Origin: Diadema antillarum | Lineage: Eukaryota | Assembly: GCF_040938485.1 (NCBI RefSeq) | Contig: NW_027271504.1 | Span: 1 to 64,000, forward strand | Direction: 5' to 3' | Length of the DNA: 64,000 nucleotides | In this document: in pieces, positions 1-64,000 of the stretch | How the letters are laid out: every line of letters starts with the position of its first letter | Numbering within the stretch: position 1 is the stretch's first letter | Notes under the pieces: generated by a model | What the model was told of the DNA's origin: nothing | The model's input: only the letters and a program-made list of their open reading frames with translations | Database searches by the model: none | Position numbers and translations under genes: made by a program

Positions 1-3000
1 CCAGAGATAGGGCGCAGTGCTGCACCTTCATGGCCTCACCCATGCGCTCTGGCTTCACCCAGGGACTCCTGTTGGGGTAAAGGTTGCAAGTTTTGTGCAG
101 ACTCAGAATTAAAGGGGGACATAAACCAAGAGAGAAATCAATTGAAAAAGAGAGAGCTATGGAACAACACAACCTACTGCACACAAATTTGAGCAGAAAT
201 GGAACAAGTATGGTCAAAATCATGACAATTGGAAAGTCAGCGGGTCAAATGAAGAGCCATGTAATTGTAAAAACAATGCTCGCGTTGCAATTCTTCTTTT
301 CTTTTTTCTTCATTTTTTTTCTCGGTGAGGCATGAGAAAAATCTGGTGAAGTATATGGGGCATGAGTGTCACACCTATTGTGTGAAACTTGGTAGGTCTA
401 CATAAATTCACAAGAGTTGATGACAATCGGGATTTCATCATGTATGTACATTCAGACTTCGTAGCATACAAACTCATTAGTGTAATTATATCATATGATA
501 TATTTCATTCCATCTGACAACACACACAAGACTGAAGCGAATATAGACAAAGTAACATTAACACAAGGCATCATTGTATCTAACCTTTGAACTGTTTGAT
601 CATGTTGTAGTGATTTTGCAGGGCGCCCTCTACGATGGACTCTGCATCATCCATCTGCCATCTCCATTCCGTGCCTACAGGGTTTGTATGGTGTCTGACA
701 AGAAATATATATGAAAATAAAATATCTGACCAGGTCAAAGAAAAAAACAAATGATGTATAACATATTCTCATGCATCATCAAGACAAAACTAAAATCAAA
801 GCTTCAAAGCACATGATTAGTTCAGGGAAAATTACCACCAAAATAAATTAAACAATGGCTTATCAGAAAGCCTTGCATTTACAAGTATTTGTCAATATGT
901 GAATAGGGGCAAAAAGCAATATCAAACACCTGTGTGGTACTGACAAAGATGTTTGTTTTAGATTTAAACTTTGACAGTACCATCCTTATATTGTGAAATA
1001 ATGGCAAGACACCTAATTCCTAGTCCCACTTATGTATGTCTGGGTTTGGAATTTTTTAGCAAACGGTCTCGTGGCATGTATCAGTAACTTTATAGCTGGT
1101 CAAATGAATTTAAAATGTATGGGAATCAGTGCAGCCAAGATCAATTTCCTGGCAGCTTTTGTGGCCTAAATTTCCTATACACTTGCACTTGAGCTTAGAG
1201 ATTTCAAAGTTCTTCAGAAACTGAAAGCTGATCCTCTAACCTCTTATGGCATTCTCACCACAAGATGGGTCACCTGGATGCTTTGTAATGAGTTTGCAAT
1301 TTATGTATGCACAGCGTAATGTATAACAGAAGTTCATGATTTGGAGTGAGATGTTACATATCCAACTCTCAATCATTTGTATTTAAACTGAAATATGAAC
1401 TAGACTTCATCATTTGTGGTTGTTACAGGGACATTGTTGTTTTGTTTGTTTGTTTTGGGGTGTTTTTTTTGTGTGTGTGCGTGTGTGTCTTCAGCACATG
1501 CCATTTCATCTGGGTGATGATGTCAAACAAAGCCCACCTCCAGCAGAAGACACACTTGTTGGCGCAGGCAAGACTGGCGTGGTCTCCATGCATCGGTGAC
1601 TCTCGATCCCGTAGAAGGTGTGCTTGTAGCAACCACCTCTGCCCCTCAGCATACTCTGTGAAGGCAAAGGGGGGAGGAGGGGAGAGAAATGTCCTCATTG
1701 AGTATTGTGAAGAGGATGTTTCACATTTTTCTGTGCACCACACATTAGGCATTGGACACACCAAAGGAAGTGGGGTAAAAGTCTAGATCACTTACTGACT
1801 TCCAAGGAAGCATAACCTTGACCAAGGTTGGCTTTTAGTGCCATTTGTCATCTTTGAATTTGTACTTTCACTTTAAACTCTACTTTTCCTGTATCTAAAG
1901 CACATAGCACTCTACTACATGTATGATGATTCCAATGGAATGGAATTATAATCTTTTTCACACATGGTATCAGCATTCAAAAACTTTGGATCACAGGTCC
2001 ACTGTACACAAGATTTAAGCTCTTTTCATTTCATCACAGTCAATTTTGTTGCAGATGTGGGCAATGCCATCAGTAAGCAATTCCCAAACAAAGCTGAAAC
2101 AAAACTTTCCCTACAATAACCGACAAACTCTGATAATAATTATAATATTAGAAGTTTCAATCATTTTTTTCCGATATAGTACTCTTCCATTCATTCTCAG
2201 CAAAATTCTTTGCTATATGTCATTCCACTAGTACCCTGGGTAGCCGATTCAAATGACCAAATGGCCTTGCATTTTTTCTGGACAAAAGGCAGTACAGTGG
2301 ATTTGGTTTATGTGGAAGCACACAAACAGGTCTGAAAAGAAAAAAGCAAATTAATCATGAAACATCAAACACAGACAACCACCAATAATGAAACCATGTA
2401 AATACTGCAATATCCCCATGTTGATTGTCACTGCATGCTCACCTTTGTCCATCGGCACAACTTGACTCCTGAATGGGACCCGATTATTCTATAGCCTGAA
2501 AAAGAACATCAAAGACAGTGAGAGAAATGCGACAAAGACATTTGAGGCATTTTCATGCTGAATGCAGAGTAATCAGCATGACAACCAGATATAGGGTGGA
2601 GAAATGCATATTTTGAGTGCCTAAATGCAAGTAATTTATCACTAATGCTAAGAGAGGTCCAATAATGAAGGGGGTATAGGGGAATGGTACATGTATGTCC
2701 ATTTGTCATTTTTACCAATGAGGAGTCATGCATTTATGCACATAAGTCTATAAAAAACATAGACTAAATCTAAGTCACATGTTTGTAAATTCTGGCAAAT
2801 GCCTTCCCTCCCCAGTTACCTTGCTTGGTGAGATTCTTGCGGATGGTGGGAGTCACCATCTCTTTTGGTTCAGAGTTCTTGTGGATTCCATTGACAGTCT
2901 GTAAAGAAAAAAAAAAGGAATTTTATTTCATACATTCACACGAGAATAATACAAAGTGATATTACAGTGCATTAGACGATACTTCTTAAAAAACAAACAC

Positions 3001-6000
3001 ACAAAACAATCTAAAAAATATGACTTGTCTGTTTTCTTTGGAAAGTCGTAACTGATAGTCTTTTACCTCTTCATGTTCCCCTTTGGCTACCAAATGCTCA
3101 TATCCACCTGCCTTGAATATCCATTTGTCCTTTTTTTGAAAGTGTAAAGGATAATCTTCCCTAGCTTTAGGCTTCCTCAAACTTTCCCTTCCAACTCTAC
3201 ATGAGAATTGGTTTTATGTGAAAATACTTAGATTTGATGATGTACTACTTTAAATTAAGCATAATGTACATCTATATTCAAGTTCTAGACTGCCAATCAG
3301 TACATGATAATGCACTGCTTTTGTTGTGACAGACTGGCTAAGCAGTGAAGACAAGCTGGATGATGCCCATTAAAATGATTACAATTCAAGCATCAGTCTT
3401 TGAATATACATGTATTTCCCATTCTAATTACTGTCTATATTTCTTCCTTCACTCATTTCCTTACTTGATTTCATGTACAAGTCTGTGGACTTCGCAATCT
3501 TCTGGCTCTGATTTGACAATTGCGAAAGGAGCATAATACATACTACAGGGACAGTATCATGGGGAGAACACGTCTTGTTCAGGTTGGCCCTACTAAGAAG
3601 TCGTTTAGGTATTCCTATAACACTTTGCTCACATAACAGGCTCTGATTTGGAGAAATATATTGAGCTGTTATGGACTTTTTTTTGGCCAACCTTCTAGAC
3701 AACACAAGGGATTTGTTCCATAATTCACTTCAGTGCAAATTATGCACTGATGGGCAATTCCTTTCTAGTAGGCCCATGTCAGTCATGGCTTTCAAATGTA
3801 CCATGGTGGGTAGTGAATAAAGAGCGATTCAGTCCAAAGAACCACAATATCTGCTGATTGGTTTCCTTTAAAGACTGAAGACAGACCGTACGGAAGAAGA
3901 GTACCTGGGCAGTTTTCATCCTGCTCATGACAGCTCCAAGGTCCTCCACATCGATGACGTCGGTCTCGCCATCGTCCTCGAGGTCGCTGTCGAGGCCATC
4001 ATCCTCCCTCTCCAGCTTCTTCCTCTCGCTGGACTGGAAAACCGTACAGCAGATTCGGAATAAAACTGCTTGCTTATTATCGTATCACAGCTGAGACACA
4101 ACCCAAGAGCAAATCTCCATCGTCCCTCCCCCTAGGTTATCCAAACGACGCATTGTTCATGAAATATTCATTTTACATCTGCTGACTGGGAGTGAAATAA
4201 AGGAACAGCTCAGGATATAGCTATTGAGAGGTTTCCAATGCTCTTGAAAGAAGGCTACGTAAGTTGAGAGCTGACACACCTTCCTGTTGGGAACTGAATA
4301 TGTAGCCTACTGCTCTCAAAAGAAACAAACAAAAAAGGTTAACATTTAACAAAATTACAGGAGTTTTAAATTCAATCATGTTTTCACTTGGCAGTTCAGA
4401 AATAAAGTTCACTTAAGAAGCTTAATTATACATTTACATTGTTGTATTATCCTGAACAGAAATTATGAAATAGTGAGTAGCAAATCAGCTTAAGATTTCT
4501 CCTTCAAATACTGCCACTGACCTGGTCTCCAGTTTTGATCTTCTGGTTCGCTGTCTGACACGTCCCGCCTTCATTGCAAGCACAGCCCTTGTCTTCATTG
4601 CCTGTTTTAAGGCTCTCAAAAAGACTTGATTTCCATGCTTCAAAATCTGCTTCCATTCCTGTGAAAAGAAAGACAAGAGTACACAGAAGAATAATTAATT
4701 AGACATAAACTCATTTTCAAGATAATTCAATCATGTATTGCAGCAATGGTTTAGGTTTTAAATTCCACACAATTTTGCATGGCTTAAACAAACTGATCTG
4801 CAGAGACTAACTTAAAGGGTAGCAGAAATTATGAAAAGAAGGCAGAGAAACATTCACACTTTACCATACCACATTCGGCACCTGCACAAGCTTAAACATA
4901 ACACACGCAAGGGTGACTGCAGCTGGTTCAAGAAGTAAAGGGTGAGGGCTCTCTAGTGCTCTCAGCAGGAAGGGTTTTAATATAGAAAAAGCCTTCATGA
5001 CAGAGTAGTAAAAAAAGAAAGATATGCTCACCTTCCCAGTTTAGGAAATCAAAACCCAACTAGAAATGTCGCTAAGGCGACTGGTATGCCTCCGCCATAA
5101 TGCATGATTCTCCTAATAGATCTATAGTACATGTAGACAATTTGTGATTACATTTTCACAAAATTGGCAAAATATCAAAATGACAAGTTTGTCACAAATG
5201 TTTTGAATGTTCACCTTCCTTGACCTAGGTTTAATTGGATGAATAGGAGAGCATGTATTTTGGGATTGAAGGACTTTAACTTGACTTTGACCCTTTCATA
5301 AGTTTATGCATTAAGAAATTTTCAAGGTATGGAGAAAAAGTGCAATTTCTGTATTGAAAAGTTCACTGTTACCAATTTCATCTAGCCTTTGACCCTAAAA
5401 TTCATAGGATAATCACTGTCAAGCACAACATGCATAAATATGTAGCAAGTTTCAAGATAACTTGAGCCACTTCTGAGATATGGAGGAAAAAGTTAGTTCA
5501 GCACTTTCCCTTGATCTTTGACCTTTTGACCTTTGAGGCAAACAAAAACAAAGAAAAAAGAAAGCTTCCAGAGAATCTCTATTAGAATAAACAAGCATAC
5601 ACCAAGTGTAAAAAAAAAAAAAATAATCCTGCTGGCATTGCATAAATATGAGAGGGAAATAGTAAAATTTTGAAGTGTTGCCCTTGACCTTTGACCCCTG
5701 ACCTTTGACCCATGAACCCTAAATTCTCTGGATAATCACTGCCAGTCAGTACATGTATATATACTATGTTCCATGAAGATGCCTTGAACAATTTCCAAGA
5801 TACGGAGAAAAAAGTGAAGTTTCAATATTTTTACTTGACCTTTTGACCTTTGACCTTTGACCTCATGACCCCAAACTTTCACCAGAGAATTTTAATTGGG
5901 TAATACATGTATACACTAAGTTTCAAGAAAATATCTTCAGGCATTGCGTAGATATGGTGGAAATAGTGAAATTTTACGTATTTGACCTTGACCTTTTGAC

Positions 6001-9000
6001 CTTTGACCTTGTGCATGTGCACCAAAAAGTTGGTAGGCACAACTTCACCCCCTAATACACATACATGCCAAGTTTCATTAGGATACCTCAAAAGGTTATT
6101 TAGTTACGCTGTCCACAAAATTCATTACGGACGGAAGGACGGACGGAAGGACGGACGGACAGACGGACAGACGGACGGACGGACAACCCGAAAACATAAT
6201 GCCTCCGGCACCACTTCGTGGCGGAGGCATAAAAAGCAATGTGGATTGAGTGAAAGCAGCAACATTTAGTAGAACACATCAGTGACAGTTTGAGGAAAAT
6301 TGGACAATCGATGCAAAAGTTATTAATGTTTAAAGTTTTGGCGCTGTAATGACTGGAAAAGGAGACTACTAGAGTTCATGATGTCATGTGTGGTCAACAA
6401 TATAAAGAAAATATAAAGAGAATTCCACAAAAATTAATTTTTCATAAAAATTACACATTCCATCAACTTGATTCTGACATATATGTTAAGGGTAGTAATT
6501 ATTCCTCTGCTTTCTGAAAGCGGTTAGTCCAGTGCTCTTTCATTAGGCTAGAAAAGTGAAAGCATGTTGAATTTTTTTTTTCATATTTTCTTTATACTGT
6601 TGTGAACATATGATGTCATAAACTCAAGTAGTCTCCTTATCCAGTGGTTTTAACACCAAAAATTTTGAAATTCATAACTTTTGTATCGATTGTTTGATTC
6701 TCCTCAAACTTTCACTGATGTGTTCTACTAATGTTGCTGCTTTTACTCACTCCACATTTCTCATCGGATTTTGGTTTCCTTCAAAATGGATCCCCCAAGA
6801 GATTTTAGCATCCTGCCTGGCCACTACCTGCCTTGCCACTACCTCATCACTACAGCTATATGCTCACCTCCATGTTTGCTGCTTGCGACATTCTCATCAC
6901 CTTCTCCCCTGGGTAGTAGAGGACTGGCTCCCAAGTCTAGCAACCACTGGGATATATTACGACTGACCTGATGAAAACAAACACAGGTAGATAGATCCGA
7001 TGAATGAACGACAAAATAAAGGCATTTTCATCGCTGCACTTGACGTTACATTATTTCTGTATAATCACTTAACTGGACATCTGTAAATCACCAAAGAAGA
7101 TCATAAAAGACTACGAAAGATTCTTCAGTAAGCAAACAAAAGCATAAACAAAACAAAAATATAACACACAATTTTTTTATTACTGGAGCAACATGCCATT
7201 TTAGTTTGTTTTATCAGTTTTATCATGTTTAATTTTTAAGGCTCTTTTAGACAACAACTGCTCTGTTAACATTTCACAAGACAAATTCACAAATTCACAC
7301 ATTTTCACAAATTCACCAGAGCTCATTTCATTTCTGGACAGATACACCTATACATAATCATGACCAAATGTACCCGTTATGATTCCAGTAGAAAAAAATA
7401 TTCCAACTCACTGTGTTATAGTGGTCCTGGTAGAGTGAGTTTCCGAGTCCAAACACAGCAAACCGATGTCCCCTCAATAGGGTCCTTGGGACGCGGAAAT
7501 CATTGACAGACTCCTGCAGCCACTGGTAGAACCACTTCGCGACATCAGGAGGTTCTCCATTTGTGTAGGTGGACACCACGTAGACAAATGCAATCTGACC
7601 ATCAACCTACATGGTAGAAGGCCAAACAGTGTATGAAAATACCATGCAAAGTGCAAGTGTAAGTAACTTGATTATTCCCCTTATGCTTTTTGTTTGAAGG
7701 ATAATTACCTTTGTCAATTGATGTACCGGGGGTGGTCCTATCAGAACTACGTTCAAAGAGAAAACACTTTCCAAACTGATATTTAGAATTGAATTATCTC
7801 TTCAGCCCTCAACTTTATAAATGAGTTGGCACACAAAGAATATCCAAACCCAAAAAATGTGCACTAAATAAGATAGCTGGCGTGAGACAAAGAAGACTTT
7901 AACTTAAAATATCAATCTACATGTGTGAAAAAAAGGTGCCACTACTATGTTTTTCACAGATTACACATGGGATTTTTTACTTTGGGAGAGTGAAAAACAA
8001 CAACAAACCAACAACAACACTCCCACTTCATTTATTTAACCGAAAACTATATTATTGGCTTGACAGATGTCACCTGCCATACATATGTGTTCATTTCAGG
8101 AAAATTAAGTCTCTGGTTTCATTCTTTTGTTTAGCTCACTTTCATTTCCCCTCAACAGTGCATCTTATTCATTTGAACATTACTGCAAATGTATCTGATC
8201 TGTTATCTGAATGCATGTAAATGCTTAGAAAAAGGTACACACATTTATTTAACAGAACATAAAATAATATTTTGGCAATGGTGTGACACCATGATAATGA
8301 AAAAAAAAATCACATTCTTTCTCTATCATACACCGATTATTCATAGTTCCTCTGTGAATGCTATCTATTATTCTTCCTTTCCGTTCTCAGGATAATTATA
8401 CACCAAAAATCTCTATTGACAAATAAATCTCACTCTGCTAGCAAATAGAATCAACATAAGTCAACATATAGTCAGCAATATATCATATATCATTTGATAT
8501 AATGTATAGGATGTAACGCATAAATTCTAAAGAAAAAGAGATCAGCAACATAAATTTGATCCAACTGCCATGAGCTAGACCCTACACTATGTGAAACAAA
8601 CAAATCTGAAGGAATCACTGGGAACTAACGTTACAGGTATTACACTTGTACAGTGCATTAAATCTTTAACTCAAATGTTTTGATATCTTATCGAGATATC
8701 ACAGTTCTGAATGAAACCTTACTTCCTGCAAGACATGCTTCTCTGGATCAAAATCCTTCAAGTCGACCGTCTCTGTTGCAAACGAACCTTGTGCTTCATC
8801 AGCTAGCTGCACGGCAAATTTCTATTAAGTCATGAAGAAAAGGAAATACTTTATTAGATGAAATTAGTCACAAATTCAGATAATGGTTCGAACTCACTAC
8901 TACATTGTATATACACTCAGTCTGCATCTACAAATCTGCAAAGAAAAAACCTACATGCTTTAATGATGCTATTCTGTTTTTTTAAATCAAAACTTCCTCA

Positions 9001-12000
9001 TATTAATGAGAAATATTCAGAAATGAAAACTGCCATCGAACATTCAAGTCGAGAGCATTTGAACGGTGTGCTGCCATCTATACTACTGTTCAATAAATGT
9101 ACATGTTCCGGGTAATGGCAGCCCCCACAACCCAAAATGACAGCTCCTTTGCACGGCCGCCTCCGCTTCTGGACTACGCCCTCTTGTGGTGTAATCTCTT
9201 TGATTACACCATACATCCCAAGAATATAAATGCCTGCTGAAAAGCACATGCCAGGTAAGCCTATTTTGTGGCTGTTCTAGTTCACGAACTAAGTTCAAAT
9301 GATGGCTTTGATTTAAATCAGTTTTGAGAATTCAGGCCATGCTGTCTAGAACTGTCAGTCTCTTCATCATTGCATTAATTTCACTTCTGCTGTAGAATAG
9401 AAAACTACTGCATGTGAATTAGTGGAATTTCAGCTGGTAAAACTTCAAAAAAAAATGTGTCTTAAAAAGAATTACTCAATGTTGAAATTTCATTATTGAT
9501 TTTTACTAATTACAATTGTACCAATGGGAAGTGGGTTTACCTTTGGAGAACTGTAACTCAGGAGCAACATGTCTATAGGGCATGTAATACCTTCACCTCC
9601 GCAAAAAAGAGAAACACAATGTTGTATGATACTTAGAAAACTGGGCACATCGTCGGTTTATGCCAAAAGGCCCTTAACACATAGACTTTGTACACCGTTA
9701 AGAACCTTTTGGCATAAGGCCAACGACATTTGAAAGATGTTCAAATACCTTGGCAGTTCCAGTCTGGGTGCCATAGAAGACTCTGAGGGTCTTTATTTCA
9801 CATTTCCCAGAAGGCACTTGTGAAGAGGCATCGCCAGCTGATTCTTTCTGTTGGGAGTATATAACAGTTTTTGTATTTCAAAAGTATAGTCAGGTTGCAA
9901 CAGGAACAAAGAGAAGGTACAACATCCTACATATCAAGTATAGAGCATGTACAGTTTGTACCTCACTACTGTAAAAGTGGATATTTCGCCCGAGTAATTT
10001 TTCATGCTCGGCTGGGTAAGATGAATTTCGTATGTTTTTAATTCCACAGAATCAGGACATTAACTACTGGAACGTATGGCATATAGTGATATATGAATAT
10101 TTGTGTGCTTTTATTTTTGCGCTAGCTTCTGGTTGCGCGAAATGTGCTAAAATTTCCACTTTTACAGTACTATATGCCTTGCCGCAATCATAAACATTGA
10201 AATGATTATGACACCATGATAAACAACACCCAAATTACAATAACATTGTTCTTTATAGTGAGTAATACAACAACAGCGATGACAACAACAACACAAACAT
10301 TAATCATGCACACAACTATGATGGTTTGTATCTCATTGTACAAGATGATCGGTAAAGACTTGTGTTTTTAATAAACTATTCAAGACGTAGCATGAGAGTC
10401 ATGTGGATAAAATACTTTTTACATGTAAGAAAATTGTATTGTTTATAAAAGCTATGTGTAGTTGTATTCATCTTAAGTTTGACCAAAATGACCATTTATG
10501 GTGCAGTACATCTAATAAATCTGCATTATTTTTTTTTTTCAGTCATAGCATGAACATTCTGCAACCAGTTGAGTCAATAATAAATTGTGGATTAAGCATG
10601 TTATCTTAAGGCTACTTGAGACCTTGGAGACACGTCCAGTGTCAAAGTTCACAAAAATATTTCAGATTCTGTAAAGTGACAAGACAAAGGCAGAATCACA
10701 GTATTTGCAAACTAATTGATTTGAAACATTGGAAACAATGTGAATCAAAATAAACATCAAGATTCCATTTTGACAATGAATCAAGAAATGTAAAAGACAA
10801 TAAGAAAATATACCTTTATCTGTACATCATTGCGCTTCTGTCTACTAAAAAAAATCAAGCCAATTGCCACAGCAATCACCGAGATGAAAATGACAAACAT
10901 ATCATTCCCCCAGGGTTCAGAGTTTGTATCTACATTGTGGTAGTAGAGAAAGGAAGAAAGAGGAAAAAAGACAGCAAAAAAATTAAAAGCCTCTGTAAAT
11001 GGAAAAACAACAACACCCCAATTATGCAACAAATTCAAACTAAGCACTGTATACCCATCTCATATGTGAGTTAGATTTTCCTTGGCAAAGTCAGCTACAA
11101 CCTAATTTATTTTGATGCCTGGCAATCAATCCATTACTGATAATTCAACATTTTCCTTTTTCAGAGTGATCATAATCATGATACATGTATGTGTAGACTC
11201 TATGTTTGGGTTGATTGTACACTGCGACCAGCCCGGCGCGAAGCTCCTACAGGCAGGGATGATATTGAGGTTTGTCAAAAAAATTAGAAATCAAAATTTT
11301 CAGGTGATTTTGATTACACGAAAAAGCAAAATGTGCATAGAATTCGGGAAAAAAAAAATCTGAAATCAGATTTAAATCCACAGAATATCATGCCTGTAAT
11401 CTGTATAGCTGGACAGTATAAATGTGTACAGCAACGGAGCGCCCCAGGGCCGGGTTAGGTTGATTTTAGAGTTTGGAGTAATTTCAGGCCTATCTGTATT
11501 CAGCAGTTCATACCTTCTTCCACTTAGATAGTCTCTGCAAATTCTAGAACGTGCCAAAAATGACCAATTGGCAATGCTGGACAAACAATGAATATGTCGT
11601 ATGAACTCAGGATCATGATTCATATTATTCACACGAAATATACAGCAATCATTGTCATTCAGTGTTAATTAGCAATCTCGGTGATCTGTGCTTTAATACT
11701 TGCTGGGGTAAACTGAAAATAATTTATACAAAATATAGGCCGTAGAGTAGAAGTTCTACATAAATCATAAAGTTTATCCGAGCCGAGTAATCACAGATCA
11801 CTGAGATTGCTAATCAACAGTAATATTAAATCATGTAAATAGGTCTATCACTAAATCAGCATGATCAGCTTTATCAGTGTTTAAGGTTCTAATGTCATGA
11901 TGTACAGGTGATATTCCTAAATAATAGAGAGAAGTTCAAGATACAAGTCAAAACTCAAGTTTTAACCATCATGGCTATCTATGGGCATTCGTAAGTTATA

Positions 12001-12511
12001 CATAGATCTATGTAAATTTAAACATGATAAAAAGAGACATGGCCCATCGCCATCATGAAAATGCTAAGTAATTATTGGTTACGTACAATACAGACAGGAT
12101 AACTGCGATCGGCCCGAAATCGAAGTCAATAAATAGACCACTAGTACAAGTCAAATAACTGTGACCAGCTAGCTGGTGACCGTGATCCAGTGACGAATGT
12201 GCTGTGCTGTGTATACTAATTTAAAGTAATTAAACGGAGCCTTGCCCTGCCCTGCACAGGGCTGCGTATCGCAAACATCAAACTCTTAGTGCGGGACTGT
12301 ACACAACCTGGAATTCTACGCTATCAGTTAAAAAAAAAATGCTTATTGAACGATAGACTAACAATATTTGGAATAAGATGCGACAGGGGACACCGGTATA
12401 TTAATTACCCACGGATGATTGTGTAGCACTACCCTGCTGGACTTCACTTGTCAAAAGCAGAAGCCCGAAAAGGGCCACGAGAGGAGACGCCGTCAGCGCC
12501 ACATTTTTCAT
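1..12511 (-). CDS. TYW1: S-adenosyl-L-methionine-dependent tRNA 4-demethylwyosine synthase (flavodoxin + radical SAM); 3' part continues beyond the window; two 1-nt frameshifts in this assembly
   Basis: Exons with GT-AG ends and matching phases: 12409-12511 (first exon, less certain), 10814-10929, 9749-9847 (VFYGTQTGTAK), 8723-8821, 7412-7606 (STYTNGEPP..FAVFGLGNSLY), 6868-6967, 4522-4658, 3905-4033, 2820-2898, 2443-2495 (IGSHSGVKLCRWTK), 1538-1655 (SMLRGRGGCYKHTFYGIESHRCMETT/SLACANKCVFCW), 585-694 (HHTNPVGTEWRW), <1-68 (VKPERMGEAMKVQHCALSL). Motifs match vertebrate TYW1 as recalled. Frameshifts at 1576-1577 and 58-60. Confidence 0.95.
5058..6235 (+). mobile_element. Non-autonomous Helentron-type (HINE/DINE-like) element, family A
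   Basis: Subterminal inverted repeat TATGCCTCCGCCA (5085-5097) / TGGCGGAGGCATA (6219-6231); (GGAC)n microsatellite 6128-6184; 3' hairpin; internal TGACCTTTGACC repeats. Confidence 0.75.
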
Positions 12512-13206
12512 GTTGACCAATTTATCACACACACGTTCACACAGCACACACTCACTTGTATGTACACTACGTGGATTGAAGGTGGAACCAAAGGGTGTAG
12601 ACGCGCTAGCTTCTATACTCTTTGCTACAACACTGTGGACTGAGACGGTCTGAACTTAGCCTACTATAAATTAGCAAAGCAAGGATGGAATAAGCCACCC
12701 AAGTTGAAAGTGCTGGTGGTTGATGTGAAGATTCATAATGCCTTATATTTAATATCAAATTATTAATTAATATTTAAGATAGATAAAAATTAATTTTAGT
12801 CATAAAAATATTTTGTTTTTTGATTTTATGGACAACCATGTACTCTGTTAAAAATCGCAGAAATAGATATTTCAATTTAGTAAGCCGGCTTTACCTTACG
12901 CGTGCAGTTTGTATTGGCCAACAGGATCTAGGATCGGTCACACGTGCGAATGGTTTCCACACAGTACGGTTGCATTATACACCGTACAGTTTACTTGTGT
13001 TTGCAAATGCCACGAGCTAGCTTGTCGTATATGTGTATGCGTTTACGTGTGTGTGTACGGTGTGTGTGTTTGTGTGTCGTGAGTACATACATGTGTGTGT
13101 ATCTCAACCGGTGAAGCCCGCGTCCAGGCTACTTGTAATTATATTCTCTATTAAAGCAGTTTCTCAGCTTAAGTTTCGAGGGTGGAGCCCATTTTGCATC
13201 GTGATC
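12512..13206. promoter_or_regulatory. Putative bidirectional promoter region shared by TYW1 and malectin
   Basis: The two predicted ATGs (12511 minus, 13207 plus) are divergent and about 695 bp apart; ATTGG/CCAAT near 12917; locally more CpG than the flanks. Confidence 0.55.
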
Positions 13207-16200
13207 ATGAAATTGATGAAGCATATCTCCAATGTCATGTTAGTAACCGTCTGGTTTCTGATGCACGAGATCACAAAATGTGCCGGAATCGGTGAAGTCA
13301 TATTTGCAGTGAACAGCGGAGGGCCTGGGCACGTAGACATGTACGGCACCCGCTACGAAGAGGACCCGCTGACCATCGGTATCTCCTCTGACTACGGAAA
13401 GAACATGCCCATCGCGAGGGTACCCCCAAGTGACGCTATTCTGTACCAGACAGAGCGCTATCATCTCTCAACCTTCGGCTATGATGTGCCCATTGAAGAG
13501 GACGGAGATTACGTGCTGGTGCTCAAGTTTTGTGAAGTGTGGTTTACTGCCCCAAAAATGAAGGTAATTGTTACTCGATCTCTTATCAGCCAGGTCGTCA
13601 CTCGGAACTCCAGCCTAGCCTAGTACTACGGCCTACTGACACACACTGATAATAAACCGATATGATCAGCTGATTGATTCCTCCAGAAACAGCCTGTACC
13701 TGTGACTGTGTAGATAGGCCTATACATTGAACATACAAGCAGACCCCTTCCTCACACTCAGCTCAGAAGCAAAAAGTGTCGGTGACCATATTCTATACTC
13801 ATAGATAATCCTAAGATAGATAGCCCAATAGGGCATTAAAAAACCATGGGCAATCCAGAGGACCAGGGTTTATTAAAATGTTTAGGGCTCATGCAATGTC
13901 ATCTAAGATAAAGACAGCTATGAGCTATTCTCACAATTGGTCATTTTAAATATTGGATTTAAATATAAATAGGGTCTAGTCTAGATATATTCACATTCAC
14001 AATCATATTTTTTTTTTTTTACAATCACACAAACATCAAATTAATTAATGAACCAAATCTCTAGGTTTTAATCATGTCAGTGCATTTTACATCTGACAAT
14101 CATACATTTTTTACTTGATTGCCAAAATTAGAATTCCACGAAATTTCATATTTTTTTTGGTAAAAACTCAAAAAGTAATTTGCACATTCCATCGACTTCT
14201 TACAATGTATAATAATTATTACAGTCCCCAACTCCCCACCCTGCTTTTTATGACAGGTGCCCTTTCATCATGATGCTAGAAAAATAAAGATATAAATGCA
14301 CTGATTCCATATAATGTTGGCTTCCTCTAAATTGTCTATTTATGACGTCAAGAAGTTTAGTAGTCTCCTTATTCAGCGATGACGACACCACAACGTTAAA
14401 ATTTCATAACCTTAGAATTGATTGCCCGATTTTGCTCAAACTTCCACTGATGTATTCTGCTATTATTTGCTGCTTTCACTCAATTCACACTTTGGCTGTA
14501 GTTTCCTTTAAAAAGTGGTGCCCGAAATCTATTTCACCGCTGTCTAGCCTTGTATTAACCTTTTCTCTCCATGACTGACTTTTCACAGAAACATTGTATT
14601 AAACCAGGATGTATGATATAAACTGCATGATAGCCATTGAGATGATGAAAGTCTCCCCCCCCCCCCACTCCGGTGGTCATCCATACCGCATGCGCGTTTC
14701 CAATTATTTGGGAAGGGGGTATATTTTCGAAGCTCAGCTCGGGGGAAAATCCTCGAAAAATCCTTAAATTAACCCGTTCCTTACGGGAACCTGGTTTACC
14801 AGGTTCCCGTGGGAGCAACTGATATACGGGAACCTGGTTTACCAGGTTCCCAAAATGAAGACAAGGGTGCCTGCTTCAGTGGCCTAAATTCATGTTTCTT
14901 TGTGTTAAAATGCTCAGAAAAGTGGGTTTGATAAAAAGATCAGAGTTCATTCTATCAGGATTTGTTCTCCTGCTGTTTAAACAAAAAGGGGGTTTTACAG
15001 TATTATGTACCTTTTCCTGATTTAGTTTTTTGCTTGTTCTGCTGTAAACTCGTACGAACATGTACATAATGATCAAGGCTGAGATCAGTTAGAAATGCGG
15101 GTTCGCTGACCCCAGTCACCTCACTCAGGTACCTGGTTTTGTGTAGAACAAAAGATTCTGAGAGCTCATCAGCGCACGCTCTATTCATACCTCGCACCCG
15201 ATCGATATTTCCATTGTTCACGGGCACATGTAGTTGACCGTAGAAAGGGGGACACAATGAACCGCTTGACTGCCTTCACACAGCTGGATTACCAACCTGT
15301 GTGCCTCTCTGTCGACGGGCGAAAATAATCTCGTTTGGCGGCATTAAAGGCACTCAGAGAATTGCGGAAGGAACGGGTTAAGGGGGTCTTTTATCATTTT
15401 CCCTGAAATATTTCTAATTAGGGGTTATTTACAAATCTTACCCAAACAATTCTGAAATAGCTAGATCAAGAAAAAAAAGAGAGAAAAAAAATCTGAAACA
15501 GGGGTGCATGTTTTGCTGTAAAGCATATCAGGCTCCAGCTGGCCTCGTTCTCTTAAAAAAAAACATGTGATGGGGGGCAATTCTACTGGTCTCCTTTCCA
15601 AAACCTTAATAATAGGAGGGTAATTTTGATGGCTCCTCTTCTAAAAGCCTGTGATAGGGGGTCAAAATCCTCGCCCCTTTCCCTCCAAATACCATCTTTT
15701 ATATTCATAATTAGATAAAAGGTGAGAAATATTTTGAGGTGGCTTCAAAATTTGAAGCAGGCGGGAACAAGAAACATGTTCGTTATTTTACTTTGCCTAA
15801 TAAAATGGTTTGTTTTGTTTTGTTTCTCTCTGTCTTTGCTCAGTGTGAAGACAGAGAGTAAGAGCAAAAGAGCAAACAATCAAATAACAATCAATCTAGG
15901 GTAAATTTCCTCATTCATCCTACACTTCAGGAGCATTTTAGCAACCAGCTTTATACCCATACAATTCATTACCAGTGGCAGGCCATTTCAGCAGAACATA
16001 TGTAGGCATACGCGTATAATACTGTATAAACATCGTAATGGAAAGTAACGAGCAAGTAGCAAATCAGTAATTGCAATTCTTGCATTCGTCCAATATTTAT
16101 GGCCACAAATTTGTTATCGATGGACAAAGTTGGTTCATGAAACTTGGCATCATTGAGTGCATACAGTTGTAGCTTAAAGGGATGGTACAGTTTCGGTTGA

Positions 16201-19200
16201 GGTGGGGGCTTCAGGTTTCCAACGTTTTTCGATGATTATCTATTTAGAATACCGGTAGATAAATAGAAACTTCTTATGAAATATGAAAGAGCCTATAATT
16301 CTAAGAGAAATTCAAAGTTTATTTGATAAAATTGGCTTTGAAATGGCTGAGATATCCAAAATAAAGCGATCCTAATAAAAGATGGGACCCACTTTTTATT
16401 GGGATCGCTTTATTTTACTTTGTTTTTTGATATCTCAGCCATTTCAATACCGATTTCCATCAAATAAACTTTGAATTCCTGTCAGAATTGTATGCTAAAT
16501 ATATTTTATCAATGCATTTCAAAAAGTGGTGTCTAAGTATCTTGCAAAAATGTTAAAAGTGTAATTCTTACCTCAACCAATACTACATGTATATACCATC
16601 CCTTTAAGCATGATTCAATACCATTCTTAACAGAAACTACTGAATCCATAGAATGAGTTGTACTTTTAAAAGGTCAAAGCTGTATTTTGTTCCTGATCCT
16701 CTGGAGTGTACATACCTGTATAATAACGTAGTACCGGTACTGCATTGTCTATTTTGAGAATTTATATCTAATAGGCTGTGACTCTCAGAAATGAAGTTTG
16801 GTGTGTGAATGGTAGATGTTATGATTCAAGGATCAATGAATGTAAGATAACAATTTTGTTAAAGGTACTGCAATCGGGAAAATTAGAAATGGAAGGGGGG
16901 GGGGGGGGGGGGGGACAATCACTGGCTTTGTCATGTGTATGTCTAGTCAGATGTTTCCTATGGTCTGAACAAACACCCTGCATATTCCTGTGTGTGTCTT
17001 CATCCCATAAACTTGTCAAAAAGTGACCTTTTTCACAGTATTTGTAACCTGTTGCCCCATCAGTCCATGAGTCTTGGTAGTCAAGAAATGTGCAGAATGA
17101 AGTGATTTGCCAAGTGTCACATATGATATTGTATGAATGACAAAACCTGAAAATTTATTAAAGGTACTGGTTACCATTGGGAGCAGTGATTCAAAAAATG
17201 TTCGAGTTATCACATTAATGCATACATGTGTAGGTCAGTTGTAACACAAAACATCCTACCATATAAAAATTTTGCAATAAAGCCTAAGATATGAGGAGAT
17301 ATCACTATTTTTCTCACTAAACCATAACTGTAGACGGTTTAGTCTAGGAACAATTTTATTCATATAACTATTGTTTACATTTTGTATGATATATTTAACA
17401 ATACTTCAACAGTGGGAATCAGTGGGCATGCTGGGGGATGACTGTTCCAATCCTTGTGAGATTCATTTAAGAGTACCTTATATATCTATTGCTGTATGAA
17501 AATTATTTGCTTCAGAATGGTCTCATATTCAAGTAATGTGCAGTTCAATGTTTCCAGGTTAGCATGCCTGTACAGTGACGGGGCAATCGTTAACGGTAAA
17601 CTGCACATTACTTGAATATGAGACCATTCTGAAGCAAATGATTTTCACACAACAATAGATCTAATGTACTCTTATATGAACCCCACAAGGATTGGAACAA
17701 TCATTCCCCAGCATTCCCACTGATTTCCACTGAATAGTTACTAGCCATCCCCTTTAACATTGATTATACTGATTAACTTTTTAGCTCGCCTGAGCCGTAG
17801 GCTCAAGATTGCGATCGCTCTTCGTCCGGCATGCGTCGTCCGTCGTGCGTAAACTTTTACATTTTCATCGTCTTCTTGAGAACCCCTTGACCGATTTTCA
17901 CTTGGCAGGTAGCATCCCTAGGGGATAGGATCTCAATTTGTTCAAGTGGGCACCATACCCCAGCTTGGGGCCCCAAGAGGGGCCCAAACCCCCCCCCCCC
18001 CCCCAAAAAAAAAAAAAAAAAAAATGAAGGAATCTTAACAAATCTTCTTCTCTAGAACCAGAAGTGATAGAGCTAAGTTAATACAATGAGTCAAGATATT
18101 GATGACTGTTGTTTCAAGTTTGTTCATGGGAGAATCAGGGGTGCCCTCCCCACCCCCTTTGGACCCAAGGAAGCGGGATGGGATGGGGGGGTCCAAATGC
18201 GGGCCTAAATTTTCATCTTCTTGCTGAAAACAACAATGGATTTTCACCCAACTTGTCAAGTAGCATTCCCATAGGGATAAGATCTCAAAGTGTTTGAGTG
18301 GGCACCATGCTTTCCTTGGGGGCCCCAGGGGGTCCACACCTCCTAAATTAATGAATATTGAATAATATTTTTTTCTAGTTCTAATCAAAAGTGATAGGGC
18401 TTTAAGTCTTTTTTCCCAAGCTGCATAATCCAACATTCTATAAAGTACAGTGTACTTGGCAGGTGTTTTTACCAGTGAGATGGAATATGTACTGATGGAT
18501 ACCATGCCCCCATTCTCAAAGCTACCCCCACCATAAGTTTCCAATGTTCTCAGGTAAGAGTCTGCAAGAATGCATGGAAGGTGAACTTGTGATACTCAGG
18601 TGAGCGCATGACCCCCGGGTCTCTTGTTTACACTGGTTGTTTCTATCCTAACTCACAGTTTAGAACTATTTTGAAGCACTACAGCTAGGGTTTTGTTTCA
18701 TCTGCAAATGGTAAACAATGCTTTTAATCATCATTGAAGACATACACTTATATAGGTTACGTTCAGGCACAAAATTACCGGTAAGCATTGATGCAACAAT
18801 GGTAGTATCAGACAGTTTTGAATTTGCCATGAAAAGGCACAATTAATGCCCTTGTGGTTGGCTGATGGTGAGCTTTAACATTGTCAATCTTGAGTCATTT
18901 GTGCAGTTACTACCAGGGTTCACGTATCTTTGTTTCAAACCTGTCACCTTTTTAGCTCACCTGGTGAGCTATTGCGATCGCTCGTCGTCCGTCGTGCGTC
19001 GTGCGTCGTGCGTCGTGCGTCGTCCAGCGTGCGTAAACTTTTACATTTTCATCTTCTTCTTGAGAACCCCCTGACCAATTTTCACCAAATTTGGCAGGTA
19101 GCATCCCTAGGGGGATAGGATCTCAATTTCTTAAGTGGGCACCATACCCCACCTGGGGGCCCCCAGAGGGGCCCAAACCCCCCAAAATTAAGGAATCTTA

Positions 19201-22200
19201 AAAAAATCTTCTTCTCTAGAACCAAAAGTGATAGAGCCAAGTTAATGCTATGAATTAGTACATTGATGACTGTTGTTTTAAGTTTGATCGTGGCGGAATC
19301 AGGGGTGCCCCCCTTGGGACCCAGGGGAGAGGGGTGGGGAGGGGTCCTAATGGGGCCCAAATTGGACATTTTCATCTTTTTCTTGAAAATGCCATAATGA
19401 ATTTTCACCAAAGTTGGCAGGTAGCATCCCTAGGGGGAAAGAATCTTATTCCCATCAAATGGGCACCATGCCCCACCTGGGAGCCCCAGGGGCCTAAATT
19501 TGGACCGAAATTGTAAATTTTCATCTTTTTCTTGAAAACCCTATAAATCACTAATTTTCACCAAACTTGGCAGGTAGCATCCCTAGGGGGATAGAATCTC
19601 AATTCCATCAAATGGACACCATGCCCCACCTGGGGGGCCCCAGGGGTCCCACCCCCTCCCCCCCCCCCCTCCTGTAAGGAATCTCAGGTACATGTACAGA
19701 TTTTCTCTAGAAATGGAAGTGATTGAGCTAAGTTAATACACTGAGTCAGTATATTGATGACTGTTGTTTCAAGTTTGTTCATGGGAGAATCAGGGGTGCC
19801 CCCCCCCACCCCTTGGGACCCAAGGAAGCAGGATGGGATTGAGGGGGGGGGGGTCCAAATGCAGGCCTAAATTTTCATCTTCTTGCTGGAAACAACATAA
19901 TAGATTTTCACCATAATTGTCAAGTATGAGCATTCCCATAGGGATAAGATCTCAAAGTGTTTGAATGGGCACCATGCTCTCTTGGGGGGGGGGGGGGGGG
20001 GGCAGTGGGTCCACACCTAAATTAATGAATATTGAATAATATTTTTCTCTTGTTCTAATCAAAAGTGATAGGGCTTTAAGACTTTTTTTCCCAAGCTGCA
20101 TAATCCAACATTCTATAAAGTACAGTGTACTTGGTAGGTATTTTTACCAGTGTGATGGAATATATGTACACCATGCCCCCATTCTCAAAGCTACATTGTA
20201 CCCCCACCATAAGTTTCCAATGTTCTCAGGTAAGAGTCTGCAAGAAAGCATGGAAGGTGAAGTTGCGGTACTTAGGTGAGCGCGTGACCCCCGGGTCTCT
20301 TTTTTGTTGTTGAATTGATCCTTTTTAATGAAGAGCAAAGTACACAGAAGGCTTATTTATAATCTTCTGATCGATCTGTTCCTCTCTGCACAGGTGTTTG
20401 ATGTTGTCCTGAATGAACAGCACACTGTGGTCCCAGGACTGGACATCTACCACAAGGTCGGGCGGGGGACAGCCCATGATGAAGTAATTCCCTTCACGGT
20501 CAGCAAGAGCAAACTGAGGGTCCAGGATGAAGTGTCCACTTTTGGAGGCAACCTGAGGGTGGAGTTCCAGAAGGTATTACTCAAATCTTGTTGTACTGTA
20601 GCAACACCTTTCTTGACCCCTCCCCCTTCCAATACAGTGCACTCCCGTTTAACGAATACGGTTACAAGTAACGAAATTCCGGTTACAATGAAGTAAAATT
20701 CAGGCTGCAACATTATCTGCACTGTGCATTTCTGCTGTTTAATAGTTCGGTTATAATGAAATTTCGATATAATGAAAGAAAACTGCCAGTCCCGAGGACT
20801 TCGTTATAACGGTAGTCCACTGTATTTCTGTTACATTTCATTTCAGGAGACATACAGTTTGCATTCTAAGACAATATGCGGTCAATTGTCACTGGCCAAT
20901 CAAATATGGGTGTCTTTGCTGGATAGTGGCATGGCTGGTAAACATGCTCACTGTATGCTAAGTGTAGAAGTGACAGATTTTTATGCCTCCGCCCTAAGGG
21001 TGCTGGAGGCATTATTCAGTGCTGAAACTAGGTTGTAGTCATTTACTCCACTCCCCTCCCCCCCCCCCCCCCCCAACAGTAAAGGATCTAATATTAGTCC
21101 GTTTAATTGACAATATATGAGGAATAAAGTTTTAAAAAAAATTGCTGTCAGTGCCAGAACAGTGTGCAGGAAACCATCATATGCAATTATTTCCCATCTC
21201 CACATCTTTATTTTTTATTTTTTGAGGGGACAGGGGAAACTAATTATCGACATTAATGCATTTCATGCAATTTAAAATGAAGAAAACATTTTACAGATTT
21301 AAGTTTTTAACAATTCCACATTTGTAAAGTTGTTGCTTAGTGGGATTTTTTCGAACAAATTTTATACTTTGCATTAGGACAACACATTTTTATTTGAATC
21401 CTAAGGTTGTTATTGGTAGTACTTCGTATTTCCAGTTTTAGAAATTTGGTATTTCATGTTAACCATGCACGCAAATTTCCTTGGAAATTTACTTTACATG
21501 GTACTCTGTCATTTTACATAGAATTCAAGCAATCAGTGCTCAAGGAGCCATTAGTGAGGAGCTTTTGTTTCTAGTACATACATCCTCTCTTTGCCTTTCT
21601 CAAACTACTTTATAAAGGGCTTTCTGCTATCTTTCAGTCACCTTTAAAAGTGAAGAACAGCTATTTAAATTGTGCACATACAGGATGTGACAGTAGTGAC
21701 ACAAAGTTTCATGTTGTGATTAGTGTGGGATGTATTACGAGATGATGTGGTATGACACTCAACACTTTGTCAATGAGATAGCAGCATGTATTAGTCTTGA
21801 GTAGAAGCCCAGGAGGGCCTTCTCAAAGTCATACAAGATGATTGAGGTGATCCAGGTTCTGGGTTTAGAATCATGGTACCGTATGCAATCATGGCATGTC
21901 TGGTATGTGTAGTGCTGCAATATTAAATTCAGTGGCTTCATAACTTACAGCATGCTTTAGCAATGAGCAGGGCTGGGTAGAGTTTCTGCCTCTTGCAGAC
22001 ATGGTTGGTCAGTATTTTTTGTTCCATTGGATAAGATCAGCTTGTTTCTTGTAGACATGTCTGATGTTCTGCCAACTTCCATCCCCATTTGTGGTAATCT
22101 GTGTTTGATTGAAGGTACATTTACACTGTTGCAGAGCAGGTTCATAATAACAACACATTGTGGACAGTTGGTCCTACTTGTATTTGTAAAATATATTACA

Positions 22201-25200
22201 AAATCTCTTAAAATGTATCCCCAAGTATTGTATGCACTCCTCATCCTGGTATCACAGTGGTGTAAGAGACATGTACAGTGTAGTAATCTTGTGAAGACTT
22301 TACCAAGGTTATAAAGTATAAACAAATAAGGATAAGTCTAGAAAGACATCTAATACCCCTTTTATACTGGGCGTTAGCTCGCTTCAGGTGCGGACCTGAA
22401 GCGAGCTAACTCTCAGTATAAAAGGTCGAAAAATAGCTAGCCTGAGCTAAAGTTAGTCTTCTCTAGGGGGGGTGGATCAGGTCAGCTTCAGGTCCGAGCT
22501 ACAGCTAACTTCAGTATGAAATGTTTCTCGGGAAAGCTTGAGCTAAATTCACTGACCCATGACCTGAAAGTGTGTACGGTGCTTCCGGGTGGCCAATATG
22601 TACGTTGACTGCTGTACAAGTGTACTGTTGCCACCGGCGCGCTGTGTATTACGCATCGCATGCACTGGTGTAGTATTTTACGCTGTCACTGTTCGCTGTT
22701 CGGTAAAACTGTCAATGAACTCTTTGAACTAGCAAAATATAATTGAATAAATGAATAAATAAATAAATAAATAAATAAATAAATAGACCAGCACAGTGGG
22801 TGGTCGAGATTGGCAGTATAAAACGACTTAGCCCAAGCTACAGTTAGCTCGCTTCAGAAGCGAGCTAAAAGTCGTGCACAGTATAAAAGGGGTATAAGAG
22901 AACTAAATTGTGTCATCTATCTAGTAGAAGCTATTCTGAGAGACATGATGGAAGTTACAGTTAATGAACAAGAGAAGAAAATACAGTAGGTTAAAGTCAT
23001 GATAGCAAAATCTAAATTGAACATATATGTATTGCTTCAATACCTGAAAAAAAAAATGCTCTCTCAGTAAATATAATACTGTACGAGCTGAAATTTTCGC
23101 GGTGGTTTTATTTTCACGAATTTCGCGAATCGCCTTTGAACCGCAAAAATAACAACACGCGAAAATAACAACACGCGAATAAGTAAGTTCAGTTAGACCC
23201 TCGCAACTGCGAATTAACAACACGCGAAAATGTCCTCCAAGTAGCAATTCGTGAAAATATCTGTACGCGAAAATTTCAGCTCATACACTACTCATGGATG
23301 ATTACCAAAGTCTCAAAGAAACAATAAGCTGATATTAACTTAATTCCAAGTAGATAATGGTATTAAATAGACTTGCTCAGCCAGATCAAATATAAAATTG
23401 GGTGCCTCAGAGTGCATGAAGACCAGATGGTCAGTAACATGACCCTGTGTACACCAAGCATACCTGTGTAAGGGAACAGATGCATCAAAATATATCTCAA
23501 ATGCAGTACCAGGCTTTGCTCACTGAGGTTTTCCCACACTGCATGGGGTAACATTATTGACTTGCACTGAGATAGTAATCCACCAGAATCAAGGCCATTT
23601 ATGTGTTTTCATACAGAAGGAATAATACACTTTGTGCTCTAAACTTGCCAGAAAGATGACATGATCATCATAGAAAATGTTAAAGGAACAAAATTTGTGG
23701 CATAACATGCTTATATTATGTATACATTTAGGGGAAATGACTTTACAGTGTGTGATTCTGCCACTTCTGATGGTACATCTAATACCTTCAGAAGTTGTGC
23801 AACACGTACACTGTGTACCAGCAACCTACAAGTGTATAAAACACTCTCAGCAGGAAAGGCACCTCACTGCATTTTTTCCAATCAATCAAAATGTGCATTT
23901 TTACTATAACATACATTGTACACAAGTACATTGTAGTCATAAAAATTAATGAATGAAAACTCTGCATCAAAAGATTGCCACGATTAGTTTTATGTGTTCT
24001 CCTTTCAGTTTGAGTGAAGTCATAAAAATTAGCGGGTGAAAGCTCTGCATTAAAATAGATTGCCATAATTAGTTTTATGTGTTCTTCCTTTGCAGTTAGA
24101 GTGAAGTGTGCAAAAGTGAGTCTGAAGAATACCCCTGACAATGAGAGATTATAGTGCAATTGCTGTTTGTGGCAAGACTGTAAGGCAGATATATTAGAAT
24201 GTTGCTACAACAAATATATCAGTTGTAATCTTTTATTAATAATCTTTTGCTTTCATTAAAGATATCTCAGTCTGTTTTTTACTAAACGTGTTATTTTCTT
24301 GACTTTTGTATATATATAGGGAGAACTGGACAACCCCAAAGTGAATGCTATCGTCGTGTACAAGGGCTCAGTGGACGGTGAGATTTTATGTTTGACTACG
24401 AGTTTGGATAACTACAGTAGTCTCCATTTAATCGGGTATTGTCTGGCAGAGCATTTCTCACCCAGTTAAGCAGAGTACCCGATTAAGCATTACCCGGTTA
24501 AGCGGAGAGTACTGTACATGTATCTTTCATATGGCCACTGAGCTGAGGAAGCCATTAGAGAGTGAATATTTTATTGCTAGCACCACAGAACCTGGTTCCT
24601 TTCAGTCCCCTCCAATGGAGAAGGCATGTAGAATGAAATGCTTTGCCTACTAGCGCAGCTATAGTTTCCAGTGTAGTGAAACCAGGAACCTCAAGATCAG
24701 CAGTCTGTGGTCTTGTTGAGAGAAAATGAGTTATCGGTACCTCAAAAAGTCTAAATGTTTTGTGTGTTCTACAGGTTACATTGATGAACAAGAAATATGT
24801 TATCTTATTTGGAAATTGTCCTTGACCCCCCAAAAATGACATATCACCAAAAAAGAAACAAAAATAGAATATTTGATCTATTCAAATATGTTTTTTAAAT
24901 GCTTTGTGCTCCAGCTTACAGTGTACGTTCACTTTTCAATCAAAAACCACTATTTGGGAGCATATAGTCTAACTTTGGAGATGTTCTGACTGCATCATCC
25001 ATTATCCATTACAAGGATAAATGATTACCTTTCTTTTGTTGTATTTGTGCTCTTAGCTTTATAGGAATTTAATCCCAGTTTACTGGACATAAGAGTTCAA
25101 GATAGAAATTCTTCGCTCGTAGGAAAAGTCATGTTTTGATATATTGTAAGATAATTGTTAGCATCTAATACTATGCCAGTACAGACATCTAATACTATGC

Positions 25201-25542
25201 CCGTATTGCTTCCCAAAATTCCTTGTACATAGCCTTATTTGATGCTTTATATCATTTGGAATAGCTCTAAATTGATCTTTGATCTCTTTTTGCATGTTTG
25301 ATCCTTCAGACGTGCCGAGGTTACCGGCGATCCCCGGTCTCGACGACGTCGATGAGGAGCCGGAGGAGGACGATGAGGACAAGGATGAGGAGGACATAGC
25401 AAAGCCAGCCAAGCAGACCCGCTGGAAGTCGGGACCGAAGGCTGTCGATCCGTACGCTGCTGATGAAACGAGCTTTTTATTCCCAGTACTAATAACCATA
25501 GCAATATTCATCCCAACTTTGTTTTGTCTTTGTAGATTATAA
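13207..25542 (+). CDS. MLEC: Malectin, ER membrane Glc2-N-glycan-binding lectin (275 aa)
   Basis: Exons 13207-13563 (signal peptide, [23 protein letters not shown]), 20394-20573 ([15 protein letters not shown]), 24320-24377 ([11 protein letters not shown]), 25310-25542 (acidic linker, TM helix, C-terminal [12 protein letters not shown]). Total 828 nt, all phases consistent. Confidence 0.96.
14773..15377. mobile_element. piggyBac-like MITE
   Basis: TTAA|CCCGTTCCTT ... AAGGAACGGG|TTAA; a related end fragment lies at about 30859-30883. Confidence 0.75.
16178..16603. mobile_element. Kolobok-like MITE with TTAA target duplication (partial copy at about 28500-28745)
   Basis: TTAA|AGGGATGGTA ... 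TACCATCCCT|TTAA. Confidence 0.7.
17410..17732. repeat. Palindromic (foldback) element with arms of about 135 bp
   Basis: Perfect 40-bp inner arms 17506-17545 / 17599-17638; outer arms imperfect. Confidence 0.85.
17778..18628 (-). mobile_element. Helentron-type element, family C (shorter copy)
   Basis: TTAGCTCGCCTGAGCC.. and ..CTCAGGTGAGCGCATGACCCCCGGGTCTCTTGTT ends; homologous to 18949-20300 and 55440-56814. Confidence 0.7.
18949..20300 (-). mobile_element. Helentron-type element, family C, with internal tandem units
   Basis: (CGTCGTG)n microsatellite near one end; repeated GGCAGGTAGCATCCCTAGGGG units; matching terminal motifs. Confidence 0.75.
22354..22894. mobile_element. PIF/Harbinger-like MITE
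   Basis: TAA|TACCCCTTTTATACTG ... CAGTATAAAAGGGGTA|TAA; internal AGCTCGCTTCAG/CTGAAGCGAGCT palindromes; (TAAA)n tract. Confidence 0.75.
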
Positions 25543-39500: not shown

Positions 39501-42500
39501 CACCACATTATCATTGTTAAAGTAAGCAGTCATGATCTATAAATTCACCATAAGAACATGGATGGAAAACTTGTCAGTAAATCATGGCATAGATTACACC
39601 ACTGTTGCGGGGTATGCTACCTGCCTAGCTGCCAGTGCGCTGGGACGGCAGCTTGGACGGCAGCTTGGACGGCAGCTATATACATTAACATTGTGTCTCC
39701 CATATCCGGCCAATTCGCTTATCCGGATGAGCGCCGGTCCCGACATAGCCGGATAATCGAGGTCGAACTGTATGATGTTTATATTGACACATACAGTGCA
39801 CTCCCGTTACAACGAAATGCTCGGGACCGGCAGTTTTCTTTCGTTATAACGAAATTTCGTTATAACCGAACAAATACAATATATAACGAAAACAAGGAAA
39901 CCACGTATATATATCATATTCTGTTTGCTGAATACTCATCTTACACTGGAAAGCTATGTGAAATGTGATTGGATAACTGTATTACAATAATAAACGCAAG
40001 TTCCCCTCAGAAACTGTGCGTGATACAAGGAGCGAACACACAGTGGTGTGAAGCGTTCACCCATGCAGAGACGCTATAAACGCTTGTTCTGCTATGTATT
40101 TTCGAAAGCAATTCGCATTTCGTTATAATGGAGCACATTTCTTTTGTTTTTCTTTGTCTGTGGCACTCGGAAAAGACTTCGTTATAACGGAATTTTCGCT
40201 ATAACCGTGTTCGTTATAAGCGAATTTTGCACCATAGACTTTAATGGTGATAATTTTGGGACCAGAAGATTTACTTCGTTATAACGAAATTTCGTTATAA
40301 CCGTGTTCGTTGTAACGGGAGTGCACTGTAGTATGTTGAATTGTAATGTGTTCAATATCTCTTCTTGATTTCTTATTCTCCCAGTCACATAGCACATAGA
40401 CCTACCATGTGTCTGGGGTGTACAGAGTACAAGGCAGTGCTATGCACAAGAAATGATGACCTGATTGTCCAAATTTGTTGGTGCAAAGTCCATACACTGA
40501 GCAGAAGCGAGTTTAATTTATGTATGGCATACAACAACATGTCTGCTGATCTTATGATAAAGGTTGAAAGAGAACAGTAACAACACAACCCAAACAAAAC
40601 AAAACATGTACTCTGTGGCATTAGGTGATTTCATGTTCAGTGCCAATGACTAGTATTTTGTACAAGTATGATCACAATATCTGAGAAATCTGCTAATGTA
40701 CCATCTTCTTTGAATTATTGAAAATAACACATTACATTGTATGTAATGATTCCCCTCCCTCCTCCCCCCCCCCCCCCCCCCCCCAGCAGTAATAGGAATA
40801 CAGAGACAAGGTGACTCAGTGCTGGTAATGCTCAAGACATTGATGTTTGTTTGTTGTAAAAAATCTGGTGAATATTCAGTTGTGGGTGTGTTTCTTTTGC
40901 CTCACTTATTTTGCTTTACGACCACACAGAGTGACTGTCTCAAGGATGCCTTCCAAGAGTTGGACATATCCAGCGAAGTGATTGAAATCCTCCTGTCTCC
41001 TGACAAGCCCTTCTTCCGTATTTCAACCTTTGGCCATGCGGGCAGTGCTCACGTGAGAGATTAATTAGGGTAGCATGCATTTGCTGTAGGGGGAGTTCTA
41101 AAGAAATATATGTACTTGTATTGTACTGTAAACATATGGTTAAACAGGGCAAAGTTGGTAGATATGTTAGGTGTCTTGTTATATCATTTAACTACTTAGA
41201 ACATAAACAAAGATTGAAAGAGAGCCATTCTAATGTCATGTTCCATATTTTGAATATTACATCATGTGCTATTTTTGTCATATATAAACCAGGTATAACA
41301 GCACTTTTATCTTTCACTTTCATTAGTATTTTTTCCCCTTCTTTTTCTTTGTGAAAGCTGCCATTCAAAGTGATCTTCTACCAACTCACCAAGACAGTTT
41401 ATTGTACAATTGTAAATTCAAGAAAACAAGAATGCACCTTTGGCATTGTCATACCTGTGGCTATATGTGTACTTCTCTCTACTTTTAATCTTCATTTCTT
41501 TGTCAACTAATCTACTGTATACGCCATATATTTCGCGAGTCTAAAATTTCGCGAATCAGGAATTCCCGGCAATTACATTCACATCAGGATCAGAGTCAAT
41601 ATTTTCGCATGTCTTTAATTTCGCGAATAGCACCTGACTCGCGAAAATTCGGGAAAATAAAAACCTCGCGAAATATTCAGCGTATACAGTAATATTCTGT
41701 CAGTTATCCACCAAGCCCTATTCCTCATAACGGGAATAAGTGTGCAGAGTAAATATTTAATGTGACCGTAAATGTGTTCTTGCGATAATATGCCTTTCCT
41801 GTCGCTCTTGTTATCCCTTACGTGCAGTCCGATTTTCCCAAGGACTCGGACATGGTTGAATCGTTCCAGTGTACCCAGACACAAACCAACAGGTGAGCTA
41901 GTCATCTTGAATGTTTTGTGTGCAGTCCATTCCCGATATAACGAACATGGTAATAACGAAATTCTGGTTACAACGAAATGAAAATCCAGGTCGCAAAATT
42001 ATCGGCTAAGATCCGCTCTATCTTTTTTTATTGTTTATTTGTTTGGTTGTAACGAAATTTAGATATAACAAAAGAAATCTGCCAGGCCCGAGGATTTTGT
42101 TATAAACAGGAGCCCACTGTATTCTGCATACCTGGATGTACAGGCTGCACAACATGTGCACTTCCTTGGGTGGTGATTTATGTGGTGATTTTAGTGGTGA
42201 TTTATTTAACATGGTTGTATGCTAATTGTTGGAATTATGCTAATTGTTGGAATTATGCGCTTTAGACGTTACTACTCGGGGGGTTTAACTTGTTAAGGAG
42301 GAATCCCAAGTGTACTCGGGCAAGTGCCTATGGGAAATGGGTCGTGTACATGTAGCAAAATCGGCCTGTCCTCAACAGGTTAGCAGACGATCAAGCTTTT
42401 AACTTGTGCCATGGCTCTTTTATCCTGGATCCTGCAGGTACAAGCTCGCCCTGCTGAAGCCCTCAATCAAGGCCCTGATGCAATCAAGCAAAGTCTCCAT

Positions 42501-44693
42501 CCGGACAGACAACAGAGGCTTCCTCTCACTGCAGTACATGATCAGGAATGAGGACGGACAGATCTCCTTTGTGGAATACTACGTGAGTTGGGACATTTAG
42601 AACTTAACTGTATATGCCATATATTTTTGCAGGGGTTTTATTTTTAATGAATTTCATAAGTCAGGAGTTATTTGGGAATTTAACAGCACACAAAAATATC
42701 AACTCTGATATGATATGAATGTGACATGCATGCTTAATTTCTCTGTTCATTACTATACTCAATGATTACAAATTTAACCACTTGTGAAATTGTTTGGAAG
42801 TCCCGATTCACAAAAAAAAAGTTAGACTCGCTAAATATATGGCATATACAGTACCTCTTCCATTGTTATCAATCTCACACAAACAAGAATTTACCCCATA
42901 GATTATTTGCAAGTGTATTCAAATGTTAGTGGAAACAAGGTATCAATGTACATATTGTCAAATGGCTGAATTTGTGCAAAATTTGACAATTTGTATTATC
43001 AAACACAGCACATGAGAGCCGTGGAACATTTAGCTGTGGGAATGTAATGTACAGTAACTTGTATAGAAATCTTCATTTTATTGCGTATTCAGAGATAACC
43101 AGTATAAATTTCTCCCAAAACATAGCTTGAAAGATCAGCTTTGCATTACAGTTCAGGCTGTACTTATCTATTCTACTGTCACAATGTTTATGTCAATTCG
43201 GACAATCTGGTAGACTGACCTAAATGGATGTCTCTGTTATTGTTCCCTCAAGAAGAGTGAGTGTGTTGAGTACAGTGCACTCCTGTTACAACAAACACGG
43301 TTATAACAAAATTCCACTTACAACAAAGTAAAAATTTAGGCTCCAACATTATCCGCTCTTAGTTTTTTATTATGCCTCCGCAACGAAGTGGCCGGAGGCA
43401 TTATGTTTTCGGGTCGTCCGTCCGTCCGTCCGTCCGTCCGTACGTCCGTACGTCCGTCCGTACGTCCGTCTGTACGTCCGTCCGTACGTCCGTCCGTCCG
43501 TACGTCCGTCCGTCCCGTTTTGTTTTTGTCGATATCTCAAGAACCGTGTGGTGGTTTTACATCAAACTTGGTATGAGGGTATATCCTTGGGGGATAATAC
43601 TTTGTGTGGATTTTAGGGTCACAGGGTCAAAGGTCAAAGGTCACAGGTTATTTTGTGAAAAAAATTGAAATTTCATGTTTTTCTCCATATCTCGCAAATG
43701 GTTCAAGGTATCTTCATGGAACTTAGTATATATGCTTGTATCGATGGGCGGTGATTATCTAGGGAAGTTGGGGGTCATGGGTCAAAGGTCAGGGGGTCAA
43801 AGGTCAAGGTCAACTCCTCAAAATATCACTACTTTCCTTAAAATGCAATGTGCCGGAAGGTTTTTTTTTTTAAACTTGATGTATGGCATGTATTACCCAA
43901 TATATATTTTTGGGGAAGGTTTTTGCCAAAAAGTCAAAGGTCAAAAGGTAAAAGGTCAAGTGAAAGTGCTAAATTGCACTTTTTCCTCCATATCTCGAAA
44001 GTAACTTAAAGGTATCATCATGAAACTTACATATTTATGCATGTTCAACCTAACAGTGATTCTCTTTGGAACTGTGAGGTCAAAGGTCAAAGGCCAGGTT
44101 TAGATAATGCTATTTTCCCATTTGATACTGAAATTATACTTTTTCTCAATACCTTGAAAATTACTCAATGCATAAACTTATAACAGGGTCAAAAGTCAAG
44201 TAAAAATCATCAGTTCCCCAAATACCTGCACTCTGACATTTTAATCATTCATCCAATTGAACCTAGTTCTAGGAAAGTGAACATTCAGCACATTTGTGTC
44301 AAACCTGTCATTTTAATATTTTGCCAATTGTGTGAAACTGTCATCACACATTGTCAAGACATTGAACTATAAACCTATCAGGAGAACCATGCATTATGGC
44401 GGAGGCATATCAGTAGCCGTAGCGATATATCTAGTTGTTTATATGTTTGGTTATAATGAAATTTTGGTATAACGAAAGAAAACTGCCAGTCCCGAGCACT
44501 TTGTTATACATCGTAATGGGAGTTCACTGTAGTCAAGAGTAGCTCCAGCCTCACAACATAGATTATCATGTCGCTTTGTGTTGTTCATCAAATATCCCAA
44601 TGTGATTACAACACTCTCTAAAAATAATTTTGTTTCTTTTTGACTTGTTCTCTGCAGTGTGCTCCTGATGAAGAATATGATGAAGATGGATGA
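33516..44693 (+). CDS. RAD1: Cell-cycle checkpoint protein RAD1 (9-1-1 clamp subunit), 282 aa
   Basis: Exons 33516-33632, 37588-37743, 38180-38274, 38952-39063, 40930-41052, 41828-41892, 42438-42582, 44658-44693. Total 849 nt, GT-AG, phases consistent. Motifs LKAIHF, AKCVQANAFIQ, SPDKPFFRISTFG, KVSIRTDNRGFLSLQYMIRNEDGQ. Alternative in-frame ATG at 33510. Confidence 0.96.
33938..34292 (+). mobile_element. Putative non-autonomous Helitron
   Basis: A|TC start; perfect 9-bp GC stem GACCGCGCC-TAGC-GGCGCGGTC (34260-34281) ending 7 nt before a terminal CTAG. Confidence 0.55.
34292..34460. mobile_element. MITE (Harbinger-like termini)
   Basis: GGGGGGCATTTCATGAAGGAACTTGTCGGATAAA terminal inverted repeat; internal ACTTGTCGGA repeats. 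Confidence 0.8.
35530..36120. mobile_element. TIR-bounded element, unclassified
   Basis: CCTACCATA..AAGATGGTCAACTCTC versus GAGAGTTGACCATCTT..TATGGTAGG. Confidence 0.5.
36304..36423 (+). repeat. 57-bp tandem duplication (2 units + partial)
   Basis: TTCCATCAAACATTCACTCAGATTCAAGATAGTAAACCAGGACCCAGGTT(G/A)CAAGAG occurs twice. Confidence 0.9.
38390..38650 (+). mobile_element. Degenerate tRNA-derived (CORE-like) SINE remnant
   Basis: GTGCCGTTTTGTAAGGCACTTTATCCTCATTGCC resembles the SINE core motif as recalled; no intact A/B boxes seen. Confidence 0.35.
39312..39770. mobile_element. Tc1/mariner-like MITE
   Basis: TA|CAGTTCGACCTCGATTATCCGGC ... GCCGGATAATCGAGGTCGAACTG|TA. Confidence 0.85.
39794..40328. 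mobile_element. Tc1/mariner-like MITE (TA|CAGTG family); relatives at 20635-20822, 24415-24514, 26845-27784, 41924-42119, 43273-44529
   Basis: Perfect 23-bp terminal inverted repeat CAGTGCACTCCCGTTACAACGAA, TA target duplication, many GTTATAAC subterminal motifs. Confidence 0.85.
43363..44436 (-). mobile_element. Helentron-type element, family A, inverted copy nested in a MITE
   Basis: Same termini as 5058-6235 in reverse, with a (GTCC)n tract at about 43415-43515. Confidence 0.75.
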
Positions 44694-45490
44694 TGACAGG
44701 ATAACATGACACAATGGATCAGAGATAGGACTGATTTGAGTTGTAAAATACCTAAGAGGCTTTATTATATTAATAATAATTTGTGCCATATGATTTTTTT
44801 TTTTGTAATTGTTGCTTCAATGTACAGAATAAATACACATATGTTTTTAAACAATATTGGTTTGTACACATTTCACTTCTTGACACATGGTAAATGTTAT
44901 GGTACAATGTTTTGACCACACGCTACATGTATAAAGCTTCAGTACTATTTCGGACTGCATTCACAATGTACACACAAACAACAGCTTCTGGTTATCTTCA
45001 ACCATTTTAGAATTGTTCACAGTCACACGTACTGCTGTAAGCAAACTTTTTCTTGGCTCATAGGTCAAATGGCTATTACAGTTGACACTGCAAGTCCTAC
45101 AACAAAATTTACATAGGGTTTCGACTGCACAAATAAGGTAAGAGTGATGGCTATGTGATAACTCAGGGCATAATTACAATCCTTTCAAACAAACTACTGT
45201 ATGTGCAGTACATCTTGTACCATGATTTTTTTAAAGGCAAAAGCTTCTACAAAATATCAAAATAATACATCATTTTTCTTCACTATTAGGTAATGATGGT
45301 TGCACTGTGTTTCTGAGTGGGAACATGATAAAACAGCACATTAAACTTTGAAACTTCCTAAAAGGCTGACACTGAGACTAAGACATTAACCCTGGAATTT
45401 TAAATTTCATACAACTAGTGGTACAATGTACACTTGCCATCACCTTAAGTTGAAAACAACATATTGTATATTTTATCTCGTAATGTACGG

Positions 45491-45575
45491 TAGAGAATTC
45501 AGCCATTGGCTGCGCATTAGCCATTGGCTGAATTTGCGTAATATGAGAGGCCGTTCCGCGCGCAATCGCCATCTT
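45491..45575 (+). repeat. DIRS left inverted terminal repeat core
   Basis: 85/85 reverse-complement identity to 50288-50372; preceded by a 22-bp unique left extension, 45469-45490. Confidence 0.95.
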
Positions 45576-45703
45576 CGTTCCAGCGCAATGTTCGATCGCG
45601 AAGCGATTTTTATCTGACCGAAAAATCGGAAAATATCATCGAAATCTGCGGAAATACGGAACTGAATTCGTGCTCTCTTACAAGCGTGATTATCGTTCTC
45701 AGC

Positions 45704-47035
45704 ATGGATGAACCAGCTGACAAATCGGAGAAGGCAAAAGCCAAAAAAGATACCGAGCTGTGTGAGCCTAAGGCCAGCCCAGCTCCGGCAGCAAAGAAGA
45801 AGGCTGCAGGCAAAACTCTGTCTAGCGGCGGGAGGCCTAAGGCATCCCGCCCCGCGGCTTCGGGGAAGGCACAGCCGAACCCGCCCGCACCAGCTGCTAC
45901 CGCTCCCAACCCGACTGTGACTACAGCGGAAAATAGCACGGAGGTTATGTCCCGCATTGGGAAACTCGAGTCAATGTTCGAAAAAATGATCGAGACTTTG
46001 AGCACTCCTCATCATGGAGAACAACATGCCAACACGCCGCGGGATTGTTTTAGTGAATATGGCGACTGCGACACACAAAGGGGAAGCAGCTCACCACCCG
46101 TCATAGAACTGGCGGATAATCGCAGCGTGGCTGATTTCCTATCGGCAAACCGCGATGACGCGGTCAGCTTGTTTTCGGACGTAGGCCTACAGGAGGCAGA
46201 TAAAGACAAACGGCCAGAATTCAAGATACCACGAATGGCTCAGAAATTCGTGGCTCCGTCCGGGATAGGGGAACCACTAGATGAGGATGTCGCGGACACC
46301 ATTGTGTATATGATGGGACAAAAACTTGACCAGAAATCTCTCGACGAAGCAGCAACTCGCTACCCCTGCCCATCTAACTGCACATGTCTAGAAACCCCTA
46401 AAGTGAACAGCACTATCTGGGAGAACATCTCGACGGGGACGAGACACAGGGATCTGAAACTACAAATGATCCAATCATCCCTCTTGAAAGGGATAAACGC
46501 GTTTGCTCGTACCCTTCCAGCAACTTTGTCTGAAGCTCAGCAGGATGCTATAGCTTTTCTCTGCGATGCAAACTTCTCCCTCAACTGCATGAGAAAGGAC
46601 AGCATAAAGCCTGACATGAACTCAAATTTCCACCACCTGTGCAAGCCCTCTCACAAAGTGACAAAGTACTTGTTTGGAGATGACCTGGGGCGTCAAGTGA
46701 AAGAGATCCAAGAACAAAGGAAAACAATGTCAGGCATGATGAAATCACGCTTCACACGAGAGCAATCACGGTTCCAGCCGTACAAGAAACCGGATGTGAC
46801 ATCTCGCCGTCAATACACTTCGACTGGGTTCACCCGCCCGTTGGGGAGGGGTTATGACCGCCGAACATCACATTCCAACCCCATGGCCGGTTCATCTGCA
46901 CAGCCTTTTTTAGGGAAGGCTTGGAGGGGGAGACCTCGAGATCCTCCTCACACTTACACACCGACAGCAGCAAGGGAGGGTGGCAACAAGCAGCCAACCT
47001 ACCACAGGCAGAGCCAAAGCCAGGGGAGGAAATAG
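45704..47035 (+). CDS. DIRS ORF1, Gag-like protein (443 aa from first ATG)
   Basis: Long ORF at the gag position. Lys/Ala/Pro-rich N-terminus, central PKVNSTIW..RDLKLQMIQ block resembling DIRS ORF1 / LAP2alpha-like domain as recalled, Arg-rich C-terminus with no zinc knuckle. Confidence 0.88.
   Translation: MDEPADKSEKAKAKKDTELCEPKASPAPAAKKKAAGKTLSSGGRPKASRPAASGKAQPNPPAPAATAPNPTVTTAENSTEVMSRIGKLESMFEKMIETLSTPHHGEQHANTPRDCFSEYGDCDTQRGSSSPPVIELADNRSVADFLSANRDDAVSLFSDVGLQEADKDKRPEFKIPRMAQKFVAPSGIGEPLDEDVADTIVYMMGQKLDQKSLDEAATRYPCPSNCTCLETPKVNSTIWENISTGTRHRDLKLQMIQSSLLKGINAFARTLPATLSEAQQDAIAFLCDANFSLNCMRKDSIKPDMNSNFHHLCKPSHKVTKYLFGDDLGRQVKEIQEQRKTMSGMMKSRFTREQSRFQPYKKPDVTSRRQYTSTGFTRPLGRGYDRRTSHSNPMAGSSAQPFLGKAWRGRPRDPPHTYTPTAAREGGNKQPTYHRQSQSQGRK
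46906..46949 (+). promoter_or_regulatory. Candidate programmed -1 ribosomal frameshift signal (U UUU UUA + downstream stem)
   Basis: CCT TTT TTA GGG in the gag frame; a -1 shift gives TTT TTT AGG GAA GGC TTG, which is the pol frame; possible stem 46924-46931 / 46942-46949. Confidence 0.7.
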
Positions 47036-48981
47036 AACAGGTAGGTGACTATGAACACAACATAGATAACGATCTAGTTACAACACCAGCTGTCGTCGGA
47101 GGTCGTCTGAAGCCATTTTTCCCTGCTTGGGAAAATATCACGAGAGACTCACACATTATTCAAGCAGTTCAAGGCTATACAATAGAATTTGACTCAGAAA
47201 AATTTCCCCCTTCTCGAGAAAAACCTCTGCGCTCTTACAAGCGGAATGCTGAAGAAACAGCCAAGATTGACCATGAGATTCTGGTTCTGGAAGAAAAACA
47301 GGTCATTGAAAAATGTGCCCATGAAGAAGGGGAATTTATTTCAGAGGTTTTCACGAGACCAAAAAAGAATGGAGGAGTTCGATTAATTCTTGACCTGTCC
47401 GAACTCAACAAAAGTGTTCAGTACCAACACTTTAAAATGGATAATATTCAATCTGGTATTCTACTCCTCTCAAAAGGGTGTTATATGGCTTCAGTAGACC
47501 TCCGTGATGCATACTACACAATTCCCATTCACTTAGACTCTCGTAAATATCTCCGCTTCGTATGGAGAAACCAATTGTGGCAGTTCAAAGCTTTGCCAAA
47601 TGGCTTATCTTCCGCCCCAAGACTGTTCACCAAAATACTAAAACCAGTGCTTGCCTTACTAAGACAACAGGGGCACACAGTTTTGTCGTACTTGGACGAC
47701 ACACTGATAATTGGGAACAATAAAGCAGACACTCGCTCAGCAGTGCAAGCCACCACTGACCTTTTGACTAGTCTAGGGTTCATTATTCACTCAGAGAAAT
47801 CGGTACTTGAACCATCCCGTGAGATTGAATTTCTGGGTTTCCATTTAAATACATCTGAAATGAGAATCACCCTCCCAGCCAGTAAAAGCAATGACATTCA
47901 AGATGCATGTCGATCCTTACTTGCTAATAACAAACCTAGTATCCGGGAGGTAGCTAAAGTCATTGGGAAGATTGTGGCTGCCTTACCAGCATCTCAGTAC
48001 GGCCCCTTGCATTACAGGCAGCTGGAAAGGGAAAAAATCAGAGCCCTGAGAAAACAGAAAGGACATTTCGATAGACATATGAGCCTATCAAATAGAGCCA
48101 AGGCGGAACTAGTTTGGTGGTCATCCCATGCACATCTCGTGTCTAAACCCCTGTACCCAGGGAAAGTATCAAAAGAAATAAGAACAGATGCTAGTGGACA
48201 AGGTTGGGGTGCCACAGACCTGCAATCCAAGACAGGTGGTAGATGGAATGCTCAAGAATTAGCAAGAGCAGCAGGTAATGAAATAAACTATCTGGAAATG
48301 CTAGCAGCCGGTTTGGGACTCAAAAGCTTCTGTTCAAATGTCAGAGATGCACATATACTGTTGAGATTAGACAACACCACAGCGGTGACATACTTGAATA
48401 ACATGGGCGGCGTCAAGTCTGAAGCATGTAACGAAATGGCGTTGCAAATTTGGGATTGGTGCAGTAGACGACAAATTTGGATAACAGCATCTCACTTAGC
48501 AGGCTCTAAGAACACAGAAGCTGATACGATGTCAAGGAAATTCAATGACAATATAGAATGGATGCTAGACAAGACAATATTCAATGAGATAGTGCAGAGG
48601 TATGGGTTACCAAACGTAGACCTTTTTGCCACCAGACTGAATGCCCAGCTCCCAACATACGTCTCCTGGAGACCAGATCCAGGGGCATGGGCAGTAGACG
48701 CATTCACTATTGACTGGGGACCCCTAGTATTTTATGCCTTTCCCCCATTTAGCTTGGTTGCAAAGTGTCTCCAAAAAATCAGACAAGATGGCGCTAGGGG
48801 AATTTTGATAGTGCCAAATTGGCCAACACAGCCCTGGTATACCGTACTACGTAACATGCTATTGGAGGAGCCCTGGGTATTGCGAAAACACCAGTTGTTA
48901 ACCCAACCCATTACAGGTAGACCCCATCCACTTACACATCTCTCCCTCTTATGTTGCAGGGTTGGAGCAAACATTTCATAG
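46912..48981 (+). CDS. DIRS ORF2 pol: reverse transcriptase, RNase H and DNA adenine-methyltransferase-like domain; -1 frame relative to gag
   Basis: VGGRL..W start motif; PKKNGGVRLILDL; ASVDLRDAYY; LPNGLSSAPRLFTK; YLDD at 47689-47700; RNase H TDAS/INYLEM/DNTTAV; VDLFA..YAFPPF..VPNWPTQPWY. Frame open from 46858; first ATG lies about 170 codons in. Confidence 0.95.
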   Translation, partial: REGLEGETSRSSSHLHTDSSKGGWQQAANLPQAEPKPGEEIEQVGDYEHNIDNDLVTTPAVVGGRLKPFFPAWENITRDSHIIQAVQGYTIEFDSEKFPPSREKPLRSYKRNAEETAKIDHEILVLEEKQVIEKCAHEEGEFISEVFTRPKKNGGVRLILDLSELNKSVQYQHFKMDNIQSGILLLSKGCYMASVDLRDAYYTIPIHLDSRKYLRFVWRNQLWQFKALPNGLSSAPRLFTKILKPVLALLRQQGHTVLSYLDDTLIIGNNKADTRSAVQATTDLLTSLGFIIHSEKSVLEPSREIEFLGFHLNTSEMRITLPASKSNDIQDACRSLLANNKPSIREVAKVIGKIVAALPASQYGPLHYRQLEREKIRALRKQKGHFDRHMSLSNRAKAELVWWSSHAHLVSKPLYPGKVSKEIRTDASGQGWGATDLQSKTGGRWNAQELARAAGNEINYLEMLAAGLGLKSFCSNVRDAHILLRLDNTTAVTYLNNMGGVKSEACNEMALQIWDWCSRRQIWITASHLAGSKNTEADTMSRKFNDNIEWMLDKTIFNEIVQRYGLPNVDLFATRLNAQLPTYVSWRPDPGAWAVDAFTIDWGPLVFYAFPPFSLVAKCLQKIRQDGARGILIVPNWPTQPWYTVLRNMLLEEPWVLRKHQLLTQPITGRPHPLTHLSLLCCRVGANIS
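47041..48959 (+). other. Candidate spliceosomal intron within DIRS that removes pol
   Basis: Donor CAG|GTAGGT; branch-like CTTAC (A at 48934); pyrimidine tract and TTGCAG|G; joins the pol frame to the YR frame in phase 0. Confidence 0.6.
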
Positions 48982-59100: not shown

Positions 59101-62100
59101 ACAAAAAATGAAAATATTCAATAACTTCAAGGTGAAGGTCAAGAATGAAGTATTCTTACCCCCTCAGGAGGCCGTTCTACAAGAGCACGGTAAAAACAGG
59201 TTGTCTGAGGGTACAGCGCCATCACAAGCTGTATAAGTGTGAATAGATAAAGAGAATTACATGCCAGAAAAATCCACACAGGAAAATATAAAAAATATTA
59301 TACATCATGACATTCCAGTTAAGTTGTACTTTGCAAGTGTCAAGAGTCTAGTTTTCATTGTCATATATGATAGTGCACAAAGTAATTTGAGTCTCAAGTA
59401 ACATACCACAGGCACCACAGCAATGACATACATGGCTATCATTACACTGTACTGCATACATCTCTGCCACTCCTGCCCTTGCTATGAACATCTAAGCTCT
59501 CATTCCACTGTGACAGATTATAGTTACATACTAGTATTACAAATACATAATTATCTACATACATTCGCAACCCAAACCCTGATCCAAATTCCGTTCTTAC
59601 AGTGCCTTTCTTGAACAGAGCATCTGGGTTGCTCTCTGGATTTGCTTTCATGAGCGGCAATGGAACTATCCTCCGGCGTGACAAGAGATGTCTCCTGGAA
59701 AAAGACCAAAGTAACATAGAACACTTTCATACAAAAGAAAAATTCGTTTTGTAATCACTGTTTTTTATAATCATGAATCTTGATTGTAGTCTTGATTTGA
59801 GTTACACAACGTTCAGGCGCTTGAATGTGAAAAAGGTAATGTAAAGCTCTTCTAGATGATAGAAAAACCTCTCCTGTAATCAGATTTATAAATTCCCGTT
59901 GAATGTAATCTTGATTTAAGTTTTGGAAGCACCAGACCTGTCAATCAAACTCACAAAGTGCATGCTATCAAGTGCAGATCAGGTTGATTGCATTTACATT
60001 TTGCCCGGTCTCTGGTAAGAAGTGAATGAAGGGTTGAACTCGGCTCTTTGAAGGTCAAGTCTTTAATATAAAAACTGCGCATCAAGAATTGAAAACACTT
60101 CAAATTTGCAAATCAAGATTCTAAACTCAAGATTACAACAATTTGTTTTCAGATGCAAGAAATTCCTGGTTACAATCATGATTCTTCTAATAGGGATTCT
60201 TCTAAAAGGGATTACAATCATGATTACACAACATATTTTTCTACCATCTGTAAGGGGGGTCTGGGGCAATTACCCAGGACCCTTCCCCTGAGCCTAACCC
60301 TAATCCTCATCCTGAACCTAATCCTAACCCTAACCCCAACTCTAACCCTAAAAGCCAACCCTGACCATAATCTCTACTCTAACTTTATTATCAATATTAA
60401 TAACCGGTATTTAGCTGGGGGGTAATTGCCCTCAGGGATTATGAACCAATATTACATTAAGATTTACTGGCATTCAAATAAAAGATGGACCACTTGCATT
60501 TGCAATGGCAAATCTGCTGCTTACACAGATAAACTTTATGTTGTATCTACATATTTCCCTCACTTGTTCCTTTTGTCATGTCATCCAAGCATTTCAGAGA
60601 AATGTTCATAAAATTTCACTTGGTCTTTGACTTAGGGAGTTTAAGCTGACTTGCAATAACTATAGTACGTATTCAAAGTACCAATTACTGTACCATCTCA
60701 TTTTCTATGGTCAAGTCATGCATACATTCACAGTAATCTTACCAAAATTGTTCTTTAGTTACNNNNNNNNNNNNNNNNNNNNNNNNNNNNNNNNNNNNNN
60801 NNNNNNNNNNNNNNNNNNNNNNNNNNNNNNNNNNNNNNNNNNNNNNNNNNNNNNNNNNNNNNNNNNNNNNNNNNNNNNNNNNNNNNNNNNNNNNNNNNNN
60901 NNNNNNNNNNNNNNNNNNNNNNNNNNNNNNNNNNNNNNNNNNNNNNNNNNNNNNNNNNNNNNNNNNNNNNNNNNNCTCCCACTTCACAATCAAAGAAAAA
61001 TACATTTTGAGAATACTGTACAGCTCTGTCTTATGCAAAATGCAAGATAATGATCAACTGTTCAAACATACTCTTTTCCCTCTTCATCGATGTCATCCAC
61101 TTCATATTTGTTAGTGCTGGAGTTGAAGGATATGACTTCCGCCAGAATCCAGTTCTCATCGCCGTCGCTGCCTCGAACTCTGGCCGCCACGTAGTCTCCT
61201 GGTTTACATACATAGTTTGACTCTGCCGGAACTGATCCACATAAATGAGGTGGTTTTCTGAGGAGACACAGAGCAAAAAATGAAAAGATGAGTTTATGCA
61301 GCATTTTCAAGATTGGTACAAACTAGTGCTGCAATACCTCCATTATCTGACATCCATACAAATGTGACAATAAGTTCCAAGTTGATTACCAAATATAGAA
61401 AAATAGATAGCAGGTACCAAAATCTTTAATTCCAGATGCCCATCTTAAATACTACATTTTATTTACAGTGGGCTAGGGTTACGTCTTGCCTGGATTTTGG
61501 AACTTTCCTTTCATATGCTGCAAACAATGTGGTCATACACATGGGAAAATATGACATCATACAAGTTGACTCACTCATTTTCAGTTCGCCCTATCCAGAG
61601 AGGGAGTGTCATGGCAGTCTGCTGCAGCATGTTCATTAAGACCCCACGCCTCATGATCTTGCGAGGTCCATCCGTGTCAGAAAAATGGCCAGCGTTCCTT
61701 GCCTGGAGACGCTGTTCATTTCGTAACGTTTTGATGGCATTAATCTTGTCCAGCGATTTCCTCAAACATCTTGGGGCAAAACAGACAGACAAACTATGGG
61801 TGAGACGATGTACGAGCAAGTTGCATAGGATTGGCTAGGGCGTGAAGTGAAATGCAAGATACTGGTATAGAACACTGAGATATACAATTAAAAGTATTAC
61901 ATCTATGGAGTGAAATAATTGTTCAGTCCAGCAAGAGCTGAATTTCAACTCGTACAACATTTATAACAACAACAACAAAAATTCTTGTAATCTGTCTTGC
62001 TGGATAGACACTTCAAGTATAATTGATCAGGACTTTAAGGTCTCCAACAAATAAGATGTGCTCAACTAAGATCTCTCGATCATGTTGTTTACATGTAAAT

Positions 62101-63564
62101 GCAATTTCTCACCAAAACTTTGCAAGATTGAGATATGGGAACTTCTGGGCCTTTAGTGCTTTCATTGGGCGATCCATTACAGTGTAATAAAAGTCTGACT
62201 CATGAGTCAAATGCGGCTCTTGGAATTGTTCTTACTCAGCTTCTGTTTCAGCATCCGTAAGTGCTGTCTGGTAGAGGCTACGTAGTTTTGCACGGTAGTA
62301 CGACGATATCTTCTGCTCTTGATGCACTCTCTCCTGAATCTTTGAAATGTTGCTGAGGTTGCTATCACTTTTATTTTTGCACTGAAACAAGACCGATAAA
62401 AAAGAGAGACAACATTCCTGCAATATTCTGCCAGTTTCCACATTGACAGGCAGACAGCACACAGATACACATCTCATCCATAGGTCATATGACATCTTAT
62501 CTCAAGTCTGAAGATCAGATATCAACCCTCTGTTCACGGGAAGTGGATGTGTCCTGTAATACATTATAAGAAATTCCAATATCATAAAGGCAAGGGGTTG
62601 AAGGCCAGCCCTGACACTAGTTTGCAGGCACAAACCCTTGTTGGATGTAAAGGAGTCTGCGCCAAGACTACTACTACTACTACTACATGCACCACTGGCA
62701 CTGCAGCCTCTTCCAACAAGGAGAAGCTACAGTACAGGGCCTATGGGACAGTGACAATGCTGCATGTAGTTGTCTTAGCGCAGACTCCTTCACGACCAAC
62801 AAGGGTTTGTGCCTGCAAACTACCCTGACACAATGCCATGGAAGATAAGTCTGAAATAAGCCATGACTAAAAAAAACAAAACACAACAAAACAAAAAACA
62901 AAACTGGCATGCCTGAAGAAAGCAATGCACTTAGACTCGTTCAAATAAGTGTAATGATTACACAGAATTAAAAAAACAAACAAACATGGTTTCATTGTCT
63001 TCAGTCATACCTCTGAAAAGTCTCTCTGTGCTTGTCAATGCCATCATTATAATCATTTGCTCCTTGCAGAATTTTCTCACTAGCGAATGAGGTAACAGAC
63101 CAGTTTGTCTGCAAGACATCACAGGGATGGTCATAATAATGTACATACAGAGGTTTACACATCAAAGTGTGAAGAATGAGATCGTAACAGGTGTGCATGT
63201 ACCCATCTGTATTTCATGTAAAATCCCTGACCACTTTTGCCACATGTGGCACATACAATTTTCTCTGTATGCTACTAACCTGATGGGTGTCTCTAACAAG
63301 GCGATAAAGTTCAGCTAACATATCCTGGATGGATGATGTGCTGTCACTCATGCTGCTCTGCTTGGCAGCATCCTCTGTGCCCTCCTCCATGGGTTTGCCT
63401 TCACCTTCTGCCCCACTCCCCCCAGTCCAGTCTGACTGGGACGTCTGGCCCGGGGAGTCGGTGCTCTGCTGGTCTGGCGACAATGAGCTGGCCGAGTGAA
63501 GCTTGTCCCCTTTCCCAGGATTATGGGCACCCGCTGCCGAAGACTTGGTTCTCCGCATTTTCAT
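53106..63564 (-). CDS. SGF29: SAGA complex-associated factor 29 (coiled coil + tandem Tudor H3K4me reader)
   Basis: Exons 63280-63564 (start uncertain; conserved-length start at 63351), 62236-62381, 61575-61769 (MRRGVLM..TLPLWIG), 61072-61257 (WILAEV..YEVDDIDEEGKE), 59601-59694, 59160-59228 (ALYPQTTCFYRA), 53106-53222 (DDYSVLFEDNSYADGYSP). Phases consistent. 292 aa from 63351, 363 aa from 63564. Confidence 0.96.
53252..54544 (+). mobile_element. Helentron-type element, family D, carrying a satellite array of about 7 x 150-159 bp
   Basis: TGTCCCCGCCG (53289-53299) / CGGCGGGGACA (54532-54542); unit anchors near 53301, 53451, 53608, 53757, 53914, 54071, 54230; (CACGGA)n microsatellite. Confidence 0.8.
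55440..56814 (+). mobile_element. Helentron-type element, family C, with about four internal units of 308-325 bp
   Basis: GCTCACCTGAG / CTCAGGTGAGC subterminal inverted repeat; 3' hairpin; CTAGGGATGCTACC at 55681, 55989, 56309, 56634. Confidence 0.75.
56888..57881. mobile_element. Foldback element about 1 kb long with TTAA target duplication (Kolobok-like)
   Basis: TTAA at 56884-56887 and 57882-57885; ends AGATAATAAAAAGTTTTGGTACCTCAAAAGTTTCC are inverted; arms stay complementary to a centre near 57410-57445. Confidence 0.8.
58903..59094. mobile_element. MITE of the TA|CTGTA..TACAG|TA family; relatives at 9969-10167, 23079-23287, 41515-41689, 42608-42851
   Basis: CTGTAAAAGTGGA / TCCACTTTTACAG terminal inverted repeat with TTTTCGCG/CGCGAAAA internal motifs. 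Confidence 0.75.
60264..60431. repeat. Degenerate (CCCTAA)n-like tract between 12-bp inverted repeats
   Basis: CCTAACCCTAATCCTCATCCTGAACCTAATCCTAACCCTAACC at about 60293-60370; GGGCAATTACCC / GGGTAATTGCCC flanks. Confidence 0.7.
60763..60975. other. Assembly gap (213 N) in an SGF29 intron
   Basis: Run of N; the flanking exons join in phase (GA|G AGA), so no coding exon needs to be missing. Confidence 0.99.
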
Positions 63565-64000
63565 GGGTGAAGTGCGCTTTCTACAAATCCAGTCCTCTTT
63601 AAAACCAATGCAAATTACAGAGTTAAACTTAACAAATCAACATCAAAATTAAATTTTTGAAGAAATGGTAATTCTTTGCTCAAGATTGTTAGATTTCTTT
63701 TGTCTTGAAATACTTCAAAGCTTAGTTCAGCAACAATAAATAGGTCCCTATGTTGTATGTGTATTGCAATCATATATGTAAGAGTGTGCACTGTACTACA
63801 ATGGTTCAAGCGTAAAACACTTACAGTCCAAGAGCAAAATGCTAGCAAAACAAACAAAATAATGCCTCCGGCACCACTTCGTGGCGGAGGTATAAAAAAG
63901 TGGACATATCAGTATTAGGTGTGTCCAAGAAGTAAAGACAGAAAGTTGAAGGTGTAAGTCAGCTGCATTGACTGGAAATCTTCAATCGATAATACATATC

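What the first reader, a model, noticed from the sequence alone, without database searches (positions are those of the whole stretch)
46858..47035. DIRS pol is entered through an HIV-1-type U UUU UUA -1 slippery site
Seen: pol has no ATG until about codon 174, well inside RT, so it cannot start conventionally. Its frame is -1 to gag and opens at 46858, after the TGA at 46855. Inside this short overlap, T TTT TTA (46906-46912) sits exactly in the X XXY YYZ register of gag. A -1 slip gives an uninterrupted Gag-Pol of about 1090 aa. A possible 8-bp stem (46924-46931 / 46942-46949) or an alternative bulged stem from 46920 follows. Established: U UUU UUA is the HIV-1 gag-pol slippery heptamer, and TTTTTTAGGGAAG matches that site as I recall it. 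Inference: programmed -1 frameshifting in a tyrosine-recombinase retrotransposon. I do not recall this being demonstrated for DIRS elements but cannot check.
Basis: partly seen in the sequence, partly recalled or inferred. Interest (0 to 1): 0.9.

Follow-up and report, generated by a model that had tools for sequence, protein, structure and literature searches.

The report
Ribosomal frameshift site in DIRS retrotransposon
A young, intact DIRS-type jumping gene in the sea urchin Diadema antillarum almost certainly makes its reverse transcriptase by letting ribosomes slip back one base at a conserved seven-base site, the same trick retroviruses use, and the same site type is found in 51 of 52 related element families.

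Summary
ORF1 ("gag", 45704-47035) and pol (open 46858-48981) overlap by 178 nt with pol in the -1 frame. The heptamer at 46906-46912 sits in the X XXY YYZ register of ORF1. The first pol ATG (47437) is an invariant Met inside the RT core.

Taken alone, such a heptamer arises by chance in about 15% of shuffles. The comparative evidence is much stronger:
- 65 related loci, forming 52 families at 36-70% pol identity, share the -1 arrangement.
- 51 of the 52 families carry a canonical heptamer in register in the overlap. The types are TTTTTTA 30, TTTAAAC 8, AAAAAAC 7, TTTTTTG 3, GGGTTTT 2 and TTTTTTT 1, and they switch along the tree.
- The families include Strongylocentrotus purpuratus and Lytechinus pictus copies.
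- Six further D. antillarum copies (99.2-99.6% identical) keep every ORF open and show no change in the overlap.

A sister clade does have a covarying hairpin 7 nt after its heptamer.

The likeness to the HIV-1 site was not tested, because that comparison is barred.

Verdict: programmed -1 ribosomal frameshifting giving an ORF1-Pol fusion, confidence about 0.85. It is a new member of a known kind. No held paper describes it for DIRS elements.

The parts
45470..50432 (+). Complete DIRS1-like retrotransposon, 4963 bp, with all three ORFs open (0 breaks counted)
   Evidence: The ends were set by comparison with six other genomic copies that have different flanks. RT and tyrosine recombinase domains were found.
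45470..45575 (+). Left inverted terminal repeat
   Evidence: It is the inverted-repeat arm paired with 50288-50401 at 89% complementarity. Its outer end was trimmed to the element end found.
45704..47035 (+). ORF1 ('gag'), 443 aa plus stop
   Evidence: NCBI names the identical protein 'uncharacterized protein [Diadema antillarum]'. It has no Pfam family and no fold match.
46858..47035 (+). ORF1/pol overlap, 178 nt, with pol in the -1 frame
   Evidence: No difference was seen here among the 7 genomic copies.
46906..46912 (+). Slippery heptamer in the X XXY YYZ register of ORF1; proposed site of the -1 slip
   Evidence: It is positionally conserved in relatives, 168-219 nt before the conserved pol start in the close clade. 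All 30 copies of this heptamer found in the overlaps are in the slip register.
46924..46949 (+). Candidate 8-bp hairpin after an 11-nt spacer (unsupported as a stimulator)
   Evidence: Energy is -13.2 kcal/mol with z = -0.76, and 44 of 200 shuffles fold as well. In six related sequences 60% of cells pair, the same as shuffles, with no compensatory change.
46858..48981 (+). pol open frame (707 codons plus stop): leader, RT, then weak RNase H-like and methyltransferase-like hints. It has no ATG before 47437.
   Evidence: There are 1015 homologues with E <= 1e-10.
47359..47847 (+). Reverse transcriptase domain (Pfam RVT_1, pol aa 168-330)
   Evidence: E = 6.5e-23.
48951..49961 (+). Tyrosine recombinase ORF, 336 aa. 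It is -1 to pol and its own ATG lies 30 nt before the pol stop.
50039..50187 (+). Internal complementary region (complementary to both termini)
   Evidence: 50039-50124 is 98% complementary to 45463-45548. 50112-50187 is 99% complementary to 50360-50435.
50288..50432 (+). Right inverted terminal repeat with its extension

Best explanation
The element is an intact, recently amplified DIRS1-like retrotransposon of the sea urchin Diadema antillarum.

Proposed mechanism (inferred):
- Ribosomes start at the ORF1 ATG (45704).
- Most terminate at 47033-35 and make ORF1 protein.
- A fraction slip one base back on the heptamer at 46906-46912 by tandem tRNA slippage, continue in the pol frame, and make a fusion of about 1092 aa: ORF1, RT, RNase H-like and methyltransferase-like parts.
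- The element encodes no protease, so the fusion probably acts uncleaved. The slip sets the ratio of ORF1 protein to polymerase.

Shown here: the frames, the register, the conservation and turnover of the heptamer in relatives, the lack of a usable pol start codon, and purifying selection on pol.

Inferred: that the slip happens, how efficient it is, and the fate of the fusion. Whether an RNA structure stimulates the slip in this clade is open.
For: Anatomy:
- pol is -1 to ORF1 with a 178-nt overlap, and the heptamer is in register.
- The first pol ATG is the invariant Met194 inside the RT domain.

Relatives:
- 65 loci in 52 families share the -1 arrangement, and 51 of the 52 have an in-register canonical heptamer in the overlap.
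- The in-register heptamer rate is 0.0253 per codon in overlaps against 0.00375 in upstream ORF1.
- The six heptamer types (TTTTTTA 30, TTTAAAC 8, AAAAAAC 7, TTTTTTG 3, GGGTTTT 2, TTTTTTT 1) cluster and switch on the pol tree.
- All 30 copies of the window's heptamer in the overlaps are in the slip register.
- Elsewhere in these elements only 8.6% of 174 Phe-Leu pairs are encoded TTT-TTA, against 30 of 33 Phe-Leu slip sites.
- In 27 of 51 families the first pol ATG lies inside conserved pol.
- Named sea urchin genomes (S. purpuratus, L. pictus) show the same site.

Same genome:
- Six more copies at 99.2-99.6% identity keep the 443-aa ORF1, the 707-codon pol frame and the heptamer.
- Synonymous to nonsynonymous differences are 24:7 in ORF1 and 59:14 in pol, with 0 differences in the overlap.
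- The assembly rests on PacBio HiFi reads (PMC13511894), which argues against a homopolymer error.

Sister TTTAAAC clade: a stem starts 8 nt after the heptamer in 8 of 8 families, with compensatory changes.
Against: - No protein, ribosome or RNA data were available, so the slip itself is unobserved.
- The downstream stem in this element has an 11-nt spacer. From general knowledge, 5-9 nt is usual.
- The stem is not more stable than shuffles (z = -0.76 to -1.15) and shows no covariation.
- The family-wide excess of structure is modest: mean z is -0.79 against -0.44 for controls, p = 0.008.
- The motif around the heptamer also encodes a conserved ORF1 peptide (Pro-Phe-Leu-Gly). Part of its conservation is therefore protein-level.
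- In 26 of 51 families the site could also read as a pyrimidine tract plus AG, which is splice-acceptor-like.
Confidence: 0.85

Rival explanations
1. The conserved pyrimidine run plus AG at the site is a 3' splice acceptor. On this reading pol is translated from a spliced, sub-genomic RNA that supplies an upstream ATG, not by frameshifting.
For: In the window and in 26 of 51 families the site reads as a pyrimidine tract followed by AG then G. [quoted passage not shown]
Against: 25 of 51 families have sites that cannot be acceptors: the AAAAAAC, TTTAAAC, GGGTTTT, TTTTTTG and TTTTTTT types, plus 4 TTTTTTA sites not followed by G. An acceptor would not need the ORF1 codon register, yet 30 of 30 copies keep it. 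No donor was identified. Six Logan contigs carry ORF1-pol-YR colinear with the genome, although their library type is unknown.
Confidence: 0.05
2. RNA polymerase stutters on the run of six T, producing a share of transcripts with one base more or fewer that put pol in frame (transcriptional slippage).
For: The site is a homopolymer run in 34 of 51 families.
Against: The TTTAAAC (8), GGGTTTT (2) and partly the AAAAAAC clades fit tandem tRNA slippage rather than polymerase stuttering. TTTAAAC in particular has no long homopolymer. Stuttering needs no codon register, yet the register is kept throughout. From general knowledge, six bases is short for efficient stuttering.
Confidence: 0.04
3. pol is translated on its own by internal initiation, either reinitiation or a non-AUG start in the leader, or from the ATG at 47437. 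On this reading the heptamer is only the coding of a conserved ORF1 peptide.
For: 20 of 51 families do have an ATG between the heptamer and the conserved pol start. The ORF1 Pro-Phe-Leu-Gly motif is conserved.
Against: The ATG is neither conserved in position nor present in 27 of 51 families, including this one. Here the first ATG would delete about 115 conserved residues and the start of the RT domain. Codon choice at the site departs strongly from Phe-Leu coding elsewhere. Clades with other heptamers encode other peptides. From general knowledge, an internal start after a 1.2-kb ORF is unusual for eukaryotic ribosomes.
Confidence: 0.04
4. The arrangement is accidental: a decayed copy, or an assembly indel in the T-run of what is really a single ORF1-pol reading frame.
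For: Six related families do have ORF1 and pol fused in one frame. Homopolymers are error-prone in some sequencing technologies.
Against: Seven independent copies in a HiFi assembly share the same run length. Dozens of families from independent assemblies agree. ORF1 continues for 24-150 nt beyond the heptamer to a stop, with a conserved tail. Synonymous changes are in excess.
Confidence: 0.02

Closest known systems
gag-pol -1 programmed ribosomal frameshifting of retroviruses and Ty3/gypsy-type LTR retrotransposons (general knowledge; the survey by Gao et al. 2003, RNA 9:1422, cited in PMC6238403, could not be read)
   Same: The downstream polymerase ORF is in the -1 frame with a short overlap. 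An X XXY YYZ heptamer sits in the upstream frame's register. Heptamer types turn over between lineages. A downstream hairpin is present in at least one clade. DIRS RT is related to that of Ty3/gypsy elements (PMC3266345).
   Different: The element has no protease and no DDE integrase (PMC3783388), so the fusion is probably not processed. ORF1 shows no detectable capsid or zinc-knuckle likeness. A stimulatory structure in this clade is unproven.
Ngaro elements: the YR ORF overlaps the end of RT/RH in the -1 frame, and programmed frameshifting was proposed (Poulter and Butler 2015, as quoted in PMC13003380)
   Same: It belongs to the same order of tyrosine-recombinase retrotransposons and involves a -1 overlap. 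The mechanism was likewise proposed from sequence only.
   Different: That proposal concerns a different junction (pol to YR, not ORF1 to pol), and the quoted text names no slippery site. In the DIRS families studied here the pol-YR junction is also -1 in 45 of 45, but it mostly lacks canonical heptamers.
[quoted passage not shown]
   Same: It is the founding DIRS element, and frameshifting was suggested there to reach an overlapping ORF.
   Different: The direction is different (+1) and so is the ORF pair. No signal was described.
HIV-1 gag-pol frameshift site
   Same: This was not tested here.
   Different: No comparison could be made, because the virus's sequence may not be fetched or typed. 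Whatever the letters, the likeness would be convergent use of a common heptamer, since relatives use five other heptamers.

Membership tests
Canonical eukaryotic -1 programmed ribosomal frameshift signal | The downstream ORF is in the -1 frame, overlaps the upstream ORF, and lacks its own usable start | tested here: met
   The overlap is 178 nt, and the first ATG (47437) lies inside the RT domain.
Canonical eukaryotic -1 programmed ribosomal frameshift signal | An X XXY YYZ heptamer in the register of the upstream frame, inside the overlap | tested here: met
   The heptamer is at 46906-46912.
Canonical eukaryotic -1 programmed ribosomal frameshift signal | The heptamer is kept, or replaced by another canonical heptamer, in relatives beyond chance and beyond amino-acid constraint | tested here: met
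   51 of 52 families; 6.7-fold enrichment; codon choice; type switching; register 30/0/0; named urchin genomes.
Canonical eukaryotic -1 programmed ribosomal frameshift signal | A stimulatory RNA structure about 5-9 nt downstream | tested here: inconclusive
   In the window there is an 8-bp stem after 11 nt, with z = -0.76 and no covariation. RNAalifold found no shared structure in the close clade. The sister TTTAAAC clade has a covarying stem from +8 in 8 of 8 families. Family-wide mean z is -0.79 against -0.44.
Canonical eukaryotic -1 programmed ribosomal frameshift signal | The transframe product or the frameshift efficiency has been observed | not testable with these tools
   No proteomic, ribosome-profiling or RNA data are reachable from these tools.
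DIRS1-like retrotransposon (order DIRS) | Reverse transcriptase plus tyrosine recombinase, with no protease and no DDE integrase | tested here: met
   One search found RVT_1 at 6.5e-23 and Phage_integrase at 1.4e-11. No other enzyme family appeared.
DIRS1-like retrotransposon (order DIRS) | Inverted terminal repeats plus an internal complementary region that matches both termini | tested here: met
   (I1, I2, I3). The ends were fixed, and the termini are ATT...ATT, as is common in PMC3266345.
DIRS1-like retrotransposon (order DIRS) | A methyltransferase domain after RT/RNase H | tested here: inconclusive
   Only sub-threshold hits were found: PCIF1_WW at 0.077, RT_RNaseH at 0.095 and Dam at 0.9. 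Homologues carry precomputed PF05869, PF12237 and PF17917 hits.
Retroviral-type Gag (capsid fold or zinc knuckle) for ORF1 | Sequence or fold likeness to known capsid or nucleocapsid proteins | tested here: not met
   Pfam gave 0 families even at E <= 1. The AlphaFold model has mean pLDDT 57.6 and is confident only for a helical core at aa 230-350. There is no PDB fold match at E <= 0.001. The name 'gag' is positional.
HIV-1 gag-pol frameshift site | The same heptamer and the same following bases | not tested

The most novel reading that the evidence does not exclude
-1 ribosomal frameshifting is the ancestral and near-universal route to polymerase in metazoan DIRS1-like elements. Because there is no protease, these elements would replicate with an uncleaved ORF1-RT fusion. 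The third ORF (tyrosine recombinase) is locked in the -1 frame to pol in 45 of 45 families but mostly lacks a slippery heptamer. On this reading it is reached by a second, different mechanism such as termination-reinitiation, non-canonical recoding or a spliced RNA. One small element would then use two distinct recoding or expression devices.
Probability: 0.2. Interest if true: 0.65.

Novelty: new member of a known kind. Interest (0 to 1): 0.45.

Why it matters
DIRS elements are a whole order of retrotransposons, and how their polymerase is expressed has been left vague. ORFs are drawn as 'overlapping', and a frameshift has been guessed only for other junctions (PMC5006619; Poulter and Butler 2015 as quoted in PMC13003380). 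No paper in the held library contains both 'DIRS' and 'slippery'.

A conserved, phylogenetically switching heptamer gives a concrete and testable expression model. It also explains why annotation pipelines miss or truncate pol in these elements. It adds a protease-less element to the list of frameshift users, which raises the question of what an uncleaved ORF1-RT fusion does.

The mechanism itself is classical, so a specialist would be interested rather than astonished.

Tried and rejected
- **RNAalifold on six close relatives** returned only a spurious helix that includes the heptamer, with no covariation.
- **MAFFT plus RNAalifold on the TTTAAAC clade** failed because loop lengths differ. 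I replaced it with offset-anchored pair tables from single-sequence folds. Those tables lean towards pairing.
- **Rfam gathering scan of the window** gave 0 hits.
- **ORF1** has no Pfam family. Its AlphaFold model has low confidence and no PDB fold match, so a capsid likeness could not be shown.
- **The bacterial-type promoter and terminator scan** near the left end has no meaning for a eukaryotic element and was ignored.
- **Literature:**
  - Poulter and Butler 2015 and Gao et al. 2003 are not held.
An earlier passing statement of an ORF1-pol frameshift in DIRS therefore cannot be excluded.
  - Five open DIRS papers were checked and say nothing on it.
- **Viral collections:** I did not scan viral contigs with the RT, to avoid pulling in animal viruses.
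- I passed the heptamer in RNA letters as text-search terms to paper reading. The paper was not held and nothing came back.
- **Correction:** the binomial was computed for 30 of 36 sites. The correct count of Phe-Leu slip sites in the 51 families is 33 (30 TTT-TTA and 3 TTT-TTG), which only strengthens the result.
Full report
**1. What is there**

The window is the first 64 kb of contig JBFRCO010000616.1 of the Diadema antillarum (long-spined sea urchin) assembly GCA_040938485.1. This follows from three results:
- Locus L097 equals window 42951-55961.
- The assembly is identified and described as HiFi-based in PMC13511894.
- NCBI names the identical ORF1 protein 'uncharacterized protein [Diadema antillarum]'.

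At 45470-50432 lies a 4963-bp element. Its ends are fixed by comparison with six other genomic copies whose flanks all differ.

It has the anatomy of a DIRS1-like retrotransposon:
- inverted terminal repeats at 45470-45575 and 50288-50432;
- an internal complementary region at 50039-50187 that matches both termini at 98-99%;
- a 443-aa ORF1 at 45704-47035;
- a 707-codon pol frame at 46858-48981, with Pfam RVT_1 (E = 6.5e-23) and sub-threshold RNase H-like and methyltransferase-like hints;
- a 336-aa tyrosine recombinase ORF at 48951-49961.

No ORF is broken; the count of breaks is 0.

**2. The observation**

- pol is -1 to ORF1.
- The pol frame opens at 46858, after the TGA at 46855-57.
- The overlap is 178 nt.
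- The heptamer at 46906-46912 is in the X XXY YYZ register of ORF1.
- The first pol-frame ATG is at 47437. It encodes the Met that is invariant in an alignment of 15 pol proteins and lies inside the RT domain.
- By arithmetic, 403 + 689 codons give about 1092 residues. I built no joined sequence.

For this single locus the chance of some in-register canonical heptamer is 0.15, and of this heptamer 0.003 (shuffles). Alone the site is suggestive and not more than that.

**3. Relatives**

Sources:
- A protein search with pol found 1015 homologues with E <= 1e-10.
- I fetched 14 loci by exact-protein look-up.
- I fetched 80 loci from metagenome contigs using a pol alignment.

Each locus was anchored with the conserved start of pol.

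The main pattern:
- 65 loci, including the window, have a long upstream ORF with pol in its -1 frame and a short overlap of 46-304 nt.
- They fall into 52 distinct families at 36-70% identity to the window in the pol segment used as the anchor.
- 51 of the 52 have at least one canonical heptamer in the ORF1 register inside the overlap.
- The in-register rate is 60 per 2371 codons in overlaps, against 64 per 17069 codons in ORF1 upstream.
- The other two registers have 20 and 5. The 20 are in the register of in-frame AAA-AAA and TTT-TTT codon pairs; I did not check which they are.

Heptamer types among the 51 families: TTTTTTA 30, TTTAAAC 8, AAAAAAC 7, TTTTTTG 3, GGGTTTT 2, TTTTTTT 1.

On a neighbour-joining tree of the RT region:
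- TTTAAAC, GGGTTTT and most AAAAAAC families form clades.
- Single switches are scattered elsewhere.
- The type has therefore changed about eight times while the register was always kept.

All 30 copies of the window's heptamer found in overlaps are in the slip register.

In the window's own clade the heptamer sits 168-219 nt before the conserved pol start, so it is positionally homologous.

Copies in Strongylocentrotus purpuratus and Lytechinus pictus genomes show the same heptamer, register and -1 pol frame.

**4. Is the conservation only protein coding?**

The site encodes Pro-Phe-Leu-Gly in ORF1, and Phe, Leu and Gly are invariant or nearly so among ORF1 homologues. That constraint alone does not explain the nucleotides:
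- Elsewhere in these elements Phe-Leu is written TTT-TTA in only 15 of 174 cases (8.6%).
- At the slip site it is TTT-TTA in 30 of 33 families and TTT-TTG in the other 3.
- The binomial used 36 sites and is therefore conservative.
- Clades with other heptamers encode other peptides.

There is an ascertainment caveat, since sites were picked as heptamers. At most one family (L054) is missed in this way.

**5. No alternative start, and pol is under selection**

In 27 of 51 families the first pol-frame ATG lies inside conserved pol. In 20 it lies somewhere in the leader, and in 4 upstream of the heptamer. No position is conserved.

In the D. antillarum genome:
- Six further copies are 99.2-99.6% identical to the window copy.
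- All of them have the 443-aa ORF1, the 707-codon pol frame and the heptamer.
- Differences from the window copy are mostly synonymous: 24:7 in ORF1 and 59:14 in pol.
- None falls in the overlap.

These counts are per copy and not independent events. The copies were found through an identical recombinase protein, so that ORF says nothing.

A polymerase that is kept by selection yet has no start codon needs an unconventional entry.

**6. RNA structure**

However:
- 44 of 200 shuffles fold as well.
- Longer windows give z = -0.88 and -1.15.
- The spacer is 11 nt.
- On an alignment of six close relatives the pairs hold in 60% of cells, the same as shuffles, with no compensatory change.
- RNAalifold finds nothing credible.
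- The G-run and C-run involved also encode conserved ORF1 residues.

Across 51 families the 80 nt after the heptamer are slightly more structured than control segments: mean z is -0.79 against -0.44, Mann-Whitney p = 0.008.

In the TTTAAAC clade a stem starts at +8 in 8 of 8 families, with pair changes on both sides at several positions. This rests on single-sequence folds, which lean towards pairing.

So a stimulatory hairpin is credible for the group but unproven for this element.

**7. Rivals**

- **Splice acceptor.** The block of C-C, the T-run, then A-G-G could read as a 3' splice site. That is possible in only 26 of 51 families, and it would not require the codon register.
- **Transcriptional stuttering.** It does not fit TTTAAAC or GGGTTTT sites, nor the register.
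- **Internal initiation.** It fails on the ATG survey.
- **Assembly error.** It fails on seven HiFi copies and on dozens of independent assemblies.

Six families have ORF1 and pol in a single frame, and one has them in the same frame separated by a stop. From general knowledge, such a mix of strategies is usual among retroelements.

**8. Known or new**

The mechanism is classical for retroviruses and LTR retrotransposons (general knowledge).

For the DIRS order I found only two sequence-based guesses:
- a proposed -1 frameshift into the recombinase ORF of Ngaro elements (Poulter and Butler 2015, quoted in PMC13003380);
- a possible +1 frameshift in Dictyostelium DIRS-1, 'not determined experimentally' (PMC5006619).

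Other checks:
- Open DIRS surveys do not mention an ORF1-pol frameshift.
- No held paper contains both 'DIRS' and 'slippery', or DIRS1 with 'ribosomal frameshifting'.
- The older subscription papers could not be read, so a passing earlier remark is possible.

I rate the finding a new member of a known kind.

**9. What could not be done**

- The letter-by-letter likeness to the HIV-1 site was not tested, because that sequence may be neither fetched nor typed.
- No expression or protein data were reachable.
- ORF1 could not be shown to be capsid-like.
- The N run at 60763-60975 was left alone. The assembly paper reports no gaps, so the run is presumably masked on purpose.

Noticed in passing
window 48921-48981 (pol/YR overlap), and the same junction in 45 related families: The recombinase ORF is in the -1 frame to pol in 45 of 45 families, with open-frame overlap in 43. 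A canonical in-register heptamer is present in only 15 of them and is absent in the window. In the window the YR ATG lies 30 nt before the pol stop. How the recombinase is translated is unexplained.
   Followed up: partly
window about 48930-48960; L004, L009, L010, L011 at the same junction: A pyrimidine tract followed by TTGCAG then G, which is splice-acceptor-like, is conserved at the YR start in five families. The same bases are dual-coding for the pol C-end and the YR N-end, so the conservation may be protein-level only.
   Followed up: partly
L095-L101 (D. antillarum) and L102:6548-8053 (S. purpuratus): In these records, ORF1 and YR are called as separate genes. pol is either not called at all or is called truncated from an internal ATG. 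The frameshift is not modelled.
   Followed up: partly
L062, L075, L078, L082, L084, L087; L045: Six related families have the pol frame open for 1.4-1.9 kb upstream of the conserved pol start, so ORF1 and pol are fused in one frame. In L045 a 413-codon ORF lies in the same frame, separated by a stop. These are alternative expression strategies within the group.
   Followed up: partly
window 46950-46967: A CA-rich block 35-50 nt after the heptamer is conserved at nucleotide level in the window, L004, L007 and L010. It codes for conserved residues in both frames. No role is known.
   Followed up: no
window 45704-47035 (ORF1 protein): Only a helical core at aa 230-350 is predicted with confidence. 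The last 90 or so residues, which include the slip site at about residue 402, are predicted disordered. There is no PDB fold match.
   Followed up: yes
L095, L096, L098, L101; window about 42951-44693 and from 53106 onwards: Several copies of the family lie within the span of host genes: one encoding a 1703-aa product, a SNF2/CSB-like gene, a tetraspanin gene and a NudC-like gene. The window copy sits between a Rad1-like gene and an SGF29-like gene.
   Followed up: no
window 43399-43537 and 43616-44159: A CGTC-type microsatellite and dispersed GGTCAAAGGTCA-type repeats with about 150-nt spacing lie just upstream of the element.
   Followed up: no
window 60763-60975: There is a run of 213 N, although the assembly paper reports no gaps. 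It is presumably masked on purpose. I neither filled it nor looked it up.
   Followed up: no
L001-L006: Six Logan contigs come from six runs of one series (SRR28370570-84). They carry the identical pol protein and the same ORF1-pol-YR layout with the heptamer. If the libraries are RNA, these are unspliced, unedited transcripts. The library type is unknown.
   Followed up: no
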